Assembly: GCA_963726245.1 (NCBI GenBank)
Contig: CAVSBT010000019.1
Span: 32,001 to 96,000 of the forward strand
Length of the DNA: 64,000 nucleotides
Source: an uncultured Chloroflexia bacterium
GTDB lineage: Bacteria > Chloroflexota > Dehalococcoidia > DSTF01 > JALHUB01
Direction of reading: 5' to 3'
Under the pieces are notes generated by a model that worked only from the letters and a program-made list of their open reading frames with translations, did not search any database and was not told where the DNA came from. The translations under genes and the position numbers were made by a program. This document shows, piece by piece, positions 1-64,000 of the stretch. Each line of letters starts with the position of its first letter. Positions within the stretch are counted from its first letter, which is position 1.

Positions 1-1586
1 CAAGAAGAGCCTCCAGATTCTGGAGCGACGCATCGCCACCCAGGAGCAGCAGTTTATTCGCGGGCAAGGGAGACGAGGAGCTGGGCAACAACGTCTGGGT
101 GGAGGTTCCAGCGGCCCTCCGCGGCAGCCAGAAGCTCACCGACGATGAGGTCGTGAAGCTGGCGGAGATCGCCCGCCGCCTGGAGCAGCACTACGGCGTA
201 CCCCAGGACATCGAGTGGGCCAGAGAAGATGCCCACTTCTACATCGTCCAGACGCGTCCCGTCACCACCATGCGCAAGGCGGAGGAGTGGGAAGCCGTGG
301 ATGAGCCGGCGCCCGTCCTCCTCGAAGGGCTCTCCGGCCAGCCCCGGCGTCGCCGCCGGTCCGGTCAAGATCGTCATGGACCCCTCAGAGATAGGGAAGG
401 TGGAGAAGGGCGACATCCTGGTGGCCGAGATGACGACGCCTGACTACGTGCCGGCCATGAAGCGGGCGGCGGCCATCATCACCGACCGCGGCGGGCGCAC
501 CGCCCACGCCGCCATCGTCAGCCGCGAGCTGGGCATCCCCTGTGTTGTCGGCACTGGCAGCGCCACCAAGACTCTGCGCGATGGAGCAGACCGTGACCGT
601 GGACGGCTACTGGGGCCGGGTCTACGACGGCCGCGCCGAGGCCAGCCTGGCCTGGGCCACCCAGGAGAAGGAACGCTATGCGGCGGGCGCCCGCCTCAAG
701 ACCAGGACCAGGGTTTACGTGAACCTGGCCGAGCCCGAGCTGGCCGACGTCATCGCTGCCCGCAGCGTGGACGGCGTTGGTCTCCTCCGGGCCGAGTTCA
801 TCGTCGCCCAGATCGGCGAGCACCCCCGCCTGGCTATCGACGAAGGCCGCTCGGAGGAGTACATCGAGAAGCTGGCCGACGGCATGCGCAAGTTCGCCAA
901 AGCTTTCGACCCGAGGCCCGTCGTCTACCGCATGACCGACTTCAAGACCAACGAGTACGCCAACCTCCGCGGCGGCGAGCGCTACGAGCTGCCCGAAGAG
1001 AACCCCATGATCGGTTACCGCGGCGCCTCCCGCTACGTGAGCGACGCGGATGTCTTCAAGCTGGAGATTGACGCCATCAAGCGCGTGCGTGCCGAGTACA
1101 AGAACCTCTGGGTGATGATCCCCTTCGTGCGCACCCCGGCGGAGCTGGCCGGCGTCCGCGACCTCATGGCCCAGAACGGCCTCGTCCGGTCCGAGGACTT
1201 CAAGCTCTGGATGATGGCGGAGGTGCCCTCCAACGTCTTCATCCTCGACCGGTTCATCGACGAGGGCATCGACGGCATCTCCATCGGCTCCAACGACCTA
1301 ACGCAGCTCATCCTGGGCATCGACCGCGACAGCGAGCGGCTTGCCAAGCTGTTCGACGAGCGGAATGAGGCAGTGATGATAGGCCTGGAGACGCTGATCA
1401 CCACCGCCCGGCGCCGGGGCATCACCTCCTCCATCTGCGGCCAGGCGCCGTCCGACTACCCGGAGCTTGCTCAGAAGCTGGTGGAGTGGGGCATCACGTC
1501 CCTGTCTCGTGAACCCGGACGTCATCGACAAGACGCGGCAGATCATCCACGCCGCCGAGGAGAAGCTGGCGGTAGCGGTGACCTAG
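1..1586 (+). CDS. ppsA: Phosphoenolpyruvate synthase, 5'-partial, split by about 3 frameshifts
   Basis: [27 protein letters not shown] (phospho-His), [10 protein letters not shown] and SIGSNDLTQ motifs across ORFs 99..443, 229..1071 and 542..1744; likely stop TAG 1584-1586. Confidence 0.93.
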
Positions 1587-1620
1587 GGCGCGTCCACACA
1601 AGGGTCTCTGTAAACACCAG

Positions 1621-1652
1621 GGGACGCCCGCCTCAGCAGGCGGGCGTCTCTC
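1621..1652 (+). terminator. GC-rich hairpin after ppsA
   Basis: gggacgcccgcct-cagc-aggcgggcgtctc followed by a weak pyrimidine tail. Confidence 0.6.
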
Positions 1653-1655
1653 TGA

Positions 1656-1860
1656 GTGGACGGCGACATTCACACCAGCAGTGTCGAGGGGTTCTGGTCC
1701 TTGGCGAAGAGGGGAATTGGCGGCGTCCATCACGCCGTCAGTGAGGAATACCTACAGACCTACCTAAACGTGTACGCATTCCGCTATAATAGGCGCGCTT
1801 TGAAGACGCCAATGTTCAAGGCTGTTCTGGATCGCGCTTCGGCTCCTGCCGATGGATTTC
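1656..1860 (+). pseudogene. IS1595 DDE transposase C-terminal fragment
   Basis: DIHTSSVEGFWSLAKRGIGGVHHAVSEEYLQTYLNVYAFRYNRR matches the IS1595 HT..EGFW..KR...H..S..L..YL....R.N.R pattern; N-terminus absent. Confidence 0.85.
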
Positions 1861-2014
1861 TTGCGCACGAGGCGTCCAAAGTCCTGCTTAGTGAAAGGAC
1901 GCGACTTCGCCGCCTTCTTCTGAGGACGCTTGACAGATGACTTCATCGGTCATTCCGGCTGGTGCGCCACCACCAAGCCGTCAACCTACCCTAGTCTAGC
2001 TCGGGGAGGCTGAC

Positions 2015-2838
2015 ATGGCTATGTTGCGCGTCGTAATAAGAGGGGAGCTCGGCCAGATTTCTGCCGAATCCTTCGCGTCCATCATCCAGCATTCTCTTGC
2101 GGTTCTCCATGACTTGGACCGGCATATCTCCGAACGGCAGGGGGGAACTCTTCGCTGGGTAGTGGAAGACATTGGGAGAGGCTCGATCCCCATACTACTT
2201 AGAGCCAAGGTGGTCCACGGCGACAAGGACTATTCCCCCGATGTGCACCATCGCTTCACGGACGGCATCCAAGTAATCCGGCGCGAAGAAGGAACACCGC
2301 CGTACTTCACCTATGACAATGTGAAAGCAGTCCGCGATATTGTCCGTCAGTTTGGCAGAGACGGCGTTACCAGCGTCATCTACGATGAAACCGACAGCCT
2401 ACACGATGAACTTGGAGCCGGTGAAGAACAGGCCGAACTGACCCATGAGATTGAAGCAGAACTCAACAGGTTGACGGGCGTACATTACCATGCACTCGGC
2501 GCGATTGAGGGACGCGTAGAACTGGTTTCTGTGCAGCGGCGCTGGCGGCGCTTCAGCATCACCCTGCCACGCACGAAGCGGGCCGTGCGGTGCAGTCTCC
2601 CATATGATCTCGAACGGGATGTCTTCGAGGCGATCAAGAGAGACGCCGCGTGGTTGCTAGTGGGCTTATTGCGTACAACATCCGAGATGAACCAATGAAG
2701 TTGGACGTGCGGGGTAACCTCAGGTTCTTGGGAGAGCCAGAGGACTTGCCAACGATAACTGAACTGGCTGGAAGCGACCGCGAACTCACGGGCGGCATGG
2801 ATACAGAGGATTTCATCAGGAGTCTGAGGGATGGCTAA
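2015..2838 (+). CDS. Hypothetical protein coupled to the PIN gene (putative antitoxin/partner); frameshift near 2640
   Basis: ORFs 2015..2698 and 2650..2838 join into ~274 aa; RBS ggagg; stop overlaps the PIN start. Confidence 0.7.
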
Positions 2839-3376
2839 ACTGCCCGGTCAGCCTGAGATGGGACTTGCGACCCTCCCGCCCCTTGAGCGACCTTACTTGG
2901 ACTCCTCAGTCTTCGTAGCTCACATCAAAAAGGAGCAGATTCCTTGTAGGGGGAGGACGAGGCTTGATATCACGACCGACCTGCTGCAGGGCGCGAAGGA
3001 CGGGAAGTACAAGATATATACTTCGTTTCTCACCCTGGCTGAGGTTCGTCGGCTAAAGGAGGCGAACAAGGAACTCACGCGGGACGAACTTCCTGAGGTA
3101 AAGGCACTGTTTAGCCGGTTCCTAGAGCACGAGTGGATTCTGCCGATCGAAGTAAACCGGGAGATCGGAGAGAAGGCACGGGAATTGGGTGCTACCTTTG
3201 GCATGAGCCCGACCGACGCCATTCACCTTGCCTCGGCGATCTATGCAGGCTGCAAAGTCCTCATGGTGTGGGATAAGGGTCGCTTCTCCAACCTCTTCAA
3301 GGATGGCCCTTACGAGGGGGTTCACGTCATGGAACCCTACTGGGAAGGTGCCAGCCCACTTGTCCTGACGGGATAA
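2831..3376 (+). CDS. PIN-domain (VapC-like) ribonuclease
   Basis: YLDSSVFV, TSFLTLAEV, DAIHLASA and VWD acidic active-site motifs. Confidence 0.88.
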   Translation: MAKLPGQPEMGLATLPPLERPYLDSSVFVAHIKKEQIPCRGRTRLDITTDLLQGAKDGKYKIYTSFLTLAEVRRLKEANKELTRDELPEVKALFSRFLEHEWILPIEVNREIGEKARELGATFGMSPTDAIHLASAIYAGCKVLMVWDKGRFSNLFKDGPYEGVHVMEPYWEGASPLVLTG

Positions 3377-3400
3377 TTGCCTGTCAAGTACATAATTCCC

Positions 3401-3427
3401 GACCCTTCGCTTCGCTCAAGGGTGACA
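3401..3427. repeat. Right half of a REP-like palindrome (full copy at 15193-15255)
   Basis: gacccttcgcttcgctcaagggtgaca vs gacccttcgcttcgctcagggtgaca. Confidence 0.8.
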
Positions 3428-3495
3428 AATACGTAAGGTCTATCCACAGACCGTAGAGTCTGGCCCCCTTCTCGCGGCGCGCGGGCTCCGGTACA

Positions 3496-4551
3496 ATGCG
3501 GCCGATGCAGCCCCACGAGTCGGTCAGGGCCCGCCTGGAGGAGGCGGAGCGACGCCTCTCGCCTTTCGCCGCCCGCAGCTTCGAGAGCCGCGGCCGCGAG
3601 CGGCCGGAGGAACCGTCGCCCGTCCGCACGGCGTTCCAGCGCGACCGCGACCGCATCATCCACAGCAAGGCGTTCCGTCGGCTCAAGCACAAGACGCAGG
3701 TCTTCATCGCCCCCGCCGGCGACCACTTCGTCACGCGTCTCACGCACACCCTGGAGGTGGCGCAGGTCGCCCGCACCATCGCCCGCGCCCTCAACCTGAA
3801 CGAGGATCTGACGGAGGCCATCGCCCTGGGGCACGACCTCGGCCACACGCCCTTCGGCCATACCGGCGAGGACGCGCTCGCCGAGCTGCTGCCCGGCGGC
3901 TTCCACCACAACGAGCAGAGCCTGCGGGTGGTCACCCACCTGGAGAAGAGCGGCCAGGGGCTCAACCTCACCTGGGAGGTCCGCGACGGCATCCTCAAGC
4001 ACTCCAAGCCCAGGGAGGACATCCTGGCCGAGGGAGGCGGCCTGCCCGAGACCCTGGAAGGGCAGGTGGTTCGCCTGGCCGACTCCATCGCCTACCTGAA
4101 CCACGACATCGCCGACGCCATCCGGGCCGGCCTCCTGCGCGAGGAGGACCTGCCACGCTCCGTCCGCGAGACGCTGGGCGGCGGCCACTCTCAGCGCATC
4201 GACAGCCTGGTGTGCGACATCATCGACTACTCGTGGGCGGTCTCGGGCCTCGCCGGCGGCGATGCGCGACCCCAAGTCGGCATGAGCGGCGAGATGGCGG
4301 CCGCCGCCAACGAGCTGCGCGACTTCATGTTCGAGAACGTCTACCTTTGGGAGGGCAAACGCCCCGAGGCTACCCTGGCTCGCCGCGTCGTATTCTTCCT
4401 CTTCGACTACTACCTGGCGCAGCCTGACGAGATCGACTCCGATTTCGTTCGTCCGGAAGACACGCCGGAGCGACGGGCCGCGGACTACATCGCCGGCATG
4501 ACGGACCTTTTCGCCAAGGGGACGGCCGTCGAACTGGGATTCCGCTCCTAA
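3496..4551 (+). CDS. dgt: dNTP triphosphohydrolase (HD family)
   Basis: FQRDRDRIIHS, LKHKTQVF, TRLTHTLEV, HDLGHTPFGH, DYIAGMTD. Confidence 0.93.
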   Translation: MRPMQPHESVRARLEEAERRLSPFAARSFESRGRERPEEPSPVRTAFQRDRDRIIHSKAFRRLKHKTQVFIAPAGDHFVTRLTHTLEVAQVARTIARALNLNEDLTEAIALGHDLGHTPFGHTGEDALAELLPGGFHHNEQSLRVVTHLEKSGQGLNLTWEVRDGILKHSKPREDILAEGGGLPETLEGQVVRLADSIAYLNHDIADAIRAGLLREEDLPRSVRETLGGGHSQRIDSLVCDIIDYSWAVSGLAGGDARPQVGMSGEMAAAANELRDFMFENVYLWEGKRPEATLARRVVFFLFDYYLAQPDEIDSDFVRPEDTPERRAADYIAGMTDLFAKGTAVELGFRS

Positions 4552-4662
4552 GCAGCCGGCAGACGGCCCGTCGAGATGCTGTGCGGGCCGCCGCTCTCTG
4601 CTACAATGCCGTCGTGAGTACCGGTTGCTCGTCCGCCTGCCGCGCCAGGGTCTGAGAGTCCC

Positions 4663-5652
4663 ATGCCCAGCCTTCTGCGCAATCCTCTCGTCCTTGGGGG
4701 CCTGGCCGTCGTGCTGGCCGCTGCCGCCGCCGTGGTGGTCGTCGTTGTCTTGAGCGACGACAAGACGGAGACGGTCGTCGTCGTCACGCCTTCGCCGCAG
4801 ACGTCGACGCCACGCGGCACGCGCACACCGACGTCTGTGGCGCTGGAAGGGACAACGGGGCGCGCCCTCTCCATACTCACCGTGCGTGCGGGCCCCGGAA
4901 CGGGCTACATCAGCCTGGGCATAGCGCCCCGCGACTCAGAATTGGACGTAGTGGGCAAGAATGGGGAGGGGAGCTGGCTGGAGATATCCTATCCGCCGGG
5001 GTCCCAACTCATGGGATGGGTGTCGGCTGACGGCGTCGAATTGAAAGAGAGCTTGGCGGGCCTGCCCGTGGCCACACCGGAGTCGCTGGTGCTGCCTGTT
5101 GTGCCCACGTATGCGCCGGGAGCTTTTGTCGAAGAGGACTCGGGTACGCCGGAGGCCGGGCCGCTGCCTGACCTCACGGTCAGTAACGCCTCCCTCCTAG
5201 ATGGCGACCTGGTGGTCACGATCACCAACCTGGGCGCAGCCGACGCCGCCGCACCTATCGACGTTGCCATCTACAACGGCGACGGGTCTATACTCCTCCG
5301 GCTGGCCGGCATCGGCGAGCCCCTGCCCGCCGGCTCCAGCGTCAACCTCGACACCCGCTACCAGCCCGGTGGAGGCCAGCAGCGGCTTCTGATTCGTGTC
5401 GACTCAAGCGACCGCGTGAAGGAGGCCGACGAGGACAACAATGAGGTTCTCTTCGGCGTCTCCGGCCTTCCGGCGTCGCCATCGCCGACGGTGCCCCGGC
5501 GCTCGCCTACCCCTACTGCAACGGCGCGGTTCGGGCCCCCACCGTTTACCGCAACACCGGCGATACCTGCCCGCACACCAACGAAGACCCCTACCAGGCC
5601 CGTTCCCACGTCTACCCCAACGGCCCAGAGCACGCAAGCGGGTGGAGGTTAG
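4663..5652 (+). CDS. Membrane-anchored SH3b + CARDB domain protein
   Basis: N-terminal TM; VRAGPG...W...GWV (SH3b); PDLTV and D..DRVKEADEDNN (CARDB); Pro/Thr-rich tail. Confidence 0.75.
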   Translation: MPSLLRNPLVLGGLAVVLAAAAAVVVVVVLSDDKTETVVVVTPSPQTSTPRGTRTPTSVALEGTTGRALSILTVRAGPGTGYISLGIAPRDSELDVVGKNGEGSWLEISYPPGSQLMGWVSADGVELKESLAGLPVATPESLVLPVVPTYAPGAFVEEDSGTPEAGPLPDLTVSNASLLDGDLVVTITNLGAADAAAPIDVAIYNGDGSILLRLAGIGEPLPAGSSVNLDTRYQPGGGQQRLLIRVDSSDRVKEADEDNNEVLFGVSGLPASPSPTVPRRSPTPTATARFGPPPFTATPAIPARTPTKTPTRPVPTSTPTAQSTQAGGG

Positions 5653-5752
5653 AAGAAGAACCTGCCTGCCCCTCGACGAGGCAGGCCCGCCTGCCGGCGG
5701 ATCAGTTCTCAAGCGGGGTACGGATCGCGTTTGCAGGGATAGGCAACCCTCC

Positions 5753-7699
5753 ATGAGCACCGTCGACGAAGTCAAGCAGCGCCTGGACATAGTGGACCTG
5801 GTGAGCCAGCACGTCGCCCTCCAGAAGTCAGGGCGCAACTTCCGCGCCCTCTGTCCCTTCCACAGCGAGCGCTCGCCCTCCTTCTACGTCTTTCCGGACC
5901 GTCAGACGTGGCACTGTTTCGGCGCCTGCGCCACCGGCGGCGACGTCATCAGCTTCGTGATGAAGAAAGATGGGCTGGAGTTTCGAGCCGCCCTGGAGCT
6001 CCTGGCGCAGCGCGCCGGCGTCACCCTCCGCACTCCTTCGGCCGAGCAGGAGGACCCCCGTCGCGAGGCCATGCGCCGCGCCAACGAGGCGGCGGCGCAC
6101 TTCTTCCACCACTGCCTCCTCAACAGCCCGCAGGCATCCTCCGCTCTCGAGTACGTGCAGGGCCGCGGCCTCAACCAGGAGACCATCGCTTCCTTCCAGA
6201 TAGGCTATGCCCTCGACTCCTGGGACGAGCTGAAGCGACATCTCGTGGGCGACGGCTTCGAGGAGGGGGACCTGCTGGCGGCGGGCCTCCTGGTGGAAGG
6301 CGAACGCGGCCCCTATGACCGCTTCCGAGGGCGGCTCGTGTTCCCCATCCGGGACGAGCGCGGCCGGGTGGCGGGCTTCGGCGCGCGGGCCCTGGACGAC
6401 AGCGTTCCCAAGTACCTGAACACGCCGCAGAGTCCGATATTTGACAAGGGAGGGATTTTGTATGCCCTGGACAGGGCCAAGGAGCACATCCGGAGTGGGG
6501 GTCAGGCCATAATCGTGGAAGGCTACATGGACGCCATCGCCGCCCACCAGCACGAGCTGGGCAACGTGGTGGCTTCCATGGGTACCGCCATCACAGAGAG
6601 GCAGGCGGGCCTCCTCAAGCGCTACACGAGGAACCTGATCCTGGCCCTGGACGCGGACCTGGCAGGTAGTGAGGCCACTCTTCGCGGCATACAGGTGGCC
6701 GCCGACACCGCCGACAGGACGGTCGTCGCCATGCCCACCTGGCGCGGGCTCATCCGCCAGCAGGAGGCCCTCGCCGCCGAGATACGTGTCCTCACCCTTC
6801 CCGCCGGCATGGACCCGGACGAGGTCATCCGCCGTGACCCCGACGAATGGCGGCGGCTCGTCGAGACTGCGAAGCCCGTGGCCGACCACCTCTTCGAGGC
6901 GCTGGCCACCCGCCTCAAGGGCGTGTCCAGCCCCCTCGAACGCTCGAAGGCGGCCATGGAGCTGGTGCCCGTGCTGGAGGGGCTCGCGGACCCGGTGGCC
7001 CAAGCCACCTACGTGCAGCGACTGGCGCGCGTCCTGGAACTGGACCATGCCGGCGAGGAGACGGTGCTCCGCGCCCTCCGTCGGCGGGGACGCCGTGCGC
7101 CGGCGGCCGCCGAAGACTCCGACAGCCCGCCGGCGCTGCGGCCGGCGGCTCGCGAGCCTGGCGAGGAGTACCTGCTGGCGCTCCTCCTGCGCTACCCGGT
7201 CCTGAGGGGACAGGGACAAGCTCTGGCGGCGGACGTCTTCTCGCTTAGCGAGAACCGTCAGCTCTTCGAGGCCTGGCGCACCGCTGCCGCACAGACAAGG
7301 GAAGACGTGACAGAGGAGGTCCGGCGTCTCCTCCCAGATGAGCTACATGCGCATCTAGAGAACGTGCTGGCGCGCGACATGCCGCCCTTTCAAGTCGGGC
7401 AGGCGGAGAAGGCGCTGGAAGATTGTATCTGGCGTATAGAACAGCGTAAACTAAAACTAGAGAAGCTGGCTAGCAGTCTGGCCCTGGCGGATTCTGAGCA
7501 GGAGATTGGTCCGGCCCGACTGGCTGAGCTCGCCAGGTCCATCCAGGAAGGCACGCTCCCACCCGGTCAGGAGGCCAATCACACCCTGGAGGCCGCCACC
7601 GCCCTCGTCGAGGACACAGAGGCTGGCATCAGGGTTCATCGTCGTTCTCTGGAGAAGGACCACCAGGGAACAAAGGAGCAGCCAGCTCAGGAGGGGTGA
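5753..7699 (+). CDS. dnaG: DNA primase
   Basis: CPFHSERSPSF...WHCFGAC zinc finger; KYLNTP, EGYMD, DADLAG TOPRIM motifs. Confidence 0.96.
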   Translation: MSTVDEVKQRLDIVDLVSQHVALQKSGRNFRALCPFHSERSPSFYVFPDRQTWHCFGACATGGDVISFVMKKDGLEFRAALELLAQRAGVTLRTPSAEQEDPRREAMRRANEAAAHFFHHCLLNSPQASSALEYVQGRGLNQETIASFQIGYALDSWDELKRHLVGDGFEEGDLLAAGLLVEGERGPYDRFRGRLVFPIRDERGRVAGFGARALDDSVPKYLNTPQSPIFDKGGILYALDRAKEHIRSGGQAIIVEGYMDAIAAHQHELGNVVASMGTAITERQAGLLKRYTRNLILALDADLAGSEATLRGIQVAADTADRTVVAMPTWRGLIRQQEALAAEIRVLTLPAGMDPDEVIRRDPDEWRRLVETAKPVADHLFEALATRLKGVSSPLERSKAAMELVPVLEGLADPVAQATYVQRLARVLELDHAGEETVLRALRRRGRRAPAAAEDSDSPPALRPAAREPGEEYLLALLLRYPVLRGQGQALAADVFSLSENRQLFEAWRTAAAQTREDVTEEVRRLLPDELHAHLENVLARDMPPFQVGQAEKALEDCIWRIEQRKLKLEKLASSLALADSEQEIGPARLAELARSIQEGTLPPGQEANHTLEAATALVEDTEAGIRVHRRSLEKDHQGTKEQPAQEG

Positions 7700-7707
7700 C
7701 AGGGAGG

Positions 7708-9289
<1,582 letters not shown>

Positions 9290-9348
9290 CCGCCCCCACG
9301 ACCCGGCAAATCCAGAAGGCCAGGCTTTAGCCTGGCTGTACAGGGCTC

Positions 9349-9418
9349 GTCCTTCGACCCTTCGGCTACGCTCAGGGCAGGCAGGCTCAGGACGAGCGGA
9401 ACTTGTCCGCTTGTGGTG
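9349..9418. repeat. Nested REP-like element (family also at 55664-55754 and 18151-18180)
   Basis: gtccttcgacccttcggctacgctcagggcaggcaggctcaggacgagcgga is near-identical to the 55664 copy. Confidence 0.8.
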
Positions 9419-9565
9419 CGGCCTAGGACAGGCCCTGAAGCTCTGTCCCCGCGGTTGCCGAGTCCCTCGCGGTTGACACCTAGCGTCCCACGGTTACGAT
9501 CAAGCTCAGGACGCGGCCGCAGCCTTGCGTGCGGCGATCCAACCGTAACAGGCGGGGAGACCTCG

Positions 9566-10861
9566 ATGGCCCAGCGCGGTGATGAGCCCAGCGCCCTCAG
9601 CGACGTCCGGGTCCTCGACCTCAGCGGCGAGATGGGGATGTACTGCGGCAAGCTCCTCGCCGACCTGGGGGCCGACGTCATCAAGATCGAGCCCCCCGGC
9701 GGCGACCCGGCGCGCCGCCTCGGCCCCTTCTACCACGATGAGCCGGATGCCGAGAAGAGCCTCTCGTTCTTCTATCTCAACACCAGCAAGCGTGGCATTA
9801 CCCTGAATCTGGAGTCCAGCGACGGCCGGGAGCTGTTCCGTCGGTTGGTGAAGACAGCGGACGTGGTGCTGGAGAGCTTTCCTCCTGGCTACCTGGACGC
9901 AATGGACCTCGGCTACGAAGGCCTTCGCCGGATCAGGCCCGACATCATCCTCACCTCCATCACCGGCTTCGGGCAGTGCGGGCCCTACGCTCACTACAAG
10001 GCGCCGGACATCGTCGGTGTGGCGATGAGCGGCGTCATGTGGCTCGCCGGCTACGTCGATGAGCCCCCCAACCTGCTTAGTGGCAGCCAGGGCTACCTCT
10101 CTGCGTCGATCCAGGCGGCGGCCGGCACGCTCATGGCCCTCTACCACCGCGATCTCACCGGGGAGGGCCAGCAGGTGGACGTCTCCATGCAGGAGGCCAT
10201 ATCCATCGCCCAGGAGACCGCCATGCAGACGTGGGACATGATGCGGCTCATACGCATCCGCGAAGGAGCGACCCGTCTCGGCCTGGTGGTGCCCGGCGTC
10301 GGCCCCTACGAGTGCAAGGACGGCTGGGTCTTCTCCTACGTCGGCACGCCGGGTGGTGCGCCCTGGAGTGAGCTCCTGGCCTGGATGATCGAAGAGGGGG
10401 CGGCGGAGGACCTCGCCGAGGAACCGCAGCGGTCGCTGGCGGAGAGCGTCAACATGCGCTTCATCACCGGCCTCTTTCAGGACCTGAGCACGGCCATCGA
10501 GAAGGTGCAGAAACTCGGGCATATCGATGAGGTGCTGAGGCGTTTCTTCGCTGCCAGGGACAAGTGGTATGTCTACGAAGAGGGCCAGAGGCGCCGGCTG
10601 CTCATCGGCATCGTCAGCACGCCGAAGGACCTGGCGGAGAACCGGCAGCTCGCCTTTCGCCAGTACTTCCAGGGCGTCCGCCACCCGGAGCTGGACGATA
10701 CCCTTCGCTACCCGGGGCCGCCGGTACGCCTGGAGGAGACGCCCTGGCGCATTCGCCGCCGGCCGCCTCTCATCAGCGAGCACAACGAGGAGATCTACTG
10801 CGGCGAGCTGGGCCTGCGGCCGGAGGAAGTCGCCCTGCTCTATGCGCGGGGAGCGATATGA
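9566..10861 (+). CDS. CaiB/BaiF family III CoA-transferase (subunit lacking the catalytic Asp)
   Basis: VRVLDL, LADLGADVIKIEPPGGD, NTSKRGITLNL, SITGFGQ. Confidence 0.92.
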   Translation: MAQRGDEPSALSDVRVLDLSGEMGMYCGKLLADLGADVIKIEPPGGDPARRLGPFYHDEPDAEKSLSFFYLNTSKRGITLNLESSDGRELFRRLVKTADVVLESFPPGYLDAMDLGYEGLRRIRPDIILTSITGFGQCGPYAHYKAPDIVGVAMSGVMWLAGYVDEPPNLLSGSQGYLSASIQAAAGTLMALYHRDLTGEGQQVDVSMQEAISIAQETAMQTWDMMRLIRIREGATRLGLVVPGVGPYECKDGWVFSYVGTPGGAPWSELLAWMIEEGAAEDLAEEPQRSLAESVNMRFITGLFQDLSTAIEKVQKLGHIDEVLRRFFAARDKWYVYEEGQRRRLLIGIVSTPKDLAENRQLAFRQYFQGVRHPELDDTLRYPGPPVRLEETPWRIRRRPPLISEHNEEIYCGELGLRPEEVALLYARGAI

Positions 10862-10920
10862 CCGTGAACCTGACACGGATGCGGAACGGATAAACGGATA
10901 GGGTATCGCTTCGCCCATCG

Positions 10921-10962
10921 GGGGAGTCCAGAGGGGGCACAGCCCCCCTGCTAGGGGCCTCC
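10921..10962. repeat. REP-like GC hairpin (inverted relative of 55881-55937)
   Basis: ggggagtccagagggggcacagcccccctgc vs reverse complement ggggagtgcagagggggcatgtcccctctgc. Confidence 0.6.
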
Positions 10963-11008
10963 AGTCTGAGGCTGACCCGCTACCGGCGCGCGGAGGAGTG
11001 TCCCACCA

Positions 11009-12068
11009 ATGAACGACAAGCAGCTACTGGCGGCCATGAACAGACTGCAGGACATGATGCGCAGCGTGTCAACGGGCGGCGGAACTATAGAACATATGAA
11101 CAGCAGATACCGCTCCCTCTGGTTGAACGTTGACGCTGAGCTGTCGCGCAGGGCCATCGAAAACCCTAACGAGTTCACAGACCTTTGGCAGTGGTACGGC
11201 AGGTGGAGTAGTGGCGATCTACCGAGCTACGCGTCGCGCCGGACGTACATCGCGGAACTCTACGCGCCATTGACTCGCATGATCCACAACACGAGAGCGG
11301 GCACCCGCGCAGATCTCGAGGAGCCGACGGGATGGGCGCGTGTGGATCGAACGATAGACGAGATGAGGCGGCAACTGGCGCAAGCGCGGACGGAGGAGCA
11401 GCTCCAACAAGTCGGACTACTTGCAAGAGAAGCTCTCATTTCGTTGGGCCAGGCCGTCTACGACCCAGAACGTCATGTTCCTTCCGATGGGGTCCAACCT
11501 AGCGCGACCGATGCCAAGCGGATGCTGGATGCTTTCATCAGCGGTGAACTGCCCGGTCAAGACAACGAAGTGCGCAGGCGTCATGTTAAGGCCTCCGTCG
11601 ACCTCGCCATGGAGGTTCAACATCAGCGAACCGCAACCTTTCGCGACGCCGCGCTGTGCGCCGAGGCGACGACGTCTGTCGTGAACAGCCTCGCGATCCT
11701 GTCTGGTAGACGGGATCCTATGCCTGAGCGCCGATCTCAGTCGAAGGTGACTCGCGACAGCAAAGAAGCCGTGCGTGCTCTGATCCAGTCGCTCAACGAG
11801 TTCGCTGGCGAGGAGATGGAGCTCCGGAACCACCCCGGAGCCGGTCCTACGATCTTCTTTGTGGGAGATCCTGGAGACCGCCAAGGACCGTGAGCGCAAC
11901 AGGCAGCGCGCTGAGCACGAAGCCCTCCTGAAGGAATGGAGCGTGAAGGTTCGCACCTTGCTGGAATCTAACGCCGTGGAGTTTATCGCTGATTGGGACG
12001 CAGCCAGCCTCTACGATCGTGCTGACCTGCTGCGGCGCTTCATTCAGGAGCTCCGGCAACGCCTGTAG
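11009..12068 (+). CDS. Hypothetical protein, possibly AbiJ/HEPN-related defence protein; probable frameshift near 11858
   Basis: RBS aggag; EPTGW.RVDR, VGLLAREALISL, SATDAKRML, QHQRTA motifs; lower GC than flanks. Confidence 0.55.
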
Positions 12069-12126
12069 ACTGAGCAGCTAAGAGCACTCTTTCGACACCC
12101 AGTGTGGGGCCCCTAAGAGGTGTGCT

Positions 12127-13384
12127 ATGTCTGGTGCGGCCCTCCCCCTGACCGGCGTCAAGGTAGCCGACTTCTCCTGGTTCGGCGCTGGGCCCATTTG
12201 CGCCGCCGTCATGGCTTACTACGGCGCCGACGTGGTTCGCGTGGAGTCGGAGACGCACGTCGACGGCCTGCGCACGCTCCTGCCGGTTGCGGAAGGGAAG
12301 GAAGGCTACAATGTCAGCGGCTGGTTCAACAACTACAACGCCGGCAAGTGGTCCCTCACCCTCAACCTCAACACGGACCGGGGACGTGAGCTGGCCCATG
12401 AGCTGGTGCGCTGGTCCGACGTCTTCCTGACCAACTTCACGCCGAGCGTCATCGAACGCTGGTCCCTCACCTACGAGGACCTGGTGAAGGTGAAGCCTGA
12501 CATCATCGCCGTCTACCAGCCGATGCAGGGCTTCCAGGGCCCCCACCGCGACTTCCTCGGCTTTGGCGCCGTCCTCACCCCTACTGCCGGCTTCAGCCAT
12601 CTAACCGGGTTCCCGGGCACGCCGCCCGTCGGCACCGGCACGAACTACCCGGACTACGTCGTCAACCCCATCCACACCCTCACCGGCATTCTCGCCGCCT
12701 TGCACTACCGTCGAAAGACGGGCAAGGGGCAGCGCGTCGAGCTGGCTCAGGTGGAATCGGCCGTGTGCGCCCTGGGCGCCTGCCCTCATGGACTACACCG
12801 TCAACGGCCGCGTACAGGAGCGGGCCGGCAATCGCGTGCCCCACGCCGCGCCGCACGGCGCCTTCCCCTGCCAGCCCCTCAAGGGCGCCGGCTTCCTCGG
12901 CACCGACGAAGAGCGCTGGTGCGTCATCGCCGTGTACACCGACGAGGAGTGGGACGCCCTCTGCCGCGTCATGGGCGGCCCGGAGTGGACGCGCGACGAG
13001 CGCTTCGCCACCTTCCGGGCGCGCAAGGAGAACGAGGACGAGCTGGAGCGGCTGATCGGGGCGTGGACGAGCACGAAGACGCCCGAGGAGGTGATGGAGA
13101 GCCTCCAGGCCGCCGGCGTGCCGGCCGGCGTCATCCAGAACGCCCGCGACGTGCTGGATAGCGATCCGCACCTGAAGGAGCGCGGGTACTACGTCTACCT
13201 GGACCACCCGGAGGCCGGCCGCACCGCCTACGACACCCCGGGCTTCCGCCTGACGAAGACGCCGGGCGCCTACCGCTCGCCGGCCCCCTGCCTGGGCGAG
13301 CACACGGAGTACGTCTGCAAGGAGATCCTCAAGCTCTCCGACGAAGAGATCGCCCAGCTAGTGATCGACGAGGTGCTGCGGTAG
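12127..13384 (+). CDS. CaiB/BaiF family III CoA-transferase; frameshift near 12780
   Basis: KVADFSWFGAGP, NAGKWSLTLNL, NYPDY (catalytic Asp), APCLGEHT. Confidence 0.9.
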
Positions 13385-13477
13385 GGACCCTCGCCGCGTC
13401 TCCTCCGGCAGAGAAGTTCCGCCTGCGCTCTGCTGTGCTATCCTGAGATCGCTACCCCTCTAGAGAGGAGACCCCCA

Positions 13478-15128
13478 ATGGCCCAGATCGACGGCGGTGA
13501 GCTGGTGGCCCGCACCCTCAAGCAGGAGGGCATCGACTGCATCTTCACCCTCTGCGGCGGCCACGTGATGAACATCTATAACGGCTGCCTGGACCACGGC
13601 ATCCGCGTCGTCGACGTGCGCCACGAGCAGGCCGCCGGCCACGCCGCCGAGGGCTGGTCGCGCGTCACCCGCCGGCCCGGCGTGGCCGTCGTCACCGCCG
13701 GCCCCGGCGTCACCGACACCGTAACGGCCGTCGCCAACGCCTACCAGAACCGCAGCCCCATGCTCCTCATCGGCGGCGCGGCGCCGCTATCCCAAGCGCA
13801 GATGGGCGGCCTCCAGGAGATGGAGCAGGTGGACCTGCTGAAGCCCATCACCAAGTGGTCGGGCACCGCCTACCAGACCCGTCGCATCCCCGAGTACCTC
13901 CAGATGTGCTTCCGCATCGCCATGAGCGGCCGCTACGGGCCGTGCTTCCTGGAGATGCCCGCGGATGTCCTCTTCGGCCGCGTCGAGGAGGGTGAAGTCG
14001 CCATCCCCCAGAGCTACCGGACCGAGGGCCGCGTCCAGGGCGACCGGCGCCTGGTCGCTGAGGCCGCCGCCCTGCTCGACAAGGCGGAGCGACCGGTGGT
14101 GATGGCCGGCAGCCAGGTCTACTGGTCGGACGCGGCCGACGCCCTGCGCCGGCTCAGTCGAGCGCCTGGGGGCGCCGGTGTACCTGAACGCCATGGCACG
14201 GGGCTCCATCCGCCAGGACCACCCGCTGTTCTTCTCGCGCACGCGCAGCGCCGCCCTCAGCGAGGCCGACGTCGTGCTGGTGATCGGCACGCCCATGGAC
14301 TTCCGCCTGCGCTTCGGTCGCGCCTTCAGCGACGCCTCGAAGATCATCCAGGTGGACGTGGACCCCACGGAGATCGGCCGCAACCGCCCCTTCGACATCG
14401 GCATCGAGGGCGACGCCGGGGCTGTCCTCGCGCAGATGCTGGCGGAGCTGGGCGATCCGCCGCCGGCGGACGACGGCGGCGCCTGGGTCAAGGGCCTGCG
14501 CGAAAAGGAGGACCAGGTGTGGGAGCTGCGCCAGCAATGGCTGCGCTCCGACGCCGTCCCCATCCACCCGCTGCGCCTCTGCCACGAGATGGCCCAGTTC
14601 GTTGACGACGACACCCTGGTCGTGGGCGACGGCGGCGACATCGTCAACCTGGCGGCCCAGGTGCTGCCCATTAACCACCCCGGCCAGTGGTTCGACCCCG
14701 GGCCCATGGGCACGCTGGGCGTCGGCACCGGATTCTCGATGGCGGCCAAGATCGCCCAACCCGAGAAGAGGATCCTGATGGTGAACGGCGACGGCGCCTT
14801 CGGGCTCAACGGCTTCGAGTTCGACACCTTGGTGCGCCACAATTTGCCCGTGGTGTCGGTGATCGGGAACGACCGCCGGTGGGGGCAGATCGCGGTTGGC
14901 CAGGTGAAGATGTACGGTCGCGAGCGCGCGGTCGCCTCCACCCTGGCCGACAACGCCCGCTACGACCGCGTGGTGGAGGCACTCGGCGGCCACGGCGAGT
15001 TCGTGACGGAGCCGGGCGAGATACGGCCCGCCATCGAGAGGGCGTTCGCCTCCGGCAAGCCGGCCTGCGTCAACGTCATCACCGACCCGGAGCCGCCCGG
15101 CGTCGAGGGCGGCTACGAGTTCATGTGA
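13478..15128 (+). CDS. TPP-dependent enzyme, acetolactate synthase-like / 2-hydroxyacyl-CoA lyase subfamily; frameshift near 14155
   Basis: [31 protein letters not shown]...ND. Confidence 0.88.
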
Positions 15129-15192
15129 GGTTGTTGTTGTTTGTCGTGAAGGCGGCGCTTCGGGGCTTGTTGAGTAAGGTCTTTGTCGGCCT

Positions 15193-15255
15193 TGTCATTC
15201 TGAGCGAAGCGAAGAATCTGGGCTGGCGAGACCCTTCGCTTCGCTCAGGGTGACA
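15193..15255. repeat. REP-like palindrome
   Basis: tgtcattctgagcgaagcgaagaatct ... cttcgcttcgctcagggtgaca inverted arms. Confidence 0.85.
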
Positions 15256-15278
15256 GGGTGTGAGGCGGGCGAGCAGCC

Positions 15279-15506
15279 GTGGAACGAGAAAACTGGCAAG
15301 ACCAGCCTGAGGAGGGCTGGGACGAGGACGAGGAGGAGTGGGACCCCAACAGTCCCGAGGACCCCGACTATGACCTGTCGGAGTCGGCGGGCTACGCCGG
15401 CTACGACTCCAACCGCGAGTTCCCTTCGCGTACGCTGATCATCATCGTCTCCCTGATACTGGTGGCCGCTCTCCTGGCCCCCTTCCTCCTCCGCGTACTG
15501 CCGTAG
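15279..15506 (+). CDS. Small acidic protein with C-terminal TM helix
   Basis: Acidic N-terminus and hydrophobic C-terminal segment. Confidence 0.65.
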   Translation: MERENWQDQPEEGWDEDEEEWDPNSPEDPDYDLSESAGYAGYDSNREFPSRTLIIIVSLILVAALLAPFLLRVLP

Positions 15507-15517
15507 GCGGGCCGCCC

Positions 15518-15578
15518 GTAGCGGAGGGCTTTAGCCCTCCACGTACCTCGGTCGTGGAAGGCTCAAGCCTTCCGCTAC
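15518..15578. repeat. GTAG-type REP doublet
   Basis: gtagcggagggctttagccctcc...ggaaggctcaagccttccgctac; copies at 17088-17148 and 25545-25609. Confidence 0.85.
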
Positions 15579-15671
15579 ATGCTGCGCATGGCGCTACCCG
15601 GCGTTCGACGCTGTGGAGGATATTCTCGCGTCGGTGCTACAATGGCCCACAGAGCTTGCAGGGGAGGGTGA

Positions 15672-15986
15672 GTGCCCAAGATCACCATTCAGCCACTGAA
15701 TGTTGTCGTCGAGACGGCGCCGCAGGAGACGATCATGGCGGCCGCCCAGGCCCAGGGCTACTACTGGCCCAGCACCTGCGGCGGCGAGGGGCGCTGCACC
15801 ACCTGCGCCCTTACCGTCGTCGGGGGACATGAGAACCTCTCGGAGATGGGGCGCTGGGAGCGCAAGGCCATTGAAGCCGAGCTGGGCCCAGCGGCCCTGT
15901 CGCGGGGCGTGCGCCTCGCCTGCCAGGCCCGCGTCCTGGGGGACGCCGAGGTGCGTCAAGCCCGGCGTCCGCCGCGACTGGCATAG
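15672..15986 (+). CDS. 2Fe-2S ferredoxin
   Basis: CGGEGRCTTC...RLACQ. Confidence 0.9.
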   Translation: MPKITIQPLNVVVETAPQETIMAAAQAQGYYWPSTCGGEGRCTTCALTVVGGHENLSEMGRWERKAIEAELGPAALSRGVRLACQARVLGDAEVRQARRPPRLA

Positions 15987-16096
15987 CAAGGGCTGAAACC
16001 TCGCGCCCGCAGGCGAGAACGGCCGCCGCCGTGGTACAATCGCTTCGCAACCGCAGAGTGAGGACCATTACCGGCGTCGATGGCCGGAGGTGACGT

Positions 16097-17029
16097 GTGG
16101 ACCTGGGTCAGCTAGAGGCCTTCGTCGAGGTGGCGCGTCACCGCAGCTTCAGCAAGGCGGCAGAAGCGCTTTTCCTGACGCAGCCCTCAGTGACGGCGCG
16201 CATCCAGGCCCTGGAGCGCGAGCTGGGCGAGCCGCTCTTCGAGCGCAACGGCCGGGGCGTCCGCCTCACCGATGTCGGCAGCTCTTTTCTACCCCACGCC
16301 CAGCGGGTGCTGAAGGCCCTTCAAGAGGGTCGCGACGCCCTGGAAGGGCTACGTAGCCTCCAGATCGGCGCCCTGCGCCTGGGCACCGCCTTCACGGTGG
16401 GTACCTACGTCCTGCCCGGGATACTCAGGACCTACCACGAGCGCTTCCCCGCCGTGGAGTTCTCGGTCAAGACGGGCCGCTCCGAGGAAGTGCTGCATCT
16501 GGTGCTCGGCGACGAGGTGCAGGCAGGCCTGGTCCGCGCCGTCGTCCACGCCGATGTCGAGACGGTCCAGCTCTACCAGGACGAGGTGGTGCTGGTCACC
16601 AACTCCAAGCACCCCTTCGCTGCCAGCGGCGAGGCATCTGTGGAGGACGTGGGCCGGCAGCCCTTTATCCTGTTCAACAAGGGGTCGAGCTATTACGACC
16701 TGGTGCAGGGCCTCTTCCGTCAGGCCGGCGTCGTGCCCTGGACAGCCATGGAGCTGGACAGCATGGAGGCGATGAAGAAGATGGTGGAGGAGGGGCTGGG
16801 CATCGCCATGCTGCCGCGGGTGTCGGTAGAGCGTGAAATCAATCTGGGAGTGCTGGCCGAGATAAAGCTCCGGGACGTGGAGAACGCTCGAAGGCGCATC
16901 GCGCTCATCTATCGACGTAACCGCCGCCCTTCGCGGACGATGGTCACCTTCCTCAACATACTCCACGAGGTCTATGACTTCGAATGGCCGGCCAGCATGG
17001 GCCAGCCGGCCCCCGCCGTCCCGTACTAG
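16097..17029 (+). CDS. LysR-family transcriptional regulator
   Basis: SFSKAAEALFLTQPSVTARIQALERELG helix-turn-helix. Confidence 0.95.
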   Translation: MDLGQLEAFVEVARHRSFSKAAEALFLTQPSVTARIQALERELGEPLFERNGRGVRLTDVGSSFLPHAQRVLKALQEGRDALEGLRSLQIGALRLGTAFTVGTYVLPGILRTYHERFPAVEFSVKTGRSEEVLHLVLGDEVQAGLVRAVVHADVETVQLYQDEVVLVTNSKHPFAASGEASVEDVGRQPFILFNKGSSYYDLVQGLFRQAGVVPWTAMELDSMEAMKKMVEEGLGIAMLPRVSVEREINLGVLAEIKLRDVENARRRIALIYRRNRRPSRTMVTFLNILHEVYDFEWPASMGQPAPAVPY

Positions 17030-17087
17030 GGCCGCCAGCAACGTTCCCGAAGGCCAGCTTTCAGGCTGGCACGGCTGGGGCTGTACC

Positions 17088-17148
17088 GTAGCGGAAGGCT
17101 TCAGCCTTCCAACGCGGAGCTGTGTGGGGGGCTAAAGCCCTCCGCTAC
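17088..17148. repeat. GTAG-type REP doublet
   Basis: gtagcggaaggcttcagccttcc...gggctaaagccctccgctac. Confidence 0.85.
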
Positions 17149-18009
17149 GCCTCTGGCGTGAGCCCCAACTCCTCCCGGATTCTGGCGCAGGATGTCCACG
17201 TTCTCCTTGTCGGGACCCTTCTTCTCGAAGCCGGGCACCTCCAGGAGGAAGGGGACGTCTCGAAAGGCCGGATGCCCCATGATCACCTTGAAGCCCTCGC
17301 GGCCGATGAGCCCCTCGCCGATGTTCTCGTGCCGGTCGACGCCGCCCCCGAGGCGTATCTTGGAGTCGTTGGCGTGGATGGCTACCAGGTTCGCCAGCCC
17401 CACCTCCTTCTCGAATTCGGCCAGAGCCGCCTCCAGCCCCTTGGGGGTCGCCACGTCATGGCCGGCGGCGAAGGCGTGCTGCGTATCCAAGCAGACCTTG
17501 ACCCGCGGGCTACCGACCTCTCGCGTGATGATCCCCAGTTCCGGGAAGCGCGACCCGACGCTTCCTCCCATGCCGGCGCTGTTCTCCAGGATGAGCCAGG
17601 TATCGCCGGGAGAGCCCTCCAGGGCGCGATGCACGGCGGAGGCGACCTGCGAGCGCACGGCCTCGAAGCCGGCGCCACGGTGACTGCCCAGGTGGAATAT
17701 GGTGCCCGCGGCCCCAATCTGACGGCAGACGTCCAGCGACCAGGTGAGGGCATCCACAGAGCGCTCCAGGCCGACAGGGTCGCTGGTGGCCAGGTTGATC
17801 AGATAGGGCCCGTGGATGAAGACAGGCCGCACGCCGGCCTCGGCGGCCTTCTTCTGGAAGGCCTCTGTTCTTTCCGCTGAGTATTCGGTCTTGCGCCAGG
17901 ACTGGGGCGCTGCTGCGAAGATCTGGATGGTCTCGGCGCCCATGGCCAGCGCCCGCTCGACGCCCTTGTCCAGCCCGCCGCTGGTGGAGACGTGCGCTCC
18001 GATTCTCAT
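17145..18009 (-). CDS. nfo: Endonuclease IV; small frameshift near the C-terminus
   Basis: IGAHVS, HGPYLINL, LENSAG, CLDTQH, HANDSK, DRHENIG. Confidence 0.93.
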
Positions 18010-18150
18010 GATCGTTCTCCCAACGCGCCGCTAGTTCGCATCTGTACCGTGTCCATTATACCGGCCGGACGCCCCCGGCAGCAGGCTCCTTGCTTGCTGA
18101 CAGCGTGCGGGTCGTCTTGAGTCTGCCCGGTGACAGGCAGGCCTGACGCA

Positions 18151-18180
18151 CCGCTCATGGTGAGCTTGTCGAACCACGAG
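18151..18180. repeat. REP half-site
   Basis: ccgctcatggtgagcttgtcgaaccacgag also present inside 55664-55754. Confidence 0.75.
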
Positions 18181-18267
18181 GGGCCGGCTCGGGTTGGCGG
18201 CACGCTGCTGGGGCTTTAGACCGGAGGTTGGGGCAGGAGACAGGGCGAGCTCGGGGGCCGTCTGCCG

Positions 18268-21200
18268 CTAGGCTGCGAGGTCGATGAGCGCCTCGCGGTG
18301 CAGGCGGACCAGCTTCTTCTGCTTGTGGAGCCGCGCTAGGGACTGCACGACCTTGGGGCTGAACTGCGCGCCTGAGCACGATACGATCTCCCGCACAGCA
18401 GCGGCGACGGAGCGGGCCGACCTGTAGGGACGGTCATTGACCATGGCGTCGAAGGCGTCGGCCACAGAGACGATAGTGGCGGCTGTGGGGATGCTCTTGC
18501 CCACCAGACCGTCCGGGTATCCGGTGCCGTCCCAGCGCTCGTGGTGAGAGCGGGCGATGGTGGCCGCCAGTTCGAAGCCAGGACGTTCCATCAGAAAGTC
18601 CTCGCCCCAAACCGTGTGCTGTTTCATCAGGTCCCATTCCTTGTCGGTGAGCTGGCCAGCGGTCGAAAGCACGACATCGGGCACGCGAATCTTGCCGATG
18701 TCGTGGAGGACAGCGGCCAAACCTAGCTCCTCAGCGTAGTCTTCGCCATAGCCCAACTCGCGCGCCAGAGCTTCGGTTATGCTGCGTATGCTCCGGAGGT
18801 GGAGACCCGTGGCCTGGTCGTGGGCCTCGGCGGCGGCCGCCAGCAGCACCACTGTCTCGGTGTGACCTTGCACGAGACGGGTTGAAGTCGACTGGAGGTC
18901 CTCGACCAGCGTCGCCAGCCGCACGATGGCCGTCACCTGGGTGGCGACGGCTACCAGGAACTCGGCGTCACGCGGTCCGAACGCCGCTTCCCGCTTGCTG
19001 CCCACCGAGAGGTGGCCGATAAGCTCGTCCCGCCAGATCATGGGCGCGATCAGGACCGACCGCATTCCCGCGGTCCGCAGCAGTTTCCGCTGATCCGCGG
19101 TGAACCGCTCGTCGTTCTGGGGGTCGTCCATGATGATCGCGCGACGCGTGCGCTCCTGGATGCGGCGGATGGGGGACTGGGGGGCCCCGCGCTGCGCATT
19201 ACTCCAGGCGTCGACCAGATCTTCGGGCATCCGGGCAAAAGTGCTCAACCCCCCCTGTGGATTGCCCTCTGACCCGAAGAGCACAAAGTTGACGGCGTCG
19301 TAATCGCCTCCCACGGACAGCCGGTGAGCAACCAGGCGTAGCTTGTCGTTTAGGTCGTCCAGGGACGTCAGGAGGGGTACTATCTGGCCAACCATCTTGG
19401 CGGCGCGGTCGCCACCCTGAGCTCGCGAGAGCGTGCTCCCGGCCGACAGCACCGGCCGCTGTCGCCGCCAGGCGTACATGGCGCTATCGGCGAGCTTGAT
19501 CAGCTCCTCGATCCTCCCGGCCTCCGTCGGGTAGATGGCGAGCCCGACACTGGCGATGATTTGAACCCTGGTGCCGGTCTCCGAATCGCGCAAGTCCACC
19601 TCTGCCAGCGTGTCAAGCACTCGTTGGCGATAGGTTTCGGCGGCTTCGCGGTCAGTGTTGGGCAAGAGGGCGACGAACTCATCGCCTCCGTACCGGCCGA
19701 CGAGGGCGCCATCCCTTGCGAGCCCGCCGGCGACCGCCACGAGCACGGCATCGCCGACCTGGTGGCCGTAGGTGTCGTTTATCGCCTTCAGGCCGTCAAC
19801 GTCGATCATCGCCACGGCGTGGGATGAGCCGTTGGCATCGCCGGAAACCAGGTTCCTTAGTTCCTGGACGATCGCTCCGTGGTTGAGCACGCTGGTCAGC
19901 GCGTCGCGCCGGGCCTGCTCCCGCAGCGCCGTCTCCATCCGCTTGCGCTCGGTGATGTCTCTGAGAGCGCCTTCGACCCCGATAAAAGCGCCATCGGGGC
20001 CGCGAAGAAGACGAGCGCTAACAGAGGTATCGATGACGAGGCCGTCTCCCGTCTTCAGGTGGATTTCGTAGTCAGTGACCGCTTCCCGTTCCATGAGCGC
20101 CTGCAGAAGCGCTGAGCGCTCTTCTGGGTTGGGGTAGACGTCCAGTACCTGCGTGCCGATTAGCCCCTCACGGGTGTATCCGAACCGCTCCACCGATGGG
20201 TTGATTTCGGTGATGATCCCCTTGTCATCCGTCCGGTAATAGATGTCCTGCACGTTTTCGAAGATTCCGCGGTACTTCGCCTCGCTCTCTCTTAGCGCCT
20301 CTTCCATCCGCTTGCGCTCGCTGATGTCTCTGAGCGAGCCTTCAACCCCGAGGAATTGGCCGTCGGGGCCGCGAAGAAGATGAGCGCTAACAGAGGTATC
20401 GATGACGCGGCCGTCTGCCGTCTTCAGGTGGATTTCGTAGTCAGTGACCGCTTCCCCTTCCAAAAGCGCCTGCAGAAGCGCGGAGGGCTCTTCCGCGCTC
20501 GCGTAGATATCCGTCACCGGCGTGCCGATCAGCGCCTCACGGGAGTATCCGTAGCGTTCAATCGACGGGCTGATCTCAGTGATGACGCGCTTGTCATCAG
20601 TCTGGTAGAAGACGTCCTGCACGCTTTCGAAGATCTGGCGGTACTTCGCCTCGCTCTCTCTTAGCGCCTTCTCCATCCGCTTGCGCTCGGTGACATCTCT
20701 GAGGGAGCCTTCGACCCCGGCGAATTCGCCATTGGGGCCGTGAAGAAGATGAGTGCTGACAGAGGTGGTTCTGTCGAGCCCGTCTCCCGACTTCAGGTGG
20801 ACTTCGAAGTCAATGACCACTCCCTGTTCGAAGAGCGCTTTCATGAGCGCTGAGCGCTCGTCTGGGTCTTTGTACATGTCCAGCACGGGCGTGCCGATTA
20901 GCTCGTCGGGGTCGTTTCCGAAGCGTCGCACCGATGGGCTGATCTCGGTGATGATGCCCTTGTCATCCGTCCGGTAGTAGATGTCCTGCACGTTGTCGAA
21001 GATGCGGCGGAACTTCTCTTCCGTCTCCCGCAGCGCCTCGTTCGAGCGTTCCAGCTCGGTCGCCGTCTGCTTCAGCGCCTCTTCCATCCGCTTGCGCTCG
21101 CTGACGTCGGTGGCCACGCCGATGACGCCGGAAACCTGGCCGCTTCGATCACGCAGCGGCGCGCAATAGGTCTCGAAGGTGAAGTCGGCCAGTTCCACCT

Positions 21201-23673
21201 CGACCGTAAGCGTTTCGCCGTCGAGCGCACGGCGGACGTAGTCCGCCATCGTCTCCAGGCCAGGGAACTTCTTGAAGACGGGCATACCCACCAGTTCCCC
21301 AGGCTTGAGCCCGAGGGCCTCCAGGCCCTTGCCCTCGGAGAGCGTGAACACGCCGTCGCGGTCCAGCGCGAACAGCATGACCGGGACGCTGGCTATCACG
21401 GTGCGCAGGCGCTCCTCGCTCTTCTTGAGCGCCTCTTCCGCTCGCTTGCGCCCGCTGATGTCTCTGATGGAACCTTCGAACCCGACGGGAGCGCCGTCGG
21501 GGCCACGGAGCAGGTGGGCGTTTAGAGACCCGTCGATCACACGTCCGTCGGCAGCCTTCACCCGAATCTCGTAGTCGGTGACCTCTCCCCGCTTCAGGAT
21601 CACTTTTAGAAGTGCAGACCGCTCCCCCGGCGTCTCATAGATTGCTGTCACCGGCGTGCCGATTAGCTCCTCGCGGGTGTATCCGAACCGCTCCGCCGAT
21701 GGGCTGATATCGGTGATGATGCCCTGGATGCTGGTCTGGTAGTAGATGTCCTGCACGTTCTCGAAGATCTGGCGGTACTTCGCCTCGCTCTCCCTCAGCG
21801 CCTCTTCCATCCGCTTGCGCTCGCTGACGTCCCTGAGAGTGCCTTCGACCCCGGCAAATTCGCCGTTGGGCCCGCGGAGAACATAAGTGCAGACAGAGGT
21901 ATCGATGAGGCGGCCGTCTGCCGCCGTCAGGTGGATTTCGTGGTCAGCGACCTCTCCCGATTCAAAGAGCGCTTGCAGAAGCACTGAGCGCTCTTCTGGC
22001 GTGCCGTAGAAGTCTAGTACCTGCTTGCCAATTATCTCCTCGCAGGGGAACCCGTAGCGTTCGATCGATGGGCTAACGTCGGTGACGATGCCCTGGGCAT
22101 CCGTCCGGTAGTAGGACTCCGGCACGTTCTTGAAGACGCGGTGGAACTTCTGTTCGCTGTCCCGCAGCGCCTCTTCCATCCGCTTGCGCTCGCTGATGTC
22201 GGTGGCCACGCCAATAAGGCCGTTGATCTGGCCGCCGAGATCGCGTAGCGGAGCACAGTGGGCCTCGAAAGTTGAACCGGCCAGCTCCACCTCCGCCGTG
22301 AACGCTTCGCCGTCGAGCGCCCGGCGGATGTACTCGGCCATCCCCTGCACACCGGGAAACGCGTCGAAGACGGAGCGCCCTACTACTTCGCCCGGCTTTA
22401 GCCCGAGAACCTCCAGCCCCTTGCCTTCGGAAAGTGTGAACACGCCGTCGCGGTCCACTGCGAACAGCATCACCGGCACGTTCGTCATGACGGCGCTCAG
22501 CCGTTCCTCGCTCTCTCTCAGCGCCTCTTCCGCCTGCTTGCGCCTGCTGATGTCTCTGATGGAACCTTCGAACCCGGCGGGAGCGCCGTCGGGCCCACGG
22601 AGCAGGTGGGCGTTTAGAGACCCGTCGATCACGCGTCCGTCGGCAGTCTTCACCCGAATCTCGTAGTCGGTGACCTCTCCCCGCTTCAGGATCATTCTCA
22701 GAAGCGCTGACCGCTCCCCCGGCGTCTCGTAGATCGCGGTCACCGGCGTGCCGATTAGCTCCTCGCGGTTGTATCCGAACCGCTCCACCGACGGGCTGAT
22801 CTCGGTGATGAGGCCCTGGATGCTCGTCCGGTAGTAGATGTCCTGCACGTTCTCGAAGATCTGGCGGTACTTCGCCTCGCTCTCTCTCAGCGCCTCTTCC
22901 ATCCGCTTGCGCTCAGTGATGTCGGTACCCACGCCGATGATGCCGGAGACATCCCCGTCGCCATCGCGTAGCGGAGCGCAGTGAATCTCGAAAGTGACAC
23001 CGGCCAGCTCGACCTCCGTGGTGAACGCTTCGCCGGCAAGCGCACGGTCGATCTGCTCCGCTATTCCCTCCGTATCGGGGAACAGGTCGATGACAGAGCG
23101 ACCCACGGCTTCGCCGGGCTTCAGCCCAAGCCTCTCCAGCACCTTGCCCTCGGAGAGCGTGCACACGCCGTTGCGGTCCACCACGAACAGCTTCACCGGC
23201 GCGTTCGTCATGACGGCGCGCAGGCGCTCGTCGCTCTTGTGGAGCGCCTCTTCCGCCCGCTTGCGTTCGGTGACATCGAATGCGGCGCCGATGATGCCGG
23301 AGATCTCGCCGTCCTGACGACGGGCCGGGGCGCAGTGAGCCTCGAACGCCAGCCCGCCCACCTCGGCCGTGAAGGTGAAGGCTTCGCCCGCGAGCACACG
23401 GTCGAGGTTCTGCCTGGCGTCTGGGAGGTCGGGGAACGCGTCGAAGATCGACCGCCCCACCAGTTCCCCAGGCTTCAGCCCGAGGGCCTCAAGCCCCTTG
23501 CCTTCGGAGAGCGTGAACACGCCATCGCGGTCAATGGCGAAGAGGACGATGGGGGCGTTGTTGGCGAGTAGGCGCAGGCGCTCCTCGCTCTCGTGGAGCA
23601 CCGCTTCCGCCCGCTTGCCCTTGACGTTCTTGCGTTGCGGCCTAGGTTTTGCCTTCGCCAACGCCTCTGTCAC
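18268..23673 (-). CDS. Multi-PAS (10) + GGDEF + GAF + HD-GYP c-di-GMP enzyme
   Basis: Repeated PAS/PAC units ending D(I/V)(T/S)xRK; RYGGDEF; LHDIGK; HHERWDGTGYP. Confidence 0.93.
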   Translation of the reverse strand: MTEALAKAKPRPQRKNVKGKRAEAVLHESEERLRLLANNAPIVLFAIDRDGVFTLSEGKGLEALGLKPGELVGRSIFDAFPDLPDARQNLDRVLAGEAFTFTAEVGGLAFEAHCAPARRQDGEISGIIGAAFDVTERKRAEEALHKSDERLRAVMTNAPVKLFVVDRNGVCTLSEGKVLERLGLKPGEAVGRSVIDLFPDTEGIAEQIDRALAGEAFTTEVELAGVTFEIHCAPLRDGDGDVSGIIGVGTDITERKRMEEALRESEAKYRQIFENVQDIYYRTSIQGLITEISPSVERFGYNREELIGTPVTAIYETPGERSALLRMILKRGEVTDYEIRVKTADGRVIDGSLNAHLLRGPDGAPAGFEGSIRDISRRKQAEEALRESEERLSAVMTNVPVMLFAVDRDGVFTLSEGKGLEVLGLKPGEVVGRSVFDAFPGVQGMAEYIRRALDGEAFTAEVELAGSTFEAHCAPLRDLGGQINGLIGVATDISERKRMEEALRDSEQKFHRVFKNVPESYYRTDAQGIVTDVSPSIERYGFPCEEIIGKQVLDFYGTPEERSVLLQALFESGEVADHEIHLTAADGRLIDTSVCTYVLRGPNGEFAGVEGTLRDVSERKRMEEALRESEAKYRQIFENVQDIYYQTSIQGIITDISPSAERFGYTREELIGTPVTAIYETPGERSALLKVILKRGEVTDYEIRVKAADGRVIDGSLNAHLLRGPDGAPVGFEGSIRDISGRKRAEEALKKSEERLRTVIASVPVMLFALDRDGVFTLSEGKGLEALGLKPGELVGMPVFKKFPGLETMADYVRRALDGETLTVEVELADFTFETYCAPLRDRSGQVSGVIGVATDVSERKRMEEALKQTATELERSNEALRETEEKFRRIFDNVQDIYYRTDDKGIITEISPSVRRFGNDPDELIGTPVLDMYKDPDERSALMKALFEQGVVIDFEVHLKSGDGLDRTTSVSTHLLHGPNGEFAGVEGSLRDVTERKRMEKALRESEAKYRQIFESVQDVFYQTDDKRVITEISPSIERYGYSREALIGTPVTDIYASAEEPSALLQALLEGEAVTDYEIHLKTADGRVIDTSVSAHLLRGPDGQFLGVEGSLRDISERKRMEEALRESEAKYRGIFENVQDIYYRTDDKGIITEINPSVERFGYTREGLIGTQVLDVYPNPEERSALLQALMEREAVTDYEIHLKTGDGLVIDTSVSARLLRGPDGAFIGVEGALRDITERKRMETALREQARRDALTSVLNHGAIVQELRNLVSGDANGSSHAVAMIDVDGLKAINDTYGHQVGDAVLVAVAGGLARDGALVGRYGGDEFVALLPNTDREAAETYRQRVLDTLAEVDLRDSETGTRVQIIASVGLAIYPTEAGRIEELIKLADSAMYAWRRQRPVLSAGSTLSRAQGGDRAAKMVGQIVPLLTSLDDLNDKLRLVAHRLSVGGDYDAVNFVLFGSEGNPQGGLSTFARMPEDLVDAWSNAQRGAPQSPIRRIQERTRRAIIMDDPQNDERFTADQRKLLRTAGMRSVLIAPMIWRDELIGHLSVGSKREAAFGPRDAEFLVAVATQVTAIVRLATLVEDLQSTSTRLVQGHTETVVLLAAAAEAHDQATGLHLRSIRSITEALARELGYGEDYAEELGLAAVLHDIGKIRVPDVVLSTAGQLTDKEWDLMKQHTVWGEDFLMERPGFELAATIARSHHERWDGTGYPDGLVGKSIPTAATIVSVADAFDAMVNDRPYRSARSVAAAVREIVSCSGAQFSPKVVQSLARLHKQKKLVRLHREALIDLAA

Positions 23674-23816
23674 ACCTCTCCCGCTGTCGAAAGAGGTGAT
23701 CCTCTGGAATCACGGCTGTTTACAAGGGAGTATCGGCTTCCGGCAAGCGTGAGAATAGCGGCGGCTGGGTGTGGAACCCTGGGACCTTCGAGCCTATGGA
23801 GAAGCGGGGTGGGAGC

Positions 23817-24296
23817 TCAGACCAGGCCTTCGAGGGCCTCCCGGTCGGGGCGGGAGTAGGCACACACGACGACTTCGAGGTCGTCCGCCTCGCGGAGGGG
23901 GCGCAGCATGGCCTCCGCCACCTGCCGCCGGGGCAGGCCGACGATGCCCGCCCCCAGCAGAGGGAAGGCGATGCTGCCCGCGCCAAGCTCCCGCGCCAGG
24001 GCGAGGGCGGCGCGGGTGCCGGCCTCGATGTCTGCCAAGGAGGCCCGGCGGCCCGAGCGGTAGTCGATGGTGGGTACGTGGATGACGTGTCGCGCCTTCA
24101 GCGATCCGGCGCCGGTGGCCGCCGCCTTCCCCAGGTCGCACCAGCCGATGCGGTTGCTCTCCTTCTGGATGACGCGGCCCCCGGCGCGTACGATGGCGGC
24201 GGCGACGCCTCCGCCGTGCTGGAGCTGCGTGTTGGCGGCGTTGACGATGGCATCAACGTCCAGATCGGTGATGTTGCCTTCGTGCAGTCGGATCAT
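23817..24296 (-). CDS. Macro domain (ADP-ribose binding/hydrolase) protein
   Basis: GNIT, DAIVNAAN, GGGVAAAI, IAFPLLGAG. Confidence 0.9.
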   Translation of the reverse strand: MIRLHEGNITDLDVDAIVNAANTQLQHGGGVAAAIVRAGGRVIQKESNRIGWCDLGKAAATGAGSLKARHVIHVPTIDYRSGRRASLADIEAGTRAALALARELGAGSIAFPLLGAGIVGLPRRQVAEAMLRPLREADDLEVVVCAYSRPDREALEGLV

Positions 24297-24461
24297 CGCT
24301 GATCCTACCTGCCGCGCCCGGCGGGCCACGGCAGCTATTATGCGCAGAGCGGCGCGTCCTGCCAAGGGGGACGCCTGGCGTGCTGGTGCCTGGTTGTTGA
24401 CACGGCCCCAGCGCCATCCGATGATGAAGACGTCCTATCGCCTGCCGAAAGGAGGCACAAC

Positions 24462-24827
24462 GTGAAGGTCCGAAACTTCCGTGAGGTCGAGCCCGACAGG
24501 GAGTTGCCGGGCGTGGCCCTGCGCACGGTCATCTCCGCGCAGGACGGGGCGCCCCGCTTCGCCATGCGCGTCTTCGAGGTCGAGCCCGGCGCGTCGACAC
24601 CCTTCCACGCCCACGCTTGGGAGCACGAGGTCTTCATTCTGGAGGGCGAGGCCAAGGTGAGAGGCGCCGAGGGCGAGCGCGCCCTCCAGCCCAACGATGC
24701 CGTCCTTGTGGCCGGGCAGGAGCAGCACTGCTTCGTCAACACGGGACCTCAGGTGCTGCGCTTCATCTGCTGCATCCCCCACCCGGAGACGCTGCCGTCG
24801 GAGCAGGCGCCTGCCTGCGAGGGCTGA
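24462..24827 (+). CDS. Cupin domain protein
   Basis: FAMRVFEV, HAHAWEHE, EQHCF; RBS aggagg. Confidence 0.9.
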   Translation: MKVRNFREVEPDRELPGVALRTVISAQDGAPRFAMRVFEVEPGASTPFHAHAWEHEVFILEGEAKVRGAEGERALQPNDAVLVAGQEQHCFVNTGPQVLRFICCIPHPETLPSEQAPACEG

Positions 24828-24855
24828 GGCCCCAGCCGCCGACAGAGGCTAGTCA

Positions 24856-25548
24856 GTGCAGGGCAGAGAACGGCGTGCGCCTCGGCAGGCGACCCGGCGT
24901 CAGGCCGGCGGCCGCCCGCTGAACCTCCAGACGGAGCGTGGCGACGTCCCTTGCCTTTACCATGCGGGCCATCCCGCTGCCGGCGCCGTCATCTGGATCG
25001 GCGGCTTCGACGGCGGCTTCGACGGCCCTGCCGACGGCATCTACGCCACTCTGGCCATGGACCTCCTGGAGGACGGCGTCGGCTCACTCCGGCTCAGCTA
25101 TCGCGTGCTGGGGAGCCCCGGCAACGTGGAGGAAGCCGTTCACGACGTGCTGGCCGGCGTCTCTTTCCTGACCGGGGAGGGGGCCGGGCGCATCGGGCTG
25201 GTAGGGCACTCCTTCGGCGGCGCCGTCGTCATCAGCGCCGCCGCCCTCTCGCCGGAGGTGAGCGCGGTCGTGACCCTGAGCACGCAGACGGCGGGCACCG
25301 CTCTAGCGCCGCGAGTGACGCCGCGGCCCCTGCTGCTCATCCACGGCGAACAGGACCGCCGCCTGTCGCCCGACTGCTCGCGCTACGTCTATCGCCTGGC
25401 CGGCGAGCCGAAGGAGCTGATCATCCTGCCCGGCGCCCGCCACAGCCTGCGTCAGCGTCGAGAGGAGCTGCGGCGGCTCCTGCGTCGCTGGCTCGTCGAG
25501 AAGCTGGCCCCCCGATCCGGCGACGAAGCCCCGGGGTCATGTGCGTAG
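24856..25548 (+). CDS. Alpha/beta hydrolase (start uncertain)
   Basis: GHSFGG nucleophile elbow, HGEQD, GARH. Confidence 0.85.
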   Translation: MQGRERRAPRQATRRQAGGRPLNLQTERGDVPCLYHAGHPAAGAVIWIGGFDGGFDGPADGIYATLAMDLLEDGVGSLRLSYRVLGSPGNVEEAVHDVLAGVSFLTGEGAGRIGLVGHSFGGAVVISAAALSPEVSAVVTLSTQTAGTALAPRVTPRPLLLIHGEQDRRLSPDCSRYVYRLAGEPKELIILPGARHSLRQRREELRRLLRRWLVEKLAPRSGDEAPGSCA

Positions 25549-25609
25549 CGGAAGGCTTTAGCCTTCCACTCTAAACGGGAGGTTGTGGAGGGCTAAAGCC
25601 CTCCGCTAC
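25545..25609. repeat. GTAG-type REP doublet
   Basis: gtagcggaaggctttagccttcc...ggagggctaaagccctccgctac. Confidence 0.85.
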
Positions 25610-25702
25610 TTTGACCGCGCCGGGCTCGCCACCCTAGACTGGAACTTGGAGGCGAACTTGATTGGGTGAGGCTGGTGTCTCTGGCGTCAGCGGAGGGAAG
25701 GC

Positions 25703-26185
25703 GTGGCCCGGAAGCGCCCTCGCAACCTAACCCTTCTCAGCGAAGAAGAGGTCCTGGAGCGAGTGCCCGTCCTGGCTCAGGGCATCGATGAGTTCAACGC
25801 CGGCCTCTTCTTCCAGTCGCATGAGACCCTTGAGGACTTGTGGATTGTCTCGCCGTGGCCGGTGCGTGACTTCCTCCAGGGGATCATCCAGATAGCCGCC
25901 GCCTTCGTGCACCTCAAACGCGGCGAGTACGCCGGCACCCACCGCCTCTTGACCGAGGCCATCCTCAAGCTGGAGGGCTTCACGCCTCGCTGCCTGGGCG
26001 TCGACGTGTCGCGCCTCCTGGCCGGCGTCCGCCGCTGCCGCGAGGAGGTGCTGACTCTTGGCAAGGCCCGCCTACATCTCTTCGATCGTCAGCTCATCCC
26101 TCGCATCGAGTTCAGCGAGCTGACGGCTCGAGACGAGATGCCTGCGCCCCCTACTGCCGGGGCTGAATCGGCTCCTGCTGGATGA
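25703..26185 (+). CDS. DUF309-family protein
   Basis: FNAG.FFQSHETLEDLW and LQGIIQIAAA..H pattern. Confidence 0.82.
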   Translation: MARKRPRNLTLLSEEEVLERVPVLAQGIDEFNAGLFFQSHETLEDLWIVSPWPVRDFLQGIIQIAAAFVHLKRGEYAGTHRLLTEAILKLEGFTPRCLGVDVSRLLAGVRRCREEVLTLGKARLHLFDRQLIPRIEFSELTARDEMPAPPTAGAESAPAG

Positions 26186-26975
26186 TCTGGAAGTCGGCGT
26201 CATCGAGGGGCGCCAGCTCGCCGCGCCGGTAGGAGTCGAAGAGCTGGAAGAGGTCGCGCTTGTGGGGCCGCTTCCGGCCGATGGGGCATTTCTGCCAGTC
26301 CTCATGGGTCTCGTCGCAGTAGCCCAGGCGGTGCTCGCCGCACTTGGGTTGTAGGTAGCGGGCCAGCTCAGGAAACTTCCGGTTCAGCTCGGCCCGCATC
26401 AGCGACACCACCTTGCGGAACTCCCACTGAGCGCGCGTGCAGAGGCGCAGGTCTGAGACGTGCAGCAGCTCCAGGAAGTTGATGGTGATCTTGAAGTTGG
26501 TTTGAGCGGCGTTGGGTATGAGGAAGCGGGCGTCCTCGGCGGGAATGCCGGCATCCAGCATCTCCTGGTAGAGCTCGCCCAGGTTCTGGAACGTGCGCGC
26601 CAGCTTCTCCTCGAAGCCGGCCTTGCGCACCGTCTCCGGCACCGTGTACGGGAACTTGCCCTTCTTGAAGGCGACATAACGCTGGCTCTGCTGCTCGAAG
26701 CTGATGCCGATGCGATGGCGCACGAACTGGTGGCTGAAGGCGCGGCTAACGCCGGCGATGCCGAACTCGAACCAGCACTGCTCCAGCGGCGAGTTGTGGC
26801 CGGTCTCCAGCCGCTTCTCGATGAACTCCTGCATTTGCTGCCGCGTGATGCGCTCGCTCTCGATACGCTCCACGATCTGCATCGGCGTTAGGGAAGAGTA
26901 GGCGGTCCGATAGGCCACGTAGAGGGAGCGGATGGGGTCGTGCGTGTGGTCGAGCAGCTTAACCTGGATTGCCAA
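26151..26975 (-). CDS. thyX: FAD-dependent thymidylate synthase
   Basis: GHNSPLE, RHRIGISFEQQSQRY, EDARF, AQWEFR. Confidence 0.94.
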   Translation of the reverse strand: MAIQVKLLDHTHDPIRSLYVAYRTAYSSLTPMQIVERIESERITRQQMQEFIEKRLETGHNSPLEQCWFEFGIAGVSRAFSHQFVRHRIGISFEQQSQRYVAFKKGKFPYTVPETVRKAGFEEKLARTFQNLGELYQEMLDAGIPAEDARFLIPNAAQTNFKITINFLELLHVSDLRLCTRAQWEFRKVVSLMRAELNRKFPELARYLQPKCGEHRLGYCDETHEDWQKCPIGRKRPHKRDLFQLFDSYRRGELAPLDDADFQIIQQEPIQPRQ

Positions 26976-26987
26976 AGGGCCCTCTTT

Positions 26988-27377
26988 CTAGTGACTAACC
27001 GGCACGCCGAGCTTCGCCAGCGCCTCCAGGAAGGCCTCCGGGTCCTCGAGTGAGACGGCCAGACGTTTGAAGGACACAGGCAGTATCATCCAGATCCAGC
27101 GCCTCCGCTTGAAACGCAGCTCAACCACGTTCTGGTAAGAGCCGATAAGGCCGACGACGCTGGTGATGTTGCCCTTCCAGCCAACACCGTAGAGCCAAGG
27201 CCACGATCTCCTCCCGCCTCCCTCAATGTCGGTCAGGTTGAAGCTGCGGTGGAAGAACCACCCGAAACGCGCCACCAACCTGTCGCTGGCCAGCTCGACG
27301 TAGGAGCGATCGGGCGTGGCTCCAAACAGGGCCAGCAGCGGCGCCCACAAAGGATCCCGCCGGATGGGGAATCGCAT
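26988..27377 (-). CDS. Hypothetical protein (possible PH-like fold)
   Basis: Clean ORF co-oriented with thyX. Confidence 0.7.
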   Translation of the reverse strand: MRFPIRRDPLWAPLLALFGATPDRSYVELASDRLVARFGWFFHRSFNLTDIEGGGRRSWPWLYGVGWKGNITSVVGLIGSYQNVVELRFKRRRWIWMILPVSFKRLAVSLEDPEAFLEALAKLGVPVSH

Positions 27378-27510
27378 TGCCCCGGGCGTCTCAGCTACCG
27401 TACCCCTCCTTCGTCGCGGTCTGCCACGTGGAGCGCGCCCCTGGGAGCTGCCCCTGAGCCATGATACCGCAATCTCTGTTGAGGGTAGAATCCCGGCGAC
27501 GGCTCGCTTG

Positions 27511-29697
27511 CTAGACAGGCCAGCGGTTCCTGCGCAGAACGCGGATGCCGCCGGTCACGTGCTGGACCTCCACCGCCGTCTTCGTAGCATGGCGCCGGAA
27601 CAAGAGGTCGACGCTCCCCCGCCCGACACGAAGGCCGCGTAGCTGCACGTTCTCCAACCAGTGGGGGAGCTGCGGCCGGACCAGCAGGAGTTCGCGGCCT
27701 GACTTGCCTGGGCAGAGGCCGAGGATGGCGTGGAGGATCATGGGCAGAGCGCCGGCGGCCCAGGCCTGGGGCCTACAGGCCACGGGATAGGGCACCGGAG
27801 CGTGGTGGGCGGACCGCCCTTCGCCGCCGAAGAGCTCCGGCAGCCGGAAGTATGGGAAGGCCATAGCGGCGTCGAGGAGGGCCGTGGCGACTTCGTTAAG
27901 CTCTTCCTCAAGGCCGTACTTCTTCAGTCCCATGGTGGCAATGGCGTTGTCGTGGGGCCATACAGTCCCCAGGTGGTAGCCGATGGGGTTGAATCGCGGC
28001 GAAGCCGCGCTGAGGGTACGAATACCCCAGCCGCTGAACAAGTCATTGCTCAGGAGGCGTTCCGCCACTGCCGCCGCCCGTTCGCGGGCGATGATGCCGC
28101 TCCAGAGGGCGTGGCCGGGGCCGGACGAGATGGAGGCGCAGGGACGCTTGGCGCCGTCCAGGGCCAGGGCATAGAAGCCCTGGTGAGGCAGCCAGAAATC
28201 GCGGTTGAAGCGGCGGCGGAGGTTGGTCGCCTGTCGACGGAGCTGCGCCGCCCTTTCGCCTTCTCCCAGGGCGTCGAACACCGTGGCCAGCCCCTTCTGA
28301 GCCGCAAAGACATACCCCTGCACCTCCACGAGAGCAATGGGAGGACGGGCAAGGGTGCCTTCGGCGTGGATGATGCTGTCGGCTGAGTCCTTCCAGCCCT
28401 GGTTGACGAGGCCCTTCGCGGACTGCTTCTCGTACTCCACGTAGCCGTCGCCGTCCGCGTCGCCGTAGGTGTCCAGCCAGTCGATGGCGGCCAGGAGCGG
28501 GCCCCGCAGCTCCTTAAGGAGACGCAGGTCTCCGGTCCAGGCGTAGTACTCGCTGGCCAGCCAGAGGAAGAGGGGCGTGGAGTCGATGCTGCCGTAGTAC
28601 GGCGCGTAGGGGAGCTCCCCGGCCAGCGACATCTCGTCCCGCCGGAGCTCATGGAGGATCTTGCCGGGCTCCTCATCGCGCCAGGGGTCCAGGCGGCGTC
28701 CCTGCTTGCTGGCCAGCACCCGGAGGCACTGTTTGGCTATGTCTGGACGGAAGGCGAGGGTCTGCATGGCCACGATGGCGCTGTCGCGGCCGAAGAGCGC
28801 GTCGAACCAAGGGGTGCCGGCGGAGAGGAAACGTCCCAGGCGGCCGCCCCCGTTCCAGAGCATTCGCAGGTCCGCGAAGGACCGGTCCAGGGCCTTGTTG
28901 AAGAACTCATTGTCGGTGAAGACCTGAGTGCACCCTTCAGCCCAGCGGCGATGCTGACGCCATACCAAAGAGAGGCGGTCTTTGGCAGGGCGCCGGTCGC
29001 GCAGCCCATCCACCGCCACCACCAGCCGGTAGGTGGCGGTGGCGCGGCGAGGCAGCGTCACCCGCAGGACAGCGGTCTGTGGGGAGATGACCGCCGGCGG
29101 CTGTGAAAAGGAGATGTGCGTCTCCCGGGCACGCCCATCCAGCCCTTCGTAGGCGAAGGTGATGCTTCTGGCGTCGGCCTCTGGCTCAAGAAGACGTCCT
29201 CGGCGCTCCCGCTGCTGCCCCCGCACCTCGAAGATGTCGGCGAAGTCGGCGTCAAATCGATAGACGAGCTCCAGGGTGACCGGGAAGACGTTGTAGTTGG
29301 TGACGCGCAACGTCTCCTCTACGATGCCGGCCAGCACGCGCTGGCGGCGCACCTCAATGGTGCCCCGAGCCAGGGTGCGGCCCTCCGCGCTCTCCATGCG
29401 GGGGTTGATGAGGACCTGCTCTTCGGCGAAGCCCAGCTCGGCCGTGGAGAGCAGCGCGACCGGCTCGGCGGAGCGGAACGAGAGGTCATAGACGGAGAGG
29501 TGGCGGGTATCGGCGTGGTAGAGGCCGAAACCGTGTGGATTATCGGGGGCGACGTTGCCGTTGGGGTCGGTGAGGAGGAAGAGGTCCCCTTCTCTGATGA
29601 TAAGGGCATCGCGGATGTCCTCGATGCCCATCGGCTCGCCCTCGGGTAGGTGATGCCTCTCGAGGGTCAAGTCTTCTTTCGCCTGGGTCACGGTCAT
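27511..29697 (-). CDS. Amylo-alpha-1,6-glucosidase / glycogen debranching family
   Basis: AGTPWF, FGRDS, EEPGKILHE, NQGWKDS, YHLGTVWPHD, LPELF, PQAWAA. Confidence 0.92.
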   Translation of the reverse strand: MTVTQAKEDLTLERHHLPEGEPMGIEDIRDALIIREGDLFLLTDPNGNVAPDNPHGFGLYHADTRHLSVYDLSFRSAEPVALLSTAELGFAEEQVLINPRMESAEGRTLARGTIEVRRQRVLAGIVEETLRVTNYNVFPVTLELVYRFDADFADIFEVRGQQRERRGRLLEPEADARSITFAYEGLDGRARETHISFSQPPAVISPQTAVLRVTLPRRATATYRLVVAVDGLRDRRPAKDRLSLVWRQHRRWAEGCTQVFTDNEFFNKALDRSFADLRMLWNGGGRLGRFLSAGTPWFDALFGRDSAIVAMQTLAFRPDIAKQCLRVLASKQGRRLDPWRDEEPGKILHELRRDEMSLAGELPYAPYYGSIDSTPLFLWLASEYYAWTGDLRLLKELRGPLLAAIDWLDTYGDADGDGYVEYEKQSAKGLVNQGWKDSADSIIHAEGTLARPPIALVEVQGYVFAAQKGLATVFDALGEGERAAQLRRQATNLRRRFNRDFWLPHQGFYALALDGAKRPCASISSGPGHALWSGIIARERAAAVAERLLSNDLFSGWGIRTLSAASPRFNPIGYHLGTVWPHDNAIATMGLKKYGLEEELNEVATALLDAAMAFPYFRLPELFGGEGRSAHHAPVPYPVACRPQAWAAGALPMILHAILGLCPGKSGRELLLVRPQLPHWLENVQLRGLRVGRGSVDLLFRRHATKTAVEVQHVTGGIRVLRRNRWPV

Positions 29698-29845
29698 GTG
29701 GGCCGGATCGCTCTCTGGAGTCCGCTGAGGGTAGCCCCCACGCTGAGTGGCACTATCGCCTCCGCTGATCGCAGGCGGGCTGATGTACCAACCGGACCCA
29801 GCCTCATGATACAGCAGTCAGGGCGAAGGACGAATCCTCGCGGCG

Positions 29846-30559
29846 TCAGGATGCCTGCGCCCGCATGCGCTTCTCGGCGAGGCGCTCCGGCGCCGGCTCC
29901 ACGATCCCCGCTACTGCGAGCGAGTTCACCACGTCCTGCACCAGCTCGTGGGCGCGCACCAGGTCCTCCGCCGCCAGCCGATGGTGGGGGGAAGGCACTA
30001 TCCCCTCCAGATAGACGGTATCCCCCCGCATGTCCAGCCTGACAGTGGTGGGGGGCAGGCCGAGACAGGCGCAGAGGTCCGCTTCGAGCTGACGGGCCAG
30101 GTCATCCGGCGAGACATCGGTGCCCGCCACCCGAAGGCGGTTGGCCACGCCCGCCACGCCGCCCACCGACCAGGCGGCCCGCTCGGCGGCGCAGAGAGCA
30201 TACAACGAGCTTACGATACCCCGAAGCTCTACGACGCCGTGGTTGACCTCCGGCTGTACGGTGGCGGCATCCACCTCCGGCGCCTCCTCGAAGGCTGTCC
30301 GGAGCCTCTGCCCGATGGCGCTGTCGCTGCGCACCTCGCGAGGTGCTACCCGCAGCCGGTTCACGACGTGGCTGGCCCCCGTCAGGGGTCCTATGAGTTC
30401 GGCCGCCGCCCTCTTGTGCCGGACGCTGGGGGCGGTGCCCTCTATGTGGGCCACGCTGCCCAGCATGAAGACGCGCAGGCCGTCGATGCCAAGGGTCCGC
30501 GCTGCCGCCTCCGCCGCCAACTCTAGGCTGGCGCCCTCGCCTGCTGGCGATGCTGCCAT
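29846..30559 (-). CDS. Triple BON-domain protein
   Basis: Three V..V.N.L.V repeats with G.V.L.G.V. Confidence 0.82.
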   Translation of the reverse strand: MAASPAGEGASLELAAEAAARTLGIDGLRVFMLGSVAHIEGTAPSVRHKRAAAELIGPLTGASHVVNRLRVAPREVRSDSAIGQRLRTAFEEAPEVDAATVQPEVNHGVVELRGIVSSLYALCAAERAAWSVGGVAGVANRLRVAGTDVSPDDLARQLEADLCACLGLPPTTVRLDMRGDTVYLEGIVPSPHHRLAAEDLVRAHELVQDVVNSLAVAGIVEPAPERLAEKRMRAQAS

Positions 30560-30586
30560 CCCGCACCTCCTTCGCCGCGGCCGGCT

Positions 30587-31759
30587 TCACGCCACGGCCA
30601 GATCTTCATCCTTTGGCCCCTCGCCCTGCCGCGAGGCCGCTGCCTCGGCCAATTGTGAGGCCTCCGTCAGGAGGGGGTTCTCCTCCCTGCCCAGGCCGGG
30701 CGCCACGACGGTGAGGCGCTCGCCGACGGCCGCTTCCTCCAGGATGCGCTCGTAGAGCGCCAGGTAGCCTTCCGCCATGCGCTGAGCCGAGAGGTTCTCC
30801 TCCACGTGGCGCCGGCAGCGCCGCGGATCGATTTGGCCTACCTGATGAACGGCGCCCACCATGCTGTCGACGTCGCGCACCAGGAAACCGGTCTCGCCGT
30901 CCACCAGCAGCTCCGCTGCAGCGCCGCGCGCGAAGGCTACGACGGGCGTGCCGCAGGCCATAGCCTCCACCATCACCAAGCCAAAGGGCTCCTCCCAGCA
31001 GATGGGGACAAGGAGACAAGAGGCCCTGGCGTAGAGCTCTCGCTTCAGGGCGCCATCCACCTCCCCCACGAACTGAATTAGCTGGCCGTCGATGAAGGGT
31101 TCCACGCTCTCGTGGAAGTACTGACGGTCCACGCGGTCGACCTTGGCCGCGATGATGAGGCGCTTCCCCAGTCGCCGTGCCGCCTCGATGGCCAGGTGGG
31201 TGCCCTTTTCGGGCGCCACGCGGCCCAGGAAGAGGAGGTAGTCGCTCTTCCGCTCTTCGTAAGGAAAGCTCTCTACGTCGATGCCGTTGTAGACAACGCC
31301 GCAATAGGTTCCTCCCCACACCGGGGGCATTGCGCGCCGTTCGGCGTGGCTGATGGCGTTGTACCAGCCGTTGTAGCGGTCCCAGACGAACTGGGTGTCC
31401 GGCGTGAGGAGGCAGTGCATGGTGGAGAGCACGGGCACGTCTACCAGGCAGCTCATGGCCATAGCCAGCTCGCCGGCGTGGTTGTGCACGATGTCGAAGT
31501 CCTTCGCCGCCCTGAGGGAGAGGGCGATGTGCATCCAGTCGTAGGGCTGCCGGTCCTGAAGGTCGTTGGCGGTGCGCAGGCTCCGGGGATAGACAGATGA
31601 GAGCTCAGCGGAGGTGATGGAGTCGCCGGAGGCGCAGAGCGTGACTTCGTGTCCTAATCGCACCAGCTCCTCGCAGAGAACGCTGACGACAGCCTCCGTG
31701 CCGCCGTAGCGAGGTGGAGGCACCGCCTCCCACAGAGGAGCGAGCTGCAATATCCTCAA
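30587..31759 (-). CDS. Glycosyltransferase family 4
   Basis: VPPPRYGGTE, GRVAPEKG, EPFGLVMVEAMACG. Confidence 0.93.
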   Translation of the reverse strand: MRILQLAPLWEAVPPPRYGGTEAVVSVLCEELVRLGHEVTLCASGDSITSAELSSVYPRSLRTANDLQDRQPYDWMHIALSLRAAKDFDIVHNHAGELAMAMSCLVDVPVLSTMHCLLTPDTQFVWDRYNGWYNAISHAERRAMPPVWGGTYCGVVYNGIDVESFPYEERKSDYLLFLGRVAPEKGTHLAIEAARRLGKRLIIAAKVDRVDRQYFHESVEPFIDGQLIQFVGEVDGALKRELYARASCLLVPICWEEPFGLVMVEAMACGTPVVAFARGAAAELLVDGETGFLVRDVDSMVGAVHQVGQIDPRRCRRHVEENLSAQRMAEGYLALYERILEEAAVGERLTVVAPGLGREENPLLTEASQLAEAAASRQGEGPKDEDLAVA

Positions 31760-32055
31760 ATACGATTCACCTTTCTAGGGGGTGAGCATCCCCCCGAGCC
31801 TCGTAACTCGTGACGTGGTCGCCATAGTGAGAGCGGTACACCTGATTGGGCTGCTGGTCGGCGGCCCGTGTGAGTTAGAGGCTCCCTCCTTGGAGCCCGC
31901 AGTTGTGGACGGGACTATGAGGCGAAACGGCTCATCCCGTGCCTATCATTATACCCTGCCGATGCAAAGGCCTGGTAGAGGAAAGGGCGAGGAATGGAAG
32001 CCCGCGCCTGGCGGCCTTCGCCGCCTATCGCGCTTGTTCTTGCGCTTCCGTGGTT

Positions 32056-32757
32056 CTAGAGGCTGACGAAGGCGCTGCCCTGCCACAACAGCACGACGAG
32101 CGCGCCCGCTGAGATGAAGGGAGCATAGGGCATGGGGTAGCTGCGGCGCCTCACGCGCACGGCCAGGTAGGCCGCCACCACGCCGCCGGCCAAAGCGGTG
32201 ATCATGAGGGCGGGAAGGATGAGAGAGCCGCCCAAGGCGAGCCCAGCGAAGCCGGCGAGCTTGACGTCGCCCAGCCCCAGGCCGCCACGCGAGACGAGAG
32301 CTATTATCAACATGAGCCCTCCGCCGATTGCCCCTCCAATCAGGGCCTCCCTGACGTCGCCGTGGGGCATGAAGGCGGCAGCCAGCAGGGCGCCGCCGGC
32401 CGCCGGGTAGGTGATGACGTTGGGGACGCGAAAAGCCATAAGGTCTGTCGCAGCGCAGGCGATGAAGACCGTGGCGTAGGCCGACACCACCGCCGCGTCC
32501 TCCGGTGTCGGGTAGCGGGCGGCGGCCACGGCGAAGAGCGCCGCGGTGACAGCGACGAGGGCCGGTCGCCGCCATAGGGGCCCCTCGCCGATCAGGGCGG
32601 CCAGCCGGGCGCGGCCGACCTCCCCAAGCGGTACTACCGCCAGGCGCTCCTCCAGTGGGGCGATCCCCTCCTCCGAGGGCACAGCAAGTCGTACCACGAG
32701 GGCTTCCAGCAGGAAACCCACAACCGCCCCCAGCAGCGCGAAAAGGACAATCTGCAT
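32056..32757 (-). CDS. Prepilin peptidase A24 family
   Basis: TDL...RVPN, GLGDVKL, PYAPF; multiple TM segments. Confidence 0.88.
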   Translation of the reverse strand: MQIVLFALLGAVVGFLLEALVVRLAVPSEEGIAPLEERLAVVPLGEVGRARLAALIGEGPLWRRPALVAVTAALFAVAAARYPTPEDAAVVSAYATVFIACAATDLMAFRVPNVITYPAAGGALLAAAFMPHGDVREALIGGAIGGGLMLIIALVSRGGLGLGDVKLAGFAGLALGGSLILPALMITALAGGVVAAYLAVRVRRRSYPMPYAPFISAGALVVLLWQGSAFVSL

Positions 32758-32791
32758 CGTCAAGACACCATGTACATTGTCGGTCGCATCT

Positions 32792-34369
32792 TCACACACC
32801 TGAGTCGCGCGTGAGGGATGGCGGAGGCCCGCTCCAGCTCCAGAGGACGTGTCTGTCCGTCACCTGGGGGACCAACAACCCTTCGGCCTCCAGCCGCATC
32901 ACGTGTTCTTCAACCTGGTGGAGGGGCAGAGAGAGATAATCCGCCAGCCTCAGCCCCAGGTCTCTGGTCGGGCTCTCTGTGATTTCCAGGGGCCCAAGGT
33001 TCTCGATATAGTCGTTCTTGAGCAGGCTCCAGGCAAAGCGCCGCTCCCTCCTCCGCCTTATCTCCTGAGCGTCCTCGTCACTCAACCTGCCCTCGCGTTC
33101 GAGCCTCTGCTGAAGACGGTCAAAACGTCTTACATCGTTGTAGTACTGGTGCAGGACTTGCTCCATGTCCTTGGCGCCGGCGCCCGGGGTCGTGGCCACC
33201 ACACGGTTGGCATCGTATTTCGACCAATCGTCGGTCAGGATGGTCATGCCATATTCGTCAGCCTTCTCCCTTACCTCAGTCCCAGGGAAAGGCGCCAGCA
33301 CGTGCAAAGAATACGGGGCATCCAGCCGCTTCGCGAGGTCATAGCTCTGTCTCATGGTCTTCTTGGTCTCTCCGGGCAGCCCAAGGATGAAGGAGGTGAC
33401 AGCCCTCATGCCCGTCTCTTTGGTCAGGGCCACCGCCTCCTTCACCTTCTTCAAGGTGATCTTCTTCTTGACCCTGTCCAGTATCTCCTGGTTTCCGCTC
33501 TCCACGCCGAAGACCAAAGCGTCGCAGCCCGCCTGCTTCATCTTCTTCACGAGTTCTCTGGTGACCGTGTCGACCCTGGAGAAGGCGTTCCATCTGATCT
33601 TCAGGCCCCTGCTCACTATCTCGTCGCAGATAGCATAGACATGCCCGTGGTTGAAAGTGAGAAGATCGTCCCCAATCTGGATCTCCTTGAACCCCATCTC
33701 CTGAACCATCTGCATCTCATCTACCACCAACTTTGCGTTGCGCAGCCGGACCCTCCTGCCCGTCATCCGATGCCCCACGCAAAAGATGCAATTGAACGGG
33801 CACCCCCTGCCGGTGATAACGCAGCCTCCGGCGTTGAAAGCGCGGTATTTGGCTAGCGGGAACAAGTGTCGGGCCGGAACCGGGAACTCGTCTACGTTCT
33901 CGATCCAGGGCCGGTCGGCGGTCGCAGTTATGCCGTCCCCTTCCCTGAAGACGAGGCCCTCTATCTCCGCGGGCTTCTTGCCGCTCACGATGTCGAGCAT
34001 CGTGTATTCCCCCTGCCCTCGCACCACGATGTCAATCCAGGGGGCCTCCCTGAGTGTTTGCTCGGCACAGAAGGTCACGTGAGGTCCGCCCATCACTGTG
34101 ACAACGTTCTCGTCGGATTCCTTGCAGAGCTTGAGTATTCTCGAAGACGTGGGGTAGTTCATGGTCACTGCGGTTATCCCCACGACCTCCGGCCTGTACT
34201 CCGCCATACAGCGGCGCACTTTTTCCTCTGAATACTGGCTTACCAGAAGGTCGAGGACTTTGACCTCAACCCCATTCTTCTCCAGTACGGCCGCAATGTA
34301 GCTCAAGCCCAGGGGCATGTTGGGCCACTCCGTAAAAGGGTAGGGAGGGTTTACTAGAAGAGTCCTCAT
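32792..34369 (-). CDS. Cobalamin-dependent radical SAM protein
   Basis: PLGLSYIAA and GGPH (B12-binding); RGCPFNCIFC; GVESG. Confidence 0.92.
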   Translation of the reverse strand: MRTLLVNPPYPFTEWPNMPLGLSYIAAVLEKNGVEVKVLDLLVSQYSEEKVRRCMAEYRPEVVGITAVTMNYPTSSRILKLCKESDENVVTVMGGPHVTFCAEQTLREAPWIDIVVRGQGEYTMLDIVSGKKPAEIEGLVFREGDGITATADRPWIENVDEFPVPARHLFPLAKYRAFNAGGCVITGRGCPFNCIFCVGHRMTGRRVRLRNAKLVVDEMQMVQEMGFKEIQIGDDLLTFNHGHVYAICDEIVSRGLKIRWNAFSRVDTVTRELVKKMKQAGCDALVFGVESGNQEILDRVKKKITLKKVKEAVALTKETGMRAVTSFILGLPGETKKTMRQSYDLAKRLDAPYSLHVLAPFPGTEVREKADEYGMTILTDDWSKYDANRVVATTPGAGAKDMEQVLHQYYNDVRRFDRLQQRLEREGRLSDEDAQEIRRRRERRFAWSLLKNDYIENLGPLEITESPTRDLGLRLADYLSLPLHQVEEHVMRLEAEGLLVPQVTDRHVLWSWSGPPPSLTRDSGV

Positions 34370-34435
34370 GATGCTGTTCCCCTCAGGAAAGCTCCTATTG
34401 AGCAGCCAACGCCGAGTTCGCTTCGAAGAGTGTCC

Positions 34436-35675
34436 CTACCCATGATACCGTCTCAGCACCAGGCAGGCGTTCTGCCCGCCCAGGCCGAAGGAATTGGAGA
34501 GGCATACGTTCACCCGGTGCGGACGGGCTTCGTTCGGCACGTAGTCCAGGTCGCAATCAGGGTCCGGGGTACGGTAGTTGATGGTGGGCGGCAGCACCTG
34601 GTCGCGGAGGGTGAGCACCGCGGTAACGGCTTCGACGCCGCCGGCGGCCGCTGCCAGGTGGCCGATCATCGACTTGTTGGAGCTGACGGGGATGCGGTAA
34701 GCCAGTTCGCCGAAGACCTTCTTGATGGCCGCCGTCTCCGTCTTGTCATTGAGCTGAGTGGACGTCCCGTGGGCGTTGACATAATCGATGTCAGCGGCGG
34801 TGACCTCGGCGTCGCGGAGGGCGCGGGCCATGGCGAGCGCCTGGCCGTCCACGTCGGGGGCCGTCTCGTCGGCGGCGTCGAAGGACCAGCCGGCGCCCGC
34901 CACCTCGGCCAGGATGGGCGCATCGCGGCGCCGGGCGTGCTCCTCCGACTCCAGCACGAGCACGCCGGCCCCCTCGCCCATGACGAAGCCGTCGCGCTCC
35001 GCGTCGAAGGGGCGGGAGGCGGCCTGCGGGTCGTCGTTGCGGCGCGAGAGGGCGCCGACGACGCCCATGGCGGCCATTATGAGGGCTGCCACCGAGGCCT
35101 CGCAGCCGCCGGCCAGCAGGATCTCGGCCTGGCCCAGCCGGATGAAGTTGAGGGCGTGGCCGATGGCGTCGGCTCCCGAGGCGCAGGCGCTGTTGATGGT
35201 GGTGTTGGGTCCGCGCACCCCCAGGGCGTGGCCCACGCGCACGCCGGCCATGTGCGCGCCGACGCGTGAAATGATCAGCGGGTCGATGCGGCTCGCGCCG
35301 CGCTCTTCGATGATGCGTTCCTGGGGAGCGAAGCCCGCCAGCGCCGCCGCTGCTGGCCATGACGACGCCGATCTCGTCGCGGGTGGACTCGTCCACGACC
35401 AGACCGGCCGACGCCAGGGCCTGACGGGCGGCCGCCGTGCCCAACTGGGCGTAGCGCCCGCTGCGACGGGCCATCTTGTAGTCCATGTAGCAGGCGGGGT
35501 CAAAGCCCTTCACCTCAGCGGCGATGCGCGAGGGGAAGCCGGTGGCGTCGAAGAGGGTGACAGGGCCCACGCCGGAGCGGCCGGCGAGGAGCCCCTGCCA
35601 GTGGGACTCGGCGTCCAGCCCCAGAGGCGTGACCGCGCCAAGGCCGGTGACCACTACACGTCGCAGAGTGCGCAA
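34436..35675 (-). CDS. fabF: Beta-ketoacyl-ACP synthase II; frameshift near 35340
   Basis: RRVVVTGLG, SACASG, NAHGTST, KSMIGH, SNSFGLGG. Confidence 0.92.
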
Positions 35676-35699
35676 TCGGCCCTCCCGCCGGCCGGGGAT

Positions 35700-35737
35700 G
35701 TAGGGGCGCACGGTCCGCCAGGGGCGGACGCCCCTAC
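35700..35737. repeat. GTAG-type REP
   Basis: gtaggggcg...cgcccctac. Confidence 0.65.
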
Positions 35738-35794
35738 TGGCCTACCGATAGGCCACGAGGCCTTCCCGTTTGTAACCCAGGTCGCCGCTCACGG

Positions 35795-36448
35795 TCAACC
35801 GCGCGGCCGGCCTTCCAGCAGGGCGAGCGCGGCCGCGTCGTTTAGACTGTCCACCACCACGTCGGCGGCTGACAGGTCTTCGCGCGGGCGGGTGGTAGTC
35901 ACGGCGAGGCAGCGCATGCCTGCCCGCCGTGCGGCTTCGACGCCGCCGGGCGCGTCCTCGATGACCAGGCAGCGCTCCGGCGCCACGCCCAGCCTGCGGG
36001 CGGCCAGCAGGTATCCTTCCGGGTCGGGCTTGCCCCTCGACACGTCCTCCGCTGCCACGATGGTGTCGAAGGCGTCGGCGAGGCCCACCTGCCCCAGCAC
36101 GAAGTCGATGTTGGCCCGAGGCGTGGAGGTGACCAGGGCCGCGCGCCGGCCTCCGTCTCGGGCATGACGCGCCAGCTCGGCAGCGCCCGGCAGGAGGCTC
36201 ACCCGTCCGGCGGCGTGCTGCCGGAACAGCGACTCCTTGCGTTCCGAGAGGCGCTCCACCTCTTCGGCGGGCACCTCACCCAGCAAGTCGCGCAGGATGA
36301 GGTCGTTGCGCAGGCCGAACGAGCGGCGGAACTCCTCCTCGCCGAGCGTGCGCCCGAGCTCGCCGAGGAGCTGGCGCCAGGCCTGGTAGTGGAACCGGGC
36401 GGTGTCGACGAGGACGCCGTCCAGGTCCCAGAGGACTGCTTCGATCAT
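35795..36448 (-). CDS. HAD phosphatase (beta-phosphoglucomutase-like)
   Basis: DLDGVLVDT, GKPDPE, IEDAPGG. Confidence 0.92.
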   Translation of the reverse strand: MIEAVLWDLDGVLVDTARFHYQAWRQLLGELGRTLGEEEFRRSFGLRNDLILRDLLGEVPAEEVERLSERKESLFRQHAAGRVSLLPGAAELARHARDGGRRAALVTSTPRANIDFVLGQVGLADAFDTIVAAEDVSRGKPDPEGYLLAARRLGVAPERCLVIEDAPGGVEAARRAGMRCLAVTTTRPREDLSAADVVVDSLNDAAALALLEGRPRG

Positions 36449-36457
36449 GCTGAGGCG

Positions 36458-37627
36458 CTAATCGGCGCTCTCGCCATCCGGCGGCGGCGAGGGGATTGCC
36501 TCCAGGGACGACGACTCCAGGAAGGGAGCCTTCCGTCGCAGCCAGACCACGCCGTGGCTGTTCCAGAGGGAGACCGCATAGCCCAGCCTGGTGAGGATGG
36601 CCGCCACCAGGACGACCAGGGCCACGACGACGGCCAGCTCGAGGGGGAAGTAGCCCACGTAATGTAGAAGTATGGCCGCCCCCGAGAAGAGGACGGAGAG
36701 AGCATAGAGGACGGCCAGGCTCGCCCTGGGCCCCAGGCCGAGCACCTCCAGGCGGTGGTGGATGTGGTCCAGGTCGCCCAGGAAGGGATGACTGCGGTCC
36801 AGGGCGCGGCGGGTCACCGCCAGCACCGTGTCCAGGATGGGGAAGCCCAGCGCCACGATGGGCACGCCGATGAAGAAGGCGTTGGAGACGCCGGTGGAGC
36901 CCCGGATGGACAGGGCGCCGAGGACGAAGCCCATCAGCAGCGCTCCGGAGTCGCCCAGAATCGAAGAGGCTGGTGGCAGGTTGAAGGGCAGGAAGCCCAG
37001 GCCGCCTCCGGCCAGGGCCACCAGCAGCAGCGCTATCGTCGGATGCGCGGAGTGGGAGGCTACCTGCGCCAGCGTGGCCGCCGCCAGGATGGAGACGCCC
37101 ACCGCCACGCCGTCCTTGCCGTCCACCAGGTTGATGGCGTTGGTGAAGAAGACAACCCAGGCTATCGTGGCCAGTGGAGCCAGGTAGCCGAGCTCGATGG
37201 CGCCGCCCCAGGGGAAGGCCGCCTGCTCGATGCGGTAGCCGGCGGCGTAGACCGCTATCGCCGCCCCGACCTGGCCGACCAGCTTCTGCTGCCAGCTCGC
37301 CACCCGCCAGTCGTCGAAGAGGCCGGTCAGGAAGATCAGAGAGCAGGCGCCGAGGAAGCCCAGGAACGTCCTCGACTTGGGCGCGAAGAACTCAGACGCC
37401 TGCGGGGAGATGGCTGAGGCCACGAAGGGGGTGATGGCGAAGGCCAGGAATATGGCGACGCCGCCCAGCTTCGGCCTATGGGGGGCGTATCGTCCAAAGG
37501 GGCCCTGTAGCAGCCGGACGTGGGAGAGGGCCTGGAGGAGGGCCGTCGCCACCAGGGCGATGGCCGCCGCCAGGAGAAGGGTAAGCAGGTAGACGTTCAC
37601 GGGCCCTCTTTCCGTGAGTAGGTCCAT
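36458..37627 (-). CDS. MraY/WecA/TagO-family polyprenyl-phosphate GlcNAc-1-P transferase
   Basis: GLFDD, NAINLVDG.DG, LGDSG, DLDHIHHRL. Confidence 0.9.
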   Translation of the reverse strand: MDLLTERGPVNVYLLTLLLAAAIALVATALLQALSHVRLLQGPFGRYAPHRPKLGGVAIFLAFAITPFVASAISPQASEFFAPKSRTFLGFLGACSLIFLTGLFDDWRVASWQQKLVGQVGAAIAVYAAGYRIEQAAFPWGGAIELGYLAPLATIAWVVFFTNAINLVDGKDGVAVGVSILAAATLAQVASHSAHPTIALLLVALAGGGLGFLPFNLPPASSILGDSGALLMGFVLGALSIRGSTGVSNAFFIGVPIVALGFPILDTVLAVTRRALDRSHPFLGDLDHIHHRLEVLGLGPRASLAVLYALSVLFSGAAILLHYVGYFPLELAVVVALVVLVAAILTRLGYAVSLWNSHGVVWLRRKAPFLESSSLEAIPSPPPDGESAD

Positions 37628-37777
37628 CCCTCAGCCGGTAGAGGGGTATCCGTCGGATTTTACCACGTCGCGATGAGGGGTCAAGCCGATGTCCGGGCCC
37701 TGCGCCCGCCATCCGCTTGAACGGCGCGCCGCCCGCCCGTATGATCCACAGCGGATTCCGGAAAAACGGATAAGCGG

Positions 37778-38229
37778 ATGGGACTCACCACGACCGACAC
37801 GATGACATCACGTACCGGATTATTGGGGCTGCCATGAGGGTGCACAATGTTCTGGGCCCCGGTCTGCGAGAGGGCATATACCAGCGGGCGCTGTTGGAGC
37901 AAATGGGGGCCGAGGGGCTCTCCTTTGAAGAGGAGAAGGCAGTGGAGGTGTTCCTTGACGGCGTCAGGGTCGGCCTGCTGTACCTCGATCACCTGGTTGA
38001 AGACGCTGTCGTCGTTGAGATCAAAGCGTTGCGACATCGGCTGACACAAGATGAGGTCGGACAGGTGATCACCTACCTCGCGGCAACTGGGCACAAAGTG
38101 GGCTTACTGTTCAACTTCGCGGGGCGATCGTTGGAGTACAAGCGGATTCTGCCGCCAAGGAAGCTGGATGACTGGAGGCAGAGGATCAGGCGCTATGCCT
38201 GGACAGCAAGGCCAGCTCACAACGGATAA
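37778..38229 (+). CDS. GxxExxY (PD-(D/E)XK-like) protein; probable frameshift near the start
   Basis: IIGAAMRVHNVLGPGLREGIYQRAL, D.LVE..VVVEIKA, YL....VGLLFNF. Confidence 0.9.
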
Positions 38230-38324
38230 CGAACGGATAAGCGGATGGCCCTCATCCGATTATCCGTTTCCATGAATCCGTTGTGAGAAGAGACAGCCGA
38301 CCCCCAGACAGGAGGGAGGAGTCG

Positions 38325-38510
38325 ATGACGACTGAGCACGAGCCTGCGCAGGTCATGGTGGCGCTGCCCTTGGGCACGCTGCGACTGCTGGTAGGGAGCA
38401 TCATCGTCGCCATCCTGGTCATGCTCCCCATACTGGCCTTCGAGATCGTCATCCTCCTCCAGGTCTTTCACATCGTCGACCTGCTGGAGCGGCTGGCGCC
38501 GGCGGGCTGA
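38325..38510 (+). CDS. Small membrane protein
   Basis: RBS ggaggga; hydrophobic core. Confidence 0.6.
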   Translation: MTTEHEPAQVMVALPLGTLRLLVGSIIVAILVMLPILAFEIVILLQVFHIVDLLERLAPAG

Positions 38511-38534
38511 GGCGGTGAGGCAACCGGAGACAGC

Positions 38535-39281
38535 ATGAGCGTCCGCGCCGTCCTCTTCGACCTGGGGCACACGCTCTGGGACGTCCGCTACAACGAGGCG
38601 CTGGCGCCCACCATCTACCGCCGTGTGCACCGACGCCTGAGCCGCGCCGTGGCGGGGCCTCTACCCAGCGCAGAGCGCCTGCGCGAGGCCGTAACCGGGC
38701 GCTGGGCCGAGGAGGAGGCTGATGTCACGCGGAACGGACGCCTGGACCAGCGGCCGGCAGCGGACATCATAGACGAGGGGCTGGCAGCCCTGGGCCTCGA
38801 AGTCCCTGAGCACGTCCTGGACCGCATCACCGACGACATCCTCTCGCCCGACGCCTGGGGCCGCTACCTGGAGGCCGACACTTTGGGCGCCCTCCGCACT
38901 CTCAAGGAGAGAGGCCTGAAGCTGGGGGTCGTGTCCAACACCTACCAGCGGGGCCCGGTGCTGCGGGACCAGCTAGGTCACGCCGGCGCCCTGCCCTACA
39001 TCGACGTGATGGTCTTCTCCTCCGAGATGGGCCTGCGCAAGCCTCACCCGTCCCTCTTCCAGGCGCCCCTGGCCGAGCTCGGGGTCGCCCCCCAGGACGC
39101 CGTCTTCGTGGGCGACAGCCCGGGGGTCGACATCCGGGGCGCCCAGGCGGTCGGCATGCGCGCCGTCCTCACGCGCCAGTACCGGCAGGAGCCCGTTGAG
39201 GACGTCACGCCCGACCGCATCATCTGGCGCCTGCCGGAGGTCATCGAGTACATCGACAGCCTGAACTCCCATCGGGGGTGA
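38535..39281 (+). CDS. HAD-family hydrolase
   Basis: FDLGHTL, VSN, RKPHP, FVGD...DI.GA. Confidence 0.9.
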   Translation: MSVRAVLFDLGHTLWDVRYNEALAPTIYRRVHRRLSRAVAGPLPSAERLREAVTGRWAEEEADVTRNGRLDQRPAADIIDEGLAALGLEVPEHVLDRITDDILSPDAWGRYLEADTLGALRTLKERGLKLGVVSNTYQRGPVLRDQLGHAGALPYIDVMVFSSEMGLRKPHPSLFQAPLAELGVAPQDAVFVGDSPGVDIRGAQAVGMRAVLTRQYRQEPVEDVTPDRIIWRLPEVIEYIDSLNSHRG

Positions 39282-39479
39282 GGGTCCCGCTCGATGAGCT
39301 GTCGACCAGGCGCCGTCACCGATGTGAGCGAGGCCGGCTTGCTCTGGTGCAAGGCAGCTTCCTTGACACCCGTGGGCGATGGTCTATCATAGCGCCTGAA
39401 TCTCGCGGCGCGGGCCGGCGACGGCTTCATCGGCCGGCGGTGCCGCCCACGGCGGAGGGCCTGACCCAGGAGGACAACG

Positions 39480-40472
39480 ATGGCCACCATCCGGCCCCCA
39501 ATCGAAGTCCTCGACGAAGGCGTCGGGGAGTTCCGCATGCCCGACCCTGACGCCTACCGCGAGTGGGTCCGCGACCACAAGTCGCGGGCCCTGGTCAGCA
39601 AGCTCATGACGGCGCAAGAGGCCGTTTCCCAGTTCGTCGAGGACGGGGACTACATCGCCTACGACTGCAACTACCTCCAGCGCGGTCCCAGCGCCCTCAT
39701 CCGCGAGGTGATCCGTCAGAAGAAGAAGGACCTCTGGGTGGCGGGCAAGTTCACGTGGGTGGCGGTGCACCTCCTCGTCGCCGGCGGCTGCGCCAGCAAG
39801 GTGGACTGCGGCTTCTTCCTCTTCGGGAAGGCCATCGACCGTTACGTGCAGGAGAAGCGGGTCCAGATCTTCGAGTACAGCAACGTGGTGATGACCGTTC
39901 GTCTCCAGGCCGGCGCCATGGGCGTGCCCTTCCTGCCGCTGCGCTCCTTCGGCGGCACCGACGGCTTCCACCACTCGGGCGCCAAGCTTATCCGCGACCC
40001 GTACACTGGGCAGCCGGTCACCATCGTTCCCGCCCTCAACCCGGACGTGGCTCTCATCCACGTCCAGCAGGCGGACATGTACGGCAACGCCCGCGTCTTC
40101 GGAACCGGCATCGCCCACCAGGAGACGGCCCTGGCCTCGCGGAAGGTCATCGTCTCCGCCGAGGAGATCGTCGACTCGGAGGAGATCCGCCGCGATCCGG
40201 GTCGCACCTCCATCCCGTACTACTGTGTGGACGCTGTGGTACAGGCGCCCTTCGGGGCCTACCCGGGGGAGTGCGCCGGCTACTACGCTTCGGACCCCGC
40301 CGGCGTCATCGAAGTAGTCGCCGCGGCGCTGAGCGACACGCTCGACCCCTACCTTGAGAAGTACGTGCACAGCGTTGCGGACGACCAGGAGATGCTGGCG
40401 AAGCACGTGGGGGTCGCCAGGCTCCTTGAGATGGAGCGCCGCCTCGCCACCAAGGAGGGCTACCGGCCGTGA
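39480..40472 (+). CDS. Glutaconate CoA-transferase-like subunit A
   Basis: AGAMGVPFLP, DPYTG, PDVALIHVQQAD.YGN, APFGAYP. Confidence 0.88.
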   Translation: MATIRPPIEVLDEGVGEFRMPDPDAYREWVRDHKSRALVSKLMTAQEAVSQFVEDGDYIAYDCNYLQRGPSALIREVIRQKKKDLWVAGKFTWVAVHLLVAGGCASKVDCGFFLFGKAIDRYVQEKRVQIFEYSNVVMTVRLQAGAMGVPFLPLRSFGGTDGFHHSGAKLIRDPYTGQPVTIVPALNPDVALIHVQQADMYGNARVFGTGIAHQETALASRKVIVSAEEIVDSEEIRRDPGRTSIPYYCVDAVVQAPFGAYPGECAGYYASDPAGVIEVVAAALSDTLDPYLEKYVHSVADDQEMLAKHVGVARLLEMERRLATKEGYRP

Positions 40473-41314
40473 CGAGAGCCACGTCTTTCAACGAACGCGA
40501 GATGCAGACCTGCACCGTCGCCCGCATGATCGAGGACGGCAAGACTTACTGGGTCGCCGGAGCCGGCAGCCCCCTCTACGCCCTCCTCATGGGTAAGAAG
40601 CTGTACGCCCCCAATGCCCAGTACATCACGGAGGACGGCGTCATCGCGCCGGAGCCCTTGCTCCCCTTTGACCCCATCATGAGCATGGTCTCGGCGCGGG
40701 CCGGATACCGCGCCCTGGGCTGGGCCACCATGAACGCGGCCGGCAACCACGCCCAGGTTGGCCTCATGGACTACGGCATCCTCAACGCCTTGCAGATCGA
40801 CCAGTACGGGAACATCAACTCGACGGCCATCGGCGCCTACGGCAAGGATGTCCGGCGCTTTGGCGGCCCCGGCGGCGCCGACTCCATCGCCTCCCTTTGC
40901 TGGCGGACCATCGTCATCACTGACCAGGAGAGGCGGAAGTTCGTCGAGCGGGTGGACTTCATCTCCTCGCCCGGCTACCTGGACGGCAGGCCGGGCGCGC
41001 GGGAGAAGGCCGGCCTGCCCCGGGGCACCGGGCCCTGGCGCGTCGTCACCCCCTGGGCCATGTACGACTACGACGAGGAGCGCCGCCTACGGATCATCGC
41101 CGTCGCGCCGTGGGTGACGGTGGACGACGTGCTGGCGGAGTGCGAACACAAGCCCGTGGTGGCCGAGACGGTGGAGACCCTCGAGGTCCCGTCGGACGAA
41201 GAGCTGGACATGCTGCGCAGCCGCCTCGACGTGATTGGCCAGATGAGCGGCATCGAGCGCAGCCGTTGGATCGTCTGGGACGGCGAGAAGTACGTGCGGC
41301 AGACCGAGTCGTAG
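40469..41314 (+). CDS. Glutaconate CoA-transferase-like subunit B
   Basis: EDG, QIDQYGNINST, GPGGA, FVERVDFISSPG; 4-nt overlap with subunit A. Confidence 0.88.
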   Translation: MTRATSFNEREMQTCTVARMIEDGKTYWVAGAGSPLYALLMGKKLYAPNAQYITEDGVIAPEPLLPFDPIMSMVSARAGYRALGWATMNAAGNHAQVGLMDYGILNALQIDQYGNINSTAIGAYGKDVRRFGGPGGADSIASLCWRTIVITDQERRKFVERVDFISSPGYLDGRPGAREKAGLPRGTGPWRVVTPWAMYDYDEERRLRIIAVAPWVTVDDVLAECEHKPVVAETVETLEVPSDEELDMLRSRLDVIGQMSGIERSRWIVWDGEKYVRQTES

Positions 41315-41372
41315 GGGCGGAGCTTCAGCTCCGCCCAAGGCGGGGTCGGGCCCGCTGATAGGAGGCCGAGAC

Positions 41373-41834
41373 ATGGCCATGGTCAAGAGAGTCATCTTCC
41401 TCGTCGCTGTCCTTGCGCTGGCGCTCCTGTCTGGCGCGGGCGGCGCCGCTGCTCAGCCTCAGCAGCAAAACCCGCAGATCTATCCACCTCCTACCCCCCT
41501 GCGCATCGTCGACCTCGCCGTCGGATGCGACAACGTTGCGCTCACCTACCCCGACGGCACGTCGGTGAACGTGGTCGTGGGCTCGATCAACCCGCAGGGC
41601 GCCATGTACGCCATCTGGCGGCTCAACTCGAGCCCGCCGACGCCGGGCGTCGGCCCGACCTTCGAGGGCTTCGCGCCCGCGGCTCCCCAGGCGAGCGACC
41701 TGCAAGGGGTGAACTTCCTGGAGGCCGTCTTCCTCTGCGTAAGTGTGCCCGCCGCCATCACGATGCCCGCCGTGCAGCCCTGGCCTTACCCGATCCCCCT
41801 GCCGCAGGCCACGCCGGGTGCGGGATCGCAGTAG
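41373..41834 (+). CDS. Secreted Pro-rich hypothetical protein
   Basis: RBS aggagg; signal peptide ending AAA-Q; two Cys. Confidence 0.7.
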   Translation: MAMVKRVIFLVAVLALALLSGAGGAAAQPQQQNPQIYPPPTPLRIVDLAVGCDNVALTYPDGTSVNVVVGSINPQGAMYAIWRLNSSPPTPGVGPTFEGFAPAAPQASDLQGVNFLEAVFLCVSVPAAITMPAVQPWPYPIPLPQATPGAGSQ

Positions 41835-41948
41835 CGGCGGTTCGCGAACCGCCCCTACACAGGGACGGTTGAGGCCCGGCTATTCGCCGGGCCTCAATGC
41901 CTTCGAAGGAGGAGAACCAGCCCTGGCTCGCGGGCTGGAACGACTTCG

Positions 41949-42338
41949 CTACAGCGAGTTGGAGGTGGGCTGCACTACCTCCCTTATCTTCGCCAAGAGA
42001 GACTTGAAGTCGATCTGCTTGAAGTGGTAGTCGGCGGCGCCGGCCTCGCGGGCGTCACGCCACTCCTCTCGGCTCAGGTAGGAGGTGAGGATTACGACGG
42101 CGCAGTGGTGTCCGTTGCTTGTCAGGCGGCGGCAGAGGTCTAAGCCGCCGCCGTCATCGCGCTTGACGTCCAGCAGGATCACGTCGGGCCGGCGCTCGGC
42201 CAGCCAGAGAGCCGCCTCCTCGGCGCAGCCGGTCGCCCCTACCACCTCGACGGCCTCACAGCGTGACAGCGAGGCCACGAGCTCGCAGCGGACGCGCTCG
42301 TGGTCGTCGACAATCATCACGCGGATCTTGTCCGCCAA
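41949..42338 (-). CDS. Stand-alone receiver (REC) domain response regulator
   Basis: IVDDH, PDVILLD, ILTSY, K; no output domain. Confidence 0.85.
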   Translation of the reverse strand: MADKIRVMIVDDHERVRCELVASLSRCEAVEVVGATGCAEEAALWLAERRPDVILLDVKRDDGGGLDLCRRLTSNGHHCAVVILTSYLSREEWRDAREAGAADYHFKQIDFKSLLAKIREVVQPTSNSL

Positions 42339-42548
42339 CCTCGGGTCCTTTCCGGCCGCCCGGCCTGGGCCTAGGCTTTAGGACAGTATCTCCGAGAAAC
42401 CACAGGGGACATAAGCGCCATAAGACTCGCCTGCGGCGTAAGACAGGCCCGAAAAGCGGGGGCCGAACGGACTGGAAGGGCTAGCCATTCGGTCGCCGCC
42501 GCTTTGCCTGCTGGCGGACGGCGACCGGGGCCACGAGGGAGGCCGAAC

Positions 42549-43223
42549 CTAGGCCTCCTTCTCCTCACCGTTTTTCCGCAGGCCCTTGCGGGCGATGAAG
42601 GCGGCGGCTTCGGCTCGACGGCGCAGGTTCAGCTTGCTGAGGATGCTGCTGACGTAGTTCTTGACCGTCTTATCGCTGAGGAAGATCTCCTCCGCGATCT
42701 CCTTGTTCGTCTTGCCTTCGGCGATGAGGAGAAGGATCTTCTGCTCCTGGTCTGAGAGGCTGGCCAGGCTGTCGTCGGGCCGGCGGCCGCCCAGGCTGCG
42801 CACCCGCTCCAGCACCTTTTGAGTGACAGCCGGGTCCAGCAGAGAGCCGCCGTCGGCCACCGCCTCGATGGCTTCCGCCAGAGCCTGCCCCCGCGTCTGC
42901 TTCAGGAGATAGCCCGCCGCGCCGGCCAGGATCGAGGCGAAGACAGCCTCGTCATCGGCGTAGGACGTGAGCATGATGACCTTGGTATCCGGATACTCCT
43001 GCCGGATCTCGCGACAAGCCTCCACGCCGCTACCGTCGGGCAGCCGCACGTCCATGATCACCACTTCCGGGCGGAGCCGAGACGCTTCCTCGATCGCCGT
43101 GGCGACGGTGCCTGCCTCTCCTACCACGTTGATGCCCTCGCGCCGGTTCAAGAGGGAGCGCAGCCCCTCCCGCACGACTTCGTGGTCGTCCACGATGAGC
43201 ACTCTCAGAGGTCTGTCAGTCAT
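42549..43223 (-). CDS. NarL/LuxR response regulator, DosR/DevR-like
   Basis: VDDHEVVREG, MDVRLPDGSGVEACREI, TNKEIA, KTVKNYVSSILSKL. Confidence 0.93.
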   Translation of the reverse strand: MTDRPLRVLIVDDHEVVREGLRSLLNRREGINVVGEAGTVATAIEEASRLRPEVVIMDVRLPDGSGVEACREIRQEYPDTKVIMLTSYADDEAVFASILAGAAGYLLKQTRGQALAEAIEAVADGGSLLDPAVTQKVLERVRSLGGRRPDDSLASLSDQEQKILLLIAEGKTNKEIAEEIFLSDKTVKNYVSSILSKLNLRRRAEAAAFIARKGLRKNGEEKEA

Positions 43224-45062
43224 TGTTGTCCCTCCATACTACCCATGGGGACCTCCACCACCACAGTTGTGCCCTTCCCGGGGGAGCTCTCCAGCGAGAG
43301 ATGCCCTCCGAGACTCTGGGCCCGCTCCGCCATGTTGCCCAGGCCCCTGTGCTCTGGCTCGGCGCCGCGTCCCGGCGCAAAGCCGATCCCGTTGTCGGAG
43401 ATGGCCAGCCGGAGAAGGCCGTTCCGCGTCGTCACACGCGCCTCTACCGCCGACGCGCGGGCGTGCTTCTGCACGTTGGCCAAGGCTTCCTGTGCTATGT
43501 GGAAGAGATTGCTGACCTGGTCTCCCGTCAGTGTCGCGCTCAGATCCCGGCCGCCGTCCACCACCAGGTTGGCTTCGATGAGGCTGTTGACCCGCAGCTC
43601 CCGGACGAGGGTGGACAGGGCGTCCGTAAAGTCCGAGGACTCGAGGGCGCCGGGGCGCAGGTCAAAGATGTAGTTGCGGATGTCCTTGATAACCTGGTTG
43701 AGGTCGTTGATGGCCTTGTCCAGCCGCGCCCGCACGTCCTGGGGCTGATCGAACACCTCCTCGGTGCACTCCTCCAGGTTCAGGCCCACGGCGTAGATCG
43801 ACTGAATGACGCCGTCGTGCAGGTCCATGCCGATGCGCTGGCGCTCCTCCAGCACCGCCAGGGACTGTACCCGTTCGTAGAGGCCGGCGTTCTCGACGGC
43901 GATGGCCGCCAAATTGGCGAAGGCCTGGAGCAACTGCGCGTCGTGCTCCGAGAAGTGGGTGGGCGTCCGGTTGGCCACGTCAAGGACTCCCAGGAGTTTG
44001 CCCTTGGCAGCGAAGCGGGCCGCGATGAAGGAGATCAGCCCTTCCTCCACGATCTCGGGGATGGGCGGCGCGGTGCGCCGGTCGGTCAGGTAATCCTTGA
44101 TGATGGCAGGGCCTTCCTCTTCTGTCGGCGGCTCAGGCGCGGTCTGGCTGACGGCGATCCGGAGATTGCGAACGGCCGCGGTGCGGAGGCCCACGGACGC
44201 GGCCATGACCAGCTCGTCCCGGCTGGGTGAGAGCAGGGTGAGCATGGCGGTGTCGGTCCTGAGCAGCTCCTGGGCCTGCTGCACCACCGTCTCCAGCAGG
44301 GCGTGCAGGTCGAGGCTGGCGGCCACCTGCTCGCCCAGCTCGAAGACGCTCCTCCACTCCTGGGCGCGGCGCCGCTCCTCCTGGTAGAGGCGCGCGTTCT
44401 CGATGGCCACTGCCGCCTGCGCGGCGAAGAGGGTGACGGCGTCCTGGTCCTGCTGGCTGAACTCGGCGCCGCCTTCCTTCTCCGTCAGGTACAGGTCGCC
44501 GATGGTGCGCCCCTTGTAGACGATGGGAAGACCCAGCAGGGTGCGCATCACGGGATGGTTCGGAGGGAAACCGGCCGATTGGGGATGGGCGCTGATGTCG
44601 GCCAGGCGCAGCGCCAGGCCCTCGCGCATGATGAGGCCTAGCACTCCTTTACCCTCGGGAGGGTGCCCGATGCGCTCTCGCTCTTCGGCGCTGATGCCGG
44701 AGGTGATGAACTCCCGGATCCGGCCCTGCTCGTCGAGAACGCCCAGGGCCCCGTAGCGCGCCTGTGCCACCTGGCGGCTGAGGTCCACCACCTTCTGCAA
44801 GACGGCTTCCAGCGACAGCTCAGAGGTGAGGCTGAAGCTGGCCTCGTTGAGGGCCGCCAGGCGCGCCTGAGCGTCCTCCACGGCCCGAAAGATGAGCCTG
44901 GAGAAGAACACGGCGCCCAGGAGGGTTACGGCAGCCGCCATCAGAGCAGCCAGCCAGGGCGCAGTCAGGGGTTCGACGACGGTCACCGTGACCGCTTCGA
45001 GGGTCAGTAGAAAGGCCGCCGGAATGACGATAGTGGCCCAGCGCAGACGAGAGAACTTACAC
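43220..45062 (-). CDS. Membrane GAF-GAF HisKA_3 sensor kinase, DosS/DosT-like
   Basis: 2 TM; SAGFPPNHPVM (DosS GAF-A heme-His motif); ERQRIGMDLHDGVIQ; EALANVQKHA; DNGIGF. Confidence 0.9.
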
Positions 45063-45147
45063 CTTCCTTCTTGATCGCGCGCGCAGCTTCGCGATGTCAT
45101 TATACAACAGCAGCCGTATCTGAGGCCCCTGGCGCGAGCATCGGGGC

Positions 45148-45214
45148 TAGGCCGAATGGCCCTCGCAGATTGGTACGGACGGCCCTTAAAGTTGGTGAGA
45201 GTTGTCACTAAAGT
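45148..45214. promoter_or_regulatory. Putative DosR/DevR-like binding boxes
   Basis: taggccgaatggccct (45148-63) and ggtacggacggccct (45172-86) resemble the GGGAC-N4-GTCCC Dev box. Confidence 0.45.
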
Positions 45215-45258
45215 GTTGGCATAGCGGTGGGCCCTCAGAAGCCCACTCGCGTAGAAGC

Positions 45259-45335
45259 GTCTCCCTCCCTCCGCGGGTCGGGGCGCCCTTACGGGTTGAC
45301 GTACCGCCGCTGGCCCCGAGGACGCCCCGGCCACA
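45259..45335 (+). ncRNA. Candidate sRNA module, copy 1 (CU-rich tract + long hairpin)
   Basis: gtctccctccctccgc then ggtcggggcg...cgccccggcc stem; paralog at 45465. Confidence 0.55.
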
Positions 45336-45464
45336 ATAAGCGGAGGTTTGACGATACGGCGAGAACGGCTTACAAGAGTAGCAGAGGAGGCTTCGCTAGG
45401 CTGCTACTGAGTTGAACCCCTCGGCTGGATTGGCCGGTTGGCATGGGGTCCGGCTCCCAAACTA

Positions 45465-45544
45465 GTCTCCCTCCCTCCGCTGGTCGGGGTGTTTTCGCGG
45501 GCTGAGCCGCCGCTGGCTCCGAGGACGCCCCGACCACACTTTTT
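45465..45544 (+). ncRNA. Candidate sRNA module, copy 2, ending in a U-tract
   Basis: Same 16-nt tract; 17-bp stem tggtcggggtgttttcg/cgaggacgccccgacca; ttttt; upstream TTGACG-N17-TACAAG (45348-45376). Confidence 0.6.
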
Positions 45545-45550
45545 GCCCCA

Positions 45551-45622
45551 GATTGCGTCAGCGACCCCAACGGCCTCGACGAGGACAACGACGGGACACC
45601 GTGTGAGAGCCTGTGTAGGTGA
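45551..45622 (+). pseudogene. Excalibur Ca-binding domain C-terminal remnant
   Basis: Translates DCVSDPNGLDEDNDGTPCESLCR*, matching D.D.DG..CE. Confidence 0.6.
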
Positions 45623-46021
45623 GCAGCAGGCGGTGTGGCATAGCACACTAAGAGTACATGGTGCCTCAAGGCTGGCCCATATACCCTTCAGAGTCAACCG
45701 CTTCCAGATACGGATGGGGTTTTGGCACCCCACAGGCGGTCAGGGGTAGAAGCGCCCCCGAAGGTTAACGCTGCTTCGCCTATTCACCCTCTCTCTGAGG
45801 CGACAGCGGCTCACCCCCACAATCGAGAGCCCCAGGCCTTGGGGCTGGTGTTGCTGATCCCGTGGACGCCGCTTCCGACGGCACCGATTGTGCGGCCAAG
45901 GGATCGGCTGGCTGGCCTGCACCCTGTGGCAGTGCAGGAAGGAACAGGGTAGACTAAGCCGGATCCTGCGTGGAGCGGGGGATAGGTCTCTGGGCGGCGC
46001 AGGCAAGGGGGGTGTTTGACG

Positions 46022-47342
46022 ATGCTGCCAAGATTCCGACGCGGATTCCTTCTCGCAGCCGTGCTCCTCGTCGCTGGTCTCCTCCTGTTGAGCTGCGGTG
46101 GGGGAGAGAAGGAGGCCGCTGAGACGCCTGTGTCGACAACCGGCACTGAGACGCCGGGCTCTCAGAAAGTGCCGGGTGTGACGGACACGGAGATCTTGAT
46201 TGGGGCCAATTTCCCGCTAAGCCAGTCGCCGGCGTCGGCGTATGCCGTCATCGCCGACGCCATGCGGGCCTACTTCGACTACATCAACTCGCAAGGGGGC
46301 ATCTACGGCCGAAAGATAAGGTTCATTGTTGGGCGATGACCACTACAACCCGGCCGATGCGGTCGAGGTGGTGCGAAAGCTCGTCGAGCAGGACCAGGTT
46401 TTCGCTATCGTCGGTGGCCTCGGCGACCCGACCCAGCTCGCCGTCATAGACTATCTGGAAGAGAAAGGCGTGCCCGACCTCTTCCTGGGCGGCGGCATCG
46501 TGAAGTTCACCGAGCCCGTGGTGAAGACGCGCTTTGCCATGACGTTGGACTACGGGACAGAAGTGAAAGCAATGGTGGACTACCTCAAGAAGAACTATGG
46601 CGGGAAGAGGATGGGCATCATCTATCAGAGCGATACAGCCGGCACCTCCAGCATGGAGATGATGACCGAGGCACTGAAGGACAGCGACATCGAGATCGTC
46701 TCCAGGCAGTCATACGACTTTGTCCAGTGCGACCTCACCGCGCAGATGCAGCGGCTAAAGGCCGACAATCCCGACTTTGTTGACCTCATGGCTAACCCGG
46801 GCGCGGCCGCTAGCGCGATCAAGGTAGCGCGAGAGGTTCTCAATTGGGACGTACCTTTTGTCTCCAGCGCCGTTTCCGCCGTTGAGTTCACGATAGCCCT
46901 GGCGGGCGCCAAGAACGCTGAGGGTACTGTCAGCCTGACCACCGGCAAAATGATATCGGAGACGGACGACGCCGGCGTGCAGCGCCACATCGAGATCATG
47001 AAGCAGTTCGCTCCTAACGTGGCGCCGAGCTCTCTGACCGAGTACGGCATGACTGTCGCCGAACTCTTTGTTCAGGCGCTGAAGAACGCCGGCCCGAACC
47101 TGACCCGGGAGAGCATCGTGGAGGGCGCCGAAAGCATTCGCGACTTCTGCTGCCTCACTTGCGTGGCGCCTGTGAACCTCAGCCCAACCGATCATCGAGC
47201 GTCAGAGACTATGTGGTTCGAAAGGGTCGAGAACGGCAAGTGGGTGCGGTTTGGCGAGCCCGTGAGCTACGAATCGACGCCCGGCAAAGTCGTCGCCTGC
47301 AAGGGCGCGGGAGAGCCCGTTTACGCCGGCGGAGGGGAGTGA
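46022..47342 (+). CDS. Branched-chain amino acid (LivJ/PBP1) type ABC substrate-binding lipoprotein; frameshift near 46330
   Basis: Lipobox LLSC; PGVTDTEI; GGIYGRKI; DDHYNP. Confidence 0.88.
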
Positions 47343-47422
47343 CAGCGGTCGAGGCCGATTCGGCGAACGGTAGAGGTGAGGGAGTGACTGACCGAGCGGC
47401 GAGGGCAAAGGGGTGTGTAACA

Positions 47423-48736
47423 ATGCTACCAAGATTTCGACGTGGATTCCTTCTCGCGGCCATACTGACCGCCGGTCTCCTGGTCTTGAGCTGCGGCGGA
47501 GGGGAGGAGGCCAGCAAGACGCCTGAGGCTACCCAGCCTGCGGGCGCTCAGACGCCGGGCGCGGAGAAGGTGCCGGGCGTAACGGACACCGAGATCATAC
47601 TGGGGGCCCATTTCCCCATCAGCCAGACGCCGGCGGCGGCCTACGCGCCCATCGCCGACGGCTTGCGGGCCTACTTCGAGTACGTCAACTCCCAGGGGGG
47701 CATCTACGGCCGCAAGATCAAGTTCCTGGTGGGAGATGACCACTTCAACCCGGCGGACGCAGTCGAGGTGGTGCGCAAGCTGGTGGAGCAGGACGGCATC
47801 TTCGCCATGGTCTCCGGCCTGGGTGACGCGCCCCACGCCGCCGTCTGGAAGTATCTGGAGGACAACGGCGTCCCTGACATGTTTGTGTCCGGCGGCCTCG
47901 ACAAGTGGACGGACCCGCTGGTAAGGACCCGTTTCCAGGGCAACACAAACTACGGTACCGAGGGGAGGATGCTCGGCAAGTATCTCGTCGAGAACTACGA
48001 CGGGAAGAAGCTTGCCCTGCTGCTGGAGAACGACGAGTTCGGAGATAACGGCAAGGAAGCAATCCTCGAGGGCATAAAGGGCAGCGACATCCAGGTCGTG
48101 GCGGAGGAGAGGTACGAGACCACCCAGTGGGACGTGACCGCCCAGGCGCAGCGGTTGAAGGCGGCCAACCCCGACGTTATCTTCGTCCAGGCCATCCCGC
48201 CGCCCGCCGCCAGTCTGGTCAAGGCAGCCCGCGAGACCCTGAGCTGGGATGTGCCCATCGTGGTCACGGGCGTCGTCCAGACAGACATATTCATCCAGTT
48301 GGCGGGCCCGCAGAACGCGGAGGGTGTGGTCAGCGTGGTTTTCCTTAGGCAAGTCTACCAGACGGATGACCCCGGGATCCAGCGACACATCCAGATCATG
48401 AAGGACTTCGGCCAGGGCGTGGAGGCGTCCAACTTCACCCTCTACGGCGCCGCCATGGGCGAGCTCATGGTGAAATCCCTGGAGAACGCGGGGCCGAACC
48501 TGACCCGGGATAGCCTGACAGACGGCGCCGAGGCCATCCGCGACTGGTGCTGCACATTGTGCCTGACGCCTGTGAACATGAGCCCCACCGACCACCGTCC
48601 CTTTGAGATCGAGGTCTACAACAAGGTGGAGAACGGGAAGTGGGTGCCGTTCGGCGAGCCGGTGAATTTCGAGTCCACGCCGGGCAAGGTCATCAGCTGC
48701 AAGAACGGGGGCGAGCCCGTCTACGCCGGCGGGTGA
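47423..48736 (+). CDS. Paralogous ABC substrate-binding lipoprotein
   Basis: Lipobox VLSC; same motifs as the upstream paralog. Confidence 0.9.
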   Translation: MLPRFRRGFLLAAILTAGLLVLSCGGGEEASKTPEATQPAGAQTPGAEKVPGVTDTEIILGAHFPISQTPAAAYAPIADGLRAYFEYVNSQGGIYGRKIKFLVGDDHFNPADAVEVVRKLVEQDGIFAMVSGLGDAPHAAVWKYLEDNGVPDMFVSGGLDKWTDPLVRTRFQGNTNYGTEGRMLGKYLVENYDGKKLALLLENDEFGDNGKEAILEGIKGSDIQVVAEERYETTQWDVTAQAQRLKAANPDVIFVQAIPPPAASLVKAARETLSWDVPIVVTGVVQTDIFIQLAGPQNAEGVVSVVFLRQVYQTDDPGIQRHIQIMKDFGQGVEASNFTLYGAAMGELMVKSLENAGPNLTRDSLTDGAEAIRDWCCTLCLTPVNMSPTDHRPFEIEVYNKVENGKWVPFGEPVNFESTPGKVISCKNGGEPVYAGG

Positions 48737-48962
48737 TGCCGGCTAAGGTGGCGGGCGGACTTCCCAGGGTAGCTTCAGACGAAGTGCCGCGGGGGTGCGA
48801 GGGCTGATGCCTCTCACGATGGGATCGGGCATAAATGACGACTACTATTGCCTCCCCACAGGTCGCATCTTCGGTCCACACAACCTGGATTCAATGGACT
48901 CCCACGCGCAACAGGCGGCACAGTAGCGCCACGCCAGGTGGCGGGCTCGGGCATAGCACACT

Positions 48963-49472
48963 ATGGCGGATGCGCGCGCGGTGGCGCTCCTGGTGCGACA
49001 GGAAGCCTCTACACTCCCCCTCGTCCATGCGGAGGACGACACGGCCGTTCTCGACCTTCTGACGAGCGAGCGTGAAGGCGCCATCGCCGAGGCCAAACGC
49101 TTGCGGAACCGAGATCCACGCCCTGCTGTTGCAGACCGACTTCGAGTACCGTGCCTACCTGCCCACGCTCAAGTCTCAGGCCGCCCTCGACACCCTCGAG
49201 ACCTACAGGGCTGCCGGCAGCAACCCCCTCCAAGCGCAGCGTGCCGCGGCGATACGCAGGCTCACTCAGCGCCTGCGACTAGCGCTGTCGCAGGCCGAGG
49301 AGTTGGCTCGAGCAGATCAAAGACCTCGCCGGGAGGCGCTTTTCGCCTTGACCAACCTGTGCGGTGTCAACCTCATCACCGCCGGGACCTTGGTGGGTAT
49401 TCACGGGCCCGGTGATCGGTTCGCCACTGACGCCCAGCTGGCCGCCTATGCCGGCGTGGCGCCCCTGGAGCA
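48963..49472 (+). mobile_element. IS110-family transposase internal remnant
   Basis: DARAVA, ERE.....RLRN.IHALL, GV..ITAGTL, RFATDAQLAAYAGVAP; truncated at both ends. Confidence 0.82.
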
Positions 49473-49503
49473 AATAGTGGGGGCCGCCCTCAGCGGGCGC
49501 ACA

Positions 49504-51238
49504 CTAGTAGCTCCGGTATCGGGTGGCGATGGGCAGGCGGCGGTCGCGGCCGAAGGCGCGAGGGGTGATCTTGACGCCGGGCGGCGCCTGACGGCGCTTG
49601 TACTCGTTGCGGTCCACCATGATCATCACCCGCCGCACCGTCGCCTCGTCGAAGCCCTGAGCCACGATCTCCTCCAGGCTCCTGTCCTCCTCCACGTAGG
49701 CCAGGAGGATGGGGTCCAGGACCTCGTAGGGGGGCAGGCTGTCCAGGTCCAACTGGCCGGGACGTAGCTCGGCGGTCGGCGGCTTGTCGATGACGCTCTG
49801 GGGGATGACCGGGCCGCCATCGCAGCGGTTGCGGTAGTGGGCCAGCTCGTAGACCAGGGTCTTGGGCACGTCCTTGAGGACGGCGAAGCCGCCCGCCATG
49901 TCGCCGTAGAGGGTGGAGTAGCCGGTGGCCATCTCGCTCTTGTTGCCGGTGGTCAGCACCAGCCAGCCGAACTTGTTCGAGATGGCCATCAGAATGTTGC
50001 CCCGGATGCGGGCCTGCAGGTTCTCCTCGGCTATGCCCTCCTCAGTGCCTGCGAAGGGCTCCGCCAGCATTTGGAGCGAGGCGGCGAAAGCCCCCTCGAT
50101 GGGAACCGATAGCAGGCGCAGTGCCGAGGTTGCCGGCCAGGGCGGCGGCGTCGGTGCGGCTCCCCTCCGACGAGTAGCGCGAGGACATGGAGACGCCGAC
50201 CACGTTCTCGGCGCCGAGGGCATCCGCCGCGATCACCGCCACCAGGGTGGAGTCGATCCCGCCGGAGAGTCCCACCAGCACCTTCTCGAAGCCGTTCTTG
50301 CGCACGTAGTCCCGCGTCCCCAGCACCAGGGCGGCGTACACCTCCGCCGCCGGCTCCAGCGGCGTGCACTCGGCAGGCGGCAAGGGGGGCCTCTTGCCGG
50401 TCGCGCGCTTTGGGGACACATCGATAGTGGGCGACAGGCCCGATGCCGCCGCCGACAGCTTGTCCTTGCGTCGCCGGGGGTCATGGAGGCGGACCTGCCG
50501 CACCTCCTCCAGGTTCAGGTCGCAGACCAGAAGCTGCTCCTCGAACTGGCGGCAGCGGGCCAGCAGGTCGCCGCGGGGGTTGAACACCATGCTTCCGCCG
50601 TCGAACACCAGCTCGTCCTGGCCGCCGACCGGGTTGAGGTAGCAGAGGAAGACCGCGTTGTCGCTGGCGCGAGTGGAGAGCATGCGCTCCCGGAAGTCGC
50701 GCTTGCCGGCGTGGAAGGGCGAGGCGGTGATGGTGACGATGACCTCGGCGCCGCCGAAGGCCTCGCTGCGGGCGGGGTCGCCCGGGTACCAGATGTCTTC
50801 GCTGATAGTGAGGCCGACGCCCGCGCCGGCCACCCGGAACACCGGCGACTCTCTGCCGACCTGGAAGTAGCGATTCTCGTCGAAGACGCCGTAGTTGGGG
50901 AGGTACTGCTTACGGTAGACGCCCGCCAGTCGACCGTCATGTATCACGGCGGCGGCGTTGTAGATGTCATCATCCTGGTCCACGAAGCCCACCACCAGAG
51001 TGAGGCCGCTGGTGGCTGCCGCGACCTTCTCCAGGGCCTGCAGGTTGTCGTCGATGAACCGCTGTCGTAGGAGAAGGTCCTCCGGGGGATAGCCCGTGAT
51101 GGCCAGCTCGGGGAAGCAGAGCAGGTCCACCCCCAAGTCGCGGCCGCGCGCCGTGTACTCGAAGATCTTGGCCAAGTTCCCTTCGAGGTCGCCCACGGTA
51201 GGGTTGATCTGAGCCAGACCGACCCGCAGGACTCGCAC
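49504..51238 (-). CDS. nadE: Glutamine-dependent-type NAD+ synthetase; frameshift near 50120
   Basis: [54 protein letters not shown]. Confidence 0.94.
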
Positions 51239-51320
51239 CGGCTTCTCTCCCTTGCCTGCACTCTTTTCGTCATTATCGGTTCCCCTCGAAGGGCGGGTCA
51301 AGCTAGCGAGCCGGGCGGAC

Positions 51321-51561
51321 GTCGTGGCTAGCCTGCCTGTAGGGCTGCCGTGGCTCTCTTCAGGCCGACCCCGCACGCTTGAGTTGCCGCCTCGACGCAC
51401 CACGGGTCATCTTGCCAAGGATGACCCCCTGCTCAACCTCTGCTGGTACCTGGGGCCGACGTTCTCTCCCCTTACGCTTGCGGTTTCGGGCCCAGCCACA
51501 GGGTTTGTGGCGGGCGGCTTCTTCATGGGGCAGCCCTCAGGGGACTGAGTACTGCCACAAC
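51321..51561 (-). ncRNA. Unclassified ~240-nt rod-like structured RNA (6S-like or novel)
   Basis: Nested helices GUUGUGGC/GCCACGAC, AGGGCUGCC/GGCAGCCCU, GUCGGCCCC/GGGGUCGGC, UUGAG/CUCAA, GGGUCAUC/GAUGACCC. Confidence 0.6.
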
Positions 51562-51734
51562 CGATGATCTAGACACAGGCCCCGGATACCGGGGCCTGCG
51601 ACTTTCCGCTCTGGGTTGGCGCCCGCCTTTTCTTGTGCAGCCCAGCAATCCACGTCCCACCGGCGATCGTAAAATATAGTGAGGAGGAGAGAAAGCAAGG
51701 TCGCACTCACCGCCTCCTTGGTTAGCCCCCGTCC

Positions 51735-51792
51735 CCAAGCACCCTTGGGCGCGTTCCCCGCCACCAGCGCGCGTCCAAGGGTGCTTGGTTTT
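51735..51792 (+). terminator. 19-bp hairpin with U-tract on the + strand, downstream of selC
   Basis: ccaagcacccttgggcgcg / cgcgtccaagggtgcttgg-tttt. Confidence 0.65.
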
Positions 51793-51806
51793 GTGCTCGA
51801 ATCTGT

Positions 51807-51904
51807 TGGCGGGAGTGGGAGGGAGTCGAACCCACCCAGGACGGCGCTGACCGCCCCGCAACGGTTTTGAAGACCGCGAGGCCCACCGGAACCCATCCAC
51901 TCCC
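51807..51904 (-). tRNA. selC: tRNA-Sec (anticodon UCA)
   Basis: 8-bp acceptor stem GGGAGTGG/CCACTCCC, G discriminator, encoded CCA, anticodon arm gcggt-CTTCAAA-accgt, long variable arm, GTTCGACTC T-loop. Confidence 0.95.
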
Positions 51905-51915
51905 GCGCCCCACAC

Positions 51916-51992
51916 GGAACCTGGGAACAATGGAACCTTGGGACCGCAGCGCACCGAGAACTGGTTCCAAGGTTCCAAGGCTCCACGGTTCC
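51916..51992. repeat. Inverted arrays of 8-nt units (ggaaccNN / ggttccNN)
   Basis: ggaacctgggaacaatggaaccttggga ... ggttccaaggttccaaggctccacggttcc. Confidence 0.7.
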
Positions 51993-52006
51993 AGCCAACG
52001 GCTATT

Positions 52007-52936
52007 CTACGCCGTGAAGCGGTCGGTGATGTAGTGGTCAGCCTTGATGGCGGCCGTGGCGCCGTCGCCGGCGGCGCTCACCACCTGGCGAGAGGAGTTC
52101 ACCCGGATGTCGCCGGCGGCGAAGATGCCGGGCGCCTCCGTCTCCATCCAGTCGTTGACATAAATGTGGCCAGCCTCATCCATGCGCAGCAGCCCCTTGA
52201 GGTAGTCGCTGTTGGGGTGAAGGCCGATGAAGATGAAGATGGCGGCCACCGGCAGGGCGGACTCTTCGCCGGTGACGACGTTGCGCAGCCTCAGGCCGGT
52301 CACCGCCTCCTCGCCCACGACCTCCGTCACCACCGTGTTCCAGACGAACTGCATCTTGGGGTTGGCGAAGGCCCTCTCCTGGAGGATCTTGCTGGCCCGC
52401 AACTGGTCGCGGCGGTGGATGACGTGGACCTTCGAGGCGTAGCGCGTCACGAAGAGCCCCTCGTCCATGGCGGCGTCGCCGCCGCCGACCACGGCCACCT
52501 CCTGGTCCTTGAAGAAGGCGGCGTCGCAGGTCGCGCAGTAGGAGACGCCCCGGCCCGTCAGGCGCTCCTCGCCGGGCACGTTGAGGCGGTTGTAGTCGGC
52601 GCCGCCGGTGATGATGACGGCCTTCGCCAGGTAGTCGCCCTCCGTCGTCTTCACCAGGTGCCGGCCGTTCTTCGACTCGATGCCCTCGACCGCTCCGTAG
52701 CCCATCTCCATGCCGTACTTCTCGGCCTGCTGCTGCATGGACTGGGCGAGGTCGAAGCCGTTGACGCCGTCCGGGAATCCCGGGTAGTTCTCGACGACGG
52801 AGGTGAGGGCGATCTGGCCGCCCGTCACGTTCCTCTCGAGGACGATGGTCTTGCGACGGGCGCGGGCGGCGTACAGCCCCGCTGTCAGGCCCGCCGGGCC
52901 CGCCCCGATGATGAGGATGTCGTATTCCTGGGTCAC
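52007..52936 (-). CDS. trxB: Thioredoxin reductase
   Basis: IGAGPAG, VENYPG, YCATCD, GGGDAA, HRRD, AAGD. Confidence 0.96.
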   Translation of the reverse strand: MTQEYDILIIGAGPAGLTAGLYAARARRKTIVLERNVTGGQIALTSVVENYPGFPDGVNGFDLAQSMQQQAEKYGMEMGYGAVEGIESKNGRHLVKTTEGDYLAKAVIITGGADYNRLNVPGEERLTGRGVSYCATCDAAFFKDQEVAVVGGGDAAMDEGLFVTRYASKVHVIHRRDQLRASKILQERAFANPKMQFVWNTVVTEVVGEEAVTGLRLRNVVTGEESALPVAAIFIFIGLHPNSDYLKGLLRMDEAGHIYVNDWMETEAPGIFAAGDIRVNSSRQVVSAAGDGATAAIKADHYITDRFTA

Positions 52937-53029
52937 TGGCTACTCCATTACAGCAAGCAACAGGCTACAGGCAACTAGGACCCGCCCCAACCCCTCCATG
53001 TTGCTGGTTGCTTGTTGCCCTGCCCTCGC

Positions 53030-53356
53030 TTAGGTCAGGACGGCGTCCAGGCGCCGCCGCAGGTCCGACTTTGGACGGAAGCCGATGATCTGTCCCACAG
53101 GCTGGCCTTCCCTGAAGACCAGGAGCGTTGGGATGCTGCGGATGCTGTAGTTGGAGGCGGTGACCGGGTTATCGTCGGTGTTCATCTTGACGAAGTTGAC
53201 CTTGCCTTCGTACTCCTGCGCCAGCTCCTCGACGATGGGGGAGACCATGCGACAGGGGCCGCACCAGGGCGCCCAGAAGTCCACCAGCACCGGGCGTGTG
53301 GCCTTGAGCACCTCCGTGTCGAAAGTGGCATCGGTTACTTCCTTGGGCTTCGCCAC
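53030..53356 (-). CDS. trxA: Thioredoxin
   Basis: [16 protein letters not shown]. Confidence 0.96.
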
Positions 53357-53395
53357 ACCTCTCTCCTTTCCAGGTTCTTTTGTGAGAAGGCCGCC

Positions 53396-53452
53396 TTGAC
53401 ACAGAAGCCCTCTTCGCCTACCATGCTAGTATACCCCCATGGGGTATGTCAA
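53396..53452. promoter_or_regulatory. Divergent sigma-70 promoters with a CsoR-type operator (53431-53447)
   Basis: ATACCCCCATGGGGTAT palindrome; + strand TTGACA-N17-TACCAT; - strand TTGACA-N18-TAGCAT spanning the operator. Confidence 0.8.
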
Positions 53453-53471
53453 GCCTCCCAGGAGGGCTTTC

Positions 53472-53780
53472 ATGGACGAACGCAGTGACGCCGAGACCGA
53501 GACTCTCCTCACCCGGCTGCGCCGCGTCGAGGGCCAGGTCCGCGGCATCCAGCGCATGCTGGAGGAGGGCCGCGGTTGTGAGGACGTCCTCACGCAGCTC
53601 GCGGCCGCCCGCAGCGCCCTCGACCAGGTGGGGCTGCTGTTGATGGACTGGCACTTGGAGCGCTGCGTCCTCGGCGACCTGCCGCACGACGAGCCCCACG
53701 TGCAAGCGCTGCGAGAAGCCCTCAAGACCTGGAACCGCTTTGGGCTGCTGCCCGGCGCCGCCGAGGACCTTCCCGACTGA
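53472..53780 (+). CDS. CsoR/RcnR-family repressor
   Basis: RLRRVEGQVRGIQRM, C.DVLTQLAAARSAL, HLERC. Confidence 0.92.
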   Translation: MDERSDAETETLLTRLRRVEGQVRGIQRMLEEGRGCEDVLTQLAAARSALDQVGLLLMDWHLERCVLGDLPHDEPHVQALREALKTWNRFGLLPGAAEDLPD

Positions 53781-53788
53781 CCCCGCCG

Positions 53789-54772
53789 CTATTTGAGTTC
53801 GGACTGCATGGCCCGCAGCATGCCGGAGGCCGACGCCTCCTTCGCTGTGCGAATGGCGTTCTTGATCGCCTGCGCGCGGCTACGCCCGTGGCAGATGATG
53901 ACCACGCCGTTCACCCCCAACAGCGGCACGCCCCCATACTCGGCGTAGTCCAAGCGCCGGCGCATGTCGCGCAGGGCGTCCAGCATGAGGAGGGCGCCCA
54001 GGCGGTAGCGGAGGCGGCTCTCGACCACTTGGCGCAGTTCGCGAAAGACGAACTCCGCTATCCCCTCGCCCATCTTGACAGCCACGTTGCCCGTGAAGCC
54101 GTCTGAGACCACCACCTCCACGGCGCCGTTCATGATGTCCTTCCCCTCCACGTTGCCCACGAAGTTGAGGGACGAGCCGTTGAGCCGGCCGTACACCTCC
54201 CGCGTCAGGGCGTTGCCTTTGCTCTTCTCCTCGCCGATGCTGAGAAGTCCCACCCGCGGTCGCTCCGCCCCGTAGACGCGCTCCATGTAGATGGAGCCCA
54301 TGTGGGCGAACTGGACAAGGTACGAGGCCTTGCAGTCGGCATTGGCGCCCACGTCCAGCGCCAGCACTCCGTACTTGCCCGTGGGGAAGTAGGCGCTCAG
54401 GGCCGGCCTCTTGATGCCGCCCAGTCTTCCCAGCACCAGTAGGGCCGAGGCCACCACAGCCCCGGTGTTCCCGGCCGAGACCACGGCGCCCGCCTGGCCC
54501 TCTTTGACAAGGCGCAGGGCTTCATTGATGGAGGAGTGGCGCTTCTGCCGCACGGCCTGGGCCGGCGGCTCCTGCATGCCCACCACCTCGCTGGCGGGCA
54601 CCACCCGCACCAGGGGGTCGCGGCGACCCTGACGGGCCAGCTCCGCCTCCAGAACGTCGGGGAGGCCGACCAGCGCCACCTCCACGTCCGTCTCACGCAC
54701 GGCCATCAGGGCGCCCTTCACCGTCTCCGTGGGGGCATAGTCGCCCCCCATGGCGTCCAGCGCGATGAGCAT
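53789..54772 (-). CDS. plsX: Phosphate acyltransferase
   Basis: ALDAMGGD, SAGNTG, DVGAN, GEEKSKG, DGFTGN, HGRS. Confidence 0.95.
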   Translation of the reverse strand: MLIALDAMGGDYAPTETVKGALMAVRETDVEVALVGLPDVLEAELARQGRRDPLVRVVPASEVVGMQEPPAQAVRQKRHSSINEALRLVKEGQAGAVVSAGNTGAVVASALLVLGRLGGIKRPALSAYFPTGKYGVLALDVGANADCKASYLVQFAHMGSIYMERVYGAERPRVGLLSIGEEKSKGNALTREVYGRLNGSSLNFVGNVEGKDIMNGAVEVVVSDGFTGNVAVKMGEGIAEFVFRELRQVVESRLRYRLGALLMLDALRDMRRRLDYAEYGGVPLLGVNGVVIICHGRSRAQAIKNAIRTAKEASASGMLRAMQSELK

Positions 54773-54788
54773 GCGGCCTTTGTTCTCG

Positions 54789-55610
54789 TCAGCCAGAGGG
54801 TTTCTCCTGACGTGGGGACAGAGTCTTCCGCGAGGGGGCGAGGCCCGCTACGAAGATCATTCTAGGGGCATGGAGGTCGTAAGGGGAGAGGTCATAGGCG
54901 CCGTAGAGGTCCCTTGTCTGCAGGCCGGCCTGGCTGAGCAGGAGCTCCATCTCGTGCCGGAGGACAAAGCGCAGCTCGAAGGTGACCAGGCGGCGGCGTA
55001 GCGACCCCTGTGGCCCCCACTCCTCGTAGATGTGGGTGACATGCTGGACCTGACGGGCCGGGTCGGCCTGGCAGCTCTGGAACTTGCTCACCAGCACGTC
55101 CCGCACGGCGTCCTTGCGAGTCCACACCAGGCTCAGGGGTTGCACACCCGGCTCCCACTCCTGGGGCTCGAAGGCGGGCAGGTCGATGACCAGGAGCCCG
55201 TCGGAGGCCAGGTGACGGCGGGCGCATTCCAGGGCGCGCACCTGGGCCTCCTGGCTGCCCAGGTGCATGAAGCCGCCCAGCGCGCAGCAGACCAGTCCGA
55301 AGCTCTCCCCGAGGTCGAAGTCCGTCATGTCCTCTTTCAAGAGGCGCAGGTTCGCGGCCAGCCGCTGGGGGCGCAGGGCTTCCAGCTTGCGTCGGGCCAC
55401 GGCCAGCATGGCTTCCGAGCGGTCGATGCCCACCACCTTGAAGCCGGCCCGCAGCAAAGGGATGGCGACGCGCCCGGTGCCGACGCCCAGATCCAGGACC
55501 GGCAGGTCGTGACGGCGGCCGAGGTTCTCGTAGATGCCGACGTCTTCCTCGTAGCCTGCCAGGTCGAGGTCATAGTAGTCAGCGATGACGTTGAAAGGGT
55601 CTTCGGTCAT
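54789..55610 (-). CDS. Class I SAM-dependent methyltransferase
   Basis: VLDLGVGTGR, GIDRS..ML. Confidence 0.9.
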   Translation of the reverse strand: MTEDPFNVIADYYDLDLAGYEEDVGIYENLGRRHDLPVLDLGVGTGRVAIPLLRAGFKVVGIDRSEAMLAVARRKLEALRPQRLAANLRLLKEDMTDFDLGESFGLVCCALGGFMHLGSQEAQVRALECARRHLASDGLLVIDLPAFEPQEWEPGVQPLSLVWTRKDAVRDVLVSKFQSCQADPARQVQHVTHIYEEWGPQGSLRRRLVTFELRFVLRHEMELLLSQAGLQTRDLYGAYDLSPYDLHAPRMIFVAGLAPSRKTLSPRQEKPSG

Positions 55611-55663
55611 GGCGATAGCTCTGTTACCCTTGTGTTCATTGATGTTCTAATTCGCCAAGGCTG

Positions 55664-55754
55664 GTCCTTCGACCCTTCGGCTGTGCTCAGGGCAGGCAGA
55701 CTCAGGACGAGCGGAACTTGCCCGCTCATGGTGAGCTTGTCGAACCACGAGCGG
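55664..55754. repeat. Composite REP element
   Basis: Near-identical to 9349-9418 plus the 18151-18180 half. Confidence 0.8.
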
Positions 55755-55880
55755 GCCACCAGCCTTTTTCAGGACCTTGCCCGGGCGCCTCCTGCGGACT
55801 GATGGGCATGATATGTTTGGTCCGAGACGCCCTGGGGGTAGGTGGTTCTGCCCGCCCGCCCACCCTGGGGAGAAGTGGAA

Positions 55881-55937
55881 TCTGGGGGACACCCCCAGAC
55901 CCCCGGCAGAGGGGACATGCCCCCTCTGCACTCCCCC
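55881..55937. repeat. REP-like double hairpin
   Basis: tctgggggacacccccaga and gcagaggggacatgccccctctgc. Confidence 0.7.
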
Positions 55938-56035
55938 AGGGCTGTGTCGCGTTGTTCTGTCCATCACACAATCCGCGGCTTCCTCGAAGCTGAGGGTTTG
56001 AACCCTCAGAGATGAATCTCAGTGGTCGATGGCCT

Positions 56036-57213
56036 TCACGGCTGGGCCAGGAACTCCTCCTGGATGCGCCGGCGCAGCTCCGGGTCCGTGAGAACGTCGA
56101 TAGCGGTCATGGCCATGGCTTTGGCGGCGTCCAGGAGGCCTCGCTGTCCGTCTTCGGAGGCGGCGCAGGCGGCGAACTCGCGGCTGTGGATGCCTACCTC
56201 GGGCGGCGCCACGGCGATCGTGGGATGGATGGCGGGCACCAGGGCGCTGACGTTGCCCATGTCCGTGCTGCCCATGTGCCGGCTGGGCTGATCGTGCGTC
56301 TGGCGGCCGACGGCCGCCAGGTTCGCCTTGTGGGCTTCGGCCAGGGCGCTGTTGCTACGCATGGCGGCGAACTGGTTCTCCGACCAGCGGTACTCCAGGC
56401 GGGCGCCGCTTGCCCGTCGCGCCGGCCTCGAAGCAGGCGATGACCTTCGACTTCAACTCGTCCAGGTAGGCGTCGTCCTCCGCCCGAACCAGGAAGCTGG
56501 CCGCCGAGTGGTTCGGCACGACGTTCGCCGCCTGGCCGCCGTCGGTGATCACGCCGTGGATGCGGGCGCTGTCGCGGATGTGCTGGCGCAGGGCGCCGAT
56601 GGCGTTGTAGGCGAGGATGAGGGCGTCAAGGGCGTTGACGCCGGTCTCCGGCCGGGCGGCGGCGTGGGCCTCCCTCCCGAAGTACTCGACCTCCAGGGAG
56701 ACGCAGGCCAGTGCCCGCGAGTGGACGGCGTTACGGGAGCCGGGATGGGTGAGCATAGCGACATCCAGGCCGTCGAAGGCGCCCTGGCGGGCCATGATGA
56801 CCTTGCCGCCCACGATCTCCTCGGCCGGCGTGCCGATGACAACGAGGGAGCCGCCCGTCGAGTCGAGGGCTGTTCGCGCCGCCAAGGCGGCGGCCGCGGC
56901 GCTGACGCCGATGAGGTTGTGGCCGCAGGCGTGGCCAACGCCGGGCAGGGCGTCGTACTCGGCCAGGAAGGCGACGCGGGGCCCGCCCTGGCCCGCGGTG
57001 GCCCGGAAGGCGGTGGGCAGGCCGCAGATCCCCCTCTCGACCTGGAATCCGGCCTTTCTCCAGGAGTTCGCAGAGCCAGGCGCTGGCCTTGTGCTCCTGG
57101 AGGCCCGCCTCTGGGTTGTCGTGGATGCGGCGGCTCAGGTCGATGAGCTCTTGCCGGTGGACCTCGACCTCGGCGACGGCGCGGGCTTTGAGACGTTCCT
57201 TGTCAATGGCCAT
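56036..57213 (-). CDS. M20 amidohydrolase (Acy1L2-like); two frameshifts
   Basis: IHDNPE, EYDALP..GHACGHN, GTPAEE, GSTDMGNVS. Confidence 0.88.
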
Positions 57214-57410
57214 AGAGTGGCCCCCCGCGCGAGCCGGACGGCGGCCGCGGCATCGAGGCACCGCATTGTAGGGATGCCCCCGCCCGTCCGTCAAGCGGAC
57301 TATGTGGCTAATCTGGCATCCGGCCTGCCAACGTCGGGGCGCAGCAGGCTGCGCCCCTAGAAGGTCAGACGAATAGGGAGCCGACGGGGTTCGACGGGCT
57401 CAGCGCCCTG

Positions 57411-59267
57411 CTACCCGTGGATGACGTCCGCCACGTCCTTGAGGCCCAGCTCCTCCAGCTTCCGGCGGCTGGGCTTGCTGGTCTCGGGGTCCCAGTCGCA
57501 GGTCTCCAAGAACTCCTTCTCCTGCGTCTTCCAGTCCAGGGTGAAGTCCTTCAAGGGCCCTTCGTGCAAGGAAGGAGAGCCCACCAGCCGGCCTGGGACC
57601 TCGCGCTTGGCCGGGTTGCCGCCCTCGCGCACCTCGAAGGCCATGCGCAGGTTGGCGATGCGCTCGCCGGCCTTCAGGAGCTCCTCGTTGGTGGTGTCCC
57701 AGCCCGTGGCGGCGTTGATCCACTCCGGGAGGCGGTCGTTGGGCGCCGCCATCATGATGAACAAGCACATGCCGGTAGCGTTGACGACGTGGACGTACTC
57801 GGCGCCTCCCTTGTGGTGGGCGGCGCGGCCGGTGCCGACGCCCTTCTCCTGCTGGGTGGCAGGTATGCCCCACTGGGCGCGGGGGCTGCCTTCGTACTGG
57901 GTGTGGCGGGCCGGCGTGGCGTCCAGCTTATAGGTCGTGTAGAACTCGGGCTGGTGCTTCGGGTCGTGCATGGGAAGCTCTTCGCCGCCGACGTGCATGG
58001 CGAACGGCTGCGCCCGCGGCCCGAGGCGCTCCGCCGCCTTCTGGATGCCGTCGGCCAGGACATCGCCGAAGCCCTCGCGCTTCCCGATCTTGTGCAGCAT
58101 CTCGATGCTGGCATCGGGGTTGCTCCAGCGGAGGTCGATGCCGTCGGTGTCCTCCTTGGTGATGACGCCGTTCTCAAAGCACTCGGTGGCGAAGGCGATG
58201 ACGGCCCCGGCGGAGATGGTGTCCATGCCGTAGAGGTTGCAGATGTGGTTGGCGTGCTGGATGAAGTCGACGTCGGCGTTGAGGGTCAACGCCCCGAAGG
58301 AGGCGGCCGTCTCGTACTCGGCGCGGTGCGTCTTGGCCGGGTAGGGGTACTTCGGGTTCTCCGACTCCTTGCTCTCGGCGCCGCAGGCCAGCGGACAGTG
58401 CCAGCAGGCGTAGTGCTTCTGCATCCTCTTGTTGAAGTTGTCGCCGAGCAGCTCCATGGCCTGTGGAAAGTCCGACGCGCCCGCGCCGCCCCAGTTCTTC
58501 ACCGGCGAGTCGCCGGAGAAGGCGGAGCCCACCGTGATGCCGGTGGTGCCGTAGGTGCGGAAGAACTTGGCCACGGGCTGTACGAACTCGTCCAGCGCGG
58601 CGCGTACCAGGGCGCGGACCTCCTTGTCGGCGCCGAGGATGATGGCCCGGGAGGAGTTGATGACCACGGCCTTGAGCCGTTTGGAGCCCATCACGGCGCC
58701 CAGGCCGCTGCGGGCGGCCAGGCGGCCCCTCTCGTTGGAGATGCCCGCCATGTAGGAGAGCTTCTCCCCCGCCTCGCCGATGCAGGCGACGCTGGCCTTC
58801 TTGCCGTGGCGCTCCTTCAGCTTCTCCTCCACCGCGATGGCGTCCATTCCCCAGAGGTCGCGGGCGTCCTCCAGGGTCGCCCTCTCGTCCTCTATGTGGA
58901 GGTAGACGGGCCGGTCTGCGATGCCGCTGAAGAGGACGGCGTCCCAGCCCGCGTTCTTGAGGTAAGGACCCACGTCGCCGCCGGAGTTGGCGTCGCCCCA
59001 GCCTCCCGTCTTCGGCGACTTGCCCACCGCCTGGTAGCGGATGCCGAAGAGGGGAGTGCCGGTCAGGAGGCCTGGGAACAGGCCGAGGACGTTGTCGCGC
59101 CCGAGGGGATCGGCTCCCCGGGGTATGCGGTCGAACAGCAGACGTGCCCCCAGCCCGTAGCCGCCGAGGTAGGTGCGATACATCTGCTCGGGCAGGTGCT
59201 CTGCCTCAATGACATCGGTGCCGAGGTGGACATTCAGGATCTTGCCGTTGAAGGCTCGTTCTTCCAT
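57411..59267 (-). CDS. Tungsten aldehyde:ferredoxin oxidoreductase family protein
   Basis: KSPKTG..GDANSGG, GAVMGSK.LKA, CWHCPLAC, EYET, GMDTIS. Confidence 0.92.
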   Translation of the reverse strand: MEERAFNGKILNVHLGTDVIEAEHLPEQMYRTYLGGYGLGARLLFDRIPRGADPLGRDNVLGLFPGLLTGTPLFGIRYQAVGKSPKTGGWGDANSGGDVGPYLKNAGWDAVLFSGIADRPVYLHIEDERATLEDARDLWGMDAIAVEEKLKERHGKKASVACIGEAGEKLSYMAGISNERGRLAARSGLGAVMGSKRLKAVVINSSRAIILGADKEVRALVRAALDEFVQPVAKFFRTYGTTGITVGSAFSGDSPVKNWGGAGASDFPQAMELLGDNFNKRMQKHYACWHCPLACGAESKESENPKYPYPAKTHRAEYETAASFGALTLNADVDFIQHANHICNLYGMDTISAGAVIAFATECFENGVITKEDTDGIDLRWSNPDASIEMLHKIGKREGFGDVLADGIQKAAERLGPRAQPFAMHVGGEELPMHDPKHQPEFYTTYKLDATPARHTQYEGSPRAQWGIPATQQEKGVGTGRAAHHKGGAEYVHVVNATGMCLFIMMAAPNDRLPEWINAATGWDTTNEELLKAGERIANLRMAFEVREGGNPAKREVPGRLVGSPSLHEGPLKDFTLDWKTQEKEFLETCDWDPETSKPSRRKLEELGLKDVADVIHG

Positions 59268-59323
59268 GGCGGGGATCTCCTCCAGAGCGTGGGGACAGCG
59301 GCCAGGCAGAGCCTGCGAGACCG

Positions 59324-59355
59324 ATTATAGGCTCGCGTGGAGCGATTGGTCAATC
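59324..59355 (-). promoter_or_regulatory. AOR promoter with a palindrome over the -35 box
   Basis: TTGACC-N18-TATAAT; GATTGACCAATC imperfect palindrome. Confidence 0.6.
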
Positions 59356-59411
59356 AAGTGCTTATTTTACTTTCCCTATGCCCTCACGTTTGGAGGGCCG
59401 GCGGAGGCGCC

Positions 59412-60660
59412 CTACTCGACGCGGATGCCCGGCGCCGGGAAGGACCGGCAGAGCTCGCGCACCTCGCCGCTGATGCGCTCCAGGACCGCCTCGTCCTCCA
59501 CGTTGGACACCGCCTCCTCCATCCAGGCGGCGACCTGTCGCATCTCCGCCTCACCCATGCCGCGTGAGGTGACGGACGGTGTGCCGATGCGCACGCCGCT
59601 GGGGCTGAAGGGCCGGCGCGGGTCGTAGGGGATGGTGTTGTAGTTGGTGACGATGCCGGCGCGGTCCAGCGCCTTCGCCGCCTTCTTGGCGATCACCTCC
59701 TTGTTCGTCAGGTCGATGAGGATGAGGTGATTGTCGGTGCCGCCGGAGATGAGGGAGAAGCCGCGCTCCCGGAGCTCCGCCGCCAGCACCTTGGCGTTGC
59801 GGACTATCTGCTGTCCGTACTCCCTGAACTCGGGCGTGGCCGCCTCCTTCAGCGCCACGCCGATGGCCGGCCGTAGTGTGGTTGTGAGGCCCTCCCTGGA
59901 GCGCCGGGAAGACGGCCCTATCGATCTTGGCCGCCAGGTCGGCGCGACAGAGGATCATGGCGCCTCGAGGGCCCCGGAGCGTCTTGTGCGTGGTGGTGGT
60001 GATCACATCGGCGTACGGCGCGGGGTCCGGATGCGCCCCTGCCACCACGAGGCCTGCTATGTGGGCGATGTCCGCCAGGAAGTAGGCGTCCACCTCGTGG
60101 GCGATCTCGCCGAAGGCCTTGAAGTCGAACAGCCGGGGATACGCGGTGGCGCCGGCGACGATGATGCGGGGCCTCTCGCGTCGCGCCATGTCGCGCACGG
60201 CGTCGTAGTCGATGAGGTGGGTCTTGGGGTCCACCGTGTACTGAACGGAGCGGTAGAAGCGGGCGGAGAAGCTCACCTCCCAGCCGTGGGTGAGGTGCCC
60301 GCCGTGCGGCAGGCTGAGCCCCATGATCGTCTCGCCGGGCTCCAACAGGCCGTAGTAGACCGCCATGTTGGCCGGCGAGCCCGAGTAGGGCTGGACGTTG
60401 GCGTGATCCATGTGGAAGAGGGCCTGGGCCCGCTCCTTCACCAGCTCTTCCAGCCGGTCGATGTTGCGCTGCCCTTCGTAGTAGCGCTTTCCCGGGTAGC
60501 CCTCCGAGTACTTGTTGGTGAGGACGGAGCCCACAGCCTCCATTACCGCCGCCGAGGCGTAGTTCTCGGACGGGATGAGGCGCAGGGTCTCGAACTGGTA
60601 CCTCTCCTCCTCCCGGATCAGGGAGTAAATCTCAGGATCGGTCTGCTGTAGCTCTAGCAT
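59412..60660 (-). CDS. glyA: Serine hydroxymethyltransferase; frameshift near 59868
   Basis: [45 protein letters not shown]. Confidence 0.95.
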
Positions 60661-60786
60661 GTTCGCCCTCCTCCGGATGCCGTTTTGCCCGGACGAATCC
60701 GCCCCGTCTGTGGGATGCCCGTTTGCCCGTCTGTCCGGCAAACACGCAAACAGGCAAACGGGCAGGTACGCCTGCCTGCCGCAGGC

Positions 60787-60819
60787 AGAAAAACAGCCAC
60801 GTCACGGGCCGACGTGGCT
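60787..60819 (-). terminator. Intrinsic terminator within the glyA leader
   Basis: AGCCACGUC-ggcccgu-GACGUGGCU followed by GUUUUUCU. Confidence 0.8.
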
Positions 60820-60847
60820 CAACGCAGGGCAAGACCGGCCGCCAGCC

Positions 60848-60904
60848 CTAGTCGTGACGCGGCCCGCGTCCGTCTCCCCTCGAAACTACAGTCCTGGAAG
60901 GCAT
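60848..60904 (-). CDS. Putative 18-aa leader peptide MPSRTVVSRGDGRGPRHD
   Basis: RBS AAGGAG 3 nt before ATG; lies between the promoter and the leader terminator. Confidence 0.55.
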   Translation of the reverse strand: MPSRTVVSRGDGRGPRHD

Positions 60905-60921
60905 CTTCTCCTTACGTGGGC

Positions 60922-60951
60922 AGTGTAGCGGAGCCCTCTCGCGGGTGTCAA
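60922..60951 (-). promoter_or_regulatory. Sigma-70 promoter of glyA
   Basis: TTGACA-N18-TACACT. Confidence 0.75.
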
Positions 60952-60970
60952 CGACTGTGGGAATAGCTCG

Positions 60971-62363
60971 TTAGTCGCTGGCTGTTTCGTCCAGGCCCAA
61001 CTGCTGGCGGTAGTCGGGCTCCACGGCCTGGACGGCGCCCATCTCCTGCATCTTCTCGAAGGGGAGCCGGAAGATCTCCCGCACCATGTCCTGAACCATC
61101 GCGAACGTCAGGCCCTCCGGCAGCTCCAGGATCGGCTCGCTGCCGGTGACGCCCTCCGCCTCGAGGGAGGCCAGCTCCTCGTCGGAAAGGCCGAGCATGC
61201 CCTGGAGCACCTCGCGGTTGTGCTGGCCCAGCACGGGCGCCGCCGAGCCCACGCGCGTCTCGAAGCGGTCGAACCTGGCGACGAGATGGCGGGGCACCGG
61301 CCGCCGGCCCAGGACGGGGTGATCCACCAGGTGGAAGTGCTGGCGCTCGCGGAAGTGCGGGTCCACGAGCAGGTCCTTGCCGGTTGAGCACCGGCGCCGC
61401 CTTGACGCCGGCGCGCTGGAGGAGGTGGAAGGCCTCGTAGTGGTCCTGTTCGCGGGTCCAGCCCTCGATGAGCGCGTCGAGGGTATCGTGGTTCTCGTGG
61501 CGCGCGAGGACATCGGCGAAGCGCTCGTCCTCGGTCCACTCAGGGTGGCCGGTGGCGCGGCAGAAGGCGGCCCACTCGTCGTCGTTCTCGATGGAGATGA
61601 CGAGCCAGTCGTCGTCGCCGCGGCAGTGGTAGCAGCCCTGCGGCGCCGCCCACGAGCTGCGATTGCCCATGCGCTCGGGCAGCCGGCCGTTCATCTGGTA
61701 GTCCATGAGCGCGGCGCCCATGACGGCCATCGCCCCCTCCTGCTGTGAGAGGTCGATGAACTGCCCCCGACCCGTGCGCTGCCGGTAATGAAGGGCGGCT
61801 AGCACCGCTCCAGCGGCGAGGACGCCCGTCAGCGGGTCGGTTAAGGAGATGCCGCTGCGGATGGACGGCCCGCCCGGGTAGCCCGTGGCCGACGATATGC
61901 CGGAGGCGGACTCCAGCCCCATGCCGTAGGCGCTCCAGTCGCTGTAGGGCCCAGTTTGGCCGTAGCCGGACATGGAGAGCATGATGATGTCCGGCTTCAA
62001 CTGCCGGACCGTCTCATACTCCAACTCGAAGGCCTTCATGACACGCGGCGTGAAGCTCTCCACCAGGACGTCGCTATCGGCGATGAGGCGGTGGAGGAGG
62101 CCGCGGCCCGGCTCGCTGGTCAGGTCCAGGGTGATGCTCCGCTTGCCGGCGTTGTGAACGGCGAAGTAGCAGGTCCGGTTCCAGGGCTGATCGGCGGAGT
62201 CGTTGTCGGTCATTATGAGGCCGCGGGCGATGTCGAGCCGCTGCCGCGCCTCTATCTTGATGACATCGGCTCCGAGCTCGGAGAGGATGCGGGTGCACGT
62301 CGGCCCGGCGAAGACGTGGGAGAGGTCCAGCACCCGGACGCCGTCGAGGGGTAGCGCCGCCAT
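60971..62363 (-). CDS. CaiB/BaiF CoA-transferase; frameshift near 61380
   Basis: VLDLSHVFAGP, NAGKRSITLDL, SLTDP (catalytic Asp), APVLGQHN. Confidence 0.9.
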
Positions 62364-62365
62364 GC

Positions 62366-63598
62366 CTAGATCACCCCCCGGTCTCGCAGGATGCCCAGGT
62401 CCTGCCGGTCATAGCCCACCTCGCCGAGAACAGCCTCGTTGTCCTGCCCCAGGGTCGGGGCCGGCCCGCTGCGAAGCGGCGTCTCGCTCATCCGGAGGGG
62501 CGCTCCCGGATGGCGGAGGCTGACGCCACCGGGGTGCTCGATCTCCACGAAGAAGGCCCGCTCCGCCAGGTGCTCGTCCTCCAGCAGGTCGGCCGCCGTC
62601 GGCACCAGAGCGAAGGGCATGCGCAGCTCCTGCGCCGTCTCCACGATCTGGCGGCTGGAGTGCGTCGTCAGCCAGGGGAGGAGCAGCTCATCCAGCTCGC
62701 GCCAGCGGATGAAGCGCGCCTGCATGTCCTGGAAGAGGGGGTTCTGGTCCAGCTCCAAGTCCTCCAGGAGGAGCGACATGGGCGAGGCGCCCTGGTCCAG
62801 CAGCGGCCTGGGGAAGCCCTGGGCGCCGGGGATCACCACCACGTATCCGTCCTGGCTGGGCAGGATGTCCATGGGATAGCCGAAGACGTGTCGCGAGTAG
62901 AAGCGCCGGCGGATGGCCCCCAGGTAGGCATACATGGCGGCGTTGTACTCGTCGGCGGCGGCGACCGATTCGACCAGCGAGACGTCGACGTGCTGGCCGC
63001 CGCCGTTTCGCTCGCGGTAGGCGAGGGCGGCCAGGATGCCCACGAACGCCTGGAGCCCGGCGAAGTAGCCGGCCGGCTCGCAGCCTGTCGACAGCGGCTC
63101 GCGGTCCGGCTCGCCGGTGGTGTACATTATGCTGCTCATCGCCATGGCGACCAGGCTGTTGGCGTCGTAGTCGCGGTAAGGCCCCGTCTGCCCGAAGGGG
63201 CTGATCGAGGAGTAGATCAGCTCCGGGAAGTCTGCCCGAAGCTGCTCGTAGCCGATGCCCCAGTCGTCCACGCGGCCCGGCGGGTAGCTCTCGACCAGCA
63301 CGTCGGCCCGGGCGAGCAGCTTCTTGAGGACGACCACCCCGGAGGCGGTGGCCACGTCCAGCGTCACGCTCTTCTTGTTCGTGTTCAGGTGGAGGAAGAG
63401 GCCGCTCCTCTCTGGGTGAGGGAGGTCGCTGGGGAAGGGCCCCAGACGGCGGGACACGTCGCCGCCGGGCGGCTCGATCTTGATGACCTCCGCCCCGCAG
63501 TCGGCGAGCAGCTTGGTGCAGTAGGGGCCGGCCACGCCCTGAGTCAGGTCGACCACACGCAGGTCGGAGAGGGCGGCGTCGGTCAAGGGGTCCTCCAA
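62366..63598 (-). CDS. CaiB/BaiF CoA-transferase (subunit lacking the catalytic Asp)
   Basis: VVDLTQGVAGPYC, NTNKKSVTLD, FGQTGPY, APTLGQ. Confidence 0.92.
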   Translation of the reverse strand: MEDPLTDAALSDLRVVDLTQGVAGPYCTKLLADCGAEVIKIEPPGGDVSRRLGPFPSDLPHPERSGLFLHLNTNKKSVTLDVATASGVVVLKKLLARADVLVESYPPGRVDDWGIGYEQLRADFPELIYSSISPFGQTGPYRDYDANSLVAMAMSSIMYTTGEPDREPLSTGCEPAGYFAGLQAFVGILAALAYRERNGGGQHVDVSLVESVAAADEYNAAMYAYLGAIRRRFYSRHVFGYPMDILPSQDGYVVVIPGAQGFPRPLLDQGASPMSLLLEDLELDQNPLFQDMQARFIRWRELDELLLPWLTTHSSRQIVETAQELRMPFALVPTAADLLEDEHLAERAFFVEIEHPGGVSLRHPGAPLRMSETPLRSGPAPTLGQDNEAVLGEVGYDRQDLGILRDRGVI

Positions 63599-63717
63599 TT
63601 CGCCGGCAGCGAGGCCTGAAGAGGGAGACGGGGGCGTGAGTCACGCCCCCGTGAATATACATACAACGGCCGGCGGGTAGGCGCAACGGCGGCCTTACTG
63701 CGCAACGCGGGGGTCGA

Positions 63718-63745
63718 GTAGGGGCGCACGGCCGTGCGCCCCTAC
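63718..63745. repeat. GTAG-type REP
   Basis: gtaggggcgcacggccgtgcgcccctac perfect palindrome. Confidence 0.8.
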
Positions 63746-63890
63746 CACAGCGGCGTCCGTTCGCGCAGCATCTTCTCGATGAGGGGCAGGGCCTCTCGCG
63801 CCGCCTCCTCGCCGCGACGGAGGCTGAGCGGCATGTGGAAGGGTGAGTTGGCGTTGGTCATGCCGCCGCTGATGGCGTCGAAGGCATGTT
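63742..63890 (-). pseudogene. Gene 3' remnant resembling a patatin-family C-terminal helix
   Basis: Translates ...RRGEEAAREALPLIEKMLRERTPLW*; in-frame stop just upstream. Confidence 0.4.
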
Positions 63891-64000
63891 TGCCCTAGTG
63901 GTGGGCGTGTTGTCGTTAAGAGGCCCGCGGTCAGCGGCGCGCGGGCGCTCCGCCTGTCGCCGGGCTTGGGTAGCCAACCGCCTCGGCCGTCCGGCGGCCG

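Follow-up and report, generated by a model that had tools for sequence, protein, structure and literature searches.

A conserved two-module RNA element predicted at the 3′ end of a usp operon, apparently orphaned by deletion in a Dehalococcoidia genome

The divergent locus and its paired modules

The window, a 64,000-nt stretch of DNA from a Dehalococcoidia metagenome-assembled genome (G000; 2.68 Mb, 83% completeness), contains leftward-transcribed genes for a sensor kinase and its partner response regulator, and to their right an intergenic region with two paralogous modules (Table 1). The kinase had been predicted to be DosS-like, and this is borne out by its first GAF domain, which matches the GAF domain of DevS/DosT, solved alone, with E values of 7e-40 and 2.8e-41; we take the domain matched to be the heme-binding GAF-A. 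The histidine of a 'PNHP' motif and the tyrosine of an 'LYLT' motif align with the corresponding DevS residues, presumably the heme ligand and the distal residue, respectively. With this GAF-A domain, the HisKA_3 and HATPase_c domains of the kinase and the receiver and LuxR/GerE domains of the regulator, the neighbouring genes have the composition of a DevS/DosS–DevR/DosR-type system. Compared with G001, a genome of the same genus, the kinase lacks ~500 nt corresponding to one GAF domain, with the reading frame kept (blastn end points), and a 5-nt difference at its start means that the GTG start codon of the relatives is followed here by a TAA (44857–44860 and the 45060–45075 region). One contig of a public run (X1) diverges from the window at 44857 and may represent a longer kinase allele.

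The region between the kinase and the modules contains a TATAAT on the minus strand on the kinase side (45104–45099), and the palindrome that had been described upstream of the kinase is present as AGGCC-GAAT-GGCCC at 45149–45162. It reads GGGCC-GAAT-GGCCC in six of 10 aligned loci, and the window, L084, L070 and L095 are each one base off. In its layout the palindrome appears to resemble a DevR box, and the regulator may bind here. A candidate plus-strand promoter (TTAAAG at 45186–45191, a 17-nt spacing, and TAAAGT at 45209–45214) was picked out by eye and is below the threshold of the promoter scan, which returned 0 sites in 44900–46200.

The sequence and a repeat finder agree with the original prediction that there are two paralogous modules, each of ~76 nt and on the plus strand (45259–45337 and 45465–45540), with an offset between the copies of 206/203 nt. 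Both open with the identical 16-nt CU tract GTCTCCCTCCCTCCGC, and a long imperfect hairpin lies 3′ of each tract. Module 2 folds at −42.6 kcal/mol (z −4.56; none of 200 shuffles equal) and the 327-nt stretch 45222–45548 has a z of −3.78 (none of 100 shuffles equal); the fold of module 1 taken alone is not exceptional (z −1.09).

Table 1. Coordinates in the window of the genes and elements discussed in the text
Feature	Position	Strand	Description
NarL/LuxR-type response regulator	42549..43223	−	Response_reg E 1.1e-28, GerE E 8.8e-19 (Pfam); downstream partner of the kinase
DevS/DosS-like kinase	43220..45100	−	GAF-GAF-HisKA_3-HATPase_c (Pfam); start codon uncertain
Divergent promoter and leader region, retained	45099..45221		Conserved blocks in a 10-locus alignment
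Deletion junction	45230..45244		~1.05 kb missing relative to G001/L092 (blastn and pairwise alignment)
Module 1	45259..45337	+	Tract 45259–45274, hairpin ~45276–45332, no T-run; R1 86 bits, E 9e-16
CGGAG element	45341..45345	+	Predicted to pair with CUCCG 45269–45273 of tract 1, closing hairpin 1
Spacer hairpin GTAGCAG...CTGCTAC	45378..45407	+	GGAGG 45386–45390 in the loop
Module 2	45465..45544	+	Tract 45465–45480, hairpin ~45481–45536, TTTTT 45540–45544; R1 96 bits

The stem differences between the two copies place C or U opposite G, or A or G opposite U, and pairing is therefore kept on the plus strand only, as had been noted. The proposal of a plus-strand RNA structure is likewise supported by the wider set of modules, in which standard pairs occupy 98.7% of the pair cells on this strand (32–56% when the partners are slid), 98 of 626 pair cells are G-U and become A-C mismatches if the minus strand is read, and the plus strand gives the better fold in 22 of 26 distinct modules. 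Covariation, which the original prediction had offered as a check, did not come out in its favour: in a clean alignment (A4) both sides change in two pairs, a number reached by 157 of 500 shuffles, and the covariation score of 0.159 is not above expectation (0.165 for shuffles). An earlier count that looked significant was an artefact of two reverse-strand rows in the alignment. We infer the strand, the ends and the expression of the RNA from sequence.

The U-run reported at the end of copy 2 is present directly 3′ of the hairpin, and among distinct sequences a T-run of at least four is seen behind 16 of 20 type-2 modules and behind none of 14 type-1 modules. The GC-rich hairpin plus U-run expected of an intrinsic terminator is thus found in module 2 and is missing from module 1, and a simple terminator scan returned only a small sub-hairpin. 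Module 2 is most likely the intrinsic terminator of the unit, with transcription predicted to end there.

In the fold predicted by RNAalifold from 18 full units, the helix between CGGAG and the CUCCG of tract 1 has all five pairs in 18 of 18 units, with one G-U variant; it is without covariation because the tract never varies. The GGAGG in the loop of the spacer hairpin is instead paired by RNAalifold with the 3′ half of tract 2 (45474–45481), with pairs kept in 16–18 of the 18 units. The stem of the spacer hairpin varies in sequence among the window, G001 and G007 with pairing still possible (by eye), the 5′ half of each tract is left free in the predicted fold, and the C-rich apical loops are kept across modules. 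Units with a single module have a purine-rich partner ~30 nt downstream (by eye).

Two other features lie to the right of the modules. A dispersed repeat (45650–45737, core 45704–45735) lies ~160 nt downstream of module 2; it has 10–11 copies on both strands of G000 and up to 23 in one other genome (G019), is found in 19 of 41 genomes searched, mostly of families f1 and f3, and occurs in metagenome contigs at high depth with many different flanks; it is unmatched in Rfam and lacks clear hairpin covariation. Beyond this is a periplasmic binding protein gene (46016–47342) with a lipoprotein-like start at 46023, which is split near 46326–46339, perhaps by a single-base assembly error, into two overlapping frames that both match Peripla_BP_6.

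Distribution and operon context in relatives

A cmscan of 44000–47000 against Rfam 15, another of the checks proposed, returned no relevant family at E up to 10, including 6C, cuckoo and the mycobacterial sRNAs; the sole match overlapping the modules was an animal microRNA model at 20 bits, its gathering score being 100. The element therefore belongs to no RNA family described in Rfam 15, and a full-text search of open-access papers and bioRxiv found no description of it.

Only two copies of the module are present in the whole G000 genome, and G001, G004 and G007 have one or two each. With only two copies in the genome, the modules do not constitute a dispersed REP/MITE family, the outcome that would have spoken against the original prediction. 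A BLAST search over 61 genomes found modules in G001, G007 and G004, and scanning GTDB, with one genome for each species, for the exact pattern returned the same three genomes. A covariance model (R1) built from seven modules and run over 93 genomes of the order gave strong matches in four of them, G000 included; three weak matches (E 0.04–0.07) apparently lie inside coding sequence (by eye) and were rejected. Contig ends overlap inside the element in G001 (C167/C174) and in G007 (C38/C231), such that each genome contains one tandem pair and the three hits in G007 represent two copies; G004 has a single module.

Metagenomes were scanned for exact matches to a 21-nt sequence spanning parts of tract and stem, a search that inflates the apparent conservation of most of the metagenome loci, and yielded 31 stretches, 30 of them distinct (L083 duplicates L067). 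Modules are present in 23 of the 30 (R1, E up to 1e-10), and the remaining seven contain the 21-mer only and were treated as chance or unrelated matches: one is in apparent coding sequence, two (L078 and L003, the latter from the window's own genome) are in the leader of a receiver gene, and four or five are near genes that we took by eye to be PhnB-like. Of three further partial matches, one is a tRNA gene, one a ribosome binding site and one a degenerate tract. A degenerate tract-like sequence in G004 (C19:43072–43100; L118 773–801), which shares 24 of 28 letters with the module start and has no module hairpin, sits ~45 nt past the stop codon of a LuxR-type gene.

The genes missing from the window are evident in its relatives. 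In all three related genomes that have modules (G001, G004 and G007), as well as in metagenome loci, a same-strand usp gene, coding for a 179-residue universal stress protein (Pfam Usp, E 1e-23 to 1e-25), ends 4–8 nt before the start of module 1. At two-module loci, usp is preceded by a gene for a 168-residue receiver-like protein, whose Pfam Response_reg match of 18.6 bits is under the cut-off, and the receiver-like/usp operon is divergent from the GAF-rich HisKA_3 kinase and the NarL/LuxR regulator. The expected synteny with the kinase is kept in every relative whose sequence extends to the kinase gene, and nadE is convergent downstream in 15 loci. The single-module loci (G004 and L071) do not have the receiver-like gene; they represent one lineage, so we merely remark on the match between module number and gene number. 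The usp paralogues of G004 and G007 are not followed by modules.

Across 10 intact loci, pairwise identity averages 98% for module 1 (97% outside the search pattern) and 96% for module 2 (94% outside the search pattern), compared with 87% for usp, 68% for the spacer and 48% for the downstream flank. The modules are thus conserved above the level of the usp coding gene, even in their loops and in the 5′ half of the tract, which is left unpaired. No base of the tract has changed in G001, G004 and G007, the genomes identified by BLAST, or in module 1 of L090, a locus found by the model only.

In the relatives the modules form one unit of ~290 nt, from 4–8 nt past the usp stop codon to the T-run past module 2, in the same-strand 3′ UTR of an mRNA and ending at its terminator, which is the position of a 3′-UTR-derived RNA. 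As far as sequence can tell, both modules belong as domains to a single conserved, structured RNA of ~290 nt, predicted on the plus strand at the 3′ end of the usp operon. Of the tandem sRNA genes originally proposed, the structured plus-strand RNA stands, but as a single unit behind usp rather than as separate genes.

Deletions of the coding genes beside the modules

The window aligns with G001 across the regulator and kinase genes and a further 166 nt of intergenic sequence, at which point the alignment jumps. The deletion extends from just before the ribosome binding site of the receiver-like gene to ~4 codons (11 nt) before the usp stop codon, removing both genes and fusing the conserved promoter/leader region to the modules; remnants beside the junction are still recognisable. 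Contigs of two public runs from different studies, X1 (45150–45376) and X3 (45165–45289), bridge the junction, and one of these runs is possibly the source sample. The window-type alleles in the bridging contigs have differences upstream of module 1 or in the spacer, and none in the modules. A search for a usp orthologue elsewhere in G000 gave 0 matches at E up to 1e-15, an absence that is unproven since the genome is incomplete. A small ORF (45227–45415; 62 residues) spans the deletion junction, is not conserved, and was dismissed as a gene.

The state of usp could be judged in 23 loci with enough upstream DNA, of which 16 have an intact gene and seven a disrupted one, with six distinct junctions among the seven and intact modules in all. 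The window has lost the receiver-like gene and usp together. The deletion with a junction shared by L067 and L095 starts near codon 56 of the receiver-like gene and ends near codon 158 of usp, L070 has lost an internal part of usp and L089 the whole of it, and the first part of usp is gone at a junction common to L079 and L094, with an additional second deletion inside usp in L094. Modules score 85–98 bits with R1 in the deletion loci and 86–98 bits in the intact loci. Sparing of the modules in every deletion is not evidence in itself, because the loci were found through the modules.

The right-hand junctions are clustered in the last 110 nt of usp, beside the hairpin, which could reflect either selection or slippage stimulated by the hairpin. 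Deletions in the receiver-like and usp genes of L067, L095, L070, L089, L079, L094 and L090 lie between short microhomologies. The receiver-like gene of L090 is missing ~60 nt of the L092 reference, with a 16-nt overlap of the blastn matches that leaves length and frame uncertain. Judged from these alignments, the window locus is an orphaned usp-operon 3′ UTR, its coding genes apparently lost by deletion.

Possible roles and relation to known RNAs

CCUCC, the core of the anti-SD in the G000 16S rRNA, itself canonical at its 3′ end, occurs two times in each CU tract, and the ribosome binding sites of the receiver-like/usp operon carry GGAGG. Our preferred reading, held tentatively and with a little less than an even chance of being correct, is that the modules are a regulatory RNA of 3′-UTR type with anti-SD-like tracts, orphaned in the window. 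The 3′ end of the receiver-like/usp operon would be a structured RNA, divergent from the DevS/DosS-type heme-GAF kinase and NarL-type regulator and belonging to the regulatory, 3′-UTR-derived type; its CU tracts would bind ribosome binding sites rich in G, whether those of its own operon or those on other mRNAs, and the internal GGAG elements would mask the 3′ half of each tract. Expression would probably follow the DevS-like system via the palindrome in the shared promoter region. In the window, the ~1.05-kb deletion would leave a non-coding transcription unit of ~325 nt, roughly 45221–45546, if the retained promoter works. We are more doubtful of a stronger version, in which the usp 3′ UTR would be a dual-seed anti-SD riboregulator that serves as the post-transcriptional output of the DevS sensor and that was freed several times by near-precise deletions.

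Potential targets were sought by complementarity. Sites that fit the 14-nt complement of the tract with up to two mismatches are not enriched in these genomes (in G000 66, versus 91 for a reversed control). The best match in trans lies outside the window, 28 kb away, where the leader of a stand-alone receiver gene (G000:C19:105282–105303; L003 1502–1522) is complementary over 22 nt, one of the pairs being G-U, to the tract and stem start of module 1; the same sequence is present in the metagenome homologue L078. A match of this quality was equalled in 12 of 200 shuffles (blastn) and is not significant, and the receiver gene with this leader was not found in G001, G004 or G007 (E up to 1e-25). 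The G-rich sequence GGAGGGAGG at 38310–38328, originally named as complementary, is a real ribosome binding site before an ATG and is a candidate target only.

Several other classes of element were considered and rejected. A minus-strand leader reading (GGAGGGAGGG, a short hairpin and ATG) depends on an ATG peculiar to the window; a recoding or SECIS-like signal does not fit with stop codons that vary between TAA and TAG (by eye); integron attC sites are discounted as there are no core sites and the junctions are inside coding sequence (by eye); and ANTAR dual hairpins have a different form, with no ANTAR domain here.

Part of each tract is predicted to pair inside the RNA, and the tracts may therefore be structural only. 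This is the basis of a possible, if rather unlikely, explanation in which the element is a passive 3′ end, module 2 acting as terminator, module 1 and the spacer shielding the usp mRNA from 3′ exonucleases, and the CU tracts being conserved only for the GGAG helices without any trans or anti-SD action. It accounts for the T-run that follows module 2 in most (16 of 20) distinct sequences, the tract–GGAG pairings in 16–18 of 18 units, and the lack of both enriched complementary sites and a significant trans match. However, a mere stabiliser or terminator is usually tolerant of sequence change, and the modules (94–98%) outdo the coding gene (87%) with the loops and the unpaired half of the tract included; they are also intact where usp is gone, an observation biased by the way the loci were found.

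Alternatively, the modules in G000 may be a functionless relic of a decaying locus whose 3′ UTR has yet to decay, which we regard as unlikely. The shortened kinase and its disturbed start suggest that decay may extend to the whole locus, G000 yielded no usp, and the recognisable remnants beside the junction suggest a recent event. Yet the kinase frame is open over 626 codons with ~85% identity to residues 258–777 of the G001 kinase (tblastn), the deletion leaves promoter and leader in place and fused to the modules, and alleles with the same junction differ by ~2% but never inside the modules, albeit at few sites.

Conservation that exceeds the needs of pairing, two near-identical sites ~205 nt apart, and conserved C-rich apical loops are also compatible with a platform or sponge for a protein, for example one with a KH or S1 domain, or Rho, that would bind the single-stranded tract and hairpin twice and thereby govern decay, termination or titration of the bound protein. 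This is an improbable reading that is itself conjecture: no candidate protein is linked to the locus, and the neighbouring receiver-like protein has no RNA-binding domain (Pfam).

Finally, two independent tandem sRNA genes, the second with its own TTGACG-N17-TACAAG promoter, are very improbable, for although the hexamers are present in the window, as is the terminator of copy 2, the promoter scan finds none in 44900–46200, the hexamers are not conserved in G001, G007 and the metagenome units, and a module 1 that begins 4–8 nt past a stop codon, as in the relatives, could have a promoter of its own only inside the coding sequence. The 'gttggcat' noted before both copies is similarly present in the window but not conserved in relatives.

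A regulatory RNA of 3′-UTR type, as we prefer, would have counterparts elsewhere, and by analogy the element appears most like the 3′-UTR-derived sRNAs, the icaR-type 3′ UTR and the C-rich anti-SD sRNAs. CpxQ, reported by Chao and Vogel in 2016, is said to be an sRNA from the 3′ UTR of cpxP mRNA, within an envelope/stress regulon. The predicted module RNA is similarly at the 3′ end of a stress-gene mRNA, beside a two-component system and sharing the mRNA terminator, and like CpxQ-type RNAs it is conserved above the coding sequence; it differs in its length of ~290 nt and its two paralogous modules, and in the repeated deletion of its parent coding genes while the RNA stays. In the icaR mRNA of Staphylococcus aureus, a C-rich motif of the 3′ UTR pairs with the mRNA's own Shine-Dalgarno region. 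The module RNA also has a pyrimidine-rich, anti-SD-like motif in a 3′ UTR and an operon with GGAGG in its ribosome binding sites, but pairing with these sites is generic and predicted only, and the two tracts, the internal GGAG partners and the persistence without coding genes are further differences from icaR.

C-rich or CU-rich anti-SD sRNAs include the 'cuckoo'/NfeR1-type RNAs. Others are the 6C sRNA (PMC6486639) and the Rsa sRNAs, which have a conserved C-rich motif (PMC2790875). In common with these, the modules repeat a C/U-rich motif that is complementary to G-rich ribosome binding sites, at or in stable hairpins, in a GC-rich host genome with a canonical anti-SD; unlike them, the motif is a 16-nt 5′ tail of the hairpin and not a loop, no Rfam family is matched, and the range is narrow (four of 93 genomes of the order). 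DrrS/MTS1338 of Mycobacterium tuberculosis is a DosR-dependent sRNA. The modules are likewise linked to a DevS/DosS-type sensor system, but they have no sequence or model match to DrrS/MTS1338, are in a usp 3′ UTR, and are only presumed from the palindrome to be regulated by that system. Most unusual about them is that coding genes have repeatedly been lost next to an RNA element that is itself intact.

To our knowledge, almost nothing is known of regulatory RNAs in Dehalococcoidia. A 2026 paper (PMC12961961) describes itself as the first to reveal putative sRNAs of Dehalococcoides mccartyi. The module RNA provides a well-delimited candidate that outconserves the gene preceding it and is tied to a locus for a DevS-type heme sensor, and the module loci form a natural series of deletions that remove coding genes and retain the RNA. 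Without expression, the element would amount to no more than a terminator region of unusual conservation. If expressed, it would permit a direct test of how 3′ UTRs turn into independent sRNA genes, and would reveal whether an RNA arm exists in hypoxia/NO-type signalling beyond the actinobacteria. Should the riboregulator reading be true, these loci would be snapshots of the birth of a stand-alone sRNA gene from a 3′ UTR, and the window locus, reduced to promoter, leader and RNA, would show the process at its most complete.
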